Shown here: positions 1 through 64,000 of the stretch, piece after piece | How the letters are laid out: the number at the start of each line of letters is the position of its first letter | Position numbering within the stretch: the stretch's first letter is position 1 | Origin: Sedimentisphaerales bacterium | Lineage (GTDB): Bacteria > Planctomycetota > Phycisphaerae > Sedimentisphaerales > SM23-30 | Reading direction: 5' to 3' | DNA: 64,000 nt | NCBI GenBank assembly: GCA_963663965.2 | Contig: CAXXFK010000033.1 | Location: 192,001-256,000, forward strand | The notes under the pieces: model-generated | Seen by the model: the letters and a program-made list of their open reading frames with translations, nothing else | The model's database searches: none | Told to the model about the DNA's origin: nothing | Translations under genes and position numbers: made by a program

Positions 1-1
1 G

Positions 2-964
2 GAATTTGCGGCAATGGAGTTGAAGGAACGGATGCGGCAGGTGACGATCTGCCTGGGGCAGGTTATGCCGAAATCGTATCGGCAGGCGATCGGGATTTTG
101 AAAAAGGCGGCGCCGAAAGTGAAGGGTTTTGAGGCGATGTGTCTGCCCGATTATGCGGAATTGTATGGGATGGGGGACTGGGATGTGTCGCTGGAGGCGT
201 TGGCGCTGTTTACGCGGTATTCTTCCAGTGAGTTCGCGATCCGGCCGTTTATTATCGAGGATCCTCAGCGGGTAATGGCGTTTATGCTGGAACTGGCGGA
301 TTCGGACTATGAGAATGTGCGGCGGTTTGCCAGTGAAGGGTGCCGGCCGCGGCTGCCGTGGGCGATGGCGCTGCCCAACCTGAAGAAGGATCCGAGTCTG
401 ATTTTTCCGATATTGGAAAAGCTCAAGGATGATGAATCGGAGTTTGTCCGCAAGAGTGTGGCGAACAACCTGAACGATATCTCCAAAGACCATCCGGGTA
501 AGGTTCTGAAACTCTGTAAACAGTGGCAGGGGACGTCGAAGCGGACCGACTGGATTATCAAGCGGGCCTGCCGGACTATGCTCAAGGCGGGACGGCCGGA
601 GGCGATGCAGTTATTTGGGTTTGGGGCTCCCAAAGATATCGAGGTGGTTGACCTGCGATTTGGTAAGAAGAAAGTTCGGATCGGGGAGACGACCACTATG
701 ACGTTTACGCTGGCAGTGAAATCCAAAAAGGCCTGCAAGGTCCGGATGGAATATTGTGTGTATTATGTCAAGGCGGGGGGCAAGACCGGCAAGAAGGTTT
801 TTCAGATCAAGGAAGATCAATTTAAACCGGGTGACTATCCGATCCAACGGAAGCTGGATTTTCGGGATAGGTCCACCCGCAAGCATTTTGCCGGGAAACA
901 TGACATCGCCATTATCATTAATGGCGTGGAAGCGGCGCGCGGAGCGATTGAGCTGATGGGCTGA
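2..964 (+). CDS. DNA alkylation repair protein (AlkC/AlkD-like HEAT-repeat glycosylase) with C-terminal Ig-like domain; 5'-truncated by window edge
   Basis: Motifs SSEFAIRPF, VRRFASEGCRPRLPW and VRKSVANNLNDISKDHP. The frame is open to the window start upstream of the ATG at 14. Confidence 0.85.
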   Translation, partial: EFAAMELKERMRQVTICLGQVMPKSYRQAIGILKKAAPKVKGFEAMCLPDYAELYGMGDWDVSLEALALFTRYSSSEFAIRPFIIEDPQRVMAFMLELADSDYENVRRFASEGCRPRLPWAMALPNLKKDPSLIFPILEKLKDDESEFVRKSVANNLNDISKDHPGKVLKLCKQWQGTSKRTDWIIKRACRTMLKAGRPEAMQLFGFGAPKDIEVVDLRFGKKKVRIGETTTMTFTLAVKSKKACKVRMEYCVYYVKAGGKTGKKVFQIKEDQFKPGDYPIQRKLDFRDRSTRKHFAGKHDIAIIINGVEAARGAIELMG

Positions 965-2134
965 TCAGGCCGGGGGAGTGCGGGAGCCGGCGTAGAGTTC
1001 ATATTTCAGCAGTCGGCATTCGATGTTGCCGTTGTAGAATATAAACCGGCGGGAGGCTTTGAGGCCGACTTTTTTGGCCAGGTCAGCGTTGCCGGTCAGG
1101 AGATAGCCGTGGTAGCCCGGACAGCGCTGTTTGAAGAAGTCGCCGATGGCTTTATATTGGGTTTCGAGCGTTTCGATGTCACCCAGCCGCTCGCCATATT
1201 CGGGATTGAGCAGGACGATGCCGCCGGGCTCCTGGGGAACCTGGGTTTCGCTGAAGTCGCAGACCGCAAAGTCGATCAGGTGGTCCACCCCGGCGGTGCG
1301 GGCGTTCTGGCGGGCGGCTTCGATGGCCGGGCGGGCGAGGTCGGTGGCTATGATCTTTCGGGGTAATGCTTTGCCGGTGGCCGATTTGCGGGCTTCGAGA
1401 CGCAGTTGCTGATACAGGGTGTCATCGAAATCCAGCAGGTGCATAAAGCCGAAATTACTGCGTAATATCCCGGCTGGTTTATTGAGGGCGATATAGGCCG
1501 CTTCGATCGCCAGGGTACCGCTGCCGCACATGGGCAGGACCAGGTGTTGAGAACCATCGTAACCGGCGGCCATGAGCAGGGCGGCGGCCAGATTTTCGCG
1601 CAGGGGGGCTTTACCGGGCATTTTGCGGTAGTTGCGGTCGGAGAGTTTCTGGCCGGAGGTATTGAGATAGAGCCAGGCATTGTCATTTTTCCAGAACAGG
1701 TTGACCACGATTTTGTGACGGTCCGGGCCGCTGTCGGGCCGCTGGCCGGTCTTTTGCTGCAACCGGTCGACGATGGCATCCTTGACCTTGAGGTTGGGGA
1801 ACATGCTGTTGTTGATGGAATAGGTATTCACTTTCGATAACACACAGAGGTAGTTATCCGGGGCGAAGATCTTTTCCCAGGGCAGATTGTGGACCTGTTT
1901 ATAGAGTTTGTCGGGACTGCCGCAGCGAAATTCCTTGAGCAGGTACAGCACGTTATAGGCGGTTCGCAGATACAGGTTGAGTTTCATGCAGTCGACGAGC
2001 GAGCCTCTGGTGACCACGCCGCCGGTGTGGCTGTCAACGATCTCAAAACCGAGCGCTTTGAGTTCCATTGTCAGGTAGTCGGCCAGGCCCGGCCCGCAGG
2101 TGATCAGAATGGGACGTCTTTCATGGATATTCAT
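965..2134 (-). CDS. THUMP-domain class I SAM-dependent RNA methyltransferase (RlmL/YpsC-like)
   Basis: THUMP-like N-terminus, KAPLRENLAAALL, PMCGSGTLAIEAA (SAM motif), NPEYGERL. Confidence 0.9.
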   Translation of the reverse strand: MNIHERRPILITCGPGLADYLTMELKALGFEIVDSHTGGVVTRGSLVDCMKLNLYLRTAYNVLYLLKEFRCGSPDKLYKQVHNLPWEKIFAPDNYLCVLSKVNTYSINNSMFPNLKVKDAIVDRLQQKTGQRPDSGPDRHKIVVNLFWKNDNAWLYLNTSGQKLSDRNYRKMPGKAPLRENLAAALLMAAGYDGSQHLVLPMCGSGTLAIEAAYIALNKPAGILRSNFGFMHLLDFDDTLYQQLRLEARKSATGKALPRKIIATDLARPAIEAARQNARTAGVDHLIDFAVCDFSETQVPQEPGGIVLLNPEYGERLGDIETLETQYKAIGDFFKQRCPGYHGYLLTGNADLAKKVGLKASRRFIFYNGNIECRLLKYELYAGSRTPPA

Positions 2135-2318
2135 TGCGGTATGATAAGAAATTGGGACCGTTTTGTCAAAGTAAGACTGTCGGTTTAAGCTATCTGTTCA
2201 AAATCAGGTAAGTGGGATTACCAGGAATTGAACTACCGGTGGGAAATTGGGTTTTTCTTGATAAGATAGCTGTTAAACCTTTATGATTACGATGTATAAG
2301 TGTCTATGGTGAATGGAA

Positions 2319-2347
2319 TTGACTGGAATCAGATATTCGGTTAAAAT
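2319..2347 (+). promoter_or_regulatory. sigma70-type promoter for the 2447/3442 operon
   Basis: TTGACT-17 nt-TAAAAT, about 100 nt upstream of ATG 2447. Confidence 0.6.
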
Positions 2348-2446
2348 CTCGCCCAATGGCAGAAGAAGTCGAATTAAAAATAGATGAATTTTCAGAGGTG
2401 CCCTTTAGCATGTGAAACTGCCTTACTAAGAAGGGAATGAGTTATC

Positions 2447-3427
2447 ATGATAGAGTTTATTCGATCCATAGCGGGCCCGGAATTTCTGGTCTATTATTTT
2501 ATTTATGCTTCCGTATGTATTGTCGTTTGTTCGGTAATTGCTTATCAGGATGGTTCCAATAACTATCCGTTGCCGAATATTAATGAGTTTACCCCGATAG
2601 CCATTGCCGTATTGCGCGGGGGTTGGGCTCTGGTAGTACGGATTATTTTATACGATTTGTGGCGAAAAGGAGCCTTGTCAATTATTGGTAATGGTAAAAA
2701 TCGCCGAATCAAGGTGGAATCCGGTATTGAACCTGCCGTGTTAGCTAATGAACCGGGCCAATTTGGTCCGGAAGGCTATTACCCGGAAAAGATTGTAATG
2801 CCATTTTTAGACGTATCTCAGGCACCGCGTGATCTGTTTATCAATGGTGACCTGAAGGAACGGATCCAGTTATACCTGACGCCGATTTATGAAAAATTAC
2901 AGGAATATCAGTTGTATCGTAAACCGGAAGATGGCTGGAAAGCCTGGGGGAACTATCTATTTTTTATGGCTGTCATGTTGACTCCGGGAATTATCAAGTT
3001 GCAACTTGGGATCAGCCGCCATAAACCGGTTATTTATCTGATCCTGTTGCTGGTTGCGGTTGTTATTGCGTTAACGATCATGGTCAGGCCATGGCGTAAA
3101 ACCACGGTGTTGGGACGCCGCTATCTCGATCAACTGGAACGGCATTTTAAATATCTGAAAGACGCCGATCCCGATTCTCATGAAATCTCATCGATCGGAT
3201 TGTTCTGGCCGATGGCCATCTTTGGTGTCGGCTATATGTCAACGATGATGAGAGATACCGAATTGGGAGACGCCCTGATCCCGTCCAGGCAAACCGCGAA
3301 TAGCTGGTTTAATGCCGGCTGTGGCAGTGGTTGCGGCAGCGGTTGCGGCAGCGGTTGCGGGAGTGGATGCGGGAGTGGTTGTGGCGGCGGCTGTGGTGGT
3401 GGATGCGGCGGATGCGGCGGTGACTGA
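2447..3427 (+). CDS. TIGR04222-like membrane protein with C-terminal Cys/Gly-rich tail
   Basis: N-terminal GPEFLVYY, IAVLRGG motif, GIIKLQLGISRHKPV membrane hairpin, TVLGRRYL, and a tail of GCGS x5 then GCGGGCGGGCGGCGGD. Confidence 0.85.
   Translation: MIEFIRSIAGPEFLVYYFIYASVCIVVCSVIAYQDGSNNYPLPNINEFTPIAIAVLRGGWALVVRIILYDLWRKGALSIIGNGKNRRIKVESGIEPAVLANEPGQFGPEGYYPEKIVMPFLDVSQAPRDLFINGDLKERIQLYLTPIYEKLQEYQLYRKPEDGWKAWGNYLFFMAVMLTPGIIKLQLGISRHKPVIYLILLLVAVVIALTIMVRPWRKTTVLGRRYLDQLERHFKYLKDADPDSHEISSIGLFWPMAIFGVGYMSTMMRDTELGDALIPSRQTANSWFNAGCGSGCGSGCGSGCGSGCGSGCGGGCGGGCGGCGGD
3317..3424 (+). repeat. 12-nt codon-diversified repeat encoding (GCGS/GCGG)n with 9 Cys
   Basis: Read directly; synonymous codons differ between units. 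Confidence 0.95.
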
Positions 3428-3441
3428 CAGCGATTGACTTC

Positions 3442-4476
3442 ATGATGGCAGATTCAGGTTATATTCCCAGAGGTTTTAATTTACAGTGGCATATCACAGA
3501 CCGCTGCAATCTGGCATGCAAACATTGTTATCAGGATACGGAGGTCAGCCATTGTCACTGGAACGAATTGAAAATCATCCTGGATAAATTTTGCCGGTTC
3601 ATTCACCGCTGGCGAACGCAGGCCGAACGACCGGTGAAGGCTCACATTACCCTGACCGGGGGCGAACCGCTGGTTCATGAATCGTTCTGGGATATACTTA
3701 ATGAATTTAAGACGCGGCAGAGGCAATTTACTTTTTCATTATTGACCAACGGTACATTGATCGATCTGGGTATAGCGGAAAAGCTGGCATATTTTGGCCC
3801 AACTTACGTACAGGTGAGTATGGATGGCAACCGGGAGACACACGAAGCCTTGCGCGGAAGAGGCGCTTTCGATCAGGCATTAAAGGGCATTAAGAACCTG
3901 CTAAAATACCAGTTGCGAACAACGATTTCATTTACCGCTCATCGACAGAATTATCATGAATTTGCGGCAGTTGCCAAAATTGGGCGAAAACTGGGAGTTG
4001 ACAGGATCTGGACCGATCGCTTTTTGCCGGCTGGACGAGGAGCGGATTTGGACCATGAGGTTCTGGATCGGGAAGAGACGCGCTGTTTTTATGAAATGGT
4101 CCGGAAGCAGCGCGATCGGATGCGCTGGATACCCGGGAGAAAGACCGTAATTTCCATGCACCGGGCTCTCCAGTTTCTGGCAGGAGGGGGCAGGCCTTAT
4201 CAATGTTGTGCAGCCGATTCATTATTAACGATAATGCCGGATGGTACTGTGTCTCCTTGCCGGCGATTGCCTATAACGTTGGGAAATGCGCTGATACAGG
4301 AATTGGATGAGATCTATTATGGCCATCCCATGGCGATTCGATTACGGGATTTCAGCGCTTCGGATACGGAATGCGGCCAGTGTGTCTACCGGAAATTATG
4401 CCGGGGCGGGTTACGATGTCTGGCTTATGCGGTCAATGGTGATCCATTCCGGCGTGATCCGGGGTGCTGGCTTTAA
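3442..4476 (+). CDS. radical SAM/SPASM domain protein (putative peptide/protein maturase)
   Basis: CNLACKHC (CxxxCxxC), LTGGEPL, and SPASM cysteines QCCAA...PDGTVSPCRR...CGQCVYRKLCRGGLRC...DPGCW. Confidence 0.93.
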   Translation: MMADSGYIPRGFNLQWHITDRCNLACKHCYQDTEVSHCHWNELKIILDKFCRFIHRWRTQAERPVKAHITLTGGEPLVHESFWDILNEFKTRQRQFTFSLLTNGTLIDLGIAEKLAYFGPTYVQVSMDGNRETHEALRGRGAFDQALKGIKNLLKYQLRTTISFTAHRQNYHEFAAVAKIGRKLGVDRIWTDRFLPAGRGADLDHEVLDREETRCFYEMVRKQRDRMRWIPGRKTVISMHRALQFLAGGGRPYQCCAADSLLTIMPDGTVSPCRRLPITLGNALIQELDEIYYGHPMAIRLRDFSASDTECGQCVYRKLCRGGLRCLAYAVNGDPFRRDPGCWL

Positions 4477-4566
4477 AGTGCTGCTGCCCAATCGTGATCT
4501 GTATTTGCCGTTTAGTGTTTAGGTTTTGTTAATAGTGTCGACAAATTGGGCCTGCCAGCAAAGGGG

Positions 4567-4595
4567 TTGCAATTCTGGCCGGGAATGGTTAGATT
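4567..4595 (+). promoter_or_regulatory. candidate sigma70 promoter for the OPT gene
   Basis: TTGCAA-17 nt-TAGATT. Confidence 0.4.
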
Positions 4596-4683
4596 ATGGT
4601 CGATGTCTTTGGATTGGACTGCGTTTGGCCATCAATGGCTCACGTTGTTATCCTGGTATATATTGTTTAAGACAGGAGTTGTT

Positions 4684-6447
4684 ATGCCAATTTTGCTAGA
4701 ACAGGAAACCCGGCCGATTCGTTATGGGGCTTATCCGGAATTGACGCCGACGGCCGTGATTGTGGGGTATCTGATTGGGATTCTAATCGCGATCAGTATC
4801 GGGTATGCGTGCCTGATACTGGGATTTTCAATTGAAGGCTCGGAACTGGCGGCAATTTTAGGTTTCGGGGTATTGCGGGGGATCTTACGACGGAGCAGCA
4901 TTATCGAGAATAACATTAACCAGACCATCGCCAGTGCGGTCAACGGGGCGTCCTCGGGTATGATGTTTTCGGTACCGGCGCTGTTTATTCTGGGGTATAC
5001 CCAGGCAGATTTCAGTCCGCCACTGATGGTGTTTGCCTGTATTGCCGGTGGGATATTGGGGATTGCGTTTATTATCCCGTTACGCAAGCAGATGATCGAT
5101 TATGAGCGGCTTGCCTATCCGGGCGGTCAGGCGGTGGCGACGGTGTTGAAATCGCCTGGCGCCGGGATTCACAAGGCGATGCTGCTGGTTGGCGGGATAG
5201 CTTTAAGTGGTATCGTACATTTTCTGGCGAATCATTTTCATTTTGAGTATTTCGATCTGGGGGCTAAAGTGGGGATGCCGGAGTATATGAATACCGTCGT
5301 CTACGTGTCGCTGATGACGGTGGGGGTTGGTTTTATCGCCGGCAAGGGTGGATTTTCATTTATCGTCGGTGGTTTCACCTGTTACTGGGTATTGGCGCCG
5401 ATATTGGCTCAACAAGGTTTGCTTCCCAGTCCGGAAGAACTGACTGAGATGAAAGAAGCATTACCGGATTATTTGCGCAGTTCCCTGTTTAAGCCGGTGG
5501 GGATTGGCATGCTGGTAGGGGGGGCGGTAACCGGTATTGTATTGGCGTTGCCGTTGATTGCCAGTGCGATCAAGAGTATGCAGGATGCCGCTAAAAGCGG
5601 TAAGGCGATTTCTCAGGATGAGATGCCGGTGAAGTTGCTGTATATCGGGATTATTGGCGCGGCTGTTTTGTTATTTGTGATTGCGAAGAATGCCGCGGTT
5701 GAAGTGGGATACGGGCGCGCTCTGGTCATGGCATTATTGGGCACGTTGTGGATCTGGATTGCCGGAGTCGTATTATCTGAATGTGTCGGTCGCACCAACT
5801 GGTCGCCGTTGAGTGGTATGACCTTGATTGCGGTGACAATTTTAATTTTTATTGCCAGAGACATTGGCGATAAGCCGGCGATTATCGCTTCGGTATTTGT
5901 TGGGGCGGCGGCCTGTGTGGCGATGTCGCAGGCGACCGATTTGATGCTGGATCTAAAGACGGGATATATGGTAGGCGCAACCCCGAAAAAACAGCAGATA
6001 GGGCAGTTTCTGGCCACCTGGCTGGGGCCGATTGTTGTCATGAGTCTGATATTGATTTTACATCAAAGTACGGGTTTGGGCAGTAAACGATTGCCGGCGC
6101 CCCAGGGACAGGCCCTGGCAGGTATGATCCAGGGGATATTGGGCGACGACGTGCCAGTGTTGAAGTATATTGCCGGGGCAGTGCTGGGTATTATGTTAAG
6201 CTCATGCGGTATCGGCGGATTGGGAATCCTGGTGGGATTGGGTTTTTACCTGCCGTTTGATGTGGTGATTGCCTATACCGTCGGTATGGCGCTGCGCATG
6301 CTGATTGATAAATTTAAGGGAACCCACTTTGCGCACGACGTCGGCATACCCGTTGCTGCGGGCTTTATTGTCGGTGAAGCGCTGGTAGGCGTTGGTTTTG
6401 CGCTTTACAATGTGTTTTCAGGAATGATGAATCATAGCGTAAGTTAA
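4684..6447 (+). CDS. OPT/YSL family oligopeptide transporter
   Basis: ELTPTAV, IIENNINQTIASA, PLRKQMI..LAYPGG, DLKTGYMVGATPKKQQ, PAPQ and many TM helices. Start moved to ATG 4684 (RBS ACAGGAG). Confidence 0.9.
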   Translation: MPILLEQETRPIRYGAYPELTPTAVIVGYLIGILIAISIGYACLILGFSIEGSELAAILGFGVLRGILRRSSIIENNINQTIASAVNGASSGMMFSVPALFILGYTQADFSPPLMVFACIAGGILGIAFIIPLRKQMIDYERLAYPGGQAVATVLKSPGAGIHKAMLLVGGIALSGIVHFLANHFHFEYFDLGAKVGMPEYMNTVVYVSLMTVGVGFIAGKGGFSFIVGGFTCYWVLAPILAQQGLLPSPEELTEMKEALPDYLRSSLFKPVGIGMLVGGAVTGIVLALPLIASAIKSMQDAAKSGKAISQDEMPVKLLYIGIIGAAVLLFVIAKNAAVEVGYGRALVMALLGTLWIWIAGVVLSECVGRTNWSPLSGMTLIAVTILIFIARDIGDKPAIIASVFVGAAACVAMSQATDLMLDLKTGYMVGATPKKQQIGQFLATWLGPIVVMSLILILHQSTGLGSKRLPAPQGQALAGMIQGILGDDVPVLKYIAGAVLGIMLSSCGIGGLGILVGLGFYLPFDVVIAYTVGMALRMLIDKFKGTHFAHDVGIPVAAGFIVGEALVGVGFALYNVFSGMMNHSVS

Positions 6448-6502
6448 GAAGACCTGATAAGCGGCATGCATTAATATGAATTATTAGACAGGATAGGATA
6501 TC

Positions 6503-7027
6503 ATGGTTATTATTGGCTATCTTTTATTTGTTGTCAGTTTTCTGGCCGGGGCTTTGGTGGCGGTGCAGGATAAGACCCAGGTGAACTGGTGGTATTTTGG
6601 CGGGTGTGTGGCCGTGGGGGCGTTGGGGGTGGTGTTGATTCGACTGGCGCATCGGGACCGGCATCACAGTGACGAAGCCCTGGCGGGAAATTTTCAATCC
6701 GTTAGAGAGGCTATTGAGAAGATCGTGGCCAATATGAAGACGTTGGGCGCTGAGGTTTTAACACTCAGTCCTTACGAAGTGCATGAGCGGATCGATGACC
6801 TGTTTGCCCGGGATATCGAGACTTTTGTCGAGGCCCGTAAGAGTATCGCGCGTAAGTATTCCCTGCAAGTTTATTCTGAGGTCATGAATCATTTTGCCGC
6901 GGCCGAGCGTTATTTGAACCGGGTCTGGTCCGCCTCGGTGGATGGCTATATCGATGAGGTACGCGATTATACCCAAAAAGCGTCCGATCAGTTTGAAGAG
7001 ACCCGGCGTATTATCGAGGGTTTATAA
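6503..7027 (+). CDS. hypothetical membrane protein (2 N-terminal TM helices plus helical domain)
   Basis: 174-aa ORF with RBS, co-oriented downstream of the OPT gene. Confidence 0.75.
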   Translation: MVIIGYLLFVVSFLAGALVAVQDKTQVNWWYFGGCVAVGALGVVLIRLAHRDRHHSDEALAGNFQSVREAIEKIVANMKTLGAEVLTLSPYEVHERIDDLFARDIETFVEARKSIARKYSLQVYSEVMNHFAAAERYLNRVWSASVDGYIDEVRDYTQKASDQFEETRRIIEGL

Positions 7028-7213
7028 TCGACTAAACAGAGTGGTCTGGGTATGAAACGGATTCATTCGATGTGAAGAGCCGTTTTATTCGATATTAACA
7101 GGCGGTTGATGGTAACGTCTGGCAATGTTGTTAATATGGGAAATCTGGAGAAAACAGGGAGGGGGGCGAGTGAATTGTAAGGGGTGATTGCTAAATATTT
7201 TTATCATATTAAC

Positions 7214-7243
7214 TTGACATTACGGTGCCGAATCATATAAAAT
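7214..7243 (+). promoter_or_regulatory. sigma70-type promoter
   Basis: TTGACA followed by TATAAA (16-nt spacer) or TAAAAT (18-nt spacer). Confidence 0.5.
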
Positions 7244-7430
7244 GATACATATATAAGTGAAAAGAGAATAAAACAGAGGAAAATGTTCCCCCCAGTTTTT
7301 AATCATTCTGATATCCCGTCTGTTTTATTTTACTCAGTTAAACTGTGTCAGTTTTTCGATAGTGTCTGACATTATTTTATTAAACACTGTCGTTAGGTGA
7401 AGATCTCTTATTAGAAGCAGGAGAAAACAG

Positions 7431-8171
7431 ATGAGAAAAAATGTGTTGTTACTGGTTGCGTGTTTACTGATGAGCGCTCAATTCGTTTCTGCCAATGTTA
7501 CCGAATGGAGTGGTTCTGAGTCGGGAAAGATCAAGGCCAAATGGAAGACCCTTTTTGGCAAGAATAAAAGCGCCAGTACTGATGCCGAAATATCGATGAA
7601 TATCGCCTATCAGGATGGTTCGGCATTCGATCTGGATTATATCAATAAGAATTGGTATGGGGATGAAGACAGCATCCTTCCTGTTCTGCATCTTGAGCAA
7701 AACAAATATATTGATGTGACCATTGGCTGGTCCGGCTTGTCGCCCGATCTGGCTAACGCGTTAAGATTTGGGGCGGACTTTATGGTCTGGGAAGGCGAAG
7801 GGACCGAAGCAGCCAGTGACGCCATCTATCAATGGTCCAATTACATCTGCGATTCAGGCAGTATGACATTCAGTATGATGTATTCAGCGGATTGTCAGGG
7901 TGATAATTTACTGATTATTCTGGATGGCAATATTTTTACCTGTCCGTTCAATTATGTCGATGCATGTTATTTTGATATCTTTGCCCAGGCGAACGCGACC
8001 GGCAATGATAACAACAATGGAAAGCTTGGCATAGGCGCCCGGTTGGATTTTTGTTGCCAGAATCCTTTGCCGGGTGATCCTCCGGTTAATAATCCGGTTC
8101 CGGCTCCCGGCGCATTGGTATTGAGCTCGCTGGGTACAGCTGTTGTCGGATGGATCCGTCGGAAAAAATAA
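7431..8171 (+). CDS. secreted PEP-CTERM-like sorting domain protein
   Basis: Signal peptide; C-terminal VPAPGA, hydrophobic helix and RRKK; RBS AGGAG. Confidence 0.85.
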   Translation: MRKNVLLLVACLLMSAQFVSANVTEWSGSESGKIKAKWKTLFGKNKSASTDAEISMNIAYQDGSAFDLDYINKNWYGDEDSILPVLHLEQNKYIDVTIGWSGLSPDLANALRFGADFMVWEGEGTEAASDAIYQWSNYICDSGSMTFSMMYSADCQGDNLLIILDGNIFTCPFNYVDACYFDIFAQANATGNDNNNGKLGIGARLDFCCQNPLPGDPPVNNPVPAPGALVLSSLGTAVVGWIRRKK

Positions 8172-8202
8172 GTTAGCGCCTATTCAATTTTGATTATTAC
8201 TG

Positions 8203-8233
8203 AGGTCAGCCCGCTCTGTGGCTGGCCTTTTTT
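8203..8233 (+). terminator. intrinsic terminator
   Basis: AGGTCAGCC/GGCTGGCCT stem followed by a T tract. Confidence 0.7.
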
Positions 8234-8546
8234 AATGGGACATTTTGCCATTCATTTATTCAAAACGCTAAGAGGACCATTCTGTGCGGGGTGGAATAAA
8301 ACAATTGACTGGATGAAGTGATCTTACTGGAGAATCCCAATGGCCGGGGGATATCTGATTCTTGTTCCTGACCCTATGCTGATCAGGATTTCTATTGAAT
8401 TGCGTTCCTGAGTAGCATAAAGTGGTATAGTCCGGATCTTGTGATAGTGACTATATAAAATGCCTGTTGATTTGACTTTCATGGGTGTGCCATCACTTTT
8501 GAAATTGAGACTATTGCACTGGCAACTGATCGAAAGGGAATAATTT

Positions 8547-9479
8547 ATGAAACCTGATCGCTGGATTATCACGCGGCGAGATATCCTCAAAAGTTCAACC
8601 CTGCTGCTGGCCGGTTCGGGGATCGGCTGGTTGACCTCATGCAGTCGACTTGTGTCTGGACATCCGGAACGTTCGGGTCGGGGAGTGCGTTTCGGAATGG
8701 TGACCGATATTCATCACGCCGATCTGGATGTCAATGGAACACGGTATTATCGGGATTCGTTGAGCAAATTGGCCGAATGTGTTGAATTCATGAACGAACA
8801 ACAGGTAGATTTTTTGATCGAACTGGGTGATTTCAAGGATCAGGGGCCAACCGAGATGGAAACCCTGGAATATCTGCGAGAGGTTGAAGCTGTCTTTCAG
8901 CGGTTTAACGGGCCCACCTATCATGTGCTGGGCAATCATGATATGGACCGGCTTTCCAAAAAACAATTTCTGGCCGGCATCACCAATGATGGCATCGAAC
9001 CGGGGCGAAGCTATTATGCATTCGATAAAAATGGATTTCGTTTTATTGTGCTGGACGCGAATTATACGTCGAACGGCCACGATTATGACCATGGTAATTT
9101 CGATTATCGAGACACCTCGATCCCCAACGGGCAACTGGAGTGGCTGACCAGTGAACTGGCTGAAGGTTCCGCTCCCGTCGTGGTATTTGTCCATCAATTG
9201 CTGGATGGTGATGATGCCCTGTGCGTTAAAAACAGTGAGGCGGTTCGTGAAATTTTACAAAGCTCCGGCCGGGTCAGGGCAGTATTCCAGGGGCATTTTC
9301 ATGAAGGCCGCATCCAGACCCTGGCAGGAATACATTATTATACCCTCAAAGGTTTGATAGAGGGCCGGGCTCCTGACTCCAACGCGTATGCCATTGTCGA
9401 ATGTATGCCGGATGGCAGTCTGACAGTCACGGGGTATCGGCGGGCGAGCCATTTTAATAGGATAACCGGCGTAAAGTGA
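8547..9479 (+). CDS. Tat-exported calcineurin-like metallophosphoesterase
   Basis: RRDILK Tat motif, possible lipobox LTSC, and motifs DIH, LGD, GNHD, FVH, GHFH. Confidence 0.9.
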   Translation: MKPDRWIITRRDILKSSTLLLAGSGIGWLTSCSRLVSGHPERSGRGVRFGMVTDIHHADLDVNGTRYYRDSLSKLAECVEFMNEQQVDFLIELGDFKDQGPTEMETLEYLREVEAVFQRFNGPTYHVLGNHDMDRLSKKQFLAGITNDGIEPGRSYYAFDKNGFRFIVLDANYTSNGHDYDHGNFDYRDTSIPNGQLEWLTSELAEGSAPVVVFVHQLLDGDDALCVKNSEAVREILQSSGRVRAVFQGHFHEGRIQTLAGIHYYTLKGLIEGRAPDSNAYAIVECMPDGSLTVTGYRRASHFNRITGVK

Positions 9480-9560
9480 AAAAGAGTTGCCGGTAATATC
9501 CAGAAACCGACCGGGTTTGGGACAGACCCTGGATCCGAATGCCATAATTTAAGGAGTGCC

Positions 9561-11408
9561 ATGATTAATAACCGGGATAGTAGACGAATCAGAAAAATAG
9601 CGAGTGGTATTGTGTTATGTTTGATGCTGAATCTATCAACGCTCTATGGTAGCGGATTGGTGCGGGTATTGCCTGTGTGTCCAGGCGATCAACTCAGTGA
9701 TTCCTTTCGGATTGATGTGGAGGGGCAGCCGGTTCCTGTCGCTCTGGAAACTTTTAATGGGGGCCAATCGTTCCATATCGCTTCGTTTGAAATGAATCAG
9801 CCGGTGATTGTCAAGCTATCTTGCGAATCGGGAGTTGCTCCCATCATTCGCCCCGCCCGCGCCGGGTTGTATCTGGCCGCCGATGGAGCATCCTGCTGGC
9901 GGTTCACTCTGGGTGAGCCCCAATCGATCGTGATAGAGCTGGCCGGTCAGAGGCCGTTATTCCTATTTGCGTTACCACCTGAATATGATACGCCAAAGCC
10001 AGACACGCCGGATGTTTTGTATTTCGGGCCGGGCGTTCATGAGGCAGGCCCTTTGCAACTCAAGTCAGGTCAAACCGTTTATCTGGCGGCCGGAGCCGTG
10101 CTGAAAGGGCGGCTTTATGGCCTGGAAGTGCAGGATGTAGTGATTCGCGGCCGGGGAGTACTCGATGCCCGTGGTTATACCAGCCGGGACAAAAAATTGC
10201 ATGGTATTTTATTTGAGCGTTCCCATAATATCAAAATCGATGGGATCCAGTTGCGCACCGGCGACTGGTGGCAATGTCTGTTTGTTTTATCTGACGACAT
10301 CCATATCAGCCGGCTGCATACCCTGAGTTTTGGCGTGAATAACGATGGGATCGATACCGATGGGGTCAGCCGGTTAAGGGTAGAAGATTGTTTTATCGGC
10401 TGTGGTGATGATGGCTTCGGCTGGCACGCGGTGGATGCCATGGCTTTTGGAGAGCCGCATACCCGGGATTGTGTGGCTGAACGTTGCGTTATCTGGAATG
10501 AACATGCCGGAAACGGTCTGCGGCTGGGCGCTTCCATGGAAACGGGTATTTTCGAGAACATCATATTTCGCGATATCGATGTGTTGCATGTCTGTTCCGG
10601 GGGGGTGGCGATCATGTCAGATCATTCAGACTGGGCGCATTTGAGGAATGTGTTATTCGAGAATTTTCATAACGATACCTCCAATGGCCTGATGCGACTC
10701 ATGGTTGAGAAAACGCGGTATTCCAATAGCACCGGGTATCGAGATGAACGCGGCCAGATCAGCGATATCTATTTCAACAATGTTACCTCCAATTCAACCC
10801 AAGTGGTTCTGCGGGGGGCCGATTCGAGTCACGGGATCCAGAATCTGTGGTTTTCCCATTGTGAACTGGGAGGTAAGGCCCTGGTCGATACCCGTGGATT
10901 TGAAATGAATCCGTTTGTTTCAAATATTCAGATCGTAGACCAGATGCTCCCATTTAAATCGTATCCGGCAGTATCCTCCAAGTGTTATGCCCCATCCGAG
11001 TTGATTATAGACGATAACGATGGTGACAATTTCTTTGCCTTTGGCGGGAATGGATTGAAAGCGATTGACGACGATTCTGCCGAAGGCGGACACTGCCATC
11101 GCTTTGAACGATTGGGCTGGGGGCACGCCGCAGTCTATACCCCGCAGGTATCCGGTGCTTATGAAATTTCAGTTCATTGGGGTAATTACCAGGGGCTGGC
11201 AACCCGGGCGCCATGGACCGTCAAATCAACCGAGGGCTATCAGACCCGGATTTTCGATCAGAACGGCTCGCCCGGCTGGCATTTGCTGGGGGTATATCAA
11301 CTGGATGGCGAGTCCTGGGTCCGACTGGTCGATCCCCATTATGTTATATCGAACGGACCGGTCATTGCGGACGCCGTGCGGTTCCGTAAGGTATCGGATA
11401 ACCGTTAG
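9561..11408 (+). CDS. secreted beta-helix glycoside hydrolase (GH28-like) with C-terminal golvesin-like beta-sandwich
   Basis: LYFGPGVH, VYLAAGAV, NNDGID, GDD; C-terminal IIDDND...ADAVRFRK. Confidence 0.8.
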   Translation: MINNRDSRRIRKIASGIVLCLMLNLSTLYGSGLVRVLPVCPGDQLSDSFRIDVEGQPVPVALETFNGGQSFHIASFEMNQPVIVKLSCESGVAPIIRPARAGLYLAADGASCWRFTLGEPQSIVIELAGQRPLFLFALPPEYDTPKPDTPDVLYFGPGVHEAGPLQLKSGQTVYLAAGAVLKGRLYGLEVQDVVIRGRGVLDARGYTSRDKKLHGILFERSHNIKIDGIQLRTGDWWQCLFVLSDDIHISRLHTLSFGVNNDGIDTDGVSRLRVEDCFIGCGDDGFGWHAVDAMAFGEPHTRDCVAERCVIWNEHAGNGLRLGASMETGIFENIIFRDIDVLHVCSGGVAIMSDHSDWAHLRNVLFENFHNDTSNGLMRLMVEKTRYSNSTGYRDERGQISDIYFNNVTSNSTQVVLRGADSSHGIQNLWFSHCELGGKALVDTRGFEMNPFVSNIQIVDQMLPFKSYPAVSSKCYAPSELIIDDNDGDNFFAFGGNGLKAIDDDSAEGGHCHRFERLGWGHAAVYTPQVSGAYEISVHWGNYQGLATRAPWTVKSTEGYQTRIFDQNGSPGWHLLGVYQLDGESWVRLVDPHYVISNGPVIADAVRFRKVSDNR

Positions 11409-11418
11409 CCGGATATTA

Positions 11419-13689
11419 TCAGTTTGATTTCGGTCGATCGGCAGGAGCCCGTCCAAACTCTTTATTCGGACGTGATCCCATAGTCAAAATCAATTCACCG
11501 CCATCCATAATCATCTGGTGGGTAATATAGCTTTTAGGCCAGGGGCGGCCGTTCCAGGTGGCCGATTGAATATAGATATTCTTCGGACTGTTATCGATGG
11601 CTTTCACGCGGAACGTTTTGCCATTGGGCAATGGAATCGCAGCTTGATTCATTGCCGGGCTGCCCAATACATAGATGCCATTGGCGGGGTGAACCGGGTA
11701 GAAACCCAGCGCGGAAAGAACGTACCAGGCCGACATCTGGCCGCAGTCTTCGTTGCCGCACAAACCTTCGTGGGTGTCATTATACATGGTTGAAACAATT
11801 TCACGAACTTTCCCGGCGGTTTTCCATTGCTGGCCGGCGAAGGCATATAAATACGTAATATGATGACTGGGTTCGTTGCCATGGGCGTATTGTCCGATCA
11901 ATCCGGAAATATCCGCGGAGGCGCCCTCATTTAAATTGGAGCTGATTTTAAACAACAGGTCCAGTTTGCTGATGAACGCATTTTCCGAGCCGAATAATCC
12001 GATCAGCCCTTCCGGGTCATGTGGAACCAGCCAGGTGTATTGCCAGGCGTTGCCTTCGCAGTAATCATCTTCGCGATGCTTGGAGGCAACCGGATCGAAC
12101 GGTGTACGCCAGGAGCCATCACTCAGTTTGCCACGCATAAAGGTGGTTTCCTTATCGAAATAGTTTTTGTAATAAGCCGCGCGTCTGGCAAAAAGAGCGG
12201 CATCTTCTTTTTTACCCAGCGTGTCGGCCATCAGGGCGATACAGGCATCGTCTATGGCATATTCCAGCGCCTTGGCGACCGATTCCCATTCTTTATCGGC
12301 CGGGATATAGCCCCGTTTTTTCAATTGGTCCAGACCGCGTTCATCGCGCAGGGCGGAGGCTTTCATCGCTTCAAAGGCCAGGTTGGCGTCGAAGCCGCGG
12401 AATCCTTTCAGGTAAGCATCCACGATGGGCGGCACGGCATGATAGCCTACCATAGTGTCCGTTTCATTGCCCATTAAATGCCAGACGGGCAGTTTGCCCT
12501 GTTGCTGATAAATCGCCAGCATGGAGGCGATCATATCGTTGACGCGTTCCTGCTGAACGAGGGTCATCAATGGATGCAGTGAACGATAAGTGTCCCACAG
12601 GGAAAAGATCGAATAATTCTGGAACGGGGCGTTGGTGTAAACTTTTTTGTCAGTGCCCCGATAATCGCCGTTGACATCGTTAAATAAAACCGGACAGATC
12701 ATGGTGTGATAAAAGGCGGTATAGAATGTCCGCATAAGCGCTTCATCGGTCGATTCGAACTGGATTTTACGAAGCTGCTGATTCCACTTTTTACGCGAGG
12801 CATTGATATAATCATTGAATTCCCAGTCGGGTGTTTCTGTCTCCAGATTTTTGATCGCGTTTTCGACACTGACAGGAGAAATCGCGACTTTCAACTGCAC
12901 TTCAGTGGGAACCGGGCCGGCTGGAAACGACACGACGCCTTTCATTTTATTACTCTTGCCAGATAAGCCGTCGAGTTTCTGGTTGCCGTCAAAAGCGGCG
13001 AATTGAGGTATCTTTGTTTCGAATCGAGCAACGAAGTAAACCCGTTGATCACGAGCCCAGCCGGCAGAAAAACGGTAACCGCCAATGGTGTAATCATCGA
13101 GTTTCTGAATAAAAGTCTCGGTTGCCCGGTCACCATTGCCTTCCTGCAAATCGATCATAATGCGGCCGGTCTGGTCTGCTGGAAATCGATAACGATGCAG
13201 CGCAACTCGTTCCGTGGCGGTGAGTTCGGCCTTGATACCATAATCCTTGAGTACCAGCGAGTAGTAATCGGGTCGTACGGTTTCGTCCTGGTGGTTGTAT
13301 CGGGACGCGTAGCCGGTGTCGGGATTGTCCTGGCTGCCCTTATCAGTTTTTAGCGGGCCGGTATAGGGCATGATTAAAATATCGCCCAGATCGGCGCAGC
13401 CTGTGCCACTGAGATGCAAATGAGAAAATCCAATCAGCACCGTATCCGAATAATGGTATCCGGAACACCAGTCCCAGCCTTTATGGATGTTCATCGGGCC
13501 GGGCTGGATCGCGCCAAATGGCACAGACGATCCCACAAACACATGGCCATGCCCCCCGGCGCCAATCAAAGGGTCGACAAACTGTACCAGGTCGGATGGG
13601 GCGGCCAGACTGATCGAATTAGCAAATCCGGTAATTATTGAAAATATTACAAGTTGGATCAGTTGTGCTTTATTAGTCATAGATGGCAT
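11419..13689 (-). CDS. GH92 alpha-1,2-mannosidase
   Basis: GFSHLHLSGTGC, FSLWDTYR, EGNAWQY, HGNEPSHH, GNEDCGQMSAW; signal peptide. Start may be Met4. Confidence 0.95.
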   Translation of the reverse strand: MPSMTNKAQLIQLVIFSIITGFANSISLAAPSDLVQFVDPLIGAGGHGHVFVGSSVPFGAIQPGPMNIHKGWDWCSGYHYSDTVLIGFSHLHLSGTGCADLGDILIMPYTGPLKTDKGSQDNPDTGYASRYNHQDETVRPDYYSLVLKDYGIKAELTATERVALHRYRFPADQTGRIMIDLQEGNGDRATETFIQKLDDYTIGGYRFSAGWARDQRVYFVARFETKIPQFAAFDGNQKLDGLSGKSNKMKGVVSFPAGPVPTEVQLKVAISPVSVENAIKNLETETPDWEFNDYINASRKKWNQQLRKIQFESTDEALMRTFYTAFYHTMICPVLFNDVNGDYRGTDKKVYTNAPFQNYSIFSLWDTYRSLHPLMTLVQQERVNDMIASMLAIYQQQGKLPVWHLMGNETDTMVGYHAVPPIVDAYLKGFRGFDANLAFEAMKASALRDERGLDQLKKRGYIPADKEWESVAKALEYAIDDACIALMADTLGKKEDAALFARRAAYYKNYFDKETTFMRGKLSDGSWRTPFDPVASKHREDDYCEGNAWQYTWLVPHDPEGLIGLFGSENAFISKLDLLFKISSNLNEGASADISGLIGQYAHGNEPSHHITYLYAFAGQQWKTAGKVREIVSTMYNDTHEGLCGNEDCGQMSAWYVLSALGFYPVHPANGIYVLGSPAMNQAAIPLPNGKTFRVKAIDNSPKNIYIQSATWNGRPWPKSYITHQMIMDGGELILTMGSRPNKEFGRAPADRPKSN

Positions 13690-14016
13690 CCCTTTCTGAA
13701 TTAATTATATAAATAGAAAATTGTTTGATTTGATACTGGTCAGCAATTCAATTTTTTTATACGGGCATAACGTTTGTCAATAGTAAACGTAGATTAGCGC
13801 CGTATTATTCAAGTGAAAAATAAGCTACCGGCACAAAATTGCATTAATATATTGAATTCATCTAAATTAACTACAAAGGTATATCAATAAAATGCAGTAA
13901 CAGCTACCCGAAAAAGCCTCGGATTGGATGGTATTGAATGCTGATAAATTAATGGAAAGTGTATTTGTTAAGTGCTTGTTATAAAACCGGCTGTGTTAAA
14001 TGCGCGTCAAGGTATT

Positions 14017-14646
14017 TTATAAGAACGGATTATAGTTTTTTTCTCGTTCAATTGTTGTAGCCGGACCGTGGCCGGGAAAAACCTGGGTTTCAGGTGGAAG
14101 CGACAGGAGTTTTTCCTGGATGTTCTGGACCAGTTGTTCGTGATTGCCGGAATGAAAATCGGTACGTCCTATCCCACCGGCAAAGAGTGCATCTCCGGCA
14201 AAGAGAACCGCTTCCTGAGGGCAATAGAGACAGATTCCCCCCGGTGTGTGTCCCGGTGTAGCTATTACGTGGAAGTCAAGGTTGGCAAACTCGATCATAT
14301 CACCTTCTTCGTAGAGGTGATGTGTCTGTTTGACAACCGAGGGTGCGTCCATCGAAACCGACAAGTTCAAAGTAGCGCTGGTCAGCATGGGGACGTCCGG
14401 TTTACTGATATATACCTTGATATCAGGAAATGTCTGGCAGACCAGGTCAACCCCGCCAATATGATCGCCATGGCCGTGAGTCAGAAGGATAAGAGTGGGT
14501 CTCAGGGATTGCTGCTGAAGGTATTCGATCAGGGCTTCGGCGCCCAGACCTGGATCGATTATCAGGCAATGTTCGGGATCCTGATCGCAGGTGACAACAT
14601 AGCAATTGGTTTGATATGAACCGAGAGGCAAGCAGGCGATATTCAC
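14017..14646 (-). CDS. MBL-fold metallo-hydrolase (glyoxalase II-like)
   Basis: THGHGDH, TPGHTPGG, GDALF, PGHG; GTG start with RBS AAGGAG. Confidence 0.92.
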   Translation of the reverse strand: MNIACLPLGSYQTNCYVVTCDQDPEHCLIIDPGLGAEALIEYLQQQSLRPTLILLTHGHGDHIGGVDLVCQTFPDIKVYISKPDVPMLTSATLNLSVSMDAPSVVKQTHHLYEEGDMIEFANLDFHVIATPGHTPGGICLYCPQEAVLFAGDALFAGGIGRTDFHSGNHEQLVQNIQEKLLSLPPETQVFPGHGPATTIEREKNYNPFL

Positions 14647-14742
14647 AGGAACTCCTTATGAACTGGTTGGTATAAAAACGAAATAATGCCTTTAATAAGT
14701 TATATCAAAGCAGAATGGAAAAAGTCAAACGTCCCCGGCGAA

Positions 14743-15567
14743 TTATTTCTTTTTTTCCGGAATGGGTAGATTCAGTTCAGCAAGTACTTTTTTCATATCG
14801 TCCCATACGCGGCCACGGGCTTCCTGGGTGTAGTTCCGCAACAGATAAGCAGGATGATAGGTTGCCACCAGTTTGATGGGGGGCATATCATCCGCGGGTT
14901 GGTAGTACATGATTTTGCCGCGAAGGCGGCCGATTGCCTCATCCGTGTTTAATAAAGTACGGGCGGCATGAGCGCCCAGGGCGATAATGATATCGGGATT
15001 GATCGTTTTTAATTGCTCGGTCAGATACCCAATGCATTGTTCTTTTTCCGAAGCCGATGGATCACGATTATCGGGCGGCCGGCATTTGAGCACATTGCAG
15101 ATAAAGACATCGTCCCGATTCAGGCCCATGGCCTTGATAATATTGGTGAGCAGTTGACCGGCGCGGCCGACAAACGGACGGCCCTGCTGGTCTTCGTCTC
15201 CGCCGGGCGCTTCGCCGACAAATACGATGCGCGCGGAGGGATTGCCTTCGCCCGGGACCGTATGTTTGCGGGTTTTGTGCAGGTCGCATTTTTGACAGGC
15301 TGCGACTCGCGCGGCAATCTGATCCAGTTGACTTTGGTTTTCGCCGGTTACTTTGCGTGGAACGGGTATTGACTCTTTTGCCATGTTGGTTGCCGGGGTT
15401 GAAACTCGGGTTGGGGGTTGGGTTGCCGGCGCCGGGTGAGTCCGTTGGGGTTGAGTTGGAACTCGTTCGGGCGGTTTCGGCATAGTCATTGGCAGCCAGC
15501 GGCCGCCCAGAAACGCTTCGGATTCCAGGTGTTCGATCAGGGTTTGTATGATTTTGTTGCGGGACAT
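14743..15567 (-). CDS. uracil-DNA glycosylase family 4 (4Fe-4S)
   Basis: [36 protein letters not shown]. Confidence 0.93.
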
Positions 15568-15626
15568 ATTATGAGATTATCGCTAAAAGACATTATGATC
15601 AGGGACTGAGCGGTTTAATTCGGTTT

Positions 15627-18137
15627 TTAACGGGTAAGCAGATACCACATGGTAGCGTATTTCGGAGATAATTCCAGTGTTCTTTCCAGCTTGAAAGCCG
15701 TGGAGGGAGTTCCGTCAGCTTTAAGTGGTTGGCAGGTCCAGCCGGATTGCGGCAGTTGGATCGTCGCATTGATCGGTTCGATCATTACCGGTGCCTTGCC
15801 CCAGCGGTTGCCCACCGTCGTTCGATCTTCCGAAAATTCCATACCCTGGTTTTCGCACCGGCCACAGGAAGTAATCAGGATCGATCGAGTTGTTTTCAAG
15901 TCGCGGTGATCGAGGGTTGTTATGATCAGGGAGGCCTGTTGAGGGGCGCGAACCTGGATTTTGAAATCGGGGAACTCGGCAAAACGGGAGGTGGCGCCGC
16001 ATAAAATTACTGACTGGGGCGAACTGGCGGCGTACAGGCCGCCTTTGTCATTAACATTCCAGATAAGATTACCGGGCGCATTGTTTTTTAGTCGCGATTG
16101 ACTGCCGGAATTCGAAAAAGTCACTGCAACGGCATTGGAAGTCAACTCCTCTGTGCTCATACGATAAGCGCGCGCAAAGCTCCGGTCGAATTCCAGGTGC
16201 AGATCCGCAATTGCCAACAGTGGATTGTCAGTATTAGACTTAAGTGCGTATCCTTTTTTGTTGGGAAATGTATTCAGATTGGAATCACAAAAAACAGTCG
16301 CGCCGGCAGCCATAAAGCCCCACTTGGCCGGATTGGTGTCGATATCAAAGAAACTGTTCATCTGTTGGCGGTTCCATTCGGTGTTGCCATGACAATAGGT
16401 GTACAGCCAGATGCCGTCCCAGTCTTGCAGGGCGGCATACGATGCGATCATAGGAACGCATTCCGATTGGCTGTCCAGTGGCGCCGGATGGTTGTATTCC
16501 GAAACCGTATAAGGTTTGCCGGCCAGACGTTCCGACGCCAACTGGAACAGGGTTGAGCCATCCGGGTGGGCGCTTAAGGCCATCTGGTTGATGATCCAGT
16601 TATTGCCATCCCAGGGCCGGCCCGGAAAACGCGGATGCTGCCAGTAGGCATGGCTGTCCACGAAGTCCAGATCACTTTGAGTATAGAGCCCCAGTGGCCC
16701 AAAGACAATCGTGCCCGTTACCAGTGAGTTGCAACCAATATCATTTATGATGTGTTGGTACATCCCATCGAAGTATTTTTTTTCGGTTTCAGCCAGGAAT
16801 ACCATCCGGTCATTCAATCGCTGCTGAGATTCGGAAGCCCCGTAAAGCAATACCGTGTTGTCTTCCAGTTTTTCATTGTCGAGGGTGAATTCCGCGCCGG
16901 GTTTCATCTGGATATCCGCCAGATAGAACGGTCCGTCGGCGTTGCCAAATGAGAAGCTGAGACGGGCGTTGTCATCCGATTTCAAGCCCCGAAAGACAAT
17001 TCGGAATGATTGGGGTTCGGATGTCAGTTTGAGTTCACGCGATACACCCAGATTACCCCAGGGTTCATGGTTCTGTCCCACGACCATGGAGATACTGCGA
17101 GGCGCGTCGGCATGGGCCGTGAATGTCAGCGTATAGTAACGGCCCTCCTCAATCGTGAAGTCGGTTTGCTTAAATTGCAGATGCCAGCTGGTTGGATCAA
17201 TTTTAGTCGGGGTAATAGTCAGTGTCTTATTTTTCAGCATTAATTTGGCGCTGCATCCTGCATGTTGTTCCACCTGCCAGTAGGAAGGCACGCCATTGCC
17301 GGAAATCTGGCTGAAGTCACTGTTTTTCAGAAAATTGCTGCCGAGCGGATCGGGAGTCCGGCACCAGGCTTTTTTCAGTCCGGCGGTATTGTCGTAACGA
17401 TTTCGCAGCCATTGGTTGTATTGTTTTTGCAGCAGATCGCGATAATAGGGTTCCAGGTTTCTTAATGCCTCTTCGCCGTCCCACATAAAAAAACTGTTTT
17501 CATTGGTGATTTCCACAAACGCCACCGCCGGATCGTCCGCCAGTCTCATTTTGCGATAGGGATTCATATACTTCAGCAGCATATTGGCGTAATTTTTCTG
17601 GGCGTCGATTAACGGCGGCGTAAAGATATTCACGACCTTATCGTAATTACGCTGGCTATCGGGTAACCCCAGGTGTTTACTGTATTGAGCGCCGACGTGC
17701 AGGTTAATGTTGGTATAGATACCATATCGCGCGAGTTGGTCGATCATATAACACAGTCGGTCCAGCGCTTCGGGATGCAGCGTGCGGTAGTCAGAGGTAG
17801 TGATTCCGCGTGGCCAGGGACTGGTATCCATGTGATGGCAGCGCACGGCATTCACACCAGCCGCGGCCAGACGCTGGGCCAGTTTTTCCGCGTCGGCATG
17901 TTCCGGGAAATTGGCGTTGAAAGAAAGATTAACCCCCCAGATGCGAACCTTGCGACCGGTCTGGTCCACAAAATGACCGTCTTTGCTGATCAGGCGGCTG
18001 GATGGGGTAATGGGAAAGTAATTGTGCTGAATGACCGATTCCGGATTGGTTTCAAATGGAATGGGAAACGGGACCATCTCTGCGGCGAACAGGCTGCCTG
18101 TCAGAATGAATGTGAAGACGATTAGAAAACGCGTCAT
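15627..18137 (-). CDS. secreted clan GH-A-like glycoside hydrolase with inserted CBM4/9-like domain
   Basis: WGVN, AVRCHHMD, EITNENS (acid/base), VSEYNH (nucleophile), and a central LKNSDFS...WHLQF module. Confidence 0.75.
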   Translation of the reverse strand: MTRFLIVFTFILTGSLFAAEMVPFPIPFETNPESVIQHNYFPITPSSRLISKDGHFVDQTGRKVRIWGVNLSFNANFPEHADAEKLAQRLAAAGVNAVRCHHMDTSPWPRGITTSDYRTLHPEALDRLCYMIDQLARYGIYTNINLHVGAQYSKHLGLPDSQRNYDKVVNIFTPPLIDAQKNYANMLLKYMNPYRKMRLADDPAVAFVEITNENSFFMWDGEEALRNLEPYYRDLLQKQYNQWLRNRYDNTAGLKKAWCRTPDPLGSNFLKNSDFSQISGNGVPSYWQVEQHAGCSAKLMLKNKTLTITPTKIDPTSWHLQFKQTDFTIEEGRYYTLTFTAHADAPRSISMVVGQNHEPWGNLGVSRELKLTSEPQSFRIVFRGLKSDDNARLSFSFGNADGPFYLADIQMKPGAEFTLDNEKLEDNTVLLYGASESQQRLNDRMVFLAETEKKYFDGMYQHIINDIGCNSLVTGTIVFGPLGLYTQSDLDFVDSHAYWQHPRFPGRPWDGNNWIINQMALSAHPDGSTLFQLASERLAGKPYTVSEYNHPAPLDSQSECVPMIASYAALQDWDGIWLYTYCHGNTEWNRQQMNSFFDIDTNPAKWGFMAAGATVFCDSNLNTFPNKKGYALKSNTDNPLLAIADLHLEFDRSFARAYRMSTEELTSNAVAVTFSNSGSQSRLKNNAPGNLIWNVNDKGGLYAASSPQSVILCGATSRFAEFPDFKIQVRAPQQASLIITTLDHRDLKTTRSILITSCGRCENQGMEFSEDRTTVGNRWGKAPVMIEPINATIQLPQSGWTCQPLKADGTPSTAFKLERTLELSPKYATMWYLLTR

Positions 18138-20275
18138 GGCACAATACCTCCAAATTGCATGTTGTAGAGTTGTTTATAGAGCGCGCATTTTTGCAGAAGT
18201 TCCTGATGGGTGCCCTGGTCGACCAGTTGTCCATTATCCAATACGACGATGACATCGGAATCGATCACCGTGCTGAGGCGGTGGGCGATGATAAATGAGG
18301 TGCGGCCCTGAGAAAAGGCCCGGATGGCCTGCTGGATTTTCTGTTCGCTTTCAGAATCGATCTGGCTCATGGCCTCGTCGAAGATCAGGATGGCCGGATC
18401 ACGCAGGATGGCCCGGGCAATGGCGATCCGTTGGAGCTGGCCGCCGGAAAGGGTGGCGCCCTGTTCGCCAATAATCGTATCGTAACCGTTGGGGGTATTC
18501 AAAATGAAGTCATGAGCGAAGGCCTGACGCGCGGCGGCAACAATTTCATCCTGGGTGGCGCCGGGTTTGCTATAGGCGATATTCGCGGCGATCGATTCGT
18601 GGAAGACAATCGGTTGCTGAGGAACGATTCCGATTTGCGTTCTCAGGCTTTCCAGGGTGCCGTTGGCGATATCGCGGCCATCGAATAGAATCCGTCCTTC
18701 ATCCGCAATGAAGAAACGGGGTATCATGCTCAATAACGTGGTTTTACCGGATCCATTGGGGCCTACTACGGCAATGGTCTGGCCGGCAGTGACTTTCAGA
18801 TTTATCCCGTCAAGCGTTTTATTCAGGCTGCGGGGATAGGTATAGCCAAGATTGCAGAATTCGATCGTCTCCGTCAGGCGAGGCAGGGCAATGGCATCCG
18901 GTGCATCCTGTTCGATTTCGCGATCATAAAGCTGGTAAACCCGTTCCGCGGACGCGTTGGCAGTCTGGACCTTGGTCCAGACATCCCCCAATTTGCGGCC
19001 GGATTCGGCCATGGTGCCTAAAATGACGATCAAGGCGAAAAAGTTGCTGACCGAGATCATTCCTTCCATAATCCAGTTCGTTGCGAAGAACATGCCTGCA
19101 CAGGCCCCGACAATCGATAACCCTTCCATCAGGGGGGAACCTGCCGCGTCGATCCGGCCCATTTTGAACTGACGCTTCAATAATTTCTGATTGATAGCCA
19201 GAAACCGTTTTTCTTCACTGGTTTCCTGGTGATAGCCTTTCACCACGCGGATCCCCAGGAAAGTGCCTTGCAGGTGCCCCAGCAGATTGGACCACTCTTC
19301 CAGGGTGCGTTTGGTCGCTTTTTTCATTTTTTTGCCCAGGCGGTTCAGGGTCATGGCTGCCACGGGGCCTATCGTAATGATAAAAATGGTCATTTTAGGG
19401 CTGACTTTATAAGCCATGATCCCCAACATGATGATTTTGATAGGCTCCAGGATAGTTTTGCCCAGTAAAATTTCCAGACCGGCTTTGACACGATTGGTAT
19501 CCTGGACAAACCGGCTGATGGTATCGCTGATCCCTTCCTGGCCGAAGTAATTCAGTGGAAGCCGCAAGGCTCTGCTATAGGTATCATTGCGTAATTGCTG
19601 GATGGTCCTGAACGAAATGACATGAACCAGGTATTGTTGGGTGAATCTTAAAATACAGCGCAACGCAGTTGTGACCATGATAACGAAAATGATTATCTTG
19701 AGATAACCGATTTTGGTTTCCAAGCTCTGGTCCCGAGGAACCGTACTCAGGGCCCAGAGCGCCGTGCCGGTATAAAACGGTGATTCTTCCAGGGTGACTG
19801 GTAAAGTTTCGGTCTGGCCGGTCTCATGCTCAACAGTGATCTCGACAGAATCGACAGCATTGACAATCGTTTCGAGCAGATCGATTTTGCTGGGATTGGT
19901 CTCTGAGGGGGCGGCCTGCCCCGGGATGGTCACTGACAAGATCGTATCAAAAGGGAGCAGACCCGCTTGAGCGGCCGGAGTATTGGACCGGATATCGGTT
20001 ATTCGCAGTGGGACAACTGGGGGCGTGGGCTGGCCTTCTTTCGGGATTTCTTCCGGTGGAATCATGGCGAAGCCCATACCGGTGCGGGTCAGGACGATGT
20101 TACGATAAATCCAGCCATGCAGGCCTTCTTCACCGATCATCACTTTCATCAGTGGAAGCATGGCCGTGATGCTCACAGAAAACAGGACACCGACTAAAAT
20201 TGCACAGACGATCGATATGATGACAGCCTGTTTCTGTTGCAGAAAATATTTTGCGATTCTTCCAAAATGGGTCAT
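18134..20275 (-). CDS. MsbA-like ABC exporter (TMD-NBD) with PDZ-like insertion
   Basis: GPNGSGKT, LSGGQ, IFDEA, IAHRLST; insert ITDIRSNTPAAQAGLLPFDTILSV. Confidence 0.9.
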   Translation of the reverse strand: MTHFGRIAKYFLQQKQAVIISIVCAILVGVLFSVSITAMLPLMKVMIGEEGLHGWIYRNIVLTRTGMGFAMIPPEEIPKEGQPTPPVVPLRITDIRSNTPAAQAGLLPFDTILSVTIPGQAAPSETNPSKIDLLETIVNAVDSVEITVEHETGQTETLPVTLEESPFYTGTALWALSTVPRDQSLETKIGYLKIIIFVIMVTTALRCILRFTQQYLVHVISFRTIQQLRNDTYSRALRLPLNYFGQEGISDTISRFVQDTNRVKAGLEILLGKTILEPIKIIMLGIMAYKVSPKMTIFIITIGPVAAMTLNRLGKKMKKATKRTLEEWSNLLGHLQGTFLGIRVVKGYHQETSEEKRFLAINQKLLKRQFKMGRIDAAGSPLMEGLSIVGACAGMFFATNWIMEGMISVSNFFALIVILGTMAESGRKLGDVWTKVQTANASAERVYQLYDREIEQDAPDAIALPRLTETIEFCNLGYTYPRSLNKTLDGINLKVTAGQTIAVVGPNGSGKTTLLSMIPRFFIADEGRILFDGRDIANGTLESLRTQIGIVPQQPIVFHESIAANIAYSKPGATQDEIVAAARQAFAHDFILNTPNGYDTIIGEQGATLSGGQLQRIAIARAILRDPAILIFDEAMSQIDSESEQKIQQAIRAFSQGRTSFIIAHRLSTVIDSDVIVVLDNGQLVDQGTHQELLQKCALYKQLYNMQFGGIVP

Positions 20276-20882
20276 TGAGTTCTCTTTCAGAGTATGGTTC
20301 GGGCGGGCAATGCCGATCAGTCATGTGTTTTATAAGTATCTAATAATCATAAATTTATGCCATCAAAGAACGGGTTATTGATACCACAATACGTTAAACG
20401 TTTGGAATAAAATAATGTTACCAGCGTAATAAATCAACTGATTTGAAAAATTGACGAGTGAACCGGAGCTTAAATCTACGGTATTTGAGTAAAAATGGGT
20501 TTGAATTTTATTGACAAGAGTCAGGATTTTTCCGTAGTGACTATTGCATATTAAGTTGGGTAAAATAATGTAACAAATTATGAATTAATGAGTTGTGATT
20601 GATTCTTTATCAGGGATGCCCGTAAGAGCTGACGTGTTTGTCCGTGAGTAGATCAATTGTTTATCAGAAAAAAGGGATGAATCATTGTCAGATAACTTCA
20701 ATCTTCAACCAGTTTTATGCTTTTTGGAATAGAATTTTTATTGTTTCTGAAGATCAACGAAAATTCCATACATGAAATCCAATAGATTTCTGATATAATC
20801 TTATTTTTTCAACTGGTATGCCCGATGTGAATATCAGTTTTGATTTGTGAAATACTCAAAAGTTTAATCATAAGGAGATCCC

Positions 20883-22004
20883 ATGCGGATTGGATTGTCT
20901 TCTCAGGATATCACCCAGGCAGAAATTGATGCCGTTGTTGCCGTGCTGAAAAGCCCAAATCTGAGTCTTGGTCCCATTGGTCCGGAATTTGAGAGCCGGT
21001 TTTCTGATTATATTGGCCGCAAACACGCCATGGCCGTGAATAGCGGGACCAGTGGTTTGCATCTGTGTATGCTGGCGATGGGTATCGGGCCGGGTGATGA
21101 AGTGATAACGACTCCGTTCAGTTTTGTCGCGACCACTAATATTATCCTGATGGCGGGCGCTACCCCGGTTTTTGTGGATATCGATCCGGAAACTTATAAT
21201 CTCGATATCGAACAGGTCAAAGAGAAAATCGGACCCAAAACCAAAGCGATCGTACCCGTGGAAGTGTTTGGTAATCCTCAAGGACTGGATGCTATCTGGG
21301 ATCTGGCGCAAGAGCGGAAATTATTATGTATTGAAGATTCTTGTGAAGCGCTGGGTAGTATCGTCAATGGACGCAAGGTTGGAACCCTGGGCCATGCCAG
21401 TGTGTTTGCCTTCTATCCCAACAAGCAGATGACCACCGGAGAAGGCGGAATTATTCTTACCGATGATGATACGATTGCGGATATCTGTCGGTCATTACGG
21501 AATCAGGGACGCGCCACGGACGGCGGATGGCTGGCGCATGTGCGTCTGGGTTATAATTATCGTTTGTCGGATATCAACAGCGCTTTGGGAATAGAACAGA
21601 TTAAACGCATCGAAGAATTTGTCGCCAAGCGTTCTCAGGTTGCTGAGATGTATCAGGCGGCGCTGGCTGAAGAAGCACGCTTGTGTGTGCCGCGTGAACC
21701 GGATGGCTGCCGGATGAGTTGGTTTGTTTTCGTTATACGTTTAGTGGATTCGTTCAGTCGTGAGCAACGCGATCGTGTTATCCAGTACTTACGCGATGCC
21801 GGTATTGGCAGCAGTAATTATTTTGTCCCGATTCATTATCAACCCTTCATCATTGATTTACTGGGTGATCAGCGGGGAGCATTCCCGGTAACTGAACGAG
21901 TCGGCGATCGCACCCTGGCTTTACCGTTCCATAATAACCTGTCTCGGGAAGAAGTACAGGAGGTTGTTAAGACACTTAAGCAGGCCCTGGATACGGTTTC
22001 GTAA
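20883..22004 (+). CDS. DegT/DnrJ/EryC1/StrS family PLP aminotransferase
   Basis: NSGTSGLH, IEDSCEALG, FYPNKQMTTGEGG, GYNYRL. Confidence 0.95.
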   Translation: MRIGLSSQDITQAEIDAVVAVLKSPNLSLGPIGPEFESRFSDYIGRKHAMAVNSGTSGLHLCMLAMGIGPGDEVITTPFSFVATTNIILMAGATPVFVDIDPETYNLDIEQVKEKIGPKTKAIVPVEVFGNPQGLDAIWDLAQERKLLCIEDSCEALGSIVNGRKVGTLGHASVFAFYPNKQMTTGEGGIILTDDDTIADICRSLRNQGRATDGGWLAHVRLGYNYRLSDINSALGIEQIKRIEEFVAKRSQVAEMYQAALAEEARLCVPREPDGCRMSWFVFVIRLVDSFSREQRDRVIQYLRDAGIGSSNYFVPIHYQPFIIDLLGDQRGAFPVTERVGDRTLALPFHNNLSREEVQEVVKTLKQALDTVS

Positions 22005-22087
22005 GACTTGTCTGTTCTGTCTATCAGTGATTATTTCAATACTCCTAAAGTAGTTTTTGAGGCTACTTATATGATATATCATATAAA

Positions 22088-23893
22088 ATGACCGATCTAT
22101 TCAGTACCATCTCACAGCGTTTATTGCCCCGGATTCAAGGGCCCGCCCAGTATGCCGGCGGGGAAGTCAACCAGATACGCAAAGATCCCGGTTCGGTGGA
22201 TATCAGTGTGGTCCTGGCTTATCCTGATGCTTATACCATCGGTATGTCGCACCTGGGTTTGGCCATTTTATACACCGCATTGAATCAGATGGAGGGTGTT
22301 GTCGCCGAGCGCACCTACGCGCCCTGGCTGGATGTCCGCAGTGTGATGCGGTCGGAGGGGATTCCATTGTATTCCTGGGAAAGCCGCCGGCCGGTTCGCG
22401 AGTTCGATGTTCTGGGCATTACCCTGCAACACGAACTCATTTACAGCAATGTATTATATCTGCTGGACCTGGCCGGGATCAGTTTTCGAGCGGCAGACCG
22501 CCAGGAAGATGAGCCACTGGTCATTGGCGGTGGCCCGATGTCGGATTGCTGTGAACCGGTCGCCGATTTTTTCGATCTGGTGATTTTGGGTGATGGGGAA
22601 GAGTCGCTGCCGATGGTCGTGCAGGCGATCCGGGTATTGAAAAAAACGGCCGCGCGCCGGCATGACATTCTGCTGGAACTGGCACGCCGGTTTGAATTTG
22701 TCTATGTACCCCAGTTCTACGAGGTATCGTACTGCCCAGATGGTACGTTGGCTGAAGTGAAACCGAATGTGGAAGGGGTGCCGGCCTGTGTTCAACGAGC
22801 TGCGGTAGCGGATATGGACGGGGCGGTTTTTCCGACCGCTCCCATCATCCCTTACGCCGAGACGCCCCATGACCGGATTGCCATTGAGATTATGCGAGGG
22901 TGTCCGCAACGCTGTGCTTTCTGTCACGCGGGACATACCCGTGGCAAGCTGCGTTTTCGCAGTCTGGAAAAAATAGTCGAACTGGCCTGGGAAAGCTATC
23001 TGAATACCGGGCACGATACCATCTCCCTGCTCAGTTTATCTTCCAGCGATTACCCCAGGCTGGCACAATTGGTTCAGGCACTTTATGGCAGGTTTGAGGG
23101 CTGTCATATGGGTATTTCGCTTCCCTCTTTACGGGTGGACCGTCAGCTGCGTGACATCCCTGAACAAATCACCGGTACCCGCCGGGAAGGGCTGACCATT
23201 GCCGTTGAAGCCGCCACCGATATTCTGCGCAAAGCCATCGGGAAACGGGTCACCGACCATGACCTGATGGCCACGGTTCGGAATGCCTTCGAAGTGGGAT
23301 GGAAACGGGTCAAGCTCTATTTTATGGCCGGATTTCCTTATGAAATTTCTGAAGATATCGATGGTATTGTTGAACTGGCCGGCCAGATATCGCGTTTGGG
23401 CAAGGAAGTTCGCGGAACCCCGGCGGCAGTCCATGCCGCAGTTTCATGGCTGGTTCCCAAACCACACACGCCGTTTGGCTGGATGGCGATGCAGCCGTTT
23501 GATTACTTTATGGCAACCCGGCGGCGATTGATCGATCAGGTAAAGTCCATGCGCAAGGTGTCAATAAAGCTCAAATTTCATTATATGGAACGATCCATTC
23601 TGGAAGGGGTGCTGGCAAGAGGGGACAGGCGTTTAAGTGGTGTCATAGAAAAGGCATATCGCAATGGAGCCCATTTTGATTCCTGGGATGAAACATTCCA
23701 GTATGATCGATATCTCAAAGCGTTTCAGGAATGCGGGATCGATCCGGCGTTCTATGCCCATCGTGAACGCGGTGAAACAGAGGTGCTACCCTGGGATCAT
23801 CTGGCCGGCGATAACCGTGTGAGTCTTTATCAGCGCCATTTAAAAATCAGAGACATACTGACCAACCGACCGGTTTCAGAACGGGAGCCGTAG
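22088..23893 (+). CDS. TIGR03960-like B12-binding radical SAM protein
   Basis: PAQYAGGE, YPDAYTIGMSHLG, EIMRGCPQRCAFC, PKPHTPF, LPWDH. Confidence 0.9.
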   Translation: MTDLFSTISQRLLPRIQGPAQYAGGEVNQIRKDPGSVDISVVLAYPDAYTIGMSHLGLAILYTALNQMEGVVAERTYAPWLDVRSVMRSEGIPLYSWESRRPVREFDVLGITLQHELIYSNVLYLLDLAGISFRAADRQEDEPLVIGGGPMSDCCEPVADFFDLVILGDGEESLPMVVQAIRVLKKTAARRHDILLELARRFEFVYVPQFYEVSYCPDGTLAEVKPNVEGVPACVQRAAVADMDGAVFPTAPIIPYAETPHDRIAIEIMRGCPQRCAFCHAGHTRGKLRFRSLEKIVELAWESYLNTGHDTISLLSLSSSDYPRLAQLVQALYGRFEGCHMGISLPSLRVDRQLRDIPEQITGTRREGLTIAVEAATDILRKAIGKRVTDHDLMATVRNAFEVGWKRVKLYFMAGFPYEISEDIDGIVELAGQISRLGKEVRGTPAAVHAAVSWLVPKPHTPFGWMAMQPFDYFMATRRRLIDQVKSMRKVSIKLKFHYMERSILEGVLARGDRRLSGVIEKAYRNGAHFDSWDETFQYDRYLKAFQECGIDPAFYAHRERGETEVLPWDHLAGDNRVSLYQRHLKIRDILTNRPVSEREP

Positions 23894-24139
23894 CTGAGGT
23901 CCGATAACTATGGCGAGCATGTGAATCCAACAAGGTCAAGAGCTATACCCTCCAGACGGATCCTCTCAGACGAAACGAAGCCAAGGTATCATTTAATCCT
24001 TATAAGTGGCTGTTAAATAGATTCTTATATTGATTAATTCAAACAACAATTTTACCGGATGGGATTCAAGTACGACCGATCCTTGCTTTCATCGCTCCTT
24101 CCCGTACAATATTGAGCTAACCTTCAATTCAATAAGGAT

Positions 24140-24700
24140 TTGAATATGAGACATGAGCATTTGTTAGATTCCAAAAAAGCGCTTCTGATGGTGATCGATA
24201 TTCAGGATGCTTTTACGCCGTATATCTATGAAATGGACCGGGTGGTTGAACGGACCCGGATCATGATCGAAGCGGCTAAGTTATTAGAATTACCTGTCTT
24301 AGTGACAGAACAATATCCCCGGGCGTTAGGATCAACCGTAGAAACTTTGCGGGCGACCCTGGGAGATATCTGCTATTTCGATAAGCTGACATTCAGTTGC
24401 TGCCAGGATGAAACCATTCGGTCTGCCCTGATTGACAGCGGACGTTCTCAGGTGATCCTGACCGGGATTGAGTCTCATATCTGTGTTCAGCAAACCGCTT
24501 GCGATCTGATAAAGATGGGAATGACTCCTTTCTTGGCCGCCGATGCCGTCAGTTCACGCCGTCCGTTCGATGCCGACATTTCCCGACAGCGCATGCAGCA
24601 AACCGGGGTTTTCGTCACGACAACAGAAGCCGCTTTGATGGAAATGCTGATCAGCAGCAAACATCCTGCATTCAAGGCGATTTCAAAACTGATTAAATAA
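24140..24700 (+). CDS. isochorismatase family hydrolase
   Basis: VIDIQ, TEQYPRALG, KLTFSCC, GIESHICVQQT. Start may be ATG 24146. Confidence 0.9.
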   Translation: MNMRHEHLLDSKKALLMVIDIQDAFTPYIYEMDRVVERTRIMIEAAKLLELPVLVTEQYPRALGSTVETLRATLGDICYFDKLTFSCCQDETIRSALIDSGRSQVILTGIESHICVQQTACDLIKMGMTPFLAADAVSSRRPFDADISRQRMQQTGVFVTTTEAALMEMLISSKHPAFKAISKLIK

Positions 24701-24733
24701 TCGTTCAATTATAAAGAATCACAGGAGCATAAC

Positions 24734-25723
24734 ATGTTCCCACAAACTAGACTAAGTCGGTTACGTTCGAATAACATAATCAGAGCCATGGTTCGAGAAC
24801 ATCAGGTTAACACTTGTGATTTGATCCAACCGGTTTTTGTACATCATCGGGATGGCACCCGGCAGGAGATAGCCTCCATGCCCGGGCAATATCAGTTGGA
24901 TGTTGCCTATGCTGCCGAATGGTCTGTCCGATTATATGAAGACGGCATTCGATCAATCCTTTTATTTGGTATCCCATCTGTCAAAGATGAAACGGGATCC
25001 GATAGCTGGGATGATGATAAAGGGATCATTCAGCGCGCTTTAAGGGCAATTCGCCAGGCAGTTCCTGAGATGCTGATTATTACCGATGTATGCTTTTGTG
25101 AATATACCAGTCATGGCCACTGTGGAATTATGGTTGAACGTAATGGGCAAATGGTATTAGATCACGATGCGACCTGTAAGAATCTGGTTCGTCAGGCGGT
25201 TTCGCATGTCCATGCGGGGGCGGATATGATTGCGCCCTCAGGGATGATTGACGGCATGATAGCCGTTATACGCAATGGACTGGATCAGACAGGTTTCAAC
25301 CATATTCCCATCATGAGCTACGCCGTTAAATACGCATCGGCTTTTTATGGCCCATTTCGTGACGCGGCTGAAGGCGCCCCGAAATATGGAGATCGGCGAA
25401 CGCATCAGATGGATCCGGCTAATAGTGATGAAGCCTTACGGGAAGCAAGCGAAGATATTAATCAGGGTGCTGATATGATTATGGTCAAGCCCGCCCTGGC
25501 CTATATGGATATTATTCGACGTGTCAAAGACAGATTTGGTATTCCAACCGCTGCCTATCATGTTTCGGGTGAGTACGCCATGATCAAAGCCGCCGCTGAA
25601 CGGGGTTGGCTGGATGAAAAAGCCGTCACACTGGAGATCCTGACCAGCTTAAAGCGCGCCGGCGCCGATATGATTATTACTTATCATGCGGCAGATGCGG
25701 CGAAATGGATTCCGGAGGGGTAA
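24734..25723 (+). CDS. hemB: porphobilinogen synthase (Zn-binding type)
   Basis: DVCFCEYTSHGHCG, SAFYGPFRDA, MVKPALAY, AYHVSGEY. Confidence 0.98.
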   Translation: MFPQTRLSRLRSNNIIRAMVREHQVNTCDLIQPVFVHHRDGTRQEIASMPGQYQLDVAYAAEWSVRLYEDGIRSILLFGIPSVKDETGSDSWDDDKGIIQRALRAIRQAVPEMLIITDVCFCEYTSHGHCGIMVERNGQMVLDHDATCKNLVRQAVSHVHAGADMIAPSGMIDGMIAVIRNGLDQTGFNHIPIMSYAVKYASAFYGPFRDAAEGAPKYGDRRTHQMDPANSDEALREASEDINQGADMIMVKPALAYMDIIRRVKDRFGIPTAAYHVSGEYAMIKAAAERGWLDEKAVTLEILTSLKRAGADMIITYHAADAAKWIPEG

Positions 25724-25727
25724 TGGT

Positions 25728-26508
25728 ATGGCCAGTTTCGCTGCCAATGATCCGCGCGACCGTCAAAAACCGGTAAACAAACGCTTCAAATTGATCGCCT
25801 GCGAGATTTTCTTTCGCGAGATCTGTTCGGTGGTTGCCTGTTGCGATCATATTATCGATATTGAATTTCTGCGTAAAGGTTTGCATGATGCCGGCCGGGA
25901 AAATATGTTTGCGGAATTAAAAGCGGCAGTGCAGAAGGCAGATGAAGAGCAAAAATATGATGCGATTTTACTGGGATACGGGCGGTGTAACGATGGCGTT
26001 GTTGGACTGTCAACAAAGTCTTGTCCATTAGTTATCCCCAAAGTCCATGATTGCATAGCGGTGTTTTTTTGGTTCCCGGCAAGCTTTTGAGGCATGGTTT
26101 GATGAGTATCCGGGTACCTATTTCCGGACTACCGGCTGGACGGAACGGGATGATAGCGATGGGGATTCACTGATGACGCAATTAGGAATTGATTGCGGGC
26201 TGGATTATTATATTGAGAAATATGGTGAAGACAATGCCCGCTATCTGATGGAAACGATGGGCAATTGGACGGCTAATTACCATAACCTTGCTTATATCCG
26301 TACGGGTTTGCCTCAGGATGACGCCTATAGCGAATTGGCTCGACAAGAAGCGATTCGCAGGCAATTGTTGTATAAGGAAATACAGGGAAGCATGAGCCTG
26401 TTGGAAAGAATGGTAAATGCCCAATGGGATCACGATGAATTTTTAGTGATATCACCGGGAGAAAAAATCATCGCTGATGATTCCGGGCAGGTACTGGGAA
26501 TGGAATAA
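25728..26508 (+). pseudogene. DUF1638-like protein split by a frameshift in a T7 run (26064-26070)
   Basis: LIACEIF, GLH, LGYGRC and DCIAVFF lie in one frame. Removing one T continues as GSRQAFEAWFDEYPGTYFRTTGW into ORF 26173-26508 (YIEKYGEDNARYL). Confidence 0.8.
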
Positions 26509-26628
26509 TTGATATTGCCATTTGGCAGAATCAAAATGGTGGACATGGCGATTTATAAAAATCAGTGATGTCAACCTGAATTCGTTCAATAACAATATAT
26601 TGGTCGGGTTGTGGATGATAATAATCAA

Positions 26629-27099
26629 TCAAGCGGAGGTATCTATGAGGTTACCGCTGAAATTGCCAGATTGCGAAACGAGCGAATCCAGAAAATCCTG
26701 CAAATCACTCTGGTCGACATTTCCTGATTGGATTTCCTGAATTAATGTCATCAACAACTGGCTGATTTCATCATTAACGCCGCTACTTTGTTCGGATTGT
26801 TCTGACTGGCCCGGGGGGGGTGGGGGAGTCGCACTGCCAAATTGTTCCCGGGCCGTTTCCATTAGAGCCTGGGTGTCAAAACCTCCCTCTTCAAGGGTGT
26901 TGATCATGCCTTTTCCCGGCTGGATGCGGGCAGAAATGATTGCTTGATTCATGGCTTTCATGTCTTCGACCGTCATATTTGACGGATCATATTTAGCCAA
27001 AATTTCTTCGAGTTTGGTTTGATCAGCTTGGTTCAGGGTATTGCTTCCCATTATGGGAGAGGGTGACCCTGCCACAAGGTTGCTGATACTGCTAATCAT
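26629..27099 (-). CDS. hypothetical protein (Pro-run, acidic C-terminus)
   Basis: 156-aa ORF with RBS AAGGAG; ILAKYDPSNMT and PPPPP. Confidence 0.75.
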   Translation of the reverse strand: MISSISNLVAGSPSPIMGSNTLNQADQTKLEEILAKYDPSNMTVEDMKAMNQAIISARIQPGKGMINTLEEGGFDTQALMETAREQFGSATPPPPPGQSEQSEQSSGVNDEISQLLMTLIQEIQSGNVDQSDLQDFLDSLVSQSGNFSGNLIDTSA

Positions 27100-27211
27100 G
27101 ATTCACTCCTTACGTCGATTAGATTTTTACATAGTATTAACGTCAATACCATGGTGCATCATAAAAGTTATATCGACGAGTTAATCATCATCTCAACAGG
27201 TCAAAACCCGC

Positions 27212-28096
27212 CTATTTTTTGTCAAAAGCACTGGAGTGGATACCCCAACTCTTTTTGAAATCTCCCGGCGCGCGGCCTGTGTATTGACGGAAAAAACGGG
27301 ACATATTAGCAGGGTCGGTAAAGCCTGTACGATCAGCGATCTGTTTTATGCTCAAATCAGAATGGAGCAATAATCGTGTCATTTCCAAAATTGAGCGGTT
27401 ATTAATGGTTTCTTTGGCGGTTTTGCCAAAGTACCGTCGTGTGATCTGATTGAGTTTTTTGGGGGTAATACATAATTTGTCGGCATAATCATTGACACAA
27501 CGAGTGGTTGAGATATCTGTTTCCAGTAGTTGTTTAAAATTCAGGTAGAGCTTGTGTTCATAAGAGGTATGCCGGTTTATTTGAGATTGCATAGGCCAGA
27601 GTTGTTCAATCTTGAATAAAAAAAGGTGAAACAAACCTCGCAGCAAGCATAAATGGGATGGATTGGATGTTGATTTCAGTTCTGATTTGATTAATTCAAT
27701 AAAAGTAATCAATGGCCGAAACTTTTCAGGGTTAAGTGGTAAAATCCCTGAAAATTGAGAATCAAACAAGTGGGTACTTAATCCCGGGAATCCCTGGCTA
27801 TCGGGTCGGAGGATATCGTGTTCACAGATTTGTATCAGATAACCATGAGATTCAGAATTCGGGCGGAAGTTGACATATTGACCGCCTAGCAGCAGAATAA
27901 TTGATTCATTATGCCATTCCACTCTATGCGTATCAATAATGCATTGGCCACTTCCCTTTGTAATCAGGCAGATTTGATGGCAACTTTGATATCGGGGATA
28001 TTCTTGGGATAAATACTGTGCGAAATTGAATATTTCAAATCCCGGGCGACTCAAATCGTTGTGATGCCATGTTATGAGATTGCTCTCGTTAATCAT
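27212..28096 (-). CDS. AraC family transcriptional regulator
   Basis: C-terminal HTH: YADKLCITPKKL...SIKQIADRTGFTDPANMSRFFRQYTG. Confidence 0.93.
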   Translation of the reverse strand: MINESNLITWHHNDLSRPGFEIFNFAQYLSQEYPRYQSCHQICLITKGSGQCIIDTHRVEWHNESIILLLGGQYVNFRPNSESHGYLIQICEHDILRPDSQGFPGLSTHLFDSQFSGILPLNPEKFRPLITFIELIKSELKSTSNPSHLCLLRGLFHLFLFKIEQLWPMQSQINRHTSYEHKLYLNFKQLLETDISTTRCVNDYADKLCITPKKLNQITRRYFGKTAKETINNRSILEMTRLLLHSDLSIKQIADRTGFTDPANMSRFFRQYTGRAPGDFKKSWGIHSSAFDKK

Positions 28097-28772
28097 TGTG
28101 TCTCCAAATATATCTCATATTGGCTTTGCGATAAGATTATTAATATAAATAATTGGCTGAAATAAAGGTTTAGTTTGGGCTGTTATAAAATGGCGCGGAT
28201 AAGAACCAGGGAGCATCCACAGGTTATAACTGTCAGGAAGTTAAAGGATGATTGTTTTTTGCCTGGTATCCAACTCGGCATAAGAGATGTTCGCTTTTAT
28301 GAAAGTAGAATACCCATCATGTTGTCAAAGGGTGGCAAATGGCAATTGGAAGTATAGGGCCTTCCATGATCAATATCTATTGATACGCATTGGGTGATGA
28401 AAGCCTGCGAAAAAAGTAACACGGGAAGAAATTGTGCCGATCAAAAGGTTACAGCAGGATAATATCACGAATTCAACTATGTTGGCGCTATTAGTGCCAT
28501 GAAAAATTATTTAAAAATGACAAAATAGCCCATTATGACATTTAGCAGGTAGTTAACAGGTTCTGTCGATATGGAATTCGAGTCTTTCTAGTTGAAGTAG
28601 GGAAGGGGTGGGCACATTTTGACAGACAAGGTTATATGTTAATGAAATATTTAAAAAAACAAACTTGCATCGTACCGGCTTATGGGTCATATATATAATA
28701 CTCATACCGTGTTAAGCACCCCATTGTCCAGATCACAAATTTATCATCACAGTTTGAGAAAGGTGAGTCATC

Positions 28773-30485
28773 ATGAGACCTCACGTCAAAAAACCGTTAT
28801 CGCGCTCAGTTAACAGTTCATTACGTCTGGAACAGTTGGAATCACGTTTTTTGCTATCGGCACACCCCGGAATTTCACATCAGATGATATCATCTGAGAA
28901 TACCCGGAATGATATAATTGGAGATACGTTCACCACCGCCGCAACCCTGACTTTGGACGCATCTGGGGACTCCACAGCCCAAAGCAGCATTGATTCCAGG
29001 AAAGACAAAGATATGTTTGTTTTTGTCGCAAACGAAAGTGGATTGGTTCAAATTGATTTGAAGGCATTAGATACCAACCTGGACACCTATTTATACGTCT
29101 ATAATAGTCGCGGAAAGTTAGTTGCACGCGATGATGACAGCGGTTCAGGGACCGATGCTCTGGTTTTGATCCAGGTAACGGCCGGGGAGAGTTATTATGT
29201 GCGGGCCGATGCTTTTCGCTCCAGCACGGGTGATTATACTTTATCAATTGATGGTCCGTCTACGGGTGAGGCTTATGCTGACGATTATGGAGATAATTTT
29301 GAAGACGCAACTTTAATTGAAGTAGATGATTATGGGAATGCCATCATTGTTGGATTAATCGGCCATATTGGAGATCAGGATCTGTTTGTTTATACAGCAA
29401 CCACGGATGGTCAGTTACAGATCGACATGAAAGCTGCTGATTCGCCTTTAGATGCCTATCTTTATGTCTATGACAGTTCCGGACGATTAATTGCCCGGAA
29501 CGATGATAGCGCAAAGGGCACGTTCGATTCCCAGATAATCATAGAAGTAGTCGCTGGCGAGCAATATTTCATTCAGGCGGATGCCTGGCACAAGAGTATT
29601 GGAGCGTATGAGTTGACTTTGACGGGGCCGGTTCCAGAGTCGGAAACTACAGAATCCGTAGCGCCGGATGAACCAGATATTACGCTGGAACCGGATGGTT
29701 CAACGGATATTATTGACACTGAATTGAGCGGCGATGGCCAGGTTGAGGGTTGGGCTGTATTGGTCAGTGCGATCGATTATCCGGGTAGTCAGAACGATCT
29801 GGCTTCCAGTCAGGTTAATCTGGACCAGATGTATCAGACGCTTATTGATGTTTATGGTTTTTCGAGCGATTCTATTCATACGCTCAGTGGGGATGGAACT
29901 GTTGTCAATTCTACGGCGATCAATACTGAGATCGTCTGGCTGGCCACTCAGGCTGACGGAAATGATCTGGTCATCTTTTATTATAGTGGTCATGGCAGTT
30001 ATGGCGCTTCGTATCAGCGTGATGACAATGAAGCGCTTTCCTTGCCAAGTGGTGAAAGTTATAGTGAAACACAACTTGCCACTCAACTGAATGAGATCAA
30101 CTCCGAAGCCAATAAAGTGGTTATTCTCGATGCCTGTTTTAGCGGCGGTTTTACCAGTTTGTGCAGCAGGGTTAGCCAGACATGGGTATTGGCGTCATCC
30201 GCCTATAATCAATATTCATGGGATACCGTATCACAATTTATGCCTGAGGGTGAGACCGGTTCGGTATTTACCAGTTGGCTGGTGACGGCCATGAATGATA
30301 CGGGATCGCTTAATGTTGATATCGACCAAAATGGACGCGTCAGTCTGGCTGAAGCATTTAATTATGCCGATCGCATGATCAATCGTCTGACCGGATTCGG
30401 GTATAACAATCAAAATCCTGTTATGAGCCCAGGAAATGTTGATCTGGATCTTATTTTACTGTCACAATCGATTGGAATGACATAA
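28773..30485 (+). CDS. planctomycete extracellular protein with 2 PPC-like repeats and a caspase-like (peptidase C14) domain
   Basis: LEQLESRFLLS motif; duplicated ~115-aa LD.YLYVY...DDS domains; YYSGHG and ILDACFSG dyad; DIDQNGRVS loop. Confidence 0.85.
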   Translation: MRPHVKKPLSRSVNSSLRLEQLESRFLLSAHPGISHQMISSENTRNDIIGDTFTTAATLTLDASGDSTAQSSIDSRKDKDMFVFVANESGLVQIDLKALDTNLDTYLYVYNSRGKLVARDDDSGSGTDALVLIQVTAGESYYVRADAFRSSTGDYTLSIDGPSTGEAYADDYGDNFEDATLIEVDDYGNAIIVGLIGHIGDQDLFVYTATTDGQLQIDMKAADSPLDAYLYVYDSSGRLIARNDDSAKGTFDSQIIIEVVAGEQYFIQADAWHKSIGAYELTLTGPVPESETTESVAPDEPDITLEPDGSTDIIDTELSGDGQVEGWAVLVSAIDYPGSQNDLASSQVNLDQMYQTLIDVYGFSSDSIHTLSGDGTVVNSTAINTEIVWLATQADGNDLVIFYYSGHGSYGASYQRDDNEALSLPSGESYSETQLATQLNEINSEANKVVILDACFSGGFTSLCSRVSQTWVLASSAYNQYSWDTVSQFMPEGETGSVFTSWLVTAMNDTGSLNVDIDQNGRVSLAEAFNYADRMINRLTGFGYNNQNPVMSPGNVDLDLILLSQSIGMT

Positions 30486-30522
30486 AACACGAAACTTGAT
30501 ATTTGACGGCCCCTGTTTTGAA

Positions 30523-31263
30523 TCAGGCTTTTGTGTGTTTTTTTCTGGTTGCTATCCAATCCCATTGCATCCATAGGATGGTCAATCCCCAGGTTATCGC
30601 GATAAACATGATAATAGAGCCCAGATCGAATGATAATTGAGCCAGTGAGTGGTCCTGGGCAAGGGCATGTATCTGACCTAATAAATAGGCCCAGTCATGT
30701 TGACCTCCACCAACCAGAGGCAATGAACGGGTTCGCGCGTCATTAATATAGGGAGCGATATCCAGAAAATTCTGACCGGACCACCAAAGCATAATTGAGG
30801 CGGCAAAGGCATCTTTTTTCTGGATCAGGAATGCCATCATAATTATAAGCGGTAACGTTATCTGGAATAATGTGCCGCCCAGGAAGTGCATAAAACGGCC
30901 AAAAGGGGTAAAAATAATATGCCCTGTTTCATGGATGGGAAGGTTAATGAAGTGTAGAAATGTATTTCCACCTTGAATAAGCGGTGAACAGACCATTTTA
31001 AATGTCCAAAGACATAAGGCAGCTAATAAAGCCGCTTGAGTTATGGTTGTATAAAAAGATGCATTTTGATTGAAACATAATAACCAGCGATTCAATGCTT
31101 TAAGCCTTTTAGATGGTTTGAATTGTTGATGGGCCTGGAAAGCGGACTTATCGGACACTAAATTAACTACTCCATTTTGTTTGGTCGTATTTGTGGATTC
31201 GGGTTTTCGAATGGGTTTCTCAAGTACAGGAGTTTGATTATGCATATTTAAGTTATTCGGCAA
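30523..31263 (-). CDS. membrane protein with HExxH motif (M50-like peptidase)
   Basis: LPIHETGH, YINDAR, HDWAYLL and several TM helices. Start codon uncertain. Confidence 0.7.
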   Translation of the reverse strand: MPNNLNMHNQTPVLEKPIRKPESTNTTKQNGVVNLVSDKSAFQAHQQFKPSKRLKALNRWLLCFNQNASFYTTITQAALLAALCLWTFKMVCSPLIQGGNTFLHFINLPIHETGHIIFTPFGRFMHFLGGTLFQITLPLIIMMAFLIQKKDAFAASIMLWWSGQNFLDIAPYINDARTRSLPLVGGGQHDWAYLLGQIHALAQDHSLAQLSFDLGSIIMFIAITWGLTILWMQWDWIATRKKHTKA

Positions 31264-31584
31264 TGATCAATCATATCTACACTGGAATCTAAATCTGGTA
31301 TGATTGCGAAAAGGGTAATATTGAAGGGAGATCATTGAATCGAATAGCGCTGTGAATTTCATAACTTATTGTTATTAAGTGACTTTGACTTGTTGGCATT
31401 AAGCTGGCAGGATATTTATTTAAAAATTCTGCCGGTAAATTTGCCTTGATGGAGTTTGTATTTTATCTTTGTGTTGTAACGAAAATGAGTTACTTGGCAA
31501 CTGAATAAAAAGCGGATTCGAAAATGATCAATTCGACCTGAATCGTGATACAGACGAGGTTTTCTTAAGCGATACAATGGGGCT

Positions 31585-31756
31585 GATCCGGAAAGACAGG
31601 CTCGCGTGCTGGACACGCTGTATGCCTGAGCCGGCGATAGCCTTGCCGGCACCCAAACCATGAGTGCGGTTCTTTTCGAGCCCAGACACGCATACACACA
31701 ACCTCGATTATAATAGGGCAAGGTGCCCAGCCCCCTCTCAATGGGGGCTTTTCTTT
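31585..31756 (+). ncRNA. candidate structured small RNA (unit 1)
   Basis: TACAAT at 31573, several hairpins, and terminator AGCCCCC/GGGGGCT + TTTCTTT. Confidence 0.4.
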
Positions 31757-31794
31757 GAACTTAAACGTCTTGAATGACTGTTTTTAATAGTAAC

Positions 31795-31951
31795 TGGAAG
31801 AAACATTCCCGAGAGAGGGAGATGGATTTTCCCACTCGCGGACATCCTGGCGGATGAAATACCCAATGTCATGATGCTCCTTTTTGACTGGCGGGGTCTG
31901 GTGGCGGCCCGGGCAGTAAGCTGCCTTGGTTACCATCAGACCGCTTTTTTT
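31795..31951 (+). ncRNA. candidate structured small RNA (unit 2)
   Basis: Five GGA motifs, an anti-SD segment, and a ~22-bp hairpin (31895-31942) followed by T7. Confidence 0.35.
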
Positions 31952-32126
31952 AAGTAATTACAATTATTGATAGTAGAATATTCGACACTAAAAATATCTT
32001 ATTTATGAATTGCGTTCTCCAATAGCTTTATTGGGATAAGAATATAAATTTTGGATACATTTGGAGTGTTGACACCCATGCCGGCTTTATGGCCTAAGGC
32101 TGGCTGGTTGTTGGCATCAATAACAT

Positions 32127-32168
32127 AGAGGGCCTGCTGCGTTCTGCGTGAACCAGGGGTCCTTTTTT
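32127..32168 (+). terminator. terminator-like hairpin (unit 3)
   Basis: Imperfect stem with G-U pairs on the + strand followed by T6. Confidence 0.45.
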
Positions 32169-32321
32169 ATTTTTATCCGAGAACATTTTATAAGACTGTT
32201 GGTGGGTATGACAGTAGCATGTCGGGCAGTTTAGGGAGAAAGACAATGTTTAACCCCAAGTGGATTAACGTGGGAAATCCTCAAAGTGGGGGCAGTTGGT
32301 TTTCAATTTGCATACACTGCA

Positions 32322-33920
32322 CTATTGAGGCTGCTTATCTGGTTGTTGGAATTCGCTATTTCCACCAGATAACTGTGGGGGAGAATTGGCATCAAGGGGG
32401 CCGGGATTGATGGGTTGATCTGTGGTGGTAGGTCTGGCCAGCGGTATTATCGTATTGGCTTTCGAACCCGATTGAACGGTTTCGTTAGCAGTGGGAACGG
32501 TATGGAATAGAGGAGGTAATTTTATTGCTTTGATGAGCAATTCAACTGCAATCAGGCTGGTTTTTTGAGATTCAGCTTCTAATTGAAAGTGATCCTTTGC
32601 GAGCGCTTGTGGTTTATCACATTCCAATCTTACGGGATTTTCTTTCATGCGAGCCCAGGAGGCTGAATTGAGGTCAAACCTAACAGGAGAGTTAGAATCA
32701 TAGGTCGGCAAAGCTATGTCATTACTATTTTTATTTAATGTTACTCTATCAGACGTGGCCGCCCCAAGATTATCCGCAGTATTAAGTGAGATTTCTGGAA
32801 TGTCAACTGGGTCGTTTTTCAAATCAGTCTGTTCAGAGAAATAGTTTTCCTTGAGGTGATCCAGCTGAGATGTTTCAGAGGTATTAGTAGTTAAATCATT
32901 CCCGGGAAAAATTGTCGGCAATGAAGGGCTGCTCGTCAGCATCGAGTACCATAAGTTGTTGATGTTAAATTTATTGTCGATAACGGCTATACGCTCGTTT
33001 GGTAACATCCGTAAAATTCTGGCTGCCTGAACATCTCGATTCGCTTCGGTTGCAAGATTGAACGCTTCTTCATTAGAAGGTTCTGAGAGGATAATATCCC
33101 GGTTATTTTCCTCATCCTGTAATACAATTTGCATTGAGGTATTGTCAAGTTGGCTGAGTTCGCCAAATAAGTTTTTAAACTGGTGGTCTGTACACATGAA
33201 AGCGAACTGTGGATTTGTTGGATCTTTAATATTGCTGACTACGTGATTTATCTGGTTGTCATAAATCAGTTTTTGTACTTCAAGTCCGGGTTGTTGGGGA
33301 GGGCTGTAAGTTATAACTAGCTTGATTGTGCCATATGATAACTCGGAATCAGTATTTGGGATTAATAAATCAGCCATTTTGTTAACGGGAGCCGATACTT
33401 CCGGTGTGAAGCTTGAATTTAAGGATGATGAATCGGGTTTGATACCAAATGACCTGAATTTGTGTTCTTCCTTCTTTGTTGAATCAGTGGATTCATCAGG
33501 GTAATCATCCAGCATGACTATCGGTTCATTTTCAACCGTGAGAGATTGCTTTAAGGATCGGTTATCATGTAAAACATTATACACGATCATGACAATTGCT
33601 CCCGCCAGAATCAGCATGGCAGCCGTTTCCAGCCAGCGTCTCCAACGTAAATGTTTATGGCCTGCCGCTTCGGAAAATCCGGAATGCCCTTGTAATAAGA
33701 TATCTCGTTCGAGATCATATAAAACTGACTCTGCCAATTCGACAGGGGCTTTCAGGCGAGGTAAATCCGATAGAACCTGGCGTACCTGGTTCAGGTCCGA
33801 TAGAGTTTGACGAATCTGCTCATCTTTCTCGAGAAGACTTTCAACTTTTTGCCGTCTGGAATCCGGCAATTCATCATCCAGATATGCGTTCAGAAGATGG
33901 TTAATTTCATTTGTATTCAT
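32322..33920 (-). CDS. transmembrane anti-sigma factor
   Basis: LLNAYLDDELP N-terminus and one TM helix; lies 14 nt downstream of the ECF sigma gene. Confidence 0.8.
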   Translation of the reverse strand: MNTNEINHLLNAYLDDELPDSRRQKVESLLEKDEQIRQTLSDLNQVRQVLSDLPRLKAPVELAESVLYDLERDILLQGHSGFSEAAGHKHLRWRRWLETAAMLILAGAIVMIVYNVLHDNRSLKQSLTVENEPIVMLDDYPDESTDSTKKEEHKFRSFGIKPDSSSLNSSFTPEVSAPVNKMADLLIPNTDSELSYGTIKLVITYSPPQQPGLEVQKLIYDNQINHVVSNIKDPTNPQFAFMCTDHQFKNLFGELSQLDNTSMQIVLQDEENNRDIILSEPSNEEAFNLATEANRDVQAARILRMLPNERIAVIDNKFNINNLWYSMLTSSPSLPTIFPGNDLTTNTSETSQLDHLKENYFSEQTDLKNDPVDIPEISLNTADNLGAATSDRVTLNKNSNDIALPTYDSNSPVRFDLNSASWARMKENPVRLECDKPQALAKDHFQLEAESQKTSLIAVELLIKAIKLPPLFHTVPTANETVQSGSKANTIIPLARPTTTDQPINPGPLDANSPPQLSGGNSEFQQPDKQPQ

Positions 33921-33934
33921 ATAATTAATACTAA

Positions 33935-34591
33935 TTACTTATGGTTCAGATAGTTCCGAAGGGTCATCCGTGCCCTGAACAGCCTGCTTTTGATTGTGCC
34001 TACGGGTTGTTCCAGGATGCGAGCAATCTGATTATAGCTTAAATCTTCAATATCGCGCATGATGACCACGGCGCGATGGTCTTCATCCAGTTTATCTAAT
34101 GCTTCAAGCGCGCGCGCATGTTCTTCTTTCAATTCGGCCTGTCGTTCCGGGCCGCGATTATTACTCGATTCCATCATATCCAGCAAAGTTTGAGCCTGAT
34201 TATTCTGGGCATGAGGTTCATCTAAAGAAGCAAAATGTACTTTTCCGGCTCGACGACGATGGCTCAGGCATAAATTTATCCCAATCCGAAACAGCCAGGT
34301 GTAAAAGCCGGCATTGCCCCGGAACCGACCTATGTTTTTCAAGGCTCTAAAAAACGCTTCCTGAGTAAGTTCCAAAGCATCATCATAGTGCCCGGTCATT
34401 CGGTAGATTGCGTTAAATAAACGGTCCTGATATAAATCGATCAACTGGCCATAAGCCACCATGTTGCCTTTTCGGCACCGAGCTAATATTGCCTCTTCAT
34501 CAATCGATTTTACCTTGTGGCCTGTCATATAACTTTGACTCACCGGGCCCGACGAGGTTCCATCGAAAATGCCTGTTTTATTGTTTTCCAT
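33935..34591 (-). CDS. ECF sigma-70 factor (RpoE/SigW-like)
   Basis: LTQEAFFRA, FYTWLFRIG, LSYNQIARIL..PVGTIKSRLFRAR. Start uncertain (34639/34591/34528). Confidence 0.93.
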   Translation of the reverse strand: MENNKTGIFDGTSSGPVSQSYMTGHKVKSIDEEAILARCRKGNMVAYGQLIDLYQDRLFNAIYRMTGHYDDALELTQEAFFRALKNIGRFRGNAGFYTWLFRIGINLCLSHRRRAGKVHFASLDEPHAQNNQAQTLLDMMESSNNRGPERQAELKEEHARALEALDKLDEDHRAVVIMRDIEDLSYNQIARILEQPVGTIKSRLFRARMTLRNYLNHK

Positions 34592-34701
34592 GCCTGCCTT
34601 GAAGATAAATATTAAAAACCGGCCGGGGAATCCAGGCAAAGCATCCGTGCCAGTTTGATGTTTCTGATTAAAAAGAAAACAGTCTATCCATTTACGGTAA
34701 C

Positions 34702-34723
34702 TTGACTGTTATATAACAGTCAA
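34702..34723. promoter_or_regulatory. perfect 22-bp palindrome, putative operator
   Basis: TTGACTGTTATATAACAGTCAA, upstream of the ECF sigma gene. Confidence 0.6.
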
Positions 34724-35140
34724 ATTATCTGGACTATAATATCATGTCAGAAACACAAGTGAATGTCAAGGGCAGACCAGCAATTTACTTGGTTCAACAG
34801 GGGAAAGCGCTTCATTTTCAGGTAGTCGTTTGAGCTGTTAATTTATTTGATTATCAATGCCTTATATCTTTATTTTACTCGAAATATTATGTTTATGAAT
34901 TCATAAAAGTGGTAAGTATTTTAATATTTTGTTAATAAGGCTGGTATGATTATTATAATTGTAACAATCATTAAAATCGGAGTAATTGGTAAAAACCAGA
35001 GAGGTAGAACAATAAGCAGGGATTTTTCCGGGAAGGCCAGATAACTAACGAGAAATAAGAATGTTATCGAAATACAATCCACTCAGGATGATATTTTGAA
35101 ATGGCAGGAAATATGATCCGTGCAGGGCTTGATATTGGAA

Positions 35141-36730
35141 TTAAATGGGATTGGCGACTGCGGTGTTTTCGGTTTGGTAAATAATGCAATTGCGACCATT
35201 GGCTTTGGCCTGATAGAGCAATTCATCGGCCTGAGAAAAGATCAAAGTGTTGGACTGGCCTGCCCATGTTTGAATCCCGGCGCTGATACTAATTGGGATA
35301 TGGGTGTCCCGGAATTCCATCTTTTGAATATTGCGACGAATGATATCCAGGGTTCCATAAGCCTGGTAGGCATCCTGATCGGGGAGAATGATAATAAATT
35401 CATCACCGCCATAGCGGCCCAGGAGATCCGAATCATGCAGTCCGGTAAGTAAGATGGCCCCAACAGCTAAGATAATTTTATCACCGATGGAATGGCCACA
35501 GGTATCGTTGATTGTTTTAAAATTATCGATATCAATGATTGCCAGAGAAAAGATGGCGTTTTCCTGGCGACATCTGACGATTTCTGATTTTAGCCGGTCG
35601 ATCATATATCTCTGGTTATAAATGCCGGTCATACCATCCGTAACGGCCGCCAGTTCCAGCAGATTATTTTTCTGATTTAGTTCATCCATTAACTGGTTAT
35701 ATTGCCTGGTAAGAATTCCGATCTGGTCATTTCGATTATTATTCTGGAAGGTGTTCAGGGTGCCCGATTTAATAATTGATTTTATATGCTGCGAAAGATT
35801 GTCAATGGGCTTAATGATCGTACGGTTGATGAATGATCGTAGAATAATCAGCATGATAATAAATAATAACACCAGGAATAGAATGACCATACCGATGGTA
35901 TTGCGTCCTTTTTGGATAATGCCGGCCGATTGTTTGATAGACACTTTAAAAAGCGGATAATCCGCGTAATCACAGATAAGCGCTGAGGCAACCAGATTGC
36001 TTTCAGGATCTAGGCGAATAAGATATTTGTCTTCTTTTTTTAATTTTAGCGGATAATGAGTCAGGCAAGGCAGGATTTTGAAATCCAGGTGTGTAATCTG
36101 GCTAAGCGCGTCGATGAGTGATTTATCCAAAAATCTACCGAATATCAAGGTTCCTCGACAGGGTCCCTCGCCTTCACTGGTAATGACCGGCCGGCAGGCA
36201 AATAAGGTGTAATAGCCATTAATTAATCTTATTCCAGAATGCCAGGATTCTGAGAGGCCATTTTGTTCGATATCCCTGTCGACAATCAGCATGTGATGGT
36301 CAGGTGGAAATTTTTCGGATGGGATTTCTGTTATGAGATACTCCGCCGGTTCTTCTAAATCCGGGTCGAAAAGATAGGCCTTGTGCCAGAGAACCGTTCC
36401 GTCTGGTTTAACCAGATAGCAAAAATTCAATTGGCATCCTTGAAATGTGGCAACTCCAAAATTCGATTCAATATAATCAGGGTCGGCTGAATCCATGTAA
36501 TTGTAAGTATCGTCCCATCTGGCATAATCGTTACAGGTCATGTTGAGGGTTTCGATTTCGCGATTCAAGGCATCTTCGATCCGTTGCAGGTTTGTCCGGG
36601 CGGCATCGAATTCCAGATTGGTAAAGGAAGGCATAACGACCCGATCAGTTACCAACCATGCCCCCATAGCGCATAAGATTAATATAAATCCCATGGTCAG
36701 GCTGATTTTAGATTTCAGGTCTGATAACAT
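35141..36730 (-). CDS. diguanylate cyclase (CHASE4-HAMP-GGDEF)
   Basis: DYARWDDTY (CHASE4), two TM helices, HAMP, DIDNFKTINDTCGH and RYGGDEF. Confidence 0.92.
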   Translation of the reverse strand: MLSDLKSKISLTMGFILILCAMGAWLVTDRVVMPSFTNLEFDAARTNLQRIEDALNREIETLNMTCNDYARWDDTYNYMDSADPDYIESNFGVATFQGCQLNFCYLVKPDGTVLWHKAYLFDPDLEEPAEYLITEIPSEKFPPDHHMLIVDRDIEQNGLSESWHSGIRLINGYYTLFACRPVITSEGEGPCRGTLIFGRFLDKSLIDALSQITHLDFKILPCLTHYPLKLKKEDKYLIRLDPESNLVASALICDYADYPLFKVSIKQSAGIIQKGRNTIGMVILFLVLLFIIMLIILRSFINRTIIKPIDNLSQHIKSIIKSGTLNTFQNNNRNDQIGILTRQYNQLMDELNQKNNLLELAAVTDGMTGIYNQRYMIDRLKSEIVRCRQENAIFSLAIIDIDNFKTINDTCGHSIGDKIILAVGAILLTGLHDSDLLGRYGGDEFIIILPDQDAYQAYGTLDIIRRNIQKMEFRDTHIPISISAGIQTWAGQSNTLIFSQADELLYQAKANGRNCIIYQTENTAVANPI

Positions 36731-36862
36731 CTCTCTCGATTACATCCATATTGTCATACTCAGGTGGCTGTTGGAACCTGCTACAAAGGTATGTTTCCAA
36801 TAAGTAATCGGCTGGATATCAGGCCGGATTCATTGAATTACAGTTAAAGCTGCCGGATTTCT

Positions 36863-39571
36863 TTATGGCAATATACTTTGAATAAAGGACAAGGCGCTCT
36901 GCAAGGCCTGGTCAGTTTTGGAGGCATCTTTGCCGCCGGCCTGGGCCATTTGTGGGCGGCCCCCGCCGCCGCCACCGACGATGGGGGCGATTTGTTTGAC
37001 AATATCACCGGCCTTGACGCCTTTTTTGATCAGGTCGTCCGTTACGGCGGCCAGCAGGGAGACTTTGTTTTCTTCGCCGATAATGGCCAGTACGGTGGCG
37101 GAACTGGGTTTGATTTTTTTGATACGGTCCATCTGCTGGCGGACCGCTTCGGGATCGGCGTTGTCGAATTTGCCGATGACGATGGCGCTGTCGCCGATGG
37201 TGGCGGCGGAGTCGAGCAGGGCGTCGACGGCGGATTTCAGGTCGCCGGCGCTGCCTTGTTTGAGTTGTTTTTTGAGTTTTTTGTTTTCGTCGATCAGGGC
37301 AGTGACGCGGGTAACGATCTGGTCGGGGGCGGCTTTGAGCAGGGCGGATAATTCATCGATACCGGCGGAACGTTCGGAATAATAGTCATTTAAAGCCCGT
37401 CCGGTCATGGCAGTGATCCGGCGAACGCCGGTGGCGATGCTCTCTTCGCGTACAATTTTAAAAGAGGCGATCTGGCCGGTGTTATTGACGTGGGTTCCGC
37501 CGCAGAATTCGCGGCTGAAGGCTTTTTCCAGCCGGTCGGGCGATTCGGCGCCGATGGCCAGGACGCGGACGTGATCGCCGTATTTTTCGGAAAACAGCGC
37601 CATGGCTCCCAGTTGACGGGCGTCGTCGATGGGCATGACCTTAAAGGTAACCGGCATGTCCAGATAAATTTGTTCGAGTACTTTCTGTTCGATCTGGTGG
37701 ATTTCATCGCGGGTCAGGGCTTTGGGATGAGTAAAATCGAACCTGAGATAATCCGCACAGACCAGGGATCCTTCCTGATGGACATGGTCGCCCAGGACTT
37801 CTCTCAATGCCCATTGGAGCAGATGGGTGGCGGTGTGGTTTTTGCGGGTGGCTTCGCGAGCCGGGTCGATGGTGATGATGACCTGGTCGTTGACAGACAG
37901 ATTCCCTTTTTGGAGAGTACCGAAATGGACCGTCGCGCGGCCGACATGGCGGGTATCGTCGAAATTAAAGACGGCATCGCCACTGGTAATGGCTCCCTGG
38001 TCACCTACCTGGCCGCCTGATTCGGCGTAGGCGCAGGTTTTGTCCAGAACCAGGCCGATGGTGGTGTCCGATGGAATCGAACCTGAACTTAAATATTGAT
38101 CATCCTGGACCCAACCGAGGATTTTGGCGGTCAGGTGTGTAGTGTGGTATTTATCTATATCGTGGGTCTGGGGGAGTTGATCGGCCAGGGCATCGCCGAC
38201 ATAGACCACGTTTTTGCGGGCTGATCGGGCCAGTTCGCGTTGTTTTGCCATCAGCTGGTCGAAAACCGGGACATCAACTGTCAGGCCTTTTTCCTGGGCC
38301 AGCAGTTGGGTCAGGTCCAGCGGAAATCCGTAGGTATCATACAGGCGAAACGCCTTGTCGCCGGGCAGTACGGATGATCCTGCCTGGAGAACTTCGGCGG
38401 CATCGGCGGCGAAAATTTCCATACCACGGCTGAGGGTACGGGCGAAGCTGGTTTCTTCGGCTTCTATTACCGTGGCAACGTGTTCGGCGCGCTGTTTGAT
38501 CTCGGGAAAACTATCACCCATGACGCCAACTACCGTTGGTACCAGCTTATACAGGAATGGTTGGTTGAGATCCAGCAGGAGTCCGAAGCGGGCGGCGCGC
38601 CGGAGGATACGACGGAGAATGTAGCCCCGACCGTCATTGCTGGGCAGGGCGCCATCGGTAATGGAAAAGGTCAGGGTTCGAATATGGTCTGCAATGACCC
38701 GAAAGGCATTGTCGGTGTCGTTGCCCAGATGGCTGGTATATTGTTTGCCGCTGAGTTTTTCAACGGCGTGGATAATGGGCATGAACAGGTCGGTGTCGTA
38801 GTTGCTTTTCTTTTTCTGCAGGACCGACACGATTCGTTCGAGACCGGCGCCGGTATCGACATGGCAGGCGGGTAGTTTATGGAGTTTGGCGGTTTCGTCG
38901 CGGTTGTATTGCATGAAGACCAGGTTCCATAGCTCGATGAAGCGGGCGCAATCGCCATTGACCCGGCAGGTGTGGCCGGGTGCGCCCTGTTTGTCGCAAC
39001 GATCGGGGCCCAAGTCGATATGGATTTCGCTACAGGGTCCGCAGGGGCCGACATCGCCCATTTCCCAGAAGTTATCCTTTTTGCCGCAACGGAGGACATG
39101 GTCCGGGTTTATATCGGTGCGGGTTTTCCAGAGTTGTTCCGCTTCTTCGTCGGCGGGGAGGTTATCGCCGGCGTCGCCGCCGAAAACGGTGGCCCATAGA
39201 ACGGCCTTATCCAGTTGGTAGACCTGGGTTAACAGTTCCCAGGCCCATTTAATGGCTTCCTTTTTGAAATAGTCGCCGAAGGACCAGTTGCCCAGCATTT
39301 CGAAGAAGGTGTGGTGGTAGGTATCACGGCCGACTTCTTCGAGGTCGTTGTGTTTGCCGCTGACCCGGATACACTTCTGGCTGTTGGCGGCACGGGTATA
39401 GTCGGCTTTGCGAGCGCCGAGGAACAGGTCTTTGAACTGGTTCATACCGGCGTTAGTGAACATGAGGGTGGGATCGTCCAGCGGAACGACGGAACTGCTG
39501 GGGACGAAGGTGTGGTTTTTGCCGATGAAGAAGTCGATAAAGCTCTTGCGAATTTCCTGGGAAGTCAGCAC
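36863..39571 (-). CDS. alaS: alanine--tRNA ligase
   Basis: FTNAGMNQFK, HHTFFEMLGNWSFGDYFK, NHTATHLL, EFCGGTH, GGGGGRPQMAQAGG. Confidence 0.99.
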   Translation of the reverse strand: MLTSQEIRKSFIDFFIGKNHTFVPSSSVVPLDDPTLMFTNAGMNQFKDLFLGARKADYTRAANSQKCIRVSGKHNDLEEVGRDTYHHTFFEMLGNWSFGDYFKKEAIKWAWELLTQVYQLDKAVLWATVFGGDAGDNLPADEEAEQLWKTRTDINPDHVLRCGKKDNFWEMGDVGPCGPCSEIHIDLGPDRCDKQGAPGHTCRVNGDCARFIELWNLVFMQYNRDETAKLHKLPACHVDTGAGLERIVSVLQKKKSNYDTDLFMPIIHAVEKLSGKQYTSHLGNDTDNAFRVIADHIRTLTFSITDGALPSNDGRGYILRRILRRAARFGLLLDLNQPFLYKLVPTVVGVMGDSFPEIKQRAEHVATVIEAEETSFARTLSRGMEIFAADAAEVLQAGSSVLPGDKAFRLYDTYGFPLDLTQLLAQEKGLTVDVPVFDQLMAKQRELARSARKNVVYVGDALADQLPQTHDIDKYHTTHLTAKILGWVQDDQYLSSGSIPSDTTIGLVLDKTCAYAESGGQVGDQGAITSGDAVFNFDDTRHVGRATVHFGTLQKGNLSVNDQVIITIDPAREATRKNHTATHLLQWALREVLGDHVHQEGSLVCADYLRFDFTHPKALTRDEIHQIEQKVLEQIYLDMPVTFKVMPIDDARQLGAMALFSEKYGDHVRVLAIGAESPDRLEKAFSREFCGGTHVNNTGQIASFKIVREESIATGVRRITAMTGRALNDYYSERSAGIDELSALLKAAPDQIVTRVTALIDENKKLKKQLKQGSAGDLKSAVDALLDSAATIGDSAIVIGKFDNADPEAVRQQMDRIKKIKPSSATVLAIIGEENKVSLLAAVTDDLIKKGVKAGDIVKQIAPIVGGGGGGRPQMAQAGGKDASKTDQALQSALSFIQSILP

Positions 39572-39878
39572 GTTTTGATTCCTTAATTTACTTATTATTA
39601 ACAGGTTATCTTTTGCCTGAGCTGAGGGGGGGGTTGCCCGTCAGCATGATAGATAGAATGGAATACTATATCATAATCGGGTTAATTCGCCAACAGGTTA
39701 AATTATGGGATTGAGTGAAAGCCGAGAACAAGAGGTTGATTTACGGGTATAGTTTGGGGAGTCGTAAACCCAGAGAATATGAGAGCCTGTCAATTAAGGG
39801 GCGCAACATGGCTGGGTGGATTGAGTTTTCTGTTCAATCCATGGGTGTTATGCACTGGTTGTAGTGATCGGGGCTACC

Positions 39879-40718
39879 TTATTTCTTAACCTCCTGGATG
39901 GGGATGTCGGCGGGTGGTTTAGTAGGGATGCCGAGGGCGTGGAGGGCTTCTTCGCCGTTCTGGTTGGCGAAATCGTTGAGGGCCTCGTAGCGGTTGCAGG
40001 CGTAACTGAAGACCTGGTCGTCAGTTACGCTGTGGTCTTTCATCAATTCGGGCAGGCGGTCTTTGATGTATTCGGGGGCCAATTTGGCTTCGCTGGGGTG
40101 CGTGGGGATTCTGAGTGGGTTGGGGATGTGGACGCGGGGTAAGTCGGGAAATGGGTACTCTGGCGGGTAGGCGTTGGGTTCGTTTGGTTTTTGTTGTAAT
40201 TGCAACTGTTGCAGTAGCTTAAGATTGGCCTGGAAGGTACGGTTGAGGTGGGCTTCGTAGCGGGCCAGGCAGTTGAAGGCGGGGACTTCGAGGGTGAAGG
40301 CGGTACCGACTTCGTTGTGGCGGGGCAGGTAGATACTCGAATGGGCGAAGGGCTGGTCGATGACGGTGTCTTTGCGGATTTCTTCGTTGGTGAGGCGGAG
40401 TTGATAGACGCGGGCGTCGATCATTTCGGCTTCGATGCGGCCGAGGCGTTCGAGTCGCCAGGCGGCCGAGACGATCTGGTCGGCGATGTGGCGCTGGAGG
40501 TAGGTGGTGGGTTTGAGGTCTTGTAACAGTGCGGCTCGGAACTCGAGGTAGGTGAGTTCGGATTCGCCGGGGACGATAAGGTGGGCGGGATCCTGGCCGC
40601 TGAGGCCGTGTTTGATGGCATTTTTCGATGAGATGGCTTTACCTTCGGGGGTTTTGGGGCCGGTGGATTTCTGGGCGTTGCGACGGTTGGCGCGTAGTCT
40701 TCTTAGGGACGATGACAT
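39879..40718 (-). CDS. hypothetical protein of the ANRRNAQKSTGPKT..GK..SS.NA.KHG family
   Basis: 279 aa with strong RBS CAGGAGG; recognisable N-terminal motif plus WRLERL..IE and LARYEAHL; function unknown. Confidence 0.8.
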   Translation of the reverse strand: MSSSLRRLRANRRNAQKSTGPKTPEGKAISSKNAIKHGLSGQDPAHLIVPGESELTYLEFRAALLQDLKPTTYLQRHIADQIVSAAWRLERLGRIEAEMIDARVYQLRLTNEEIRKDTVIDQPFAHSSIYLPRHNEVGTAFTLEVPAFNCLARYEAHLNRTFQANLKLLQQLQLQQKPNEPNAYPPEYPFPDLPRVHIPNPLRIPTHPSEAKLAPEYIKDRLPELMKDHSVTDDQVFSYACNRYEALNDFANQNGEEALHALGIPTKPPADIPIQEVKK

Positions 40719-41501
40719 GGTGGTACCTCCTGTTTTATAAATTTAAAGTTTAGAATTTAAAATGCAAAATTGTGGTATCCGCCATTCGGCGGATGAGTTT
40801 TTTATTTTTCGTTAAGATCGATATATTGTTAGGGTTATGGCAATATTTTAACCCATTGGCTTTGTTTCGTTTTCTGTTGTTATTCGCTATGCTCATGGTT
40901 GTTTTATCTTTCGCCTCCGGTGCGAAACCCTGCAGGTTCGCCTCTACGAGGCGTGGCGTGGGACAAATTAAAAACAATCGTTGACCGGCGGTCTTACGAC
41001 CCTGGCTAGAAACGGTCGGCTCCTCCTGAGGCGGATCTTCGACCTTCGAGCCTTTTGCGTTTGGGTTGCCGGTTCGTGTTGTTTTTGTTGGTTTCCATTT
41101 CATTCGTAAGTTATTAACAGCCAAAATAAATTGGCTGGTTGGGTCTGGTCCGTATCAGATAGCACTGGGCCATGCATGCACCCATAAGCTTCGCTTTGCT
41201 ACGCTTGAAGTCGCCACGGTCTATGCGCAGAGGGTCTCCGCTGGCGTGGCCGGTTTGGGCGGGGCGCGCCGGGAGTTGGCGGGTGGTTTGGGGCTATTGG
41301 GGCGACTGTGGTATTATAGGTTAATGTTGCTTAAGATGCAAATAAAAATTTATATAAATTACAAAAAAAACATATTATATGTTATGTTTCTATAGACAGA
41401 TATGGTCAGGGTGGGGGTGTTCATGGTTTATTTGTATATAAGATATTAATTCATAGTTATTTACAGATTGATTTGATTATTGCGATTCGTTTTAAAAGTA
41501 T

Positions 41502-41537
41502 GAGAGTTATGGGAATTATGAGAATTATGGGAGATAG
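41502..41537 (+). repeat. tandem 9-mer repeats (GRGAnnnnT-like)
   Basis: GAGAGTTAT GGGAATTAT GAGAATTAT GGGAGATAG. Confidence 0.8.
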
Positions 41538-41722
41538 GGGATGGGAGATTGGTGATGTGGGGATTTTGTTGCTATGGGATTATTTTTAGTAATGGTGTTC
41601 TGGAATGAATATGGAAATCGATTTAATATTTTATTATATTGATTCAAACAGGATTATCAGGAGCGCCCAGAAGAAACCTAAGTAATAGCAGTAAGACTGA
41701 CTTGATATGATTTTGGATAATT

Positions 41723-42352
41723 ATGTTTGAGCAGGCATTTAAAAATATCGACGATGTTCTCAGGAAAGAGGCAGGATGTACCACTGAACTGGATTATACC
41801 GAGCAGACCTCGTGGCTACTGTTTTTGAAGTATCTGGACGGGCTGGAAGAGGACGAGGCGACCGAAGCAGCGCTGGAGGGTAAAAAATTCGGCTATATTC
41901 TCGAGAAGCCCTATCGCTGGGAGAGTTGGGCGGCACCCAAGAATAAGGACGGCCAGATCGATCTCAACAAGGCGCTGACCGGCGATGACCTGCGCGATTT
42001 TGTCAACCAGAAGCTGGTGCCTTATCTGCATAGTTTCAAGCAGCGGGCCAGCGGGGCCAATACCATCGAGTACAAAATCGGGGAAATTTTTGGCGAGATC
42101 AAGAACAAGATCCAGAGCGGCTACAACCTGCGAGAGATTATCGACCATATCGACGAACTGCGGTTCCGGTCGCAGGCCGAGAAGCATGAACTGTCGGCGC
42201 TCTACGAAGAGAAAATCAAACGGATGGGCAACGCCGGTCGCAATGGCGGCGAGGTGGTGGTCCATCGCAGTCCGCAGGAAAAACTTAACGAGATTGCCGC
42301 GTTGGATGCTGAGAGCGCGAAGGTACTCAAGAAGATTCTGGGGTTGTTGTGA
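41723..42352 (+). pseudogene. hsdM: type I R-M methyltransferase subunit with in-frame internal deletion
   Basis: HsdM N-terminus (ELDYTEQTSWLLFLKYL...LYEEKIKRMGNAGRNGGE) is joined directly to a short helical C-terminal tail; the YTPR, DPAxG and NPP motifs are absent. Confidence 0.85.
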
Positions 42353-43002
42353 AGAAGAATGGGACTTATGGGAATCATGAGAATAATGGGAGGGATGGAA
42401 AGAAGCCTTCACAGGCTTCTCAGAACTCCCAGAATTCCCAGGAAACGCTTTTGCCGGCGCGAGGGGATTATCGAACGCTGCTGAGTTACCAGAAGTCGGA
42501 AGTGATTTACGAGATCACTTACCGGTTCTGCGAGCGGTTTCTTAAAAAGGGCGACCGGACGGTTGACCAGATGGTGCAGGCGGCGCGGTCGGGCAAACAG
42601 AACATTGTAGAGGGCAGCAAGGCGGCGACTACCTCTAAGGAAACGGAGATTAAGCTGACGAATGTGGCGCGGGCCAGTCTGGAGGAACTGCTGGAAGATT
42701 ATCTCGACTATCTGCGGGTGCGCGACCTGGCGATCTGGGACAAGGGCGGCCGGGAGGCGGCTTACGCCCGCAAGCTGGGGATGACGGAGCCGCTGACTTT
42801 CGAGCTGTTTCGGGAGTTTACCGAGAGCCGGCCGGCGGAGGTGGTAGCGAATATTGCGATTTGCCTGATTCATCAGGCGACTTATCTATTGGACCGGCAG
42901 ATCAAACGGCTGGCGCGGGATTTTCTGAAAGAGGGCGGCTTGCGCGAACGGATGACCCGGGCGCGGCTGGCGGCGCGGGACAAACAAAGGGGGAGATCAT
43001 GA
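42349..43002 (+). CDS. four helix bundle (IVP-like) suffix-domain family protein
   Basis: YRTLLSYQKS, RTVDQMVQAARSGKQNIVEG, NVARASLEELLEDY, FLKEGGLRERMTRAR. GTG overlaps the hsdM stop. Confidence 0.9.
   Translation: MKKNGTYGNHENNGRDGKKPSQASQNSQNSQETLLPARGDYRTLLSYQKSEVIYEITYRFCERFLKKGDRTVDQMVQAARSGKQNIVEGSKAATTSKETEIKLTNVARASLEELLEDYLDYLRVRDLAIWDKGGREAAYARKLGMTEPLTFELFREFTESRPAEVVANIAICLIHQATYLLDRQIKRLARDFLKEGGLRERMTRARLAARDKQRGRS
42361..42444 (+). repeat. 9-mer repeats followed by inverted 9-mer repeats (long imperfect hairpin)
   Basis: Four forward units at 42361-42396, a perfect 8-bp stem AGAAGCCT/AGGCTTCT, and four inverted units at 42409-42444. Confidence 0.8.
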
Positions 43003-43073
43003 GACGGGCAATGCGGCGGGATCATAACGATGGGGAGCGTCTGGCTGGTTGGAGGGCGGCGAATTGGGAATCT

Positions 43074-43217
43074 GGGAGGGATGGGAATTATGGGATGGAC
43101 CGGTCCGGCAGGGCAGGGGGAAAAATTGGCATGGGAATGACGGCGGTGGCCGGGTTGAATTCTGGGAATACTGGGAGGACTGAGAATGCTGGGAATTCTG
43201 GGAATGCTGGGAGTTAT
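43074..43217 (+). repeat. tandem 9-mer repeats downstream of the four helix bundle gene
   Basis: Two units at 43074-43091 and six contiguous units at 43164-43217 (GGGAATACT...GGGAGTTAT). Confidence 0.85.
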
Positions 43218-43468
43218 GATAGGGGGGATATTGATAACGCTTGTGTTGGCGTCGGTTATAAGCTGTTATCGATTTCGGAAAGAATTCGGTCAGAAATATC
43301 AGATTCATCCGGAACTGAATCGTAAATTCTCACCGACAGAGCCGGTGGATTAACTCATAATTCAGATCAAAGAACCCAGAATGCGTACAAGTTCTCAAAA
43401 TGGATATTAGCAGTAGTAAAATAATTAAGGATGAGCAACGATAATTTGAGAAGGGCAATGTTGGAAAA

Positions 43469-43900
43469 ATGATGAAAAGATGGAAAATACTAAAAAATAT
43501 TCTTTTGACTATGTTAGTGGTTATTGGAATTATATTTTCCATAGTTGCCTACCATGTCTTTGATCGTATGTATTGGTTTGGGATCGAGGATAGAGTCGTT
43601 TATGCTTATGAAGGAGTCATTTGTGCGATAGAAAAATATATCGCAGAGAACCAGAAACTGCCAGAAACGTTATCTATTGTTCCTCCAGAAGACATGGAAA
43701 CTATTCGACAAATGAAAGAAATTGCAAAAACTGAATATTATGTGATTCCTGCAAGAAATTCGTGGAAATTGGATGTGCTTGTTAGAGCCAGAGGGAAAGA
43801 GCGAGAATTTGTTTATGTTTCTGATGGTGAATTAACGCCTGAAGAAGAAAGTCGTTATTATACTGGTTGTCATGATTGGGTTATACTCAGGATGCCATAG
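43469..43900 (+). CDS. hypothetical membrane-anchored protein
   Basis: 143 aa, N-terminal TM helix, AT-rich. Confidence 0.7.
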   Translation: MMKRWKILKNILLTMLVVIGIIFSIVAYHVFDRMYWFGIEDRVVYAYEGVICAIEKYIAENQKLPETLSIVPPEDMETIRQMKEIAKTEYYVIPARNSWKLDVLVRARGKEREFVYVSDGELTPEEESRYYTGCHDWVILRMP

Positions 43901-43968
43901 AACGAATGAGGATAGATTTTTTCGTGTAATTTTAGTATGCACAGGGCAGTTGAATTCGGAAATTCTTT

Positions 43969-44499
43969 ATGAAGCAAATAATAAAAAAGCTAATCAGAAT
44001 CATTGCCAACATTACGCTTGTCGTGTTCATATTTTTTCTGTTATTTTATTTTATGAGTGATATTCGATTTACATCAGTCATTCCTGATGATGCGGAGCAA
44101 TACAATTATAGCGGATCATGGGAAAGCGAAAGAGTCCCTATGGTTGCAGGGAGGATTCTTGCTCAAATCCCTTACCCTCCTCCCAAAGGAGAACCTTTTA
44201 CCGTTAACGCCTATATTTATTACAATCTCACAAGCATATATCGCCCCGGTGAGTTTGTCCCTATGGTTATGGACGGTATGATTCAGGAATCTGGTGAAGT
44301 GGCTGGTGGTAATACTGAAAGCCCAATCATTTTACCACCTCGAATTAATTTTAAATATCAGGGAGAGCCAGGGCCAGGCGGAAAACAGACCATAGATTAC
44401 GTTAGCACATCAGACACGGACTTTATACAGATTGTGGGGGGCTATCGTTCACAGTCTCCTTATGATATTGGCATTTTTCGCATTCAGAAGATTCGTTAA
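43969..44499 (+). CDS. hypothetical membrane-anchored protein
   Basis: 176 aa, N-terminal TM helix. Confidence 0.7.
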   Translation: MKQIIKKLIRIIANITLVVFIFFLLFYFMSDIRFTSVIPDDAEQYNYSGSWESERVPMVAGRILAQIPYPPPKGEPFTVNAYIYYNLTSIYRPGEFVPMVMDGMIQESGEVAGGNTESPIILPPRINFKYQGEPGPGGKQTIDYVSTSDTDFIQIVGGYRSQSPYDIGIFRIQKIR

Positions 44500-44579
44500 G
44501 TTTGATCACCCAATAAAATAAGTTTTCGATTTTTATCTTATTTGCATTCAGTGTTTTCTTATACGAAAGGGGTTGCGAT

Positions 44580-45146
44580 ATGGAACAGCTACTTTGCATG
44601 ACTAAGGCCAAATGGCGTAACTGGCTGGTTCGCAATCATGAAAGCGGCGAGGCGATCTGGCTGGTGTTTTTGAAGGGGGGGGACACGGGGCAGGCGCTTA
44701 GTTATGCCGAGGCGCTGGATGAGGCGCTATGTTTTGGCTGGATTGACAGTCTTATCAAGCGGGTGGATGACCGCCGGTATCTGCGGAAATTCAGCCGGAG
44801 GCGGGAGGTCAGTAAGTGGTCGGAGGTGAACAAGGCGCATGTCGAGCGGTTGACGCGGGAAGGCCGGATGGAGCGGGCCGGGATGGCGGTGGTGGCAGCG
44901 GCCAAAAAAAATGGTTCTTGGGATAAGCCGGATCGTCCGGAGATGGGCGAAGAGCTCCCGCCGGCGTTGAAAACGGCGCTTGACAAGAACGCGAAGGCCA
45001 ATGGGTATTTTGAAACACTGGCGCCGAGTCATCAGAAAAAGTTTTTGATGTGGATCGCAAGCGCGAAGCGTGAAAAAACGGTGAAAAAAAGGGTTCAGGA
45101 AGCGATCAAACTATTGGAAAAAGGGGAAAAACTGGGGATGAAATGA
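44580..45146 (+). CDS. YdeI/OmpD-associated family protein
   Basis: WRNWL..NH, EALCFGWIDS, SKWSEVNK, WIASAKREKT. Confidence 0.92.
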   Translation: MEQLLCMTKAKWRNWLVRNHESGEAIWLVFLKGGDTGQALSYAEALDEALCFGWIDSLIKRVDDRRYLRKFSRRREVSKWSEVNKAHVERLTREGRMERAGMAVVAAAKKNGSWDKPDRPEMGEELPPALKTALDKNAKANGYFETLAPSHQKKFLMWIASAKREKTVKKRVQEAIKLLEKGEKLGMK

Positions 45147-45217
45147 ATTGTTCGACAGAAATCATGCCAGCGGGCATGATCAATTGTTAATGGTCACATA
45201 TTATGAGGCGCTGAATT

Positions 45218-45637
45218 ATGGCTAAACGAAATGTTAAAATGGTATGGGTCTTTCTGGTAGCGGTGTCGGCAGGGTTGAGTGGCTGTATCTGTCAGACGGG
45301 CTCTCTTTCGACCGGTTCCGATGCGTTACATGCAAAATGCTCCTATGTTGACCACAGTAGTTCCACCTGGACGGAATCCATTTATGTAAAAAAAGGACAG
45401 AGCGTCAAGGTGTCATACGAACTGATCATTGGTAAAGGCGTTTTATCTATCGGGTTTACGCCGGCCAATCAAACGGATCCTCATTATTGCTATTCGGCCT
45501 ATGACAAGGATTATAAAGGGAATATGGATGTCCAGTTTCCGGAGACAGGGATCTATGACTTTCGTATCGAGTCGAAGGATTTTACGGGATCGTATGATAT
45601 TTCCTTGCGGGTAGTGAACCACTATTTCAAGCGATAG
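45218..45637 (+). CDS. hypothetical lipoprotein
   Basis: Lipobox LSGC; beta-rich 139-aa protein. Confidence 0.7.
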   Translation: MAKRNVKMVWVFLVAVSAGLSGCICQTGSLSTGSDALHAKCSYVDHSSSTWTESIYVKKGQSVKVSYELIIGKGVLSIGFTPANQTDPHYCYSAYDKDYKGNMDVQFPETGIYDFRIESKDFTGSYDISLRVVNHYFKR

Positions 45638-45795
45638 CCACTTTACCGGATGCTTCGCGCGGAAAGATAAATTTCTATTCGATAAATTCTTCTGGACTAT
45701 TGATAAATGGTTTATAAAACTACCGGTCTTTTTGTTCTTATGAAAGATTGAAGGGATGATCTGTAAGACAGGTGTTGGTCAGAGTGATCAGATTA

Positions 45796-45804
45796 TGGTA
45801 TAAT
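45796..45804 (+). promoter_or_regulatory. extended -10 element
   Basis: TGGTATAAT, about 35 nt before GTG 45839. Confidence 0.45.
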
Positions 45805-45838
45805 ATAGTTATTGAAAAATAATTAAGGAGATGAAACT

Positions 45839-46204
45839 GTGAAGCTGATTCGACGCGTGAGAATTTTGTTACTGGCGGGGAGCGTGTGTTTGGGTCTGCT
45901 GGGGGCGACTTATGCGGGGATGTATGGATGGATCCAATGGGATGCTCATGCTAAAGCCGGGCGGATCTGGCAGGGGTATCCCCAGGCCGAGGATGAAGTG
46001 GCCGCGCTGATACTGGCAATGCATTCGTGCGATCTTCCGATGGAGCAGCGAAATCAGGCAGTCTGGGTCTTGGGGCGTCTGGCGGATGAACGAGCGCTGG
46101 GCGCGTTGGAGCAGGCCTATACGGGAGAGACCTGTGACCATGAACATGGCCTGTGTCAGTATGAACTGGAAAAAGCGATTCGACGTTGCGGCGGGGAGAT
46201 ATAG
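45839..46204 (+). CDS. small HEAT-repeat membrane-anchored protein
   Basis: RBS AAGGAG; RNQAVWVLGRLADERAL and LCQYELEKAI. Confidence 0.75.
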   Translation: MKLIRRVRILLLAGSVCLGLLGATYAGMYGWIQWDAHAKAGRIWQGYPQAEDEVAALILAMHSCDLPMEQRNQAVWVLGRLADERALGALEQAYTGETCDHEHGLCQYELEKAIRRCGGEI

Positions 46205-46324
46205 CCATCGGGTATGGGGACTATTTGATCGTTGGCATGAATATAGATTGGTTGAAATGCGTCTCTACTTGAGGTCAGGCCGGAATTATCAAACGTTATT
46301 GGTGTCTAAGTTACCGGTGTTGAT

Positions 46325-46390
46325 AAAAAACCAGCCCCTCAGTTTTCCGGCTAAGAGGCTGATCGTGGCAGGTACCACATGTCATCATCA
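46325..46390 (-). ncRNA. candidate trans-acting antisense sRNA (~66 nt)
   Basis: Own promoter and a 12-bp terminator stem + U6 that pairs fully only on the minus strand; 5' part is complementary to the RBS/AUG of ORF 39879-40718. Confidence 0.65.
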
Positions 46391-46396
46391 CTATTT

Positions 46397-46425
46397 ATTA
46401 TAGGGGATTTCCCTGAGACTGCCAA
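46397..46425 (-). promoter_or_regulatory. sigma70 promoter of the candidate sRNA
   Basis: Minus strand TTGGCA-17 nt-TATAAT. Confidence 0.7.
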
Positions 46426-47042
46426 ACGAAAATAAGCAGATATTCCGTCATAAAGCAAATTATTAAGGTGCCCTATACTGTGAAAATTTGAAACCCTTCA
46501 AAATCATCGTGTTTAAAAGTGTGACCATGATTTCCTGTAAAGAGAATTTCCTACATGCTGGGATAGGCTTGGGGGGGAGCAGAACCGAGTGGTTTCGACG
46601 GTTGCAAAAAGTATGGGACAGGGCTGATCAAATATAGGATTGGTGGAGACAATGACGTGATGGTCAAGAAGCTCTCACCATGATAGGAAGGAATATGTAT
46701 ATTATAGGACTATAATGGGTGATAATATTAGTATCTAATCTCGACTATTTCCCAAATCCTCATGCAAAGACCCTAAAAGCCAAATATGTTTATTAATTAA
46801 AGCTATACTGGTAATATATCATATTTTTGCGGGTATAATATGAAAATGTTTTATATATTTTGTTCAAATGATAGTATCCAAACTTTTTATTATATTCTTA
46901 TCTGTTGTTCATTCAGAAGAATTAATTATGGTCAAAAATATGACATTTTTATTGAATTCTACGGATGGATTTGTTATCATCATACACTGGTAAACAAAGG
47001 TGTTTTTTTAATGTAACTTCATTTCGTAAAGGATGTGAGAAA

Positions 47043-47855
47043 ATGAGAAATTTATTGTCATTTCTTTGTGTCGTATTGTGTGTATCTACTCTGTATGCCG
47101 GATATACCACAGGGGGAGATGCTGCGAGCCAGGCTGCTGCCACCGGTATCCTCGATATCGTATTCGCTATTGATACCAGCGGCAGTATGGATGATGATGC
47201 CCAGTCAATCAGTAATGCAGTCTCAAACGCTATTAATTCTTTGGAATGTTCAAAGGGAGATATCTGGGTAAGAGCACGTTTTGTGGGTATTGGTACGGGT
47301 CGTTACACCAGCACTATTTTCAACGAATCAATGAGTAGCTTAGGTTATTCATCGATTACGAATAGTATTGAAGACAATGGTCCCGCTGTCACTGACCTGG
47401 TGAACCGATACAATTGGAATAACGATGCGGTTGGCGATCAGAAGTATTTTAAAGCGATTGTCACCATTGGTGACGAGGGAACAGACAATGGCGATCCGGT
47501 GACTAGCTCTGATTGGGCCACTGCTTATGCGGCCAATCAAGCCGCGATTGCTAACGATGTATTTGTTTTCAGTTGGCTGGCTAATCCGTATTACGGACCC
47601 AGTACCGATCTCACCAATGTGTTTAAATATATGGCAGTGGGTGGTACTTATGGCAGCTATACTTTTGGAAACACCGGTGGTCTTTTTATTGACGGTACCA
47701 ATCAGAATCCTGATTATATCGCAAGCCAACTTCAAACTATTTTCTGTGTGGCGGGCACAGGCGGTACGACGGCAACTGTTCCTGTTCCTGGCGCGATCCT
47801 GTTGGCCGGTTTGGGTGCGATAATTGTCCGAAGATCGAAAAAATATATTAAATAA
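47043..47855 (+). CDS. secreted vWA-domain PEP-CTERM-like protein
   Basis: Signal peptide from ATG 47043; DIVFAIDTSGSM (MIDAS), TIGDE, and C-terminal VPVPGA-TM-RRSKK. Confidence 0.85.
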   Translation: MRNLLSFLCVVLCVSTLYAGYTTGGDAASQAAATGILDIVFAIDTSGSMDDDAQSISNAVSNAINSLECSKGDIWVRARFVGIGTGRYTSTIFNESMSSLGYSSITNSIEDNGPAVTDLVNRYNWNNDAVGDQKYFKAIVTIGDEGTDNGDPVTSSDWATAYAANQAAIANDVFVFSWLANPYYGPSTDLTNVFKYMAVGGTYGSYTFGNTGGLFIDGTNQNPDYIASQLQTIFCVAGTGGTTATVPVPGAILLAGLGAIIVRRSKKYIK

Positions 47856-47881
47856 ACTGAGTCCAAGGTAAATATTCATTT

Positions 47882-47919
47882 AAGCCGGCAATCCATGAAT
47901 ATCGATTGCCGGCTTTTTT
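47882..47919 (+). terminator. intrinsic terminator
   Basis: AAGCCGGCAATC/GATTGCCGGCTT 12-bp stem plus T tract. Confidence 0.85.
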
Positions 47920-48086
47920 GTCTGCATAAATGATGATTAGAGTTTTATCCCGTGATGGAGCATCTTTGCGAAATTGATATCGGCGAGCCTGATGGCAGTC
48001 GTGACGGGTCGAAATTCGCCTGACTGATTCTGAACCTGACAGGGGTAATGAGTTTTGCGGCGCAGTTAGCGGTTTTCGGTAAGCGC

Positions 48087-48124
48087 AAACAAAAACCCTT
48101 GTAACCAGATGGATTTACAAGGGT
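48087..48124 (-). terminator. terminator downstream of tRNA-Lys
   Basis: ACCCTTGTAA/TTACAAGGGT stem with a T-rich tail on the minus strand. Confidence 0.6.
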
Positions 48125-48133
48125 AAGGAAATG

Positions 48134-48205
48134 TGAGAGCGCTGGGATTCGAACCCAGAACCCACGGCTTAAAAGGCCGTTGCTCTACCATTGAGCTACG
48201 CTCCC
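48134..48205 (-). tRNA. tRNA-Lys (anticodon TTT), CCA not encoded
   Basis: Full cloverleaf: GGGAGCG/CGCTCTC acceptor, GCTC/GAGC D arm, ACGGC-CTTTTAA-GCCGT anticodon arm, CTGGG-TTCGAAT-CCCAG T arm. Confidence 0.97.
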
Positions 48206-48433
48206 GGCGGTATGGAGAGATCGATTCGCCAAACTGCCAAAGACCAGAACTTATACCGGAAACGAGGTTATTAGTCAAGCGATAAAAAAGGAATAAATCG
48301 TTGGGAACCGGGTGGATCGGGCCGATAAATATCTGTAAGAAATGAATAGACAAAATCATCGTGTTTCAGGGAGTCTGCGGAGATGGGCAGGCTCAAGACT
48401 GGTGAATTGCAATATATTGTAATATAAGGATTT

Positions 48434-49015
48434 ATGATGAAAATAATTGAGACTGGACTTCCGGGTGTGGTTATGCTTGAGCCCAGGGTGTTTGAGGATA
48501 GCCGGGGATTTTTTCTGGAGACTTATCATGCCGGGCGCTATCGGGAGGTTGGGGTGCCGGAACTGGATGGCCGGAATTTTGTTCAGGACAACCATTCCTA
48601 TTCCATAAAAGGGACTTTGCGAGGGCTTCATTATCAGTTAAAAAATCCCCAGGGCAAGTTGCTGTATGTGATCAGTGGTGAGGTTTTTGATGTCGCGGTG
48701 GATATCCGGAAGGGATCGCCGACATTCGGGCAGTGGTATGGGGCAGTTCTGTCGAGTGAGAACAAGCGTCAATTGTATATTTCAGAAGGGTTTGCGCATG
48801 GATTTTATGTGATGAGCGACACAGCGGATGTGACCTATAAATGTACTGATGTCTATACGCCTGGGGATGATTTTGGTTTGCTATGGTCGGACCAGAAGAT
48901 TGGAATTGAGTGGCCGATTTCAGAAAAAGTTAAAATCCCACTATTGTCAGAAAAGGATGCTTTGAATCCGACACTGGATTCGATAGATCCTGAGTTACTG
49001 CCAGTATTTAAGTAA
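48434..49015 (+). CDS. rfbC: dTDP-4-dehydrorhamnose 3,5-epimerase
   Basis: DSRGFF, QDNHS, LRGLHYQ, DVAVDIRKGSPTFG, GFAHGF. Confidence 0.96.
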   Translation: MMKIIETGLPGVVMLEPRVFEDSRGFFLETYHAGRYREVGVPELDGRNFVQDNHSYSIKGTLRGLHYQLKNPQGKLLYVISGEVFDVAVDIRKGSPTFGQWYGAVLSSENKRQLYISEGFAHGFYVMSDTADVTYKCTDVYTPGDDFGLLWSDQKIGIEWPISEKVKIPLLSEKDALNPTLDSIDPELLPVFK

Positions 49016-49077
49016 ATTCCAGGAGAGGTCTGATAATAATAAGCGCTGATTTCAGAACAATTTAAGTCGATTCTTGC

Positions 49078-49157
49078 TTGCATTTCCCGGTAAATTCAGG
49101 GATAATATGTATTCCTGCTGACTTCACCAGTCAACCTTGCTTTATCCCTGCTATAAT
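49078..49157 (+). promoter_or_regulatory. candidate tandem promoters
   Basis: TTGCAT-17-GATAAT (49078-49106) and extended -10 TGCTATAAT (49149-49157). Confidence 0.4.
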
Positions 49158-49222
49158 TTCCGTGTCAGTTTATTACTGATGTATGAATAAAAATTGCCCG
49201 TTGAATAAACGGGAGCTATTTT

Positions 49223-50953
49223 ATGGATAACCGAGACATGAATGAGGAACTGAACAATCAAGCCAGATTGGCGAGAGGGAAACTCCTGATTTTAAAAGGG
49301 TCACAAAAGGAATTGACGGGGAACTTATTCGGGCATTTAAACGAAACCTATGAGTTGTTATTAAGCAGCGAACCCAGGGATATGCTCAATGAGGGGCGAC
49401 TGGGGGATTGCGAATGGGCGTTGATCGATCCGGCGCTGCTGACCAATTTTGATGAGCGTACCACCGGCCGTCAGGCGATCGAAATTCTGAATCATATTGG
49501 TGAAGGTGTTTGCATCGTGAATGGCGATGGCATGACCCTGTGGGCGAATCACAAGATGGAGGAATTCGGGGCATCCATCAAGGAAAGCGTATCGAAGAAG
49601 AGTCGTGAGGCCTGTGAGTATTTCATCAGAACCAGGGCCGGTCAGGAAAGTGGCGGCGATAATCTGCGGTCGAGAAAGTATTCTTTTACTGAAGAGGATA
49701 CACACCGTTATTTTGAAATGTGTGTCTCGCCGATCCATGACGCGAATAGCAGGATTGCCCGGGTTGCCACGATCATCTGGGAGGCGACTGCCAGTCAGCG
49801 TTTGCAGAAACGGATCAACGCCATCGACAAAGCCGGCAGCGAACTGGTGCGAATCGAGGCTGAAACGATCCGCCATCTGAACGTTGAACAGCGAATCAGC
49901 CTGCTGCAGGACAAAATTGTCCGTTACGCGCGCGAACTGCTGCATTTCGACAAGTTTTCGATCCGGTTGCTAAACAGGTCCAATAATCAGCTGGAATTAT
50001 TATTTGGTGTGGGAGTGCATCCGGGTGATTTGGAGATATTTGCCAATATCGAAAACAATGGTATTATCGGATACGTGGCGGCTTCGGGACGCAGTTATAT
50101 CTGCAACAATCCCCTGTGTGATCCGCATTTCATGCCCGGGCTGGACAGCGGCGCCTGTTCATTGACGGTTCCATTAAGGCTGCATGACAAGGTGATTGGC
50201 TCCTTGAATGTCCAGAGCGAAAAATCCAACGCGTTCAGCGAAGAGGATCGTCAGGTTGCCGAGATATTCGCTCGTTATATCGCGATTGCCATGAATATTC
50301 TGGAGTTGATGGTGGTTGAGCGGCATCAAATAGCCGGTCAGGCGGCCGAGGATATTAATCGCGCGTTGAGCGGCCCGCTGGGCACCATTTTAACTGAAGT
50401 CACATTTATTCAGGAAGAATATATCGGCCATGATGATATCCGGCGCAGACTGCAGATTGTCATAGACAGCGCGGATCAGATCAAAAAAGCGATCAGGGAA
50501 CTTAAAAACGCCCCCAAAGGGATCGTTGACTTGCGGGGTTCCGAGCCGGTCCAGGCTGATCCGAGATTCAGTGGGAAACGGATTCTGGTGGTGGATGATG
50601 AGGAATTTATCCGGCAGACGATAGTGGATGTGGTTCGGGAAAAGGGGTGCGAAGCGGATTATGCCTGTGATGGGAAACAGGCGATCGAGAAATTGAAAGC
50701 GGGCCGTTATGATCTGGTGATTTCGGATATTAAAATGCCTTACGCGACCGGTTATGATGTGTTTGCCGCCGCCCGGCAAATCGATTCTTCAATGGGGGTT
50801 ATTCTGATGACCGGTTTTGGATATGATCCGAATCATTCCATTGTCAGGGCGAACCGGGAAGGATTAAATGCCGTCTTGTACAAGCCGTTTAAAGTGGATC
50901 AACTGCTGAAGGATGTGATAGACGCGCTCGAATCCAGGAATCTAACTAACTAA
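49223..50953 (+). CDS. PAS-GAF-receiver signalling protein
   Basis: IGEGVCIV (PAS-like), GIIGYVAASG...SLTVPL (GAF), ILVVDDE...SDIKMP...KPF (receiver). Confidence 0.88.
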   Translation: MDNRDMNEELNNQARLARGKLLILKGSQKELTGNLFGHLNETYELLLSSEPRDMLNEGRLGDCEWALIDPALLTNFDERTTGRQAIEILNHIGEGVCIVNGDGMTLWANHKMEEFGASIKESVSKKSREACEYFIRTRAGQESGGDNLRSRKYSFTEEDTHRYFEMCVSPIHDANSRIARVATIIWEATASQRLQKRINAIDKAGSELVRIEAETIRHLNVEQRISLLQDKIVRYARELLHFDKFSIRLLNRSNNQLELLFGVGVHPGDLEIFANIENNGIIGYVAASGRSYICNNPLCDPHFMPGLDSGACSLTVPLRLHDKVIGSLNVQSEKSNAFSEEDRQVAEIFARYIAIAMNILELMVVERHQIAGQAAEDINRALSGPLGTILTEVTFIQEEYIGHDDIRRRLQIVIDSADQIKKAIRELKNAPKGIVDLRGSEPVQADPRFSGKRILVVDDEEFIRQTIVDVVREKGCEADYACDGKQAIEKLKAGRYDLVISDIKMPYATGYDVFAAARQIDSSMGVILMTGFGYDPNHSIVRANREGLNAVLYKPFKVDQLLKDVIDALESRNLTN

Positions 50954-51112
50954 AATTCAATTGCTTAAGTTTAGTTGGTCCTTACTGGAATTGATCAGTA
51001 TTTGTGTAAATATTCTGTTAAAGCTATTGAAGATTAAAGATATTTACACTAATATCAGAAATAGAGTGTTATAGAGGGACAAGAGAAATCCTATAATCCG
51101 TCAAGAGGAAGT

Positions 51113-51592
51113 ATGTACCAGTACTTTTCAGATACAGCCAAAGAAGTTTTAAAGATAGCCAGTAAGATCGCAAAAGTCGATTCCAGGGAATACATTGGCA
51201 CAGAAGATGTTTTGCTGGCCATTCTGGAGCATGGAGTCGGGTTGGGAGCGCAGATTCTGCAGAAATACTCCATATCCCTTTATGCGGTTCAGGATCAGAT
51301 CCACCTGTTGAGGCGGGGCGCTAATGAAGAGACCTGGATAATGGGGCGGTTGCCGGGCACGCCCAATTTCAAGCAAGTGATAGCCAGAGCCATGGAAGAA
51401 GCAGAAGTGATGCGTGATACCCGGGTAGGGACTGAATATCTATTATTGGGAATTTTGCGAGAAAAAGGCTGTATGGCGGAACGGGTATTAGGCACTTTGG
51501 GCATAAAGTTGTCGCAAGCAAGACAGGAACTGGCGGCGATGAGAGGTCGGCCCATGCCATTGCCAAAAATGTTTGAACGTCTCTGCTATTAA
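51113..51592 (+). CDS. stand-alone Clp N-terminal (ClpN) domain protein
   Basis: Two repeats, IGTEDVLLAIL and VGTEYLLLGILRE; no AAA+ domain. Confidence 0.85.
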   Translation: MYQYFSDTAKEVLKIASKIAKVDSREYIGTEDVLLAILEHGVGLGAQILQKYSISLYAVQDQIHLLRRGANEETWIMGRLPGTPNFKQVIARAMEEAEVMRDTRVGTEYLLLGILREKGCMAERVLGTLGIKLSQARQELAAMRGRPMPLPKMFERLCY

Positions 51593-52023
51593 TCGTAAAA
51601 AGGCTGATATTGGGCGGCCCAATGGCGATATGAAATATAAAATAGGGTGTATTTATATAACATTTTCTGGTTTTTTGGCGGGATTTCGATTATACTTTAA
51701 TTGACATGCAAAGATAAAAGCTGCCTGATACATAAGGTGGATCCATGTACCGGCTTTATGAAGAGTTAACAAAATATCAGGCCGCTTCATGCCCAGTTTA
51801 AGTCACTCCTATTTTTTCTGCATAAACACTGGAAAAATCAGTTTGCTTTTGTTAGATTAACATACCTGTTTTCAGATCAGGATGTAAATAAAAACCGAGC
51901 AGGCTCAGGCCGATTAGAAATTATAGCAGACAGAGCCATCAGCCGCAGCCGTCAGATACGAGGTCTTGATCTGAGATCCAATCAAAATCAATTAACAGCT
52001 AACTTAGTACAGGAAGCGATATT

Positions 52024-54552
52024 ATGGCCAAATCCGCCAGAATAGCCTGGGGTATAGATGTAGGAAACTGTGCATTAAAAGCCGTCAAACTGGGCGTCGC
52101 CGGCGATCGGGTGGAAGTGCTTGATTTTGCGGTAATTGAACACGAGAAGATCTTGTCGCAGCCGGAAGTGACCCTGGACCAGAAACGGGAGATGATCACC
52201 AAGGCGCTGACGAATTTCCTGGATAATCATAACACCGCCGGCGCTTCTGTGGTGGTTTCAGTTCCGGGTCAGAGCAGCTTTGCCCGCTTTGTCAAATTAC
52301 CGCCGATCAGCGACCAGAAACGAATTGCTGAAATCGTTCGTTATGAAGCCGAGCAACAGATCCCGTTTCCTATCAATGATGTCGAATGGGACTGGCAGAG
52401 TTTTGAGGATCCCAATACCCCGGAACCTGAAGTCGGGATTTTCGCCATTAAGACCGATCTGGTCAAGGCGGCCCTGGTTCCCTTTTCTGAATTGCGATTG
52501 ATGATCAATACCGTGCAGATGTCGCCGATGGCGCTATACAACCTGTTGCGTTATAATCAATCATTTGTAGAAGGGACGCCATCGGGCGAGGCGATCATCT
52601 GTCTGAATATCGGGGCAGACAATACCGACCTGATCATTGCCGATGGAGTGCGGGTCTGGCAGCGCAGCATCCCGATAGGCGGCAATCATTTTACCGCGTC
52701 CGTTCAGAAGGCATTCAAGCTGGGATTTGCCAAGGCTGAGAATATCAAGCGAACCGCCAGCACGAGTAAATACGCGCGCCAGATATTTCAGGCGATGCGT
52801 CCGGTATTTGCCGATCTGGCGGCGGAGATCCAGCGTTCCCTTGGATTTTACAGCAGCGGCAATCGCGATACGCAATTTCATCACGTCCTGGCGATGGGCA
52901 ATGCCATCAAGCTGCCGGGGTTGATCAAGTTTTTGCAACAGAGCCTGTCGCTGCCGGTCAAGCGGCTGGACACCTTTGAAGGCGTGGATCTGGGTGAAGA
53001 GGTATCGGTCGCCGATTTTACCGGGCATATCCCCACCTTGCCGATTACCATGGGGCTTGCGTTGCAGGGTTTGGGGCTGGCAACGATTAAGAGCAACCTG
53101 TTGCCGCGCGAAGTTGTCAAGCGGACCGCCTGGCAGCGGAAACGGGTCTGGTTTATTGCTTCGAGCGCGGTAATCATGTTCAGCGCGCTGCTGTGTTTCT
53201 TTCAGGCGTATGCTCAGAAAGGGAATATCAACGAAGCCAAAACCGTTCTGGCCCGCGCCAATACCAATAAAGGCAAGGTGGAGTCGGTAATCAATGAGCT
53301 CAATTCGGTCAAAACCGAATTGGAAACGACCAAACAGGAGCGCAGCAAATATACGCAGATTTATAAGGATCCGGATCGTTTTTTAAGCATGGAGATCTTA
53401 CAGGCCATTTATGCCTGTTTGCCCAATGAAACGCATAATCCCAGCTTCAGTTCATTTTATCAGGCCTTTAAAGAAGGCCGGATGGCGGAGGTTATGAAAG
53501 TTGACCGTAAGCAGCGGCCTCAGGTATTTTTAACCAGCGTCAAAGTGGTTTATACCGAGGATTTGTCACTGGATTTCAGCCAGGTTATCCAAACCGGCAC
53601 AGGCCCAGGCGCGGGATTGGGGATGGGGAATACCATGGGAGCCGCTCCGGCAAATCCCGGCATGGGTATGGGTATGGGTATGGGGATGGGCATGGGGATG
53701 GAACCGGGTATGGGGGATCCCGGGATGGGCATGGGGATGGGGGATCCCGGGATGGGCATGGGGATGGGCATGGGTATGGGGACCGGCGTGGCGACGGCTG
53801 CCCCGGAGGCCAAGAATCCGGGATTTGTTATTATTATTGAAGGTTATACCCCCAATGGCGATGGTTTGAAATTTCTGGCTCCACCAGAAGTCAAACTGGA
53901 TCGTCGCCGCTGGGGATTCTTTGATCGACTGCGCCATTTGGGTAAAACGGACAAGAGCCTGAATGAAGCAGGAGCCCAGCAGGTAACGGACGCAGGGTAT
54001 CAAAAACAGCAAAATGACTGGGCGGAAAGCCTGACGTTTGAGGCTTATTCGGGAGATGATCCGCTTTCCAAACGCTATTTTAACCAATCGGAAAACGGTT
54101 ATATCAGTGGCGCCATTGAGAATCCGCTGCAACCCAATCCCTATGGTCTGGGAATTCTGAAAGCCGTCTCTTCAAAAGCCGGTAATAACGCCATGATGGG
54201 TAATATGGGGATGGAGATGGGGATGGGAATGGATCCATCAGGCATGGGCATGGGCGGAGGTATGGATATGGTGGGTGGCGGCATGGGCGCGGGGAACACC
54301 GGGCAGCGACCGGAATTTCTGGATCGATATACGATGGAAACCATTAGTGATGTGGTTCGTCGAGACGCCAATGGCGCGGCCGTGCCGGATAGCACCGGGA
54401 AACCCATTGTTGATCATAACGACAGCTGGTTCCGGGTCAAATTCAAACTTATCCGTAAAAAGGACAAGACCGCGACCCCGGAGTCGCCTGCAAATGACGG
54501 CATGAATCCCGGCGGAGCAGGAATGGGAATGGGCCGTGAGCCCATGCTTTAA
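52024..54552 (+). CDS. pilM: type IV pilus assembly protein PilM with C-terminal membrane/periplasmic extension
   Basis: WGIDVGNCALKAVKL, VRYEAEQQIPF, IPIGGNHFT, EIQRSL, then NLLP + TM (PilN-like) and Met-Gly repeats. Confidence 0.9.
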   Translation: MAKSARIAWGIDVGNCALKAVKLGVAGDRVEVLDFAVIEHEKILSQPEVTLDQKREMITKALTNFLDNHNTAGASVVVSVPGQSSFARFVKLPPISDQKRIAEIVRYEAEQQIPFPINDVEWDWQSFEDPNTPEPEVGIFAIKTDLVKAALVPFSELRLMINTVQMSPMALYNLLRYNQSFVEGTPSGEAIICLNIGADNTDLIIADGVRVWQRSIPIGGNHFTASVQKAFKLGFAKAENIKRTASTSKYARQIFQAMRPVFADLAAEIQRSLGFYSSGNRDTQFHHVLAMGNAIKLPGLIKFLQQSLSLPVKRLDTFEGVDLGEEVSVADFTGHIPTLPITMGLALQGLGLATIKSNLLPREVVKRTAWQRKRVWFIASSAVIMFSALLCFFQAYAQKGNINEAKTVLARANTNKGKVESVINELNSVKTELETTKQERSKYTQIYKDPDRFLSMEILQAIYACLPNETHNPSFSSFYQAFKEGRMAEVMKVDRKQRPQVFLTSVKVVYTEDLSLDFSQVIQTGTGPGAGLGMGNTMGAAPANPGMGMGMGMGMGMGMEPGMGDPGMGMGMGDPGMGMGMGMGMGTGVATAAPEAKNPGFVIIIEGYTPNGDGLKFLAPPEVKLDRRRWGFFDRLRHLGKTDKSLNEAGAQQVTDAGYQKQQNDWAESLTFEAYSGDDPLSKRYFNQSENGYISGAIENPLQPNPYGLGILKAVSSKAGNNAMMGNMGMEMGMGMDPSGMGMGGGMDMVGGGMGAGNTGQRPEFLDRYTMETISDVVRRDANGAAVPDSTGKPIVDHNDSWFRVKFKLIRKKDKTATPESPANDGMNPGGAGMGMGREPML

Positions 54553-54670
54553 GTTTAAGATGGGCATGAACCGGAGGCCTGTGATGATGAACAGGCGGCA
54601 ATCCGTGCGACAAGCAGCGATCAATTTGTTGCAGTGATAGTTTGAGATACTGACTACTTAGAGGTAAGTT

Positions 54671-56116
<1,446 letters not shown>

Positions 56117-56202
56117 TAGATATGGCGAGCTAACGTATTAAACATATTGACCGGACCGTATCGTTTTCACTCGGTTCGACAATTTCTAGAAGGATTAAAT
56201 TT

Positions 56203-57954
56203 ATGGCAAAGAAACAGACCATGAACCTGTTCGAGGCCCATGTCGAAAAGCTGGTCGCCCTGATTGCCCTGGTTGTGCTGGCGTGGGTCGTCGTATTTAA
56301 ACTAATGGATCCTCCGGCTGTGGAGTTGCGAGGCGAGAGAATTCCCGCGACCGAAGCGGCCGATCAGGCATTGAGAAAGTCAGAGGAGTTGACCCGAACG
56401 TTAACCAATCAATCGCGGGAAGGCTCGCCACCGGCGGAAATCGCGCAGGCGCCGGGTATGTTCGAACCGGGGGACACCCATTTTAAATTGAACAAAGATC
56501 TGTATAATCAAAACGTCATCGTCAAGCAGCAAACCGACAAGCGTGAATATCTTCTTCCGCCGGTACCGGATCTGCGTGAGGTGAAAATCGATTTTACCCG
56601 AGGCCAGGCTCAGGCGTCCAATCGTACTGCCGGCGGGGGCGATATGGGATTAGGCATGGGCATGGGCATGGAGATGGGGGGGATGGGGACGCCACCCGCC
56701 CTGACAGCCAATCTGATCGATGTTGATTTTGTTACGGTGGAAGCGAAATTCAGTATGACCGATTTTTATAATGCGTTTGAAGCCAGCTTAAAAGGGCCGG
56801 ATATCGCCAAGCCGCTGTCAGAATATCCTGCTCAACCGGTGGTTGCGACCGTATTGCTGGAACGTCGCGAATTGCTGGCCGACGGGCAATGGGGGGATCC
56901 GGTATCGGTCCCGTTTTTGTCGACTAATCAAGCATTAAACCTCGGCGCGCTATCCATTGGGGATATCGAGCAAATGACCCCGGCGGTGTATGAGGCGTCA
57001 TTCGTACGGCGCGCTCAAGCCTATCAAGAGCAGATCAATTATCTCCAGCCGATTCCCTATAATATGTATGGAGAGACCTGGAAACCCCCATCAGAAAAAG
57101 CAGCAGAGTCGACTGCCAATACCCGAACCGCCGGGCCGGGTATGGTTGGAGGGATGGATGGAATGGGGATGGATCCCATGGGTATGGGTATGGGTATGGG
57201 TATGGGAGTAGGAGGTATGAGTGGCAATCTGAATACCAATGATCTGAAAGTATGGGCTCATGACAATACCGTCACGCCGGGAGCCATTTACGATTACCGG
57301 ATATCACTGGGTTTTTTCAATCCCATATACGGCAAAGAGTGGGCGGGTCCCGGTCAGGAAAAACTGAAGAATGAAAAGATTCTCTGGTCCAAGCGCGGCG
57401 TGCCTGAAAATGCCGTTCAGATTCCACCGCGTACGGTATTCTTTCCCAAGTCGGCCAGTGCCGGCAATCCCACCGAAAAAGTGGCCAGTGTGACCGTCTA
57501 TCATTATCAGGATGGCAAGTGGTATGATCGTTCGTACCGGATCCTGCCGGGTTCTGTGATCGGTTCGGTGGAAGAAGTACGCCCCAAAACCAGGCCGCAG
57601 CCCGCGCCCAGACCCGGTCAACCTCGAACCCCCGCTGCAGAGGAACCGGCAGTATCCGTCGATTTCCGGACGGGAATCACCGTGGTAGATATCTTACCAA
57701 ACAGTAAACGCTGGCTGCCGGGGCCATCCCTGACCGAGCAGATGGCCACGGATATCCTTTTCCGGTATCCGGATGGCTCGGTGCATCGTCTGGGGACAGA
57801 AAAGAATACCTGGCCGGAAAACCTGTCGAATGCCTATACCATGATTCAGAAAGAGTTACGCAAGCAACGTGATCGTGAGAGCCGTTCGCCCAATCAGCGG
57901 TCTGGCAATATGGGAATGGGAATGGATCCCACAGGCATGGGCATGGGTGGATAG
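56203..57954 (+). CDS. pilM-operon membrane-anchored protein with Met-Gly repeats
   Basis: HVEK + TM helix; DNTVTPGAIYDYRI..FNP motif. Confidence 0.7.
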   Translation: MAKKQTMNLFEAHVEKLVALIALVVLAWVVVFKLMDPPAVELRGERIPATEAADQALRKSEELTRTLTNQSREGSPPAEIAQAPGMFEPGDTHFKLNKDLYNQNVIVKQQTDKREYLLPPVPDLREVKIDFTRGQAQASNRTAGGGDMGLGMGMGMEMGGMGTPPALTANLIDVDFVTVEAKFSMTDFYNAFEASLKGPDIAKPLSEYPAQPVVATVLLERRELLADGQWGDPVSVPFLSTNQALNLGALSIGDIEQMTPAVYEASFVRRAQAYQEQINYLQPIPYNMYGETWKPPSEKAAESTANTRTAGPGMVGGMDGMGMDPMGMGMGMGMGVGGMSGNLNTNDLKVWAHDNTVTPGAIYDYRISLGFFNPIYGKEWAGPGQEKLKNEKILWSKRGVPENAVQIPPRTVFFPKSASAGNPTEKVASVTVYHYQDGKWYDRSYRILPGSVIGSVEEVRPKTRPQPAPRPGQPRTPAAEEPAVSVDFRTGITVVDILPNSKRWLPGPSLTEQMATDILFRYPDGSVHRLGTEKNTWPENLSNAYTMIQKELRKQRDRESRSPNQRSGNMGMGMDPTGMGMGG

Positions 57955-58073
57955 GTAACGCGCATTCATTCGGACAAAAGTTATAACCGGAGATCGACGA
58001 TGTGATCTTCGGTTTTTTTATATCCGGCAGGTGTAAGACCGAGATATTTCATTTTTGGGGGTACTATCGGAAT

Positions 58074-58961
58074 ATGGATGTTGATACATTTTTAGCAATG
58101 ATGTATCCATTTTTGAGTGGTATGGCGTTTTTAGGCGGAACCGTTTTTCTTATGATTGCCGTTGGTATCTATCGCCTGCGATTCAAATGGACCAAGGTGA
58201 TGGGGATTTTATGGGGTTTACTGGCGTTGATGGTGATTGTGGTCTCTGCCGAACCGCTATTGTTCCGGGTATACAGTATCTGGGGAATCGCCTTGGCAGG
58301 AGTTGTGATCGGCAGTATAACGAAAAAGAGACAATTGAGCAATTGGAGCCATGTTGTTTTTAACGTCATTACTTTGGTTATCTTGATGCAGGCGATTAAT
58401 AAACAGCAATTACCAGTTGTTTTTCAGGGGGACTATGATGAAATTTATCTTATTGGCGATTCGGTGAGCGCTGGAATTGGGGGGCGAGACGAGATTATCT
58501 GGCCGGCGATATTCGAACAGGAAACCGGTTGTCGGGTAATTAACGCGGCGGTGGCCGGAGCAACCGCTGAGAGTGCCCTGGAGCAGGTTGACCAGATTAA
58601 AGAAGGCGGAAAAAAGCTAGTGATCGTCGAAATTGGCGGGAACGATCTGTTAGGACAGGCGACGCCAAGCGACTATTACGATAATCTCGAGCGGTTAATA
58701 GAAGCGATCAGAAAGAAAACCGATGGGCCGGTGGTGATGCTGGAATTGCCTTTACTGCCCTTTAAAAATCAGTTTGGCATGGCACAGCGCCAAATCGCCA
58801 GAAAGTATTCAATCAATCTGGCGCCTCGACGTTATTTCGCCAAGGTACTGTGTACGCCGGGAGCCACCCGGGATGGTGCCCATTTAACCCCGGAGGGCCA
58901 TCAACTGATGGCCCAAATGATGCAACAGATTGTTTCGAAATACTTCAATCCGGCAGATTGA
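58074..58961 (+). CDS. SGNH/GDSL hydrolase with N-terminal TM helices
   Basis: IGDSVS, AGAT, IGGND, DGAH. Start moved to ATG 58074. Confidence 0.88.
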   Translation: MDVDTFLAMMYPFLSGMAFLGGTVFLMIAVGIYRLRFKWTKVMGILWGLLALMVIVVSAEPLLFRVYSIWGIALAGVVIGSITKKRQLSNWSHVVFNVITLVILMQAINKQQLPVVFQGDYDEIYLIGDSVSAGIGGRDEIIWPAIFEQETGCRVINAAVAGATAESALEQVDQIKEGGKKLVIVEIGGNDLLGQATPSDYYDNLERLIEAIRKKTDGPVVMLELPLLPFKNQFGMAQRQIARKYSINLAPRRYFAKVLCTPGATRDGAHLTPEGHQLMAQMMQQIVSKYFNPAD

Positions 58962-58973
58962 TCCGAGCGGACT

Positions 58974-61109
58974 TTATCCGACATCGACCAGGACCAGGTT
59001 ATCGCCAAAGGCCTGTCGCAGGGCTTTTTTCAGTTCCTGATGTTCCGGTTGAGATAGTTGCGGATCCGTCTTAGCCAGGGCAAAGGCATCGCGCCGGGCC
59101 ATCTGTAAGAGATCGAAGTCATCGATCAGATTGGCGATTTTCAATTCGGGTAATCCATGCTGGCTGGTCCCGAAGAACTGGCCGGGGCCGCGCAGGCGCA
59201 GGTCTTCTTCGGCGATACGAAAACCATCATTGGTCTGGGTCATGATTTCGAGCCGGCGCTGAGCCTGTTCATTGAGCGGTGATCCAAACAGGAGGCAACA
59301 GGATTGCTGCCGGCCGCGTCCGATGCGCCCACGCAACTGGTGCAACTGGGCCAGGCCAAAGCGGTCGGCATGTTCGATGACCATGACTGTGGCGTTGGGC
59401 ACATCAACGCCCACTTCGATCACCACGGTGGCGACCAGAATATCAATTTTATGATTGCGGAAATCATCCATGACCTGATTTTTTTCGTCGGCGCTCATCT
59501 GGCCATGGACCAGACCGACGGTGAAATCGGAGAATATGCGTTCCTGCAGGCGTTTGTGTTCGGCCACGGCCGCTTTCAGCAGGCGGGTCTGGTCTTCCGG
59601 CGAAGAGGGAAATCCGTTTTCGTCCAGTAAATCCTGTTCGGTTTCCTGAATATCAACCCGGGGATAAACGAAATAAGCCTGCCGGCCCTGGCGGATCTGG
59701 TCGCGGATAAACTCATAGGCCGAAGGGAGCAGGTCGGGAGTGATCCAGCGGGTATCGATCGGTTTGCGGCCGGGGGGCAGGTTTTCGATGATGGAAACTT
59801 CGAGATCGCCAAAAACGGTCATGGCCAGCGTGCGGGGAATCGGGGTGGCGGTCATCACCAGGTAATGCGGGGCGATGTCCTTGGCGCGAATGGTTTCACG
59901 CTGGCGGACGCCGAATTTATGCTGTTCATCCACAACGACCAGCCCCAGTTCTTTGAAGACCACATCGCTTTGCAGCAAGGCCTGGGTGCCGATGACGATA
60001 TTGATGGTTCCGTCAGCAATCTCCGAAAGCATCAGGCGGCGTTGCGGGCCGGTGATACCGCCTTTGAGCAGGACGCGCCGAACCCGGGAGTGGTTCAGAT
60101 ACCGTTCGATGTTGAGATAGTGCTGTTCGGCCAGAATTTCGGTAGGGGCCATAATCGCGACTTGTTTCCGGTGGGCAACGGTCAGAAGCGCGGCGTAGAG
60201 CGCGACGGCCGTTTTGCCGGAGCCGACATCGCCTTGCAGCAGACGGTTCATGGGGCGGTTGCGGTTCATGTCCTGGCAGATTTCATCGACCACTTTATTT
60301 TGATCCGGGGTAAAATCGAAAGGAAACAGGCGCCGGATCCGCTGATCAATTTTTTCGGAGATCGCCATCGGATACGCATACTGACTGGTCAGGCTATGCT
60401 CTCGACGCAAGCCGATACCCAACTCCATCAGAAACAGCTCATCATAGGCCAGCGCCCGGCGGGCCTGTATGACCTGATCCTGATTTTCCGGATTATGGAT
60501 CCAGTGATAGGCTTCGTTTCGAGAGGGGAGCTTCCGCTGTTCCCGCCAGGATTGAGGATATCTTTCCGTGACGAGGGTTAACAGTTGATCCAGCGCGGTG
60601 TTGATGACCCGGTTGATTATATGGGATGGCAGTTCCGCGGTGGCGGGATAGACGGCGAGTCCTTTGCCTTCCTGTTCGATCAAGTCCTCGGGACCATTGA
60701 TTTTGGTCCATTTGGGATTGACGATTTGCAGGATGCTTTTATAGCGAACGATTTTACCCCAGGCGGCGATCTGATCGCCGGGGAAAATCTGGCCTTTCAT
60801 AAAGGCGGCATTGAACCAGATCAGCAGGCATTTGCCGGAATGATCTTCCAGAACGATTTCCAGACGAGGCGGGTTGGAACGCGGTTTGAATTGCATGGTA
60901 TCGACGATGCCGGCAACCGTGACGGTATGGTTCTGAAGCATATCATTGATGGCGACCAGCGGGGGGCGGAATTCATGGGTGCGCGGGAAGTAGTTTAATA
61001 GTTGTGAGGCCGTGGTAATGCCCAGCCGGGCAAAGATATCGGCCCGGCGCGGCCCTACGCCACGCAGGTATTGAACCGGGCTGTCAGATTGCAGGGTTCT
61101 ATCAGTCAT
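58974..61109 (-). CDS. recG: ATP-dependent DNA helicase RecG
   Basis: RLLQGDVGSGKT, DEQHKFG, MTATPIPRT, QLHQLRGR, DLRLRGPG. Confidence 0.98.
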   Translation of the reverse strand: MTDRTLQSDSPVQYLRGVGPRRADIFARLGITTASQLLNYFPRTHEFRPPLVAINDMLQNHTVTVAGIVDTMQFKPRSNPPRLEIVLEDHSGKCLLIWFNAAFMKGQIFPGDQIAAWGKIVRYKSILQIVNPKWTKINGPEDLIEQEGKGLAVYPATAELPSHIINRVINTALDQLLTLVTERYPQSWREQRKLPSRNEAYHWIHNPENQDQVIQARRALAYDELFLMELGIGLRREHSLTSQYAYPMAISEKIDQRIRRLFPFDFTPDQNKVVDEICQDMNRNRPMNRLLQGDVGSGKTAVALYAALLTVAHRKQVAIMAPTEILAEQHYLNIERYLNHSRVRRVLLKGGITGPQRRLMLSEIADGTINIVIGTQALLQSDVVFKELGLVVVDEQHKFGVRQRETIRAKDIAPHYLVMTATPIPRTLAMTVFGDLEVSIIENLPPGRKPIDTRWITPDLLPSAYEFIRDQIRQGRQAYFVYPRVDIQETEQDLLDENGFPSSPEDQTRLLKAAVAEHKRLQERIFSDFTVGLVHGQMSADEKNQVMDDFRNHKIDILVATVVIEVGVDVPNATVMVIEHADRFGLAQLHQLRGRIGRGRQQSCCLLFGSPLNEQAQRRLEIMTQTNDGFRIAEEDLRLRGPGQFFGTSQHGLPELKIANLIDDFDLLQMARRDAFALAKTDPQLSQPEHQELKKALRQAFGDNLVLVDVG

Positions 61110-61382
61110 AATACAAAAATAATGTCCGACGCATCAGGATTCAAGCATTTAAACGATTTACCCTAAAAAGAAACGCGTCATCATATCACAGGCAAAAATA
61201 CCTTTTTTGGCTTTCCCACCCAAAAAATGGAACAAGAGCCAATCCGGTTATACCCATCGGGTAAGGAAATGTCCGATCGTTCGCAAGCTAAGATTTTGCT
61301 CGTAAAAGAGTTATTTCACGGCCCAGGTATATTATCCATCGTTAAGGGTATAAATGATGCGAATCGGCTGGCTATGGCCTGT

Positions 61383-61919
61383 TTATACGGTATTCTCATC
61401 CGGGGAATCAGTATCCGGCAATGATGCTGTTTCGTCGCCGGCGTTTGCATTCTGGCCGCCGGCTTTGCTGATGATTTCATCCAGCAGCAGGCCGAGTTTG
61501 TCGTAGTGTTTATCGGAAAATTTCAAAGCTCTTTCCGAACCGTTTTCCTGAAAGAACAGGATGAAATACCCTTTTTCCTGGAAATTCCGTTTGTCCAGTT
61601 TGGTAATGGCTGAATAGGGAATAGCTGTTTTGCCATCGATTTGGAGCCCATTGTCATCGGCCACTATTTTTCTTTTTTTTAATAATGCCATGCTGACAAA
61701 ACAGTAAATGGCGAACGCGCCGGTTAAGAATGGGGTGGCCCGGTTGATTTTCAGATCAAGCGTGGGCTGACCTTCGCCTTTTTCCATTTCTTTTTTATAA
61801 TAATTGCTGTTGGGGTTGTAGCCGTCATTGATGAACCAGACCGAGACCCCAAGCAGAATAAAACCAAAAATGAGGAAGTTTTTAATTGAATAATTGCTGG
61901 ATGGAATTTCAAGCGCCAT
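61383..61919 (-). CDS. hypothetical membrane protein
   Basis: 178 aa, two TM helices, RBS AAAGGA. Confidence 0.75.
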   Translation of the reverse strand: MALEIPSSNYSIKNFLIFGFILLGVSVWFINDGYNPNSNYYKKEMEKGEGQPTLDLKINRATPFLTGAFAIYCFVSMALLKKRKIVADDNGLQIDGKTAIPYSAITKLDKRNFQEKGYFILFFQENGSERALKFSDKHYDKLGLLLDEIISKAGGQNANAGDETASLPDTDSPDENTV

Positions 61920-62173
61920 TATATCATCCTTTTCAGAATTCGATCATCAAGATATCTGTCAGTATATATAATCATCGACATAATACGAGTATTAAATAGA
62001 GGCTATTGTAATAAAAAAAGTATATTGTTACCTAAATTAATAAGAGTTTAATGTTATCCGGGCCTTTAAAACTGTTTATTTTCCGCTAACTTTTCATTTC
62101 TGATCCAGGCAATAAATAAAATACGATTCATTTTATATTAATACGTTAATCCAGTGAATCTGGTCAACAGAAT

Positions 62174-62202
62174 TTGCCTTTTGTGGAAATATATGTTAGA
62201 AT
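62174..62202 (+). promoter_or_regulatory. sigma70 promoter with extended -10
   Basis: TTGCCT-17 nt-TAGAAT, with TG upstream of the -10. Confidence 0.6.
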
Positions 62203-62207
62203 ATTCA

Positions 62208-62494
62208 TGGTGAAGTTAAACCGTGTTCAGGATATATCCGGCACGCTAACTTATATAAGTCGGCTGTGAAGCACGTCTTCGCAGCCGGAAAATAAGCGCT
62301 TGAAAGGGCGATGAATATATCAAGACAATTCAAACAGGGCCTCGGGCCCATTTATCGAGGATGCGATCCGTCGCACCCCCTAATTAAAGCAGTTAGCAAA
62401 CTGCTGGCGTTTCTTGCCTGAGCATCAGGTAAAAGAAAGCCAACCCCGAAACGAGCAGGTCATGGTGATCAAACGTCATGCCTGCTACTTTTTT
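62208..62494 (+). ncRNA. candidate multi-hairpin ncRNA (or small-peptide mRNA)
   Basis: Promoter, at least 8 consecutive stem-loops, and a terminator at 62454-62494. Confidence 0.5.
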
Positions 62495-62553
62495 GCGCGT
62501 ACCAAACGACAAGGCACGACTCAGCGTGCCTTATCGTTATGGGGGAGGTATAT

Positions 62554-63993
62554 TTATTTATCGAAGGATAGAATCTTAATGTTGCGATACCAGACCGGCG
62601 CGCCGTGATCCTGGAAGCACAGGTGTCCAATCCGGGGCAGGTCTTTGTAGGCGACATCGAATTTATTGGGGGTGCCATCGGGGTTTTTGTGGGCTTCTGT
62701 CCATTTATTGAGGTCCATATCGATGGTGGTCTGGCCGTTGAGCATCACCAGAACACGATTGTCGATAGCGGTGATGGTCAGGCGATTCCATTCGCCGGCG
62801 GGTTTGTTGGCATTGACTGAGGGCGCCAGGATGTCAAAGATACCGGCGCAACTGTGGATATTAACGGCTTTGCCATAGTCGTTCTGGATCTGGACTTCGA
62901 TCCAGGGCAGCCAGTTTTTGGTATCACCGGTACGCAGGAACACACCGCTATTGGTGTTGTCGGCGACTTTGAAACTGCAATCGAGCACGAAGTTGCCGTA
63001 TTGTTCTTTGGTCCAGATATCGCCATCGCCATTGCGGGTGAGCAGGCCGTCGTTGAAAGACCAACTGCCTTCTTTAAGAATAGCGTTACTGAGGTCATTT
63101 TTGAACAGAGATTTCCAGCCGCCGGGTTTGAGTTTGGCGCTGTAGCTGTCGAAGAACTCAACACATTTGCGGATTTCGGGCATGGAAGTCGTCCAGTTAT
63201 ATTCGTATTCGATCGAGAAGGTGCCGGTGAATTTCTGGCGATTGAGTTCATCGAGGATGCGCGGAACATTGCCCAGGCCCTGGCCCCAGATGGTATCGTG
63301 TTGTTGATCGGTATTGTTATAAAGCTCTTTAAGGTGAATTGTCTTGACGCGTCCCTGGAGTTTTTTGAGGCATTCGACGGGATCGAAACCGGAGCGAACC
63401 CAGTGGCCGGTATCACAACAGGCGCCCAGATATTGGCTGCGGCCTTTGAGTTGGTCCAGGACGATCTGTGGATCCCAGTAGCGAGTGGGTTTGGGATGGT
63501 TATGGATGGCGACGTTGATTTTGTATTCTTTGGCGAGTTTGTCGATGGTGTCGTAGGCTTCAAAGGCCGGTTCGGTGACGATGGTCCGTATCCCCATGTC
63601 TTTGGCGAAGTCGAACACTTTGCGATCCTGTTCTTCGTTGCCGGATAGCCCGGTAACACCAAAATTGACCAGCGAGATGCCGGTTTGCTGAAGTTTCAGT
63701 TTGATTTTCTGACGCGTTTCATCGGACATGGAAGGTTCAAATTTGGCATCTGAGCCTTTTTCGATGGTCTGGCCGGGGTAAGCTTCGATCCAGGACAGGC
63801 CCAGGTCAGCGGTTTTATCAACGGCTTCCATAAAGGTATATTGGTTAAATGACCAGCATTGGATGGCCAGTTTCCAACCGGGAGCCGCATCAGTAGGGGG
63901 ATGGACGGCATTGGGAACACCAGCCGCTGACAGGAAAGCGACGCAAGAGAGCAGGATGACTAATCCTGATAAAAGCCATTTTGAATTCAACAT
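62554..63993 (-). CDS. secreted sugar phosphate isomerase TIM-barrel + DUF1080 (3-keto-disaccharide hydrolase-like) protein
   Basis: Signal peptide; AIHNH, DTGHW, SIEYE; C-terminal NSGVFLR, EVQI, FQDHG..VWYRNIKI. Confidence 0.88.
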   Translation of the reverse strand: MLNSKWLLSGLVILLSCVAFLSAAGVPNAVHPPTDAAPGWKLAIQCWSFNQYTFMEAVDKTADLGLSWIEAYPGQTIEKGSDAKFEPSMSDETRQKIKLKLQQTGISLVNFGVTGLSGNEEQDRKVFDFAKDMGIRTIVTEPAFEAYDTIDKLAKEYKINVAIHNHPKPTRYWDPQIVLDQLKGRSQYLGACCDTGHWVRSGFDPVECLKKLQGRVKTIHLKELYNNTDQQHDTIWGQGLGNVPRILDELNRQKFTGTFSIEYEYNWTTSMPEIRKCVEFFDSYSAKLKPGGWKSLFKNDLSNAILKEGSWSFNDGLLTRNGDGDIWTKEQYGNFVLDCSFKVADNTNSGVFLRTGDTKNWLPWIEVQIQNDYGKAVNIHSCAGIFDILAPSVNANKPAGEWNRLTITAIDNRVLVMLNGQTTIDMDLNKWTEAHKNPDGTPNKFDVAYKDLPRIGHLCFQDHGAPVWYRNIKILSFDK

Positions 63994-64000
63994 GTCAGAT

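Follow-up and report, generated by a model that had tools for sequence, protein, structure and literature searches.

A cysteine-tailed TIGR04222 membrane protein and an adjacent radical SAM/SPASM enzyme in a Sedimentisphaerales bacterium: a candidate enzyme-substrate pair

To our knowledge, nearly all known RiPP-type radical SAM maturases work on short peptides; the substrate of QhpD is a protein subunit. In the literature found, the tails of TIGR04222 membrane proteins are treated as modification targets for MNIO (DUF692, PF05114) enzymes only, and as a proposal only (passages of PMC12452194), so that an earlier, sequence-only reading of this DNA, which took such tails to have no known modifier, needs updating on this point. 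Passages of the same paper describe bufferin MNIOs, which convert Cys into copper-chelating thiooxazoles. Among radical SAM enzymes, SbtM is described as acting on a Gly-Cys(Sec) motif via hydrogen abstraction at the Cys C-beta, with a loss of 4 Da, and the resulting thiooxazole has an absorption at 304 nm and stays reactive towards iodoacetamide (passages of PMC9204691 and PMC11002830); absorption at ~305 nm is diagnostic of thiooxazole (passages of PMC12668002). The precursors of the ACGX radical SAM (TIGR04340) system are free peptides of 70-80 aa, and the literature search found no paper on its chemistry. The function of DUF2207/TPM-type proteins, Gly-rich-tailed neighbours of LemA, is little known, with roles in stress tolerance and biofilm (PMC10457818). 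No description of a radical SAM partner of TIGR04222, DUF2207 or TPM tails was found in the literature searched, which included few subscription titles, and the searched passages and supplements of PMC12452194 yielded no mention of a radical SAM-TIGR04222 pairing.

The window analysed here is a 64,000-nucleotide stretch of a Sedimentisphaerales (Planctomycetota) genome (assembly GCA_963663965.2, contig CAXXFK010000033.1, positions 192,001 to 256,000 of the forward strand). On its + strand it encodes a 326-residue membrane protein (2,447-3,427), followed after a 14-nt gap devoid of terminator-like sites (3,428-3,441) by a 344-residue radical SAM/SPASM enzyme (3,442-4,476); both reading frames were confirmed as first described, and from the spacing alone we infer that the two genes are co-transcribed. 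The locus resembles MNIO-TIGR04222 clusters in its membrane protein family, its Gly/Ser/Cys tail and its adjacent enzyme gene, and an accessory nucleotidyltransferase-like gene is common to MNIO-TIGR04222 and radical SAM-tail clusters. It differs in that the modifier would be a radical SAM enzyme: no match to MNIO (PF05114), adjacent or genome-wide, was found in the window's genome, which is 94.6% complete. The promoter proposed upstream, TTGACT-17-TAAAAT (2,319-2,347, + strand), is present and its hexamers match the consensus at 10 of 12 positions, but since 23 such sites occur in 8 kb against 11 expected, and an equal match lies 60 nt upstream at 2,258-2,287, it is only a candidate sigma-70 promoter. 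Neither flanking gap contains a precursor-like small ORF (read under table 11), and a scan of the genome's ORFs of 25-120 aa gave a single match, which is not precursor-like, in line with the earlier statement that no separate short precursor is present. The rlmL-like gene (965-2,134) and the OPT transporter gene (4,684-6,447) were rejected as parts of the system because they were not seen in the related loci read.

The first gene product belongs, as had been suspected, to family TIGR04222 (77 bits against a curated cut-off of 43, residues 17-262, corresponding to 2,495-3,232, + strand), and shows three transmembrane helices as well as an unstructured Gly/Ser/Cys C-terminus; like other TIGR04222 proteins it matches DUF2207_C weakly, below the cut-off. 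In a structure model based on a 21-sequence alignment (pLDDT 79.8), long helices span residues ~10-33, ~160-190 and ~196-213 and are followed by short helices, a soluble domain is placed between the first two, and disorder begins at residue 280 (pLDDT mostly <50). A Foldseek search gave no match at E 0.001, and VIA, with Z scores of up to 10, matched generic three-helix bundles but no clear relative. Among 21 homologues the mean number of Lys+Arg is 0.3 before helix 1, 2.1 both after helix 1 and before helix 2, 2.2 in the segment covering the helix 2-3 loop and 3.4 after helix 3, and a fourth hydrophobic segment rises above the transmembrane threshold in just seven of them. Because of this charge bias, and because the TPM and DUF2207-N carriers described below have a single helix behind an ectodomain, the evidence favours an N-out topology with a cytoplasmic tail, the charged loop leaving some doubt; passages of PMC12452194, in contrast, predict a periplasmic TIGR04222 tail. 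A complex prediction for the enzyme and the membrane protein scored 0.30 against a mark of 0.32, without folded controls.

The disordered tail, the putative substrate, comprises residues 291-326 (3,317-3,424, + strand) and consists of (GCGS)5(GCGG)2-type repeats with nine Cys, separated by seven CxxxC intervals and one CxxC. The predominance of CxxxC spacing first noted is true of this copy but peculiar to it, CxxC being commoner in linked tails overall (72 against 36). What is invariant across 21 TIGR04222 proteins is the terminal GCGGC, and in linked tails 174 of 175 Cys are preceded by Gly or Ser. Wherever two of the five GCGS units differ in nucleotide sequence (23 pairwise differences), the change is at a third codon position, in keeping with the selection on the peptide that the sequence-only reading had proposed. 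Two 12-nt units are nevertheless identical and one 9-nt unit is exactly duplicated, so that repeat slippage has also acted.

The second gene product carries the motif, both domains and the fold matches of the radical SAM/SPASM superfamily: Radical_SAM PF04055 (76.6 bits) with the CxxxCxxC cluster motif (C22, C26 and C29; 3,505-3,528, + strand; invariant in 68/68 homologues), SPASM PF13186 (28.9 bits; 4,204-4,467, + strand), and a model (pLDDT 92.5) matching SuiB, SkfB, PqqE and anSME. Ten Cys are invariant in the 68 homologues, seven of them within SPASM (255, 273, 311, 314, 320, 326 and 342). With the first cluster Cys at residue 22 there is no room for an RRE, and an N-terminal extension is absent from all 120 homologues (first cluster Cys at most at residue 66), which upholds the observation that the enzyme begins directly at its core domain. 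The sactipeptide/ranthipeptide format of an RRE-bearing maturase with a leader-core precursor was rejected on this ground.

None of the best 25 NCBIfam families for the enzyme passed its cut-off. The highest scores were those of SbtM (TIGR04082; 158.6 bits against 350) and the ACGX radical SAM (148 against 400). A FibroRumin maturase had also been put forward as a lead, and was abandoned because TIGR04136 has no match at the locus and is absent from the best 25 families; nor is the enzyme a CXXX-repeat maturase (TIGR04115, 25 bits against 350). In a tree of 61 rows chosen from a larger set and rooted on Ahb/Nir-like enzymes, the enzyme falls into an unnamed, tail-linked clade (support 99/97), which groups with L029, ACGX, L213 and SbtM (97/94) and lies outside the SbtM clade (100/100), itself on a long branch (1.54) and containing nested short SbtM forms (95/99). 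A strict tail filter overlooked a Ser-rich tail in L215, whose label 'no' in the tree is wrong. The enzyme was thus rejected as a true SbtM, there being also no adjacent short (seleno)peptide precursor, and as an ACGX radical SAM, which forms a separate clade.

Judged by profile and tree, the nearest characterised relative is the thiooxazole-forming SbtM, and the nearest named relatives are SbtM and ACGX, peptide maturases with Cys/Gly/Ser-repeat precursors. SbtM, with its substrate SbtA, acts on Gly-flanked Cys or Sec; compared with it, the enzyme of the window lacks an N-terminal part of ~190 residues and has seven SPASM Cys instead of the eight invariant in short SbtM, and its presumed substrate is a membrane protein tail containing no selenocysteine. 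The ACGX enzymes are likewise short, RRE-less radical SAM/SPASM proteins, with neighbours that bear Gly/Ser repeats with Cys at every fourth position; they differ in that the precursors are free peptides. A true SbtM locus (L191) encodes a precursor with three Ser-Gly-Sec-Ser-Gly units and ACGX loci encode Cys/Gly/Ser repeat peptides, so that the named members of the wider group are associated with Cys flanked by small residues.

The association between enzyme and tail was followed from the enzyme side with an alignment of 68 homologues, a single-protein search of GTDB contigs having given no match. The loci read were 160 in all, namely the best 80 of 562 confirmed GTDB stretches and, from metagenomes, the best 80 of 551; they were divided at a clade-profile score of 300 bits, and a tail was sought within 1.2 kb. 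A Gly/Ser/Cys-tailed protein was found in 29 of the 33 loci of at least 300 bits (upstream of the enzyme in 22, downstream in 7) and in 3 of the 127 loci below this score, numbers in which, because of kin among the samples, the loci and genomes are not independent. The sequence-only reading had staked its case on this linkage of radical SAM homologues to Cys/Gly tails, and it holds for these close relatives. Of those three lower-scoring loci, L014 and L111 hold clade members that are frameshifted and cut off, respectively, and L031 is of another lineage. The four clade loci without a nearby tail comprise two at contig edges (L005 and L092) and two real misses with full flanks (L015 and L021). 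The 28 full-length carriers scanned comprise 14 TIGR04222 proteins, five full DUF2207, three DUF2207 with the N-domain only, four TPM and two unassigned. Since the linked carriers span TIGR04222, DUF2207-type and TPM proteins, it is the tail, not the carrier scaffold, that is conserved as the enzyme's constant partner. In L011, a LemA gene lies upstream of the DUF2207 carrier.

The association also holds when read from the tail. In the phylum of G303 (351 genomes), all five TIGR04222 matches, one of them the seed, have a clade enzyme downstream. Ordinary DUF2207/TPM members have Phe-containing, Cys-free tails and no radical SAM gene in the flank, whereas their Cys-tailed counterparts adjoin the same enzyme clade. 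In the class of G305, DUF2207_C was searched across 200 genomes and 59 loci were read, 48 with a complete Gly-rich tail, of which the 47 Gly-tailed genes with >=900 nt downstream formed the test set: two tails contain Cys and both adjoin a clade enzyme (one being the seed), while 45 have neither (Fisher p 0.0009, which kinship and the inclusion of the seed make look stronger than it is). In the TPM sample, the best 30 loci among 121 genomes, there were 29 Gly-tailed proteins, none with >=2 Cys and none with a radical SAM gene within a flank of ~1.2 kb. Tail Cys therefore tracks enzyme presence. Of the Cys-free tails, 66 of 75 have a Phe, Trp or Tyr between positions -25 and -3 (mean 2.2); among Cys tails on DUF2207/TPM carriers only 1 of 17 does, and among enzyme-linked tails as a whole 8 of 35. 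Cys seems to stand in for Phe.

Within the window's phylum (301 genomes), 17 genomes besides the window's own pass the TIGR04222 cut-off, a second copy in G176 being left out. The gene adjacent to TIGR04222 encodes an MNIO in ten of them, a clade enzyme in G159 and a short SbtM in G178; in G010 a clade enzyme is encoded on another contig, unlinked from the tail gene, and in G001, G118, G144 and G272 no modifier adjoins the TIGR04222 gene. MNIO is absent from 24 of the 25 genomes of tail-linked radical SAM loci, which fits enzyme replacement in low-oxygen lineages, though some clade hosts (Thiotrichaceae, Betaproteobacteria) are not strict anaerobes.

The radical SAM enzyme beside the tail of G178 lies inside the SbtM clade (458 bits, above the cut-off of 350) and is missing profile positions 1-195. 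Three short SbtM-family enzymes scanned gave 458-537 bits against the same cut-off, and 116 of the best 120 homologues of the G178 enzyme are short. Three more short forms, L318-L320, were found in the phylum of G322 (251 genomes), each after a Cys-tailed TIGR04222-like gene (in L320 a partial ORF) and a nucleotidyltransferase-like gene, as in G178. A Cys-tailed gene thus precedes short SbtM in all four loci seen, which, L318-L320 being close kin, represent about two independent lineages. TIGR04222 occurred in the short flanks of none of 28 full-length SbtM loci. Short SbtM was not found in the order of G178 (47 further genomes), in the phylum of G310 (301 genomes, with one full-length SbtM alone) or in viral contigs, and plasmids gave no match for either the clade enzyme or short SbtM. 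Three enzyme types of two unrelated folds hence occupy the same slot beside the tail.

On the evidence of the linkage in 29 of 33 loci, and of Cys tracking the enzyme, the core proposal of the sequence-only reading is retained: the tail of the membrane protein is very probably the substrate of the radical SAM enzyme, which would modify its cysteines at the predicted cytoplasmic face of the membrane and would do so without oxygen, in place of the MNIO or short SbtM found in the same gene slot elsewhere. For the chemistry, where thioether formation had been expected, we lean slightly towards a thiooxazole, by analogy with SbtM as nearest characterised relative. The classes to which the other slot enzymes belong make 5-thiooxazole from Cys on peptides, which makes this product likelier than thioethers; with SbtM as the nearest relative, a loss of 4 Da with retained alkylatable sulfur is likewise likelier than a loss of 2 Da with loss of the thiol. 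Following the scheme proposed for SbtM, tail Cys would undergo a four-electron oxidation to 5-thiooxazole rings: the 5'-deoxyadenosyl radical would take a hydrogen from the Cys C-beta, the Gly or Ser before the Cys would attack the resulting thioaldehyde through its carbonyl oxygen, and a second SAM-dependent oxidation would aromatise the ring, each Cys losing 4 Da. The outcome would be an array of sulfur-containing aromatic rings tethered to the membrane; it may bind soft metals such as copper, or replace the Phe of ordinary Gly-rich tails.

That the enzyme instead forms thioether bridges, from Cys sulfur to the C-alpha of Gly/Ser or the C-beta of Ser, is unlikely, though the linkage data apply to it equally. 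An open site on the auxiliary cluster is typical of thioether formers, and the seven-Cys SPASM of the clade, against eight in short SbtM, is consistent with such a site and is the main reason why this chemistry stays open. The enzyme shares the radical SAM/SPASM fold and a Cys-rich substrate with SkfB, CteB, PapB and QhpD, and SkfB and CteB are among its structural neighbours, alongside many SPASM enzymes of other chemistry; it lies, however, far below every cut-off of these families, the PapB (107 bits), SkfB (74) and QhpD-type (68) profiles all scoring below SbtM (159), and it has no separate precursor. The missing RRE, the low CXXX-repeat score and the lack of a FibroRumin match at the locus weigh against thioethers as well, as does the membership of both other slot enzymes in thiooxazole-forming classes.

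It is less likely still that the tail is left unmodified, as a metallothionein-like or Fe-S-binding Cys array, the radical SAM enzyme acting elsewhere (on a small molecule, a lipid or another protein) or taking a metal or cluster from the tail. G001, 99% complete on one contig, has a Cys tail but neither an MNIO nor any clade- or SbtM-type match at E 1e-35 or better, so that a Cys tail need not come with a recognised modifier, which counts against the substrate reading; L015 and L021, conversely, have the enzyme but no tail close by, and a third of TIGR04222 genomes are without MNIO according to passages of PMC12452194. An unmodified tail would, on the other hand, leave little reason for three enzyme types of two unrelated folds to fill the slot, for three carrier families to bear Cys where the enzyme adjoins, or for Cys and enzyme to occur only together in the DUF2207 sample, and the kinship with maturases of Cys/Gly/Ser-repeat peptides points the same way. 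Other radical chemistry, whether stopping at a thioaldehyde or formylglycine as in anSME, epimerisation or a peptide-releasing backbone cleavage, is very unlikely: the closest structural matches include anSME (TM 0.74-0.76) and the first step proposed for SbtM resembles that of anSME (passages of PMC9204691), but the loci read show no sulfatase-like context and no protease or exporter conserved beside the pair, the downstream OPT transporter included.

With the tail as the very probable substrate, the pair is a real, conserved enzyme-substrate candidate, in which radical SAM Cys maturation would be aimed at the tail of a membrane protein. More tentatively, the Gly-rich tails of DUF2207, TPM and TIGR04222 proteins could be interchangeable, bearing either encoded Phe or Cys converted to thiooxazole, with MNIO, an N-terminally truncated SbtM and the unnamed radical SAM clade recruited separately to a widespread, leaderless modification made with or without oxygen. 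If the substrate assignment is true, a clade spread over many phyla, with neither RRE nor leader, would extend maturase chemistry to whole membrane proteins and would provide a compact enzyme with which heterocycles could be placed on a genetically encoded tag. The short-SbtM branch makes a specific prediction, a loss of 4 Da per Cys and a band at ~305 nm. The pairing may also account for some of the TIGR04222 genomes that, according to passages of PMC12452194, lack MNIO, and it would give the Gly-rich tails of DUF2207, TPM and TIGR04222 proteins a first testable biochemical step.

The two cassette genes, which encode the TIGR04222 membrane protein with its Cys tail and the rSAM/SPASM enzyme, are preceded in the window by a DNA-alkylation-repair-like HEAT protein gene (14-964, + strand) and a stand-alone RlmL-like methyltransferase gene (965-2134, - strand), for which positions 2169-2141 match a divergent promoter. 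An OPT-family transporter gene (4684-6447, + strand) follows them. The third-position GC of the two cassette genes (0.50-0.51) is lower than that of the OPT gene (0.59) and of the rlmL-like gene (0.74). Elsewhere in the window's own genome, another rSAM (C28:177493-178800) scores 216 bits against the FibroRumin cut-off of 400, and a 419-aa protein, presumably NifB-like, has a short Cys/Gly stretch as its C-terminal end (C24:98760-100019). An ORF on a third contig (C29:82603-84279) ends in more than 35 Gly, a run that is possibly a poly-G artefact.

A nucleotidyltransferase-fold gene of approximately 245 aa (L004:8952-9683; further loci L002, L006, L018, L061, L082, L087, L168, L170, L171 and L176) accompanies the tail genes across all three enzyme types, MNIO, short SbtM and clade rSAM. 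Its usual second Asp is replaced by Asn or Gln in five of the six aligned sequences, and a search of the window's genome returned no match to it. The short SbtM-family enzymes, which lack the N-terminal ~190 residues and number at least 116 in the database, occur at L196/L311 (genome G178), L318, L319 and L320, where the gene order is nucleotidyltransferase-like, Cys-tailed TIGR04222, short SbtM. Beside SbtM and ACGX-family enzymes lie an SbtA-type precursor with three Sec read-throughs (L191:3230-3478), a Ser/Cys/Gly/Lys-repeat precursor ahead of a full-length SbtM (L317:3338-3574), and a Cys/Ser-rich precursor ahead of an ACGX-family enzyme (L212:1166-1381).

Ordinary DUF2207 and TPM Gly-rich tails contain Phe, whereas their Cys-bearing versions do not (L222-L310). 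Cys-tailed TIGR04222 proteins of extra length (460-500 aa) were found at L163/L220 (genome G001) and L162/L221 (G118), with neither MNIO nor rSAM in the ~6 kb flank; MNIO is absent from the whole G001 genome. Variant TIGR04222 architectures are present at L004:5998-9683, L087:2293-4218 and L312:718-2382, one consisting of paired paralogues convergent with the rSAM gene, the other of a signal-like peptide with TPR or other domains followed by a fused TIGR04222. At L014:5920-7084 the clade rSAM is broken across several frames, and the preceding Cys-tailed TIGR04222 gene is intact. Finally, a single-pass protein with a Cys/Ser/Gly tail (L031:993-3079) adjoins an rSAM from outside the main clade, a pair that possibly represents a fourth recruitment.

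Follow-up and report, generated by a model that had tools for sequence, protein, structure and literature searches.

The closest described counterparts of the small RNA analysed here are the antisense RNAs of the insertion sequences IS10 and IS200. RNA-OUT of IS10 keeps the 30S subunit from binding by pairing with the start of translation, and its action in trans extends to every copy of the element; the block of 30S loading is established for both the IS10 and the IS200 antisense RNA (PMC4513863, PMC4265352). RNA-OUT lies inside every IS10 copy and is perfectly complementary to the transposase mRNA, so that repression scales with copy number, while art200 of IS200 is cis-encoded with 90 nt of perfect complementarity. 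ISPpu9 is a multicopy element whose long structured 5′ UTR is under the control of the small RNAs Asr9 and Ssr9 (PMC8450116). Type I antitoxins such as OrzO are short RNAs that pair with an mRNA and stop its translation (PMC3919570, PMC4147584). RNA-OUT, art200 and Asr9 are all carried by their element, and an unlinked RNA would differ from them. IstR is a type I antitoxin in the form of a short RNA with its own promoter and terminator, and dependence on Hfq is typical of the trans-encoded base-pairing sRNAs of enterobacteria.

The locus studied here lies in a 64,000-nt stretch of a Sedimentisphaerales genome (the window; features in Table 1). It comprises a predicted small RNA unit whose 5′ part is complementary to the translation start of a 279-aa ORF. 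The unit is a real sequence feature and, judged by its sequence, would be a new variation on an established mode of regulation, directed at a multicopy cassette that has not been described before. Our preferred reading, to which we assign a probability of roughly 0.55, is that an Hfq-independent trans antisense RNA would cap translation of the whole cassette family. Like RNA-OUT, the predicted sRNA pairs with a start region and would act in trans on a multicopy element, and action on all element copies is common to RNA-OUT and art200. In contrast to RNA-OUT it is a single gene external to 26 copies, its complementarity is an imperfect 20-23 bp, and its target is no recognised transposase; the target likewise differs from that of art200, as Pfam, NCBIfam and fold searches gave no match to an HUH or other transposase. 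Thus, while the computed start-site pairing agrees with the cis-encoded transposon antisense class, the sRNA is not encoded within the element and is therefore not a member of the RNA-OUT/art200 class. The cassette resembles ISPpu9 in being multicopy with a long structured 5′ leader, but Asr9 and Ssr9 are element-encoded and Asr9 activates translation, whereas the sRNA here is unlinked and a proposed repressor.

By sequence features the sRNA falls into the trans-encoded base-pairing class, with its own promoter and terminator, a separate locus and partial complementarity. It departs from that class in Hfq dependence: profile PF17209 had no match in the genome (94.6% complete), the same profile being matched in 5 of 14 genomes, and a genome with no Hfq match suits a long duplex. 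The literature, at partial coverage and without supplements, held no description of the 279-aa protein family, nor did the accessible part of PMC3469429, and contained no unlinked sRNA repressing a bacterial multicopy element. If the preferred reading is true, one RNA that is encoded apart from the element and fits every copy would amount to host-style, sequence-specific silencing of a repeat family and would mark the 279-aa ORF as something that the cell limits.

Table 1. Features of the small RNA unit and of the cassette copy in the window (positions count from the first nucleotide of the window)
Feature	Position	Strand	Remarks
sRNA promoter, sigma70-type	46397..46425	minus	Predicted from consensus match alone; -35 at 46425-46420, -10 at 46402-46397, 17-nt spacer
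Predicted sRNA, 66-68 nt	46325..46392	minus	Start at 46392-46390 estimated from -10 spacing
Antisense seed, sRNA nt 1-23	46370..46392	minus	Pairs with AUG, codons 2-5, spacer and SD
sRNA intrinsic terminator	46325..46364	minus	14-bp stem with G-U pairs, 8-nt loop, U6
279-aa ORF	39879..40718	minus	One of 26 intact unannotated copies; N-terminal small-terminase-like motif, long helical hairpin
Target site of window copy	40705..40728	minus	SD (3′ half) through spacer and AUG into the first codons; 14th among 30,359 windows
Leader of window copy	40719..41312	minus	Long; shuffled hairpin modules common to other copies
Cassette promoter of window copy	41313..41342	minus	Consensus kept in 22 of 26 copies
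Terminator-like hairpin	40776..40795	plus	Antisense-facing to cassette mRNA
Short 3′ hairpin past stop codon	39817..39841	minus	Close to 3′ end of shared sequence

The promoter originally proposed for the unit (TTGGCA-17-TATAAT, 46425-46397) was recovered with 11 of 12 consensus positions and ranks first among the 36 promoter-like sites of the region 39000-49000. The proposal of an approximately 66-nt unit ending in a strand-specific terminator, with three G-U pairs and U6, was also borne out, at a length of 66-68 nt. For the terminator hairpin (46364-46329) 14 pairs are predicted, which include the 12 described at first; it heads the terminator list of the same region, and folded alone it has a z score of -5.0, with an equal fold in none of 200 shuffles. 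The 68-nt unit folds at -27.2 kcal/mol on the minus strand (z -3.8) versus -17.0 kcal/mol on the plus strand (z -1.5). A weak 5-bp hairpin at sRNA nt 15-28, which had escaped the original prediction, presents the anti-SD bases in its loop. The unit is single-copy in the genome by blastn, its locus lies outside all cassettes and was read identically in two DNA runs from a single sample, possibly the source sample, and no Rfam covariance model matched 46325-46425 at E up to 5. Two other functions were rejected, namely a leaderless peptide, as the frame passes the terminator without a stop, and a terminator serving the plus-strand gene 45839-46204, as the plus-strand fold is weak and the U run is missing.

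Re-computation of the duplex between 46389-46370 and 40728-40708 gave the 20 bp with one G-U pair and one bulge over SD and AUG that had been described, and with most other copies the duplex grows to 23 bp if the RNA starts near 46392. The paired segment runs from the predicted start of the sRNA and ends ahead of the terminator. A single-stranded 5′ tail of 14 nt, the opening of which costs 0.46, lies opposite the AUG and codons 2-5; next come the bases opposite spacer and SD, the anti-SD part being situated in a 4-nt loop. The bulge of 1-2 nt coincides with the variable stretch of the SD-AUG spacer. Including the opening costs, the net interaction amounts to -14.9 to -26.6 kcal/mol over all 26 copies. 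Codon 3 is perfectly complementary to the seed in none of them (14 G, 12 T), and synonymous sites within the paired region vary among copies.

Under the preferred reading a stand-alone, probably constitutive gene would make the 66-68-nt RNA, as the promoter and terminator consensus suggest. Its unpaired 5′ tail would nucleate on the AUG and first codons of cassette mRNAs, pairing would zip on across the spacer into the 3′ half of the SD to give the computed duplex of 20-23 bp with its 1-2-nt bulge, and this duplex would block 30S loading on cassette mRNAs without Hfq. As the target site is nearly identical in the 26 copies, one RNA gene could cap translation of a dispersed family.

A ranking of the RNA against all start regions of the genome and the paralogues had been suggested with the original prediction. 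When the first 29 nt were compared with 30,359 candidate start windows and ordered by energy, the cassette copies took ranks 1-23 and 28-30. The best-pairing copy lies on the same contig, 194 kb off, at -41.5 kcal/mol, and the window copy pairs at -36.6 kcal/mol; non-element windows average -14.1 kcal/mol (s.d. 3.8), the best of them reaching -34.5 kcal/mol. The claim that the gene 5.6 kb away is a special partner has to be given up, as this gene is one of 26 copies and stands 14th in pairing. With 4.07% of the genome within 5.7 kb of some copy, nearness to one of them is weak evidence. The proposal of an undescribed trans-acting silencer thus remains the best reading with respect to pairing at the ribosome binding site and start of all 26 copies, but not in its tie to the nearest gene.

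Could the match be a coincidence, the unit being a short promoter-terminator pair that serves some other role, or no role at all, and is similar to the cassette start region by accident? We consider this unlikely. The real seed has an alignment score of 18, and none of 1,000 dinucleotide shuffles reaches 17 over all start windows, which corresponds to less than about 0.02 after correction for 20 units; the remaining 19 promoter-terminator units score at most 16. The match is moreover antisense, lies over SD and AUG, fills the 5′ single-stranded part and falls on a 26-copy family. At thresholds that, for the unit and match scans alike, were chosen once the unit had been seen, 4 strict units (promoter at least 11/12, terminator -20 or better) were counted where 0.34 would be expected, while lenient ones are at chance level (20 observed, 22.6 expected). 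The latter count favours coincidence, as do the failure to find a counterpart in relatives and the selection of the finding for having both parts in one window. In the same direction, a reverse scan of the genome gives the sRNA site (19) a marginal lead over unrelated sites, three of which score 18 and five 17, and by energy ratio among the 20 units the sRNA unit is narrowly first (0.73 vs 0.70). Because the bare match is only marginally best, the signal lies in the conjunction of match and promoter-terminator frame. Among 158 non-element sites scoring at least 14, an antisense promoter is present in 6 and a terminator in 2, and both occur together only at the sRNA site. When 79 multicopy start groups with 4,313 sites were scanned, promoter and terminator came together in six rows; two of these are the sRNA unit, which is the clear best, the other four having scores of 14-16 and promoters of 9-10/12.

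The target ORF (39879-40718) had been described as one gene of an unfamiliar protein family. It is indeed unannotated, but it is not a lone gene: its presence in 26 copies had been overlooked. The genome holds these 26 full-length copies and two fragments, dispersed on many contigs. The copies share 94-98% amino acid identity with the window copy and are 89-96% identical in DNA. A pN/pS of 0.11 and the failure of 4,747 of 8,515 informative site pairs in the four-gamete test point to purifying selection on the copies and to extensive mosaicism. An assembly artefact is rejected by a read depth over the ORF of 110-134, compared with about 3.3 on unique DNA, in run X1, the runs being possibly from the source sample.

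Leaders of about 0.5-1.5 kb, built from shuffled hairpin modules, precede the ORF. The cassette promoter consensus is kept in 22 of 26 copies and is often preceded by an AT-rich palindrome, and the shared sequence reaches about 200 nt farther upstream than the promoter. SOS control of the cassette was rejected, as visual inspection showed no such palindrome in front of recA or lexA. The antisense-facing terminator-like hairpin occurs in the leaders of 11 of 26 copies, and no matching antisense promoter above 7/12 was found in the first 250 coding nt of the 26. The 3′ hairpin is conserved in shape and variable in sequence. No consistent terminal inverted or direct repeats or target duplications were found in the 22 copies examined. 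In another genome (G169), four dispersed loci (L039, L041-L044) lack the same internal stretch of about 440 nt that a longer copy contains and look like non-autonomous cassette derivatives. These shared deletions, together with the dispersal of the copies, suggest that the cassette is probably mobile.

Several further arrangements were seen around the cassettes. One copy precedes recA by about 0.85 kb in the same orientation (C25:249378-251860). A 411-aa ORF, which from reading its sequence we take to be an IS110-type transposase, is inserted in reverse in the leaders of two copies (C3:47962, C36:5472). Leader-module arrays with a period of about 270-350 nt occur free of the ORF at C32:170311-171596, C42:49480-50785, C28:583545-584182 and other places. 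A second multicopy ORF family of about 261 aa (66-97% identity, some members frameshifted) has 14 starts, for example C10:77863 on the minus strand, located on C1, C2, C10, C11, C13, C15, C22, C27, C28, C30, C35 and C41; its promoter and AT-rich palindrome are related to those of the cassette, the same kind of leader modules comes after the ORF, and the scan of multicopy start groups contained no antisense unit for it.

Next in plausibility to coincidence, and likewise unlikely, is that the seed is a true piece of the cassette start, captured or left over, which is transcribed weakly or not at all and has no effect on the family. The plus strand at the sRNA locus reads the first five codons of the ORF, the family is highly recombinogenic and leaves fragments, and its 26 copies stay intact under purifying selection, all of which would fit an inert remnant. 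On the other side, a near-consensus promoter and a strand-specific terminator frame the fragment exactly, and homology is nil on either side of the 24-nt match. The original prediction had itself raised a decayed duplicate of the gene's 5′ end as a source of the match. Comparison with the leader and the ORF left the antisense reading intact: past the 24 nt, 11-15 of 45 positions are identical in register in the first six copies, and local alignment scores fall below those of shuffled controls. Since homology does not continue past the match, the sRNA locus is not a decayed gene copy. Under the preferred reading the seed would most likely have arisen when a small stretch of the cassette's start region was captured between a promoter and a terminator.

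The 279-aa window protein matched no Pfam or NCBIfam family, and no Pfam family was found for any of 93 aligned family members. Homologues at E 0.001 or better number 968, and those that match best outside the source genome share about 35-40% identity over about 60-80% of the length. A family match occurs in 70 of 401 genomes of the class, a tally that includes one unpublished genome (G311), which enters no other result, and named homologue records include Phycisphaerae, Acidobacteriota and Alphaproteobacteria; the family is widespread and often multicopy, with mosaic hairpin leaders. The AlphaFold model is all-helical with a long hairpin (pLDDT 75, pTM 0.55), and according to this model the protein is soluble and helical. 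Foldseek returned no match at E 0.001 in PDB or BFVD, the best structural Z of 7.4 being to generic helical hairpins. A profile search of the PDB gave no match, and the ESM Atlas gave unnamed clusters only.

Most matches on viral contigs cover just residues ~8-39 of the protein, and in 15 of 18 viral loci inspected the matching protein lies directly before an ORF of 550-643 aa; its N-terminus therefore resembles a small-terminase motif. One matching viral protein matched TerS profiles and one of four downstream ORFs matched TerL, while weak similarity to TerS profiles (E 0.002-0.006) was seen in 3 of the 93 aligned members. With phage terminase small subunits (phrog_1889, phrog_9231) the target protein has only this N-terminal motif in common. 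It differs from a small terminase at the window copy, where the protein itself has no PHROG match and no TerL gene is adjacent.

The co-occurrence of sRNA and target that the original prediction anticipated in relatives was looked for in ten genomes and at 211 homologue loci, none close to the source genome, and was not found. In the ten genomes (G169, G291, G341, G405, G256, G030, G010, G008, G427, G428), each searched with 18-21 nt of its own start region at up to 3 mismatches, no non-element match had a promoter-seed-terminator layout. The same kind of search recovers the sRNA unit in the source genome, among 8 non-element matches. A generic pattern of promoter and anti-start applied to 60 family-bearing genomes gave 73 matches outside the source genome, of which 70 were inspected: three have weak terminators, and none resembles a known family start in a comparison that excluded the start of G131. 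For G036, G319 and G400 one start-region pattern was uninformative, as it did not match their own copies. The flanks of the 211 loci (3.25 Mb) contained no analogous unit, with a best score of 16, and covariation thus lends no support. Because the relative genomes are mostly incomplete and have fewer copies, and the tests require consensus promoters or near-ungapped matches, a counterpart is to be regarded as not found rather than absent.

OrzO and IstR resemble the predicted sRNA as short RNAs with their own promoter and terminator that pair with a target mRNA. It is nevertheless very unlikely that the cassette protein is harmful and the RNA an antitoxin common to all copies. Pairing over the start region is the type I mechanism (PMC4147584, PMC3919570). 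The target, however, is a protein of 279 aa that is soluble and helical in the model and not a small hydrophobic toxin; the RNA adjoins no copy, the nearest being 5.6 kb off, and one RNA would serve 26 loci; and relatives have the gene with no such RNA found. The analogy to type I antitoxins and transposase silencers drawn at the outset consequently stands for the mode of pairing at the ribosome binding site and fails for type I, with a helical 279-aa target that is not adjacent.

A compact Cas9-type locus lies on the same contig (C33:84000-89750), with a 1057-aa ORF and two smaller ones, an array in which a 36-nt repeat occurs 18 times, and a 23-nt anti-repeat upstream; from reading the sequences we take it to be Cas9-Cas1-Cas2-like and of type II-C. 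A scaRNA-like small guide of Cas9 carries a repeat-like segment able to pair with tracrRNA. The least probable reading is that the RNA acts on cassette DNA or RNA as a guide for a protein, such as the type II-C Cas9 or a cassette-encoded factor, and not by plain pairing: its spacer-like 5′ segment followed by a hairpin and the presence of the CRISPR array on its contig would fit, but the sRNA is absent from the genome's matches to the 36-nt repeat and its pairing with the repeat is weak (-14.9 and -17.2 kcal/mol), and no match to the cassette or the own genome exists among 17 spacers, so that a CRISPR-linked or scaRNA-like guide is rejected, and the bulged duplex fits RNA-RNA pairing.

The preferred reading, a trans antisense RNA acting by pairing, can tentatively be carried further. 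It is possible, though rather doubtful, that the host lineage made itself a silencer independent of CRISPR from about 24 nt of the translation start of an invading element, captured between a promoter and a terminator, and that this one small RNA restrains an entire expanding, undescribed family of mobile cassettes with a small-terminase-like DNA-binding motif and no recognisable transposase.

Other short units with promoter and terminator were noted elsewhere in the genome. Two identical units of about 90 nt lie at C22:91209 (+) and C24:3608 (-) (L418); they had no Rfam match and no antisense target was found for them, and the ORFs just downstream presumably correspond to an integrase N-terminus. 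Two more lie at C13:25701 (-) and C15:287871 (+) (L419, L420), the latter of which matches a candidate start on C41 in antisense at a score of 16 and has an Rfam hit to DapZ that stays below threshold. Within the window, an exact 16-nt direct repeat (46499-46514 and 48351-48366) flanks the gene 46965-47855 and a tRNA-Lys (48133-48205), the 3′ end of which has no second copy elsewhere in the genome. Purine-rich repeats with a 9-nt period surround an HsdM N-terminal fragment and a four-helix-bundle gene at 41487-43222.
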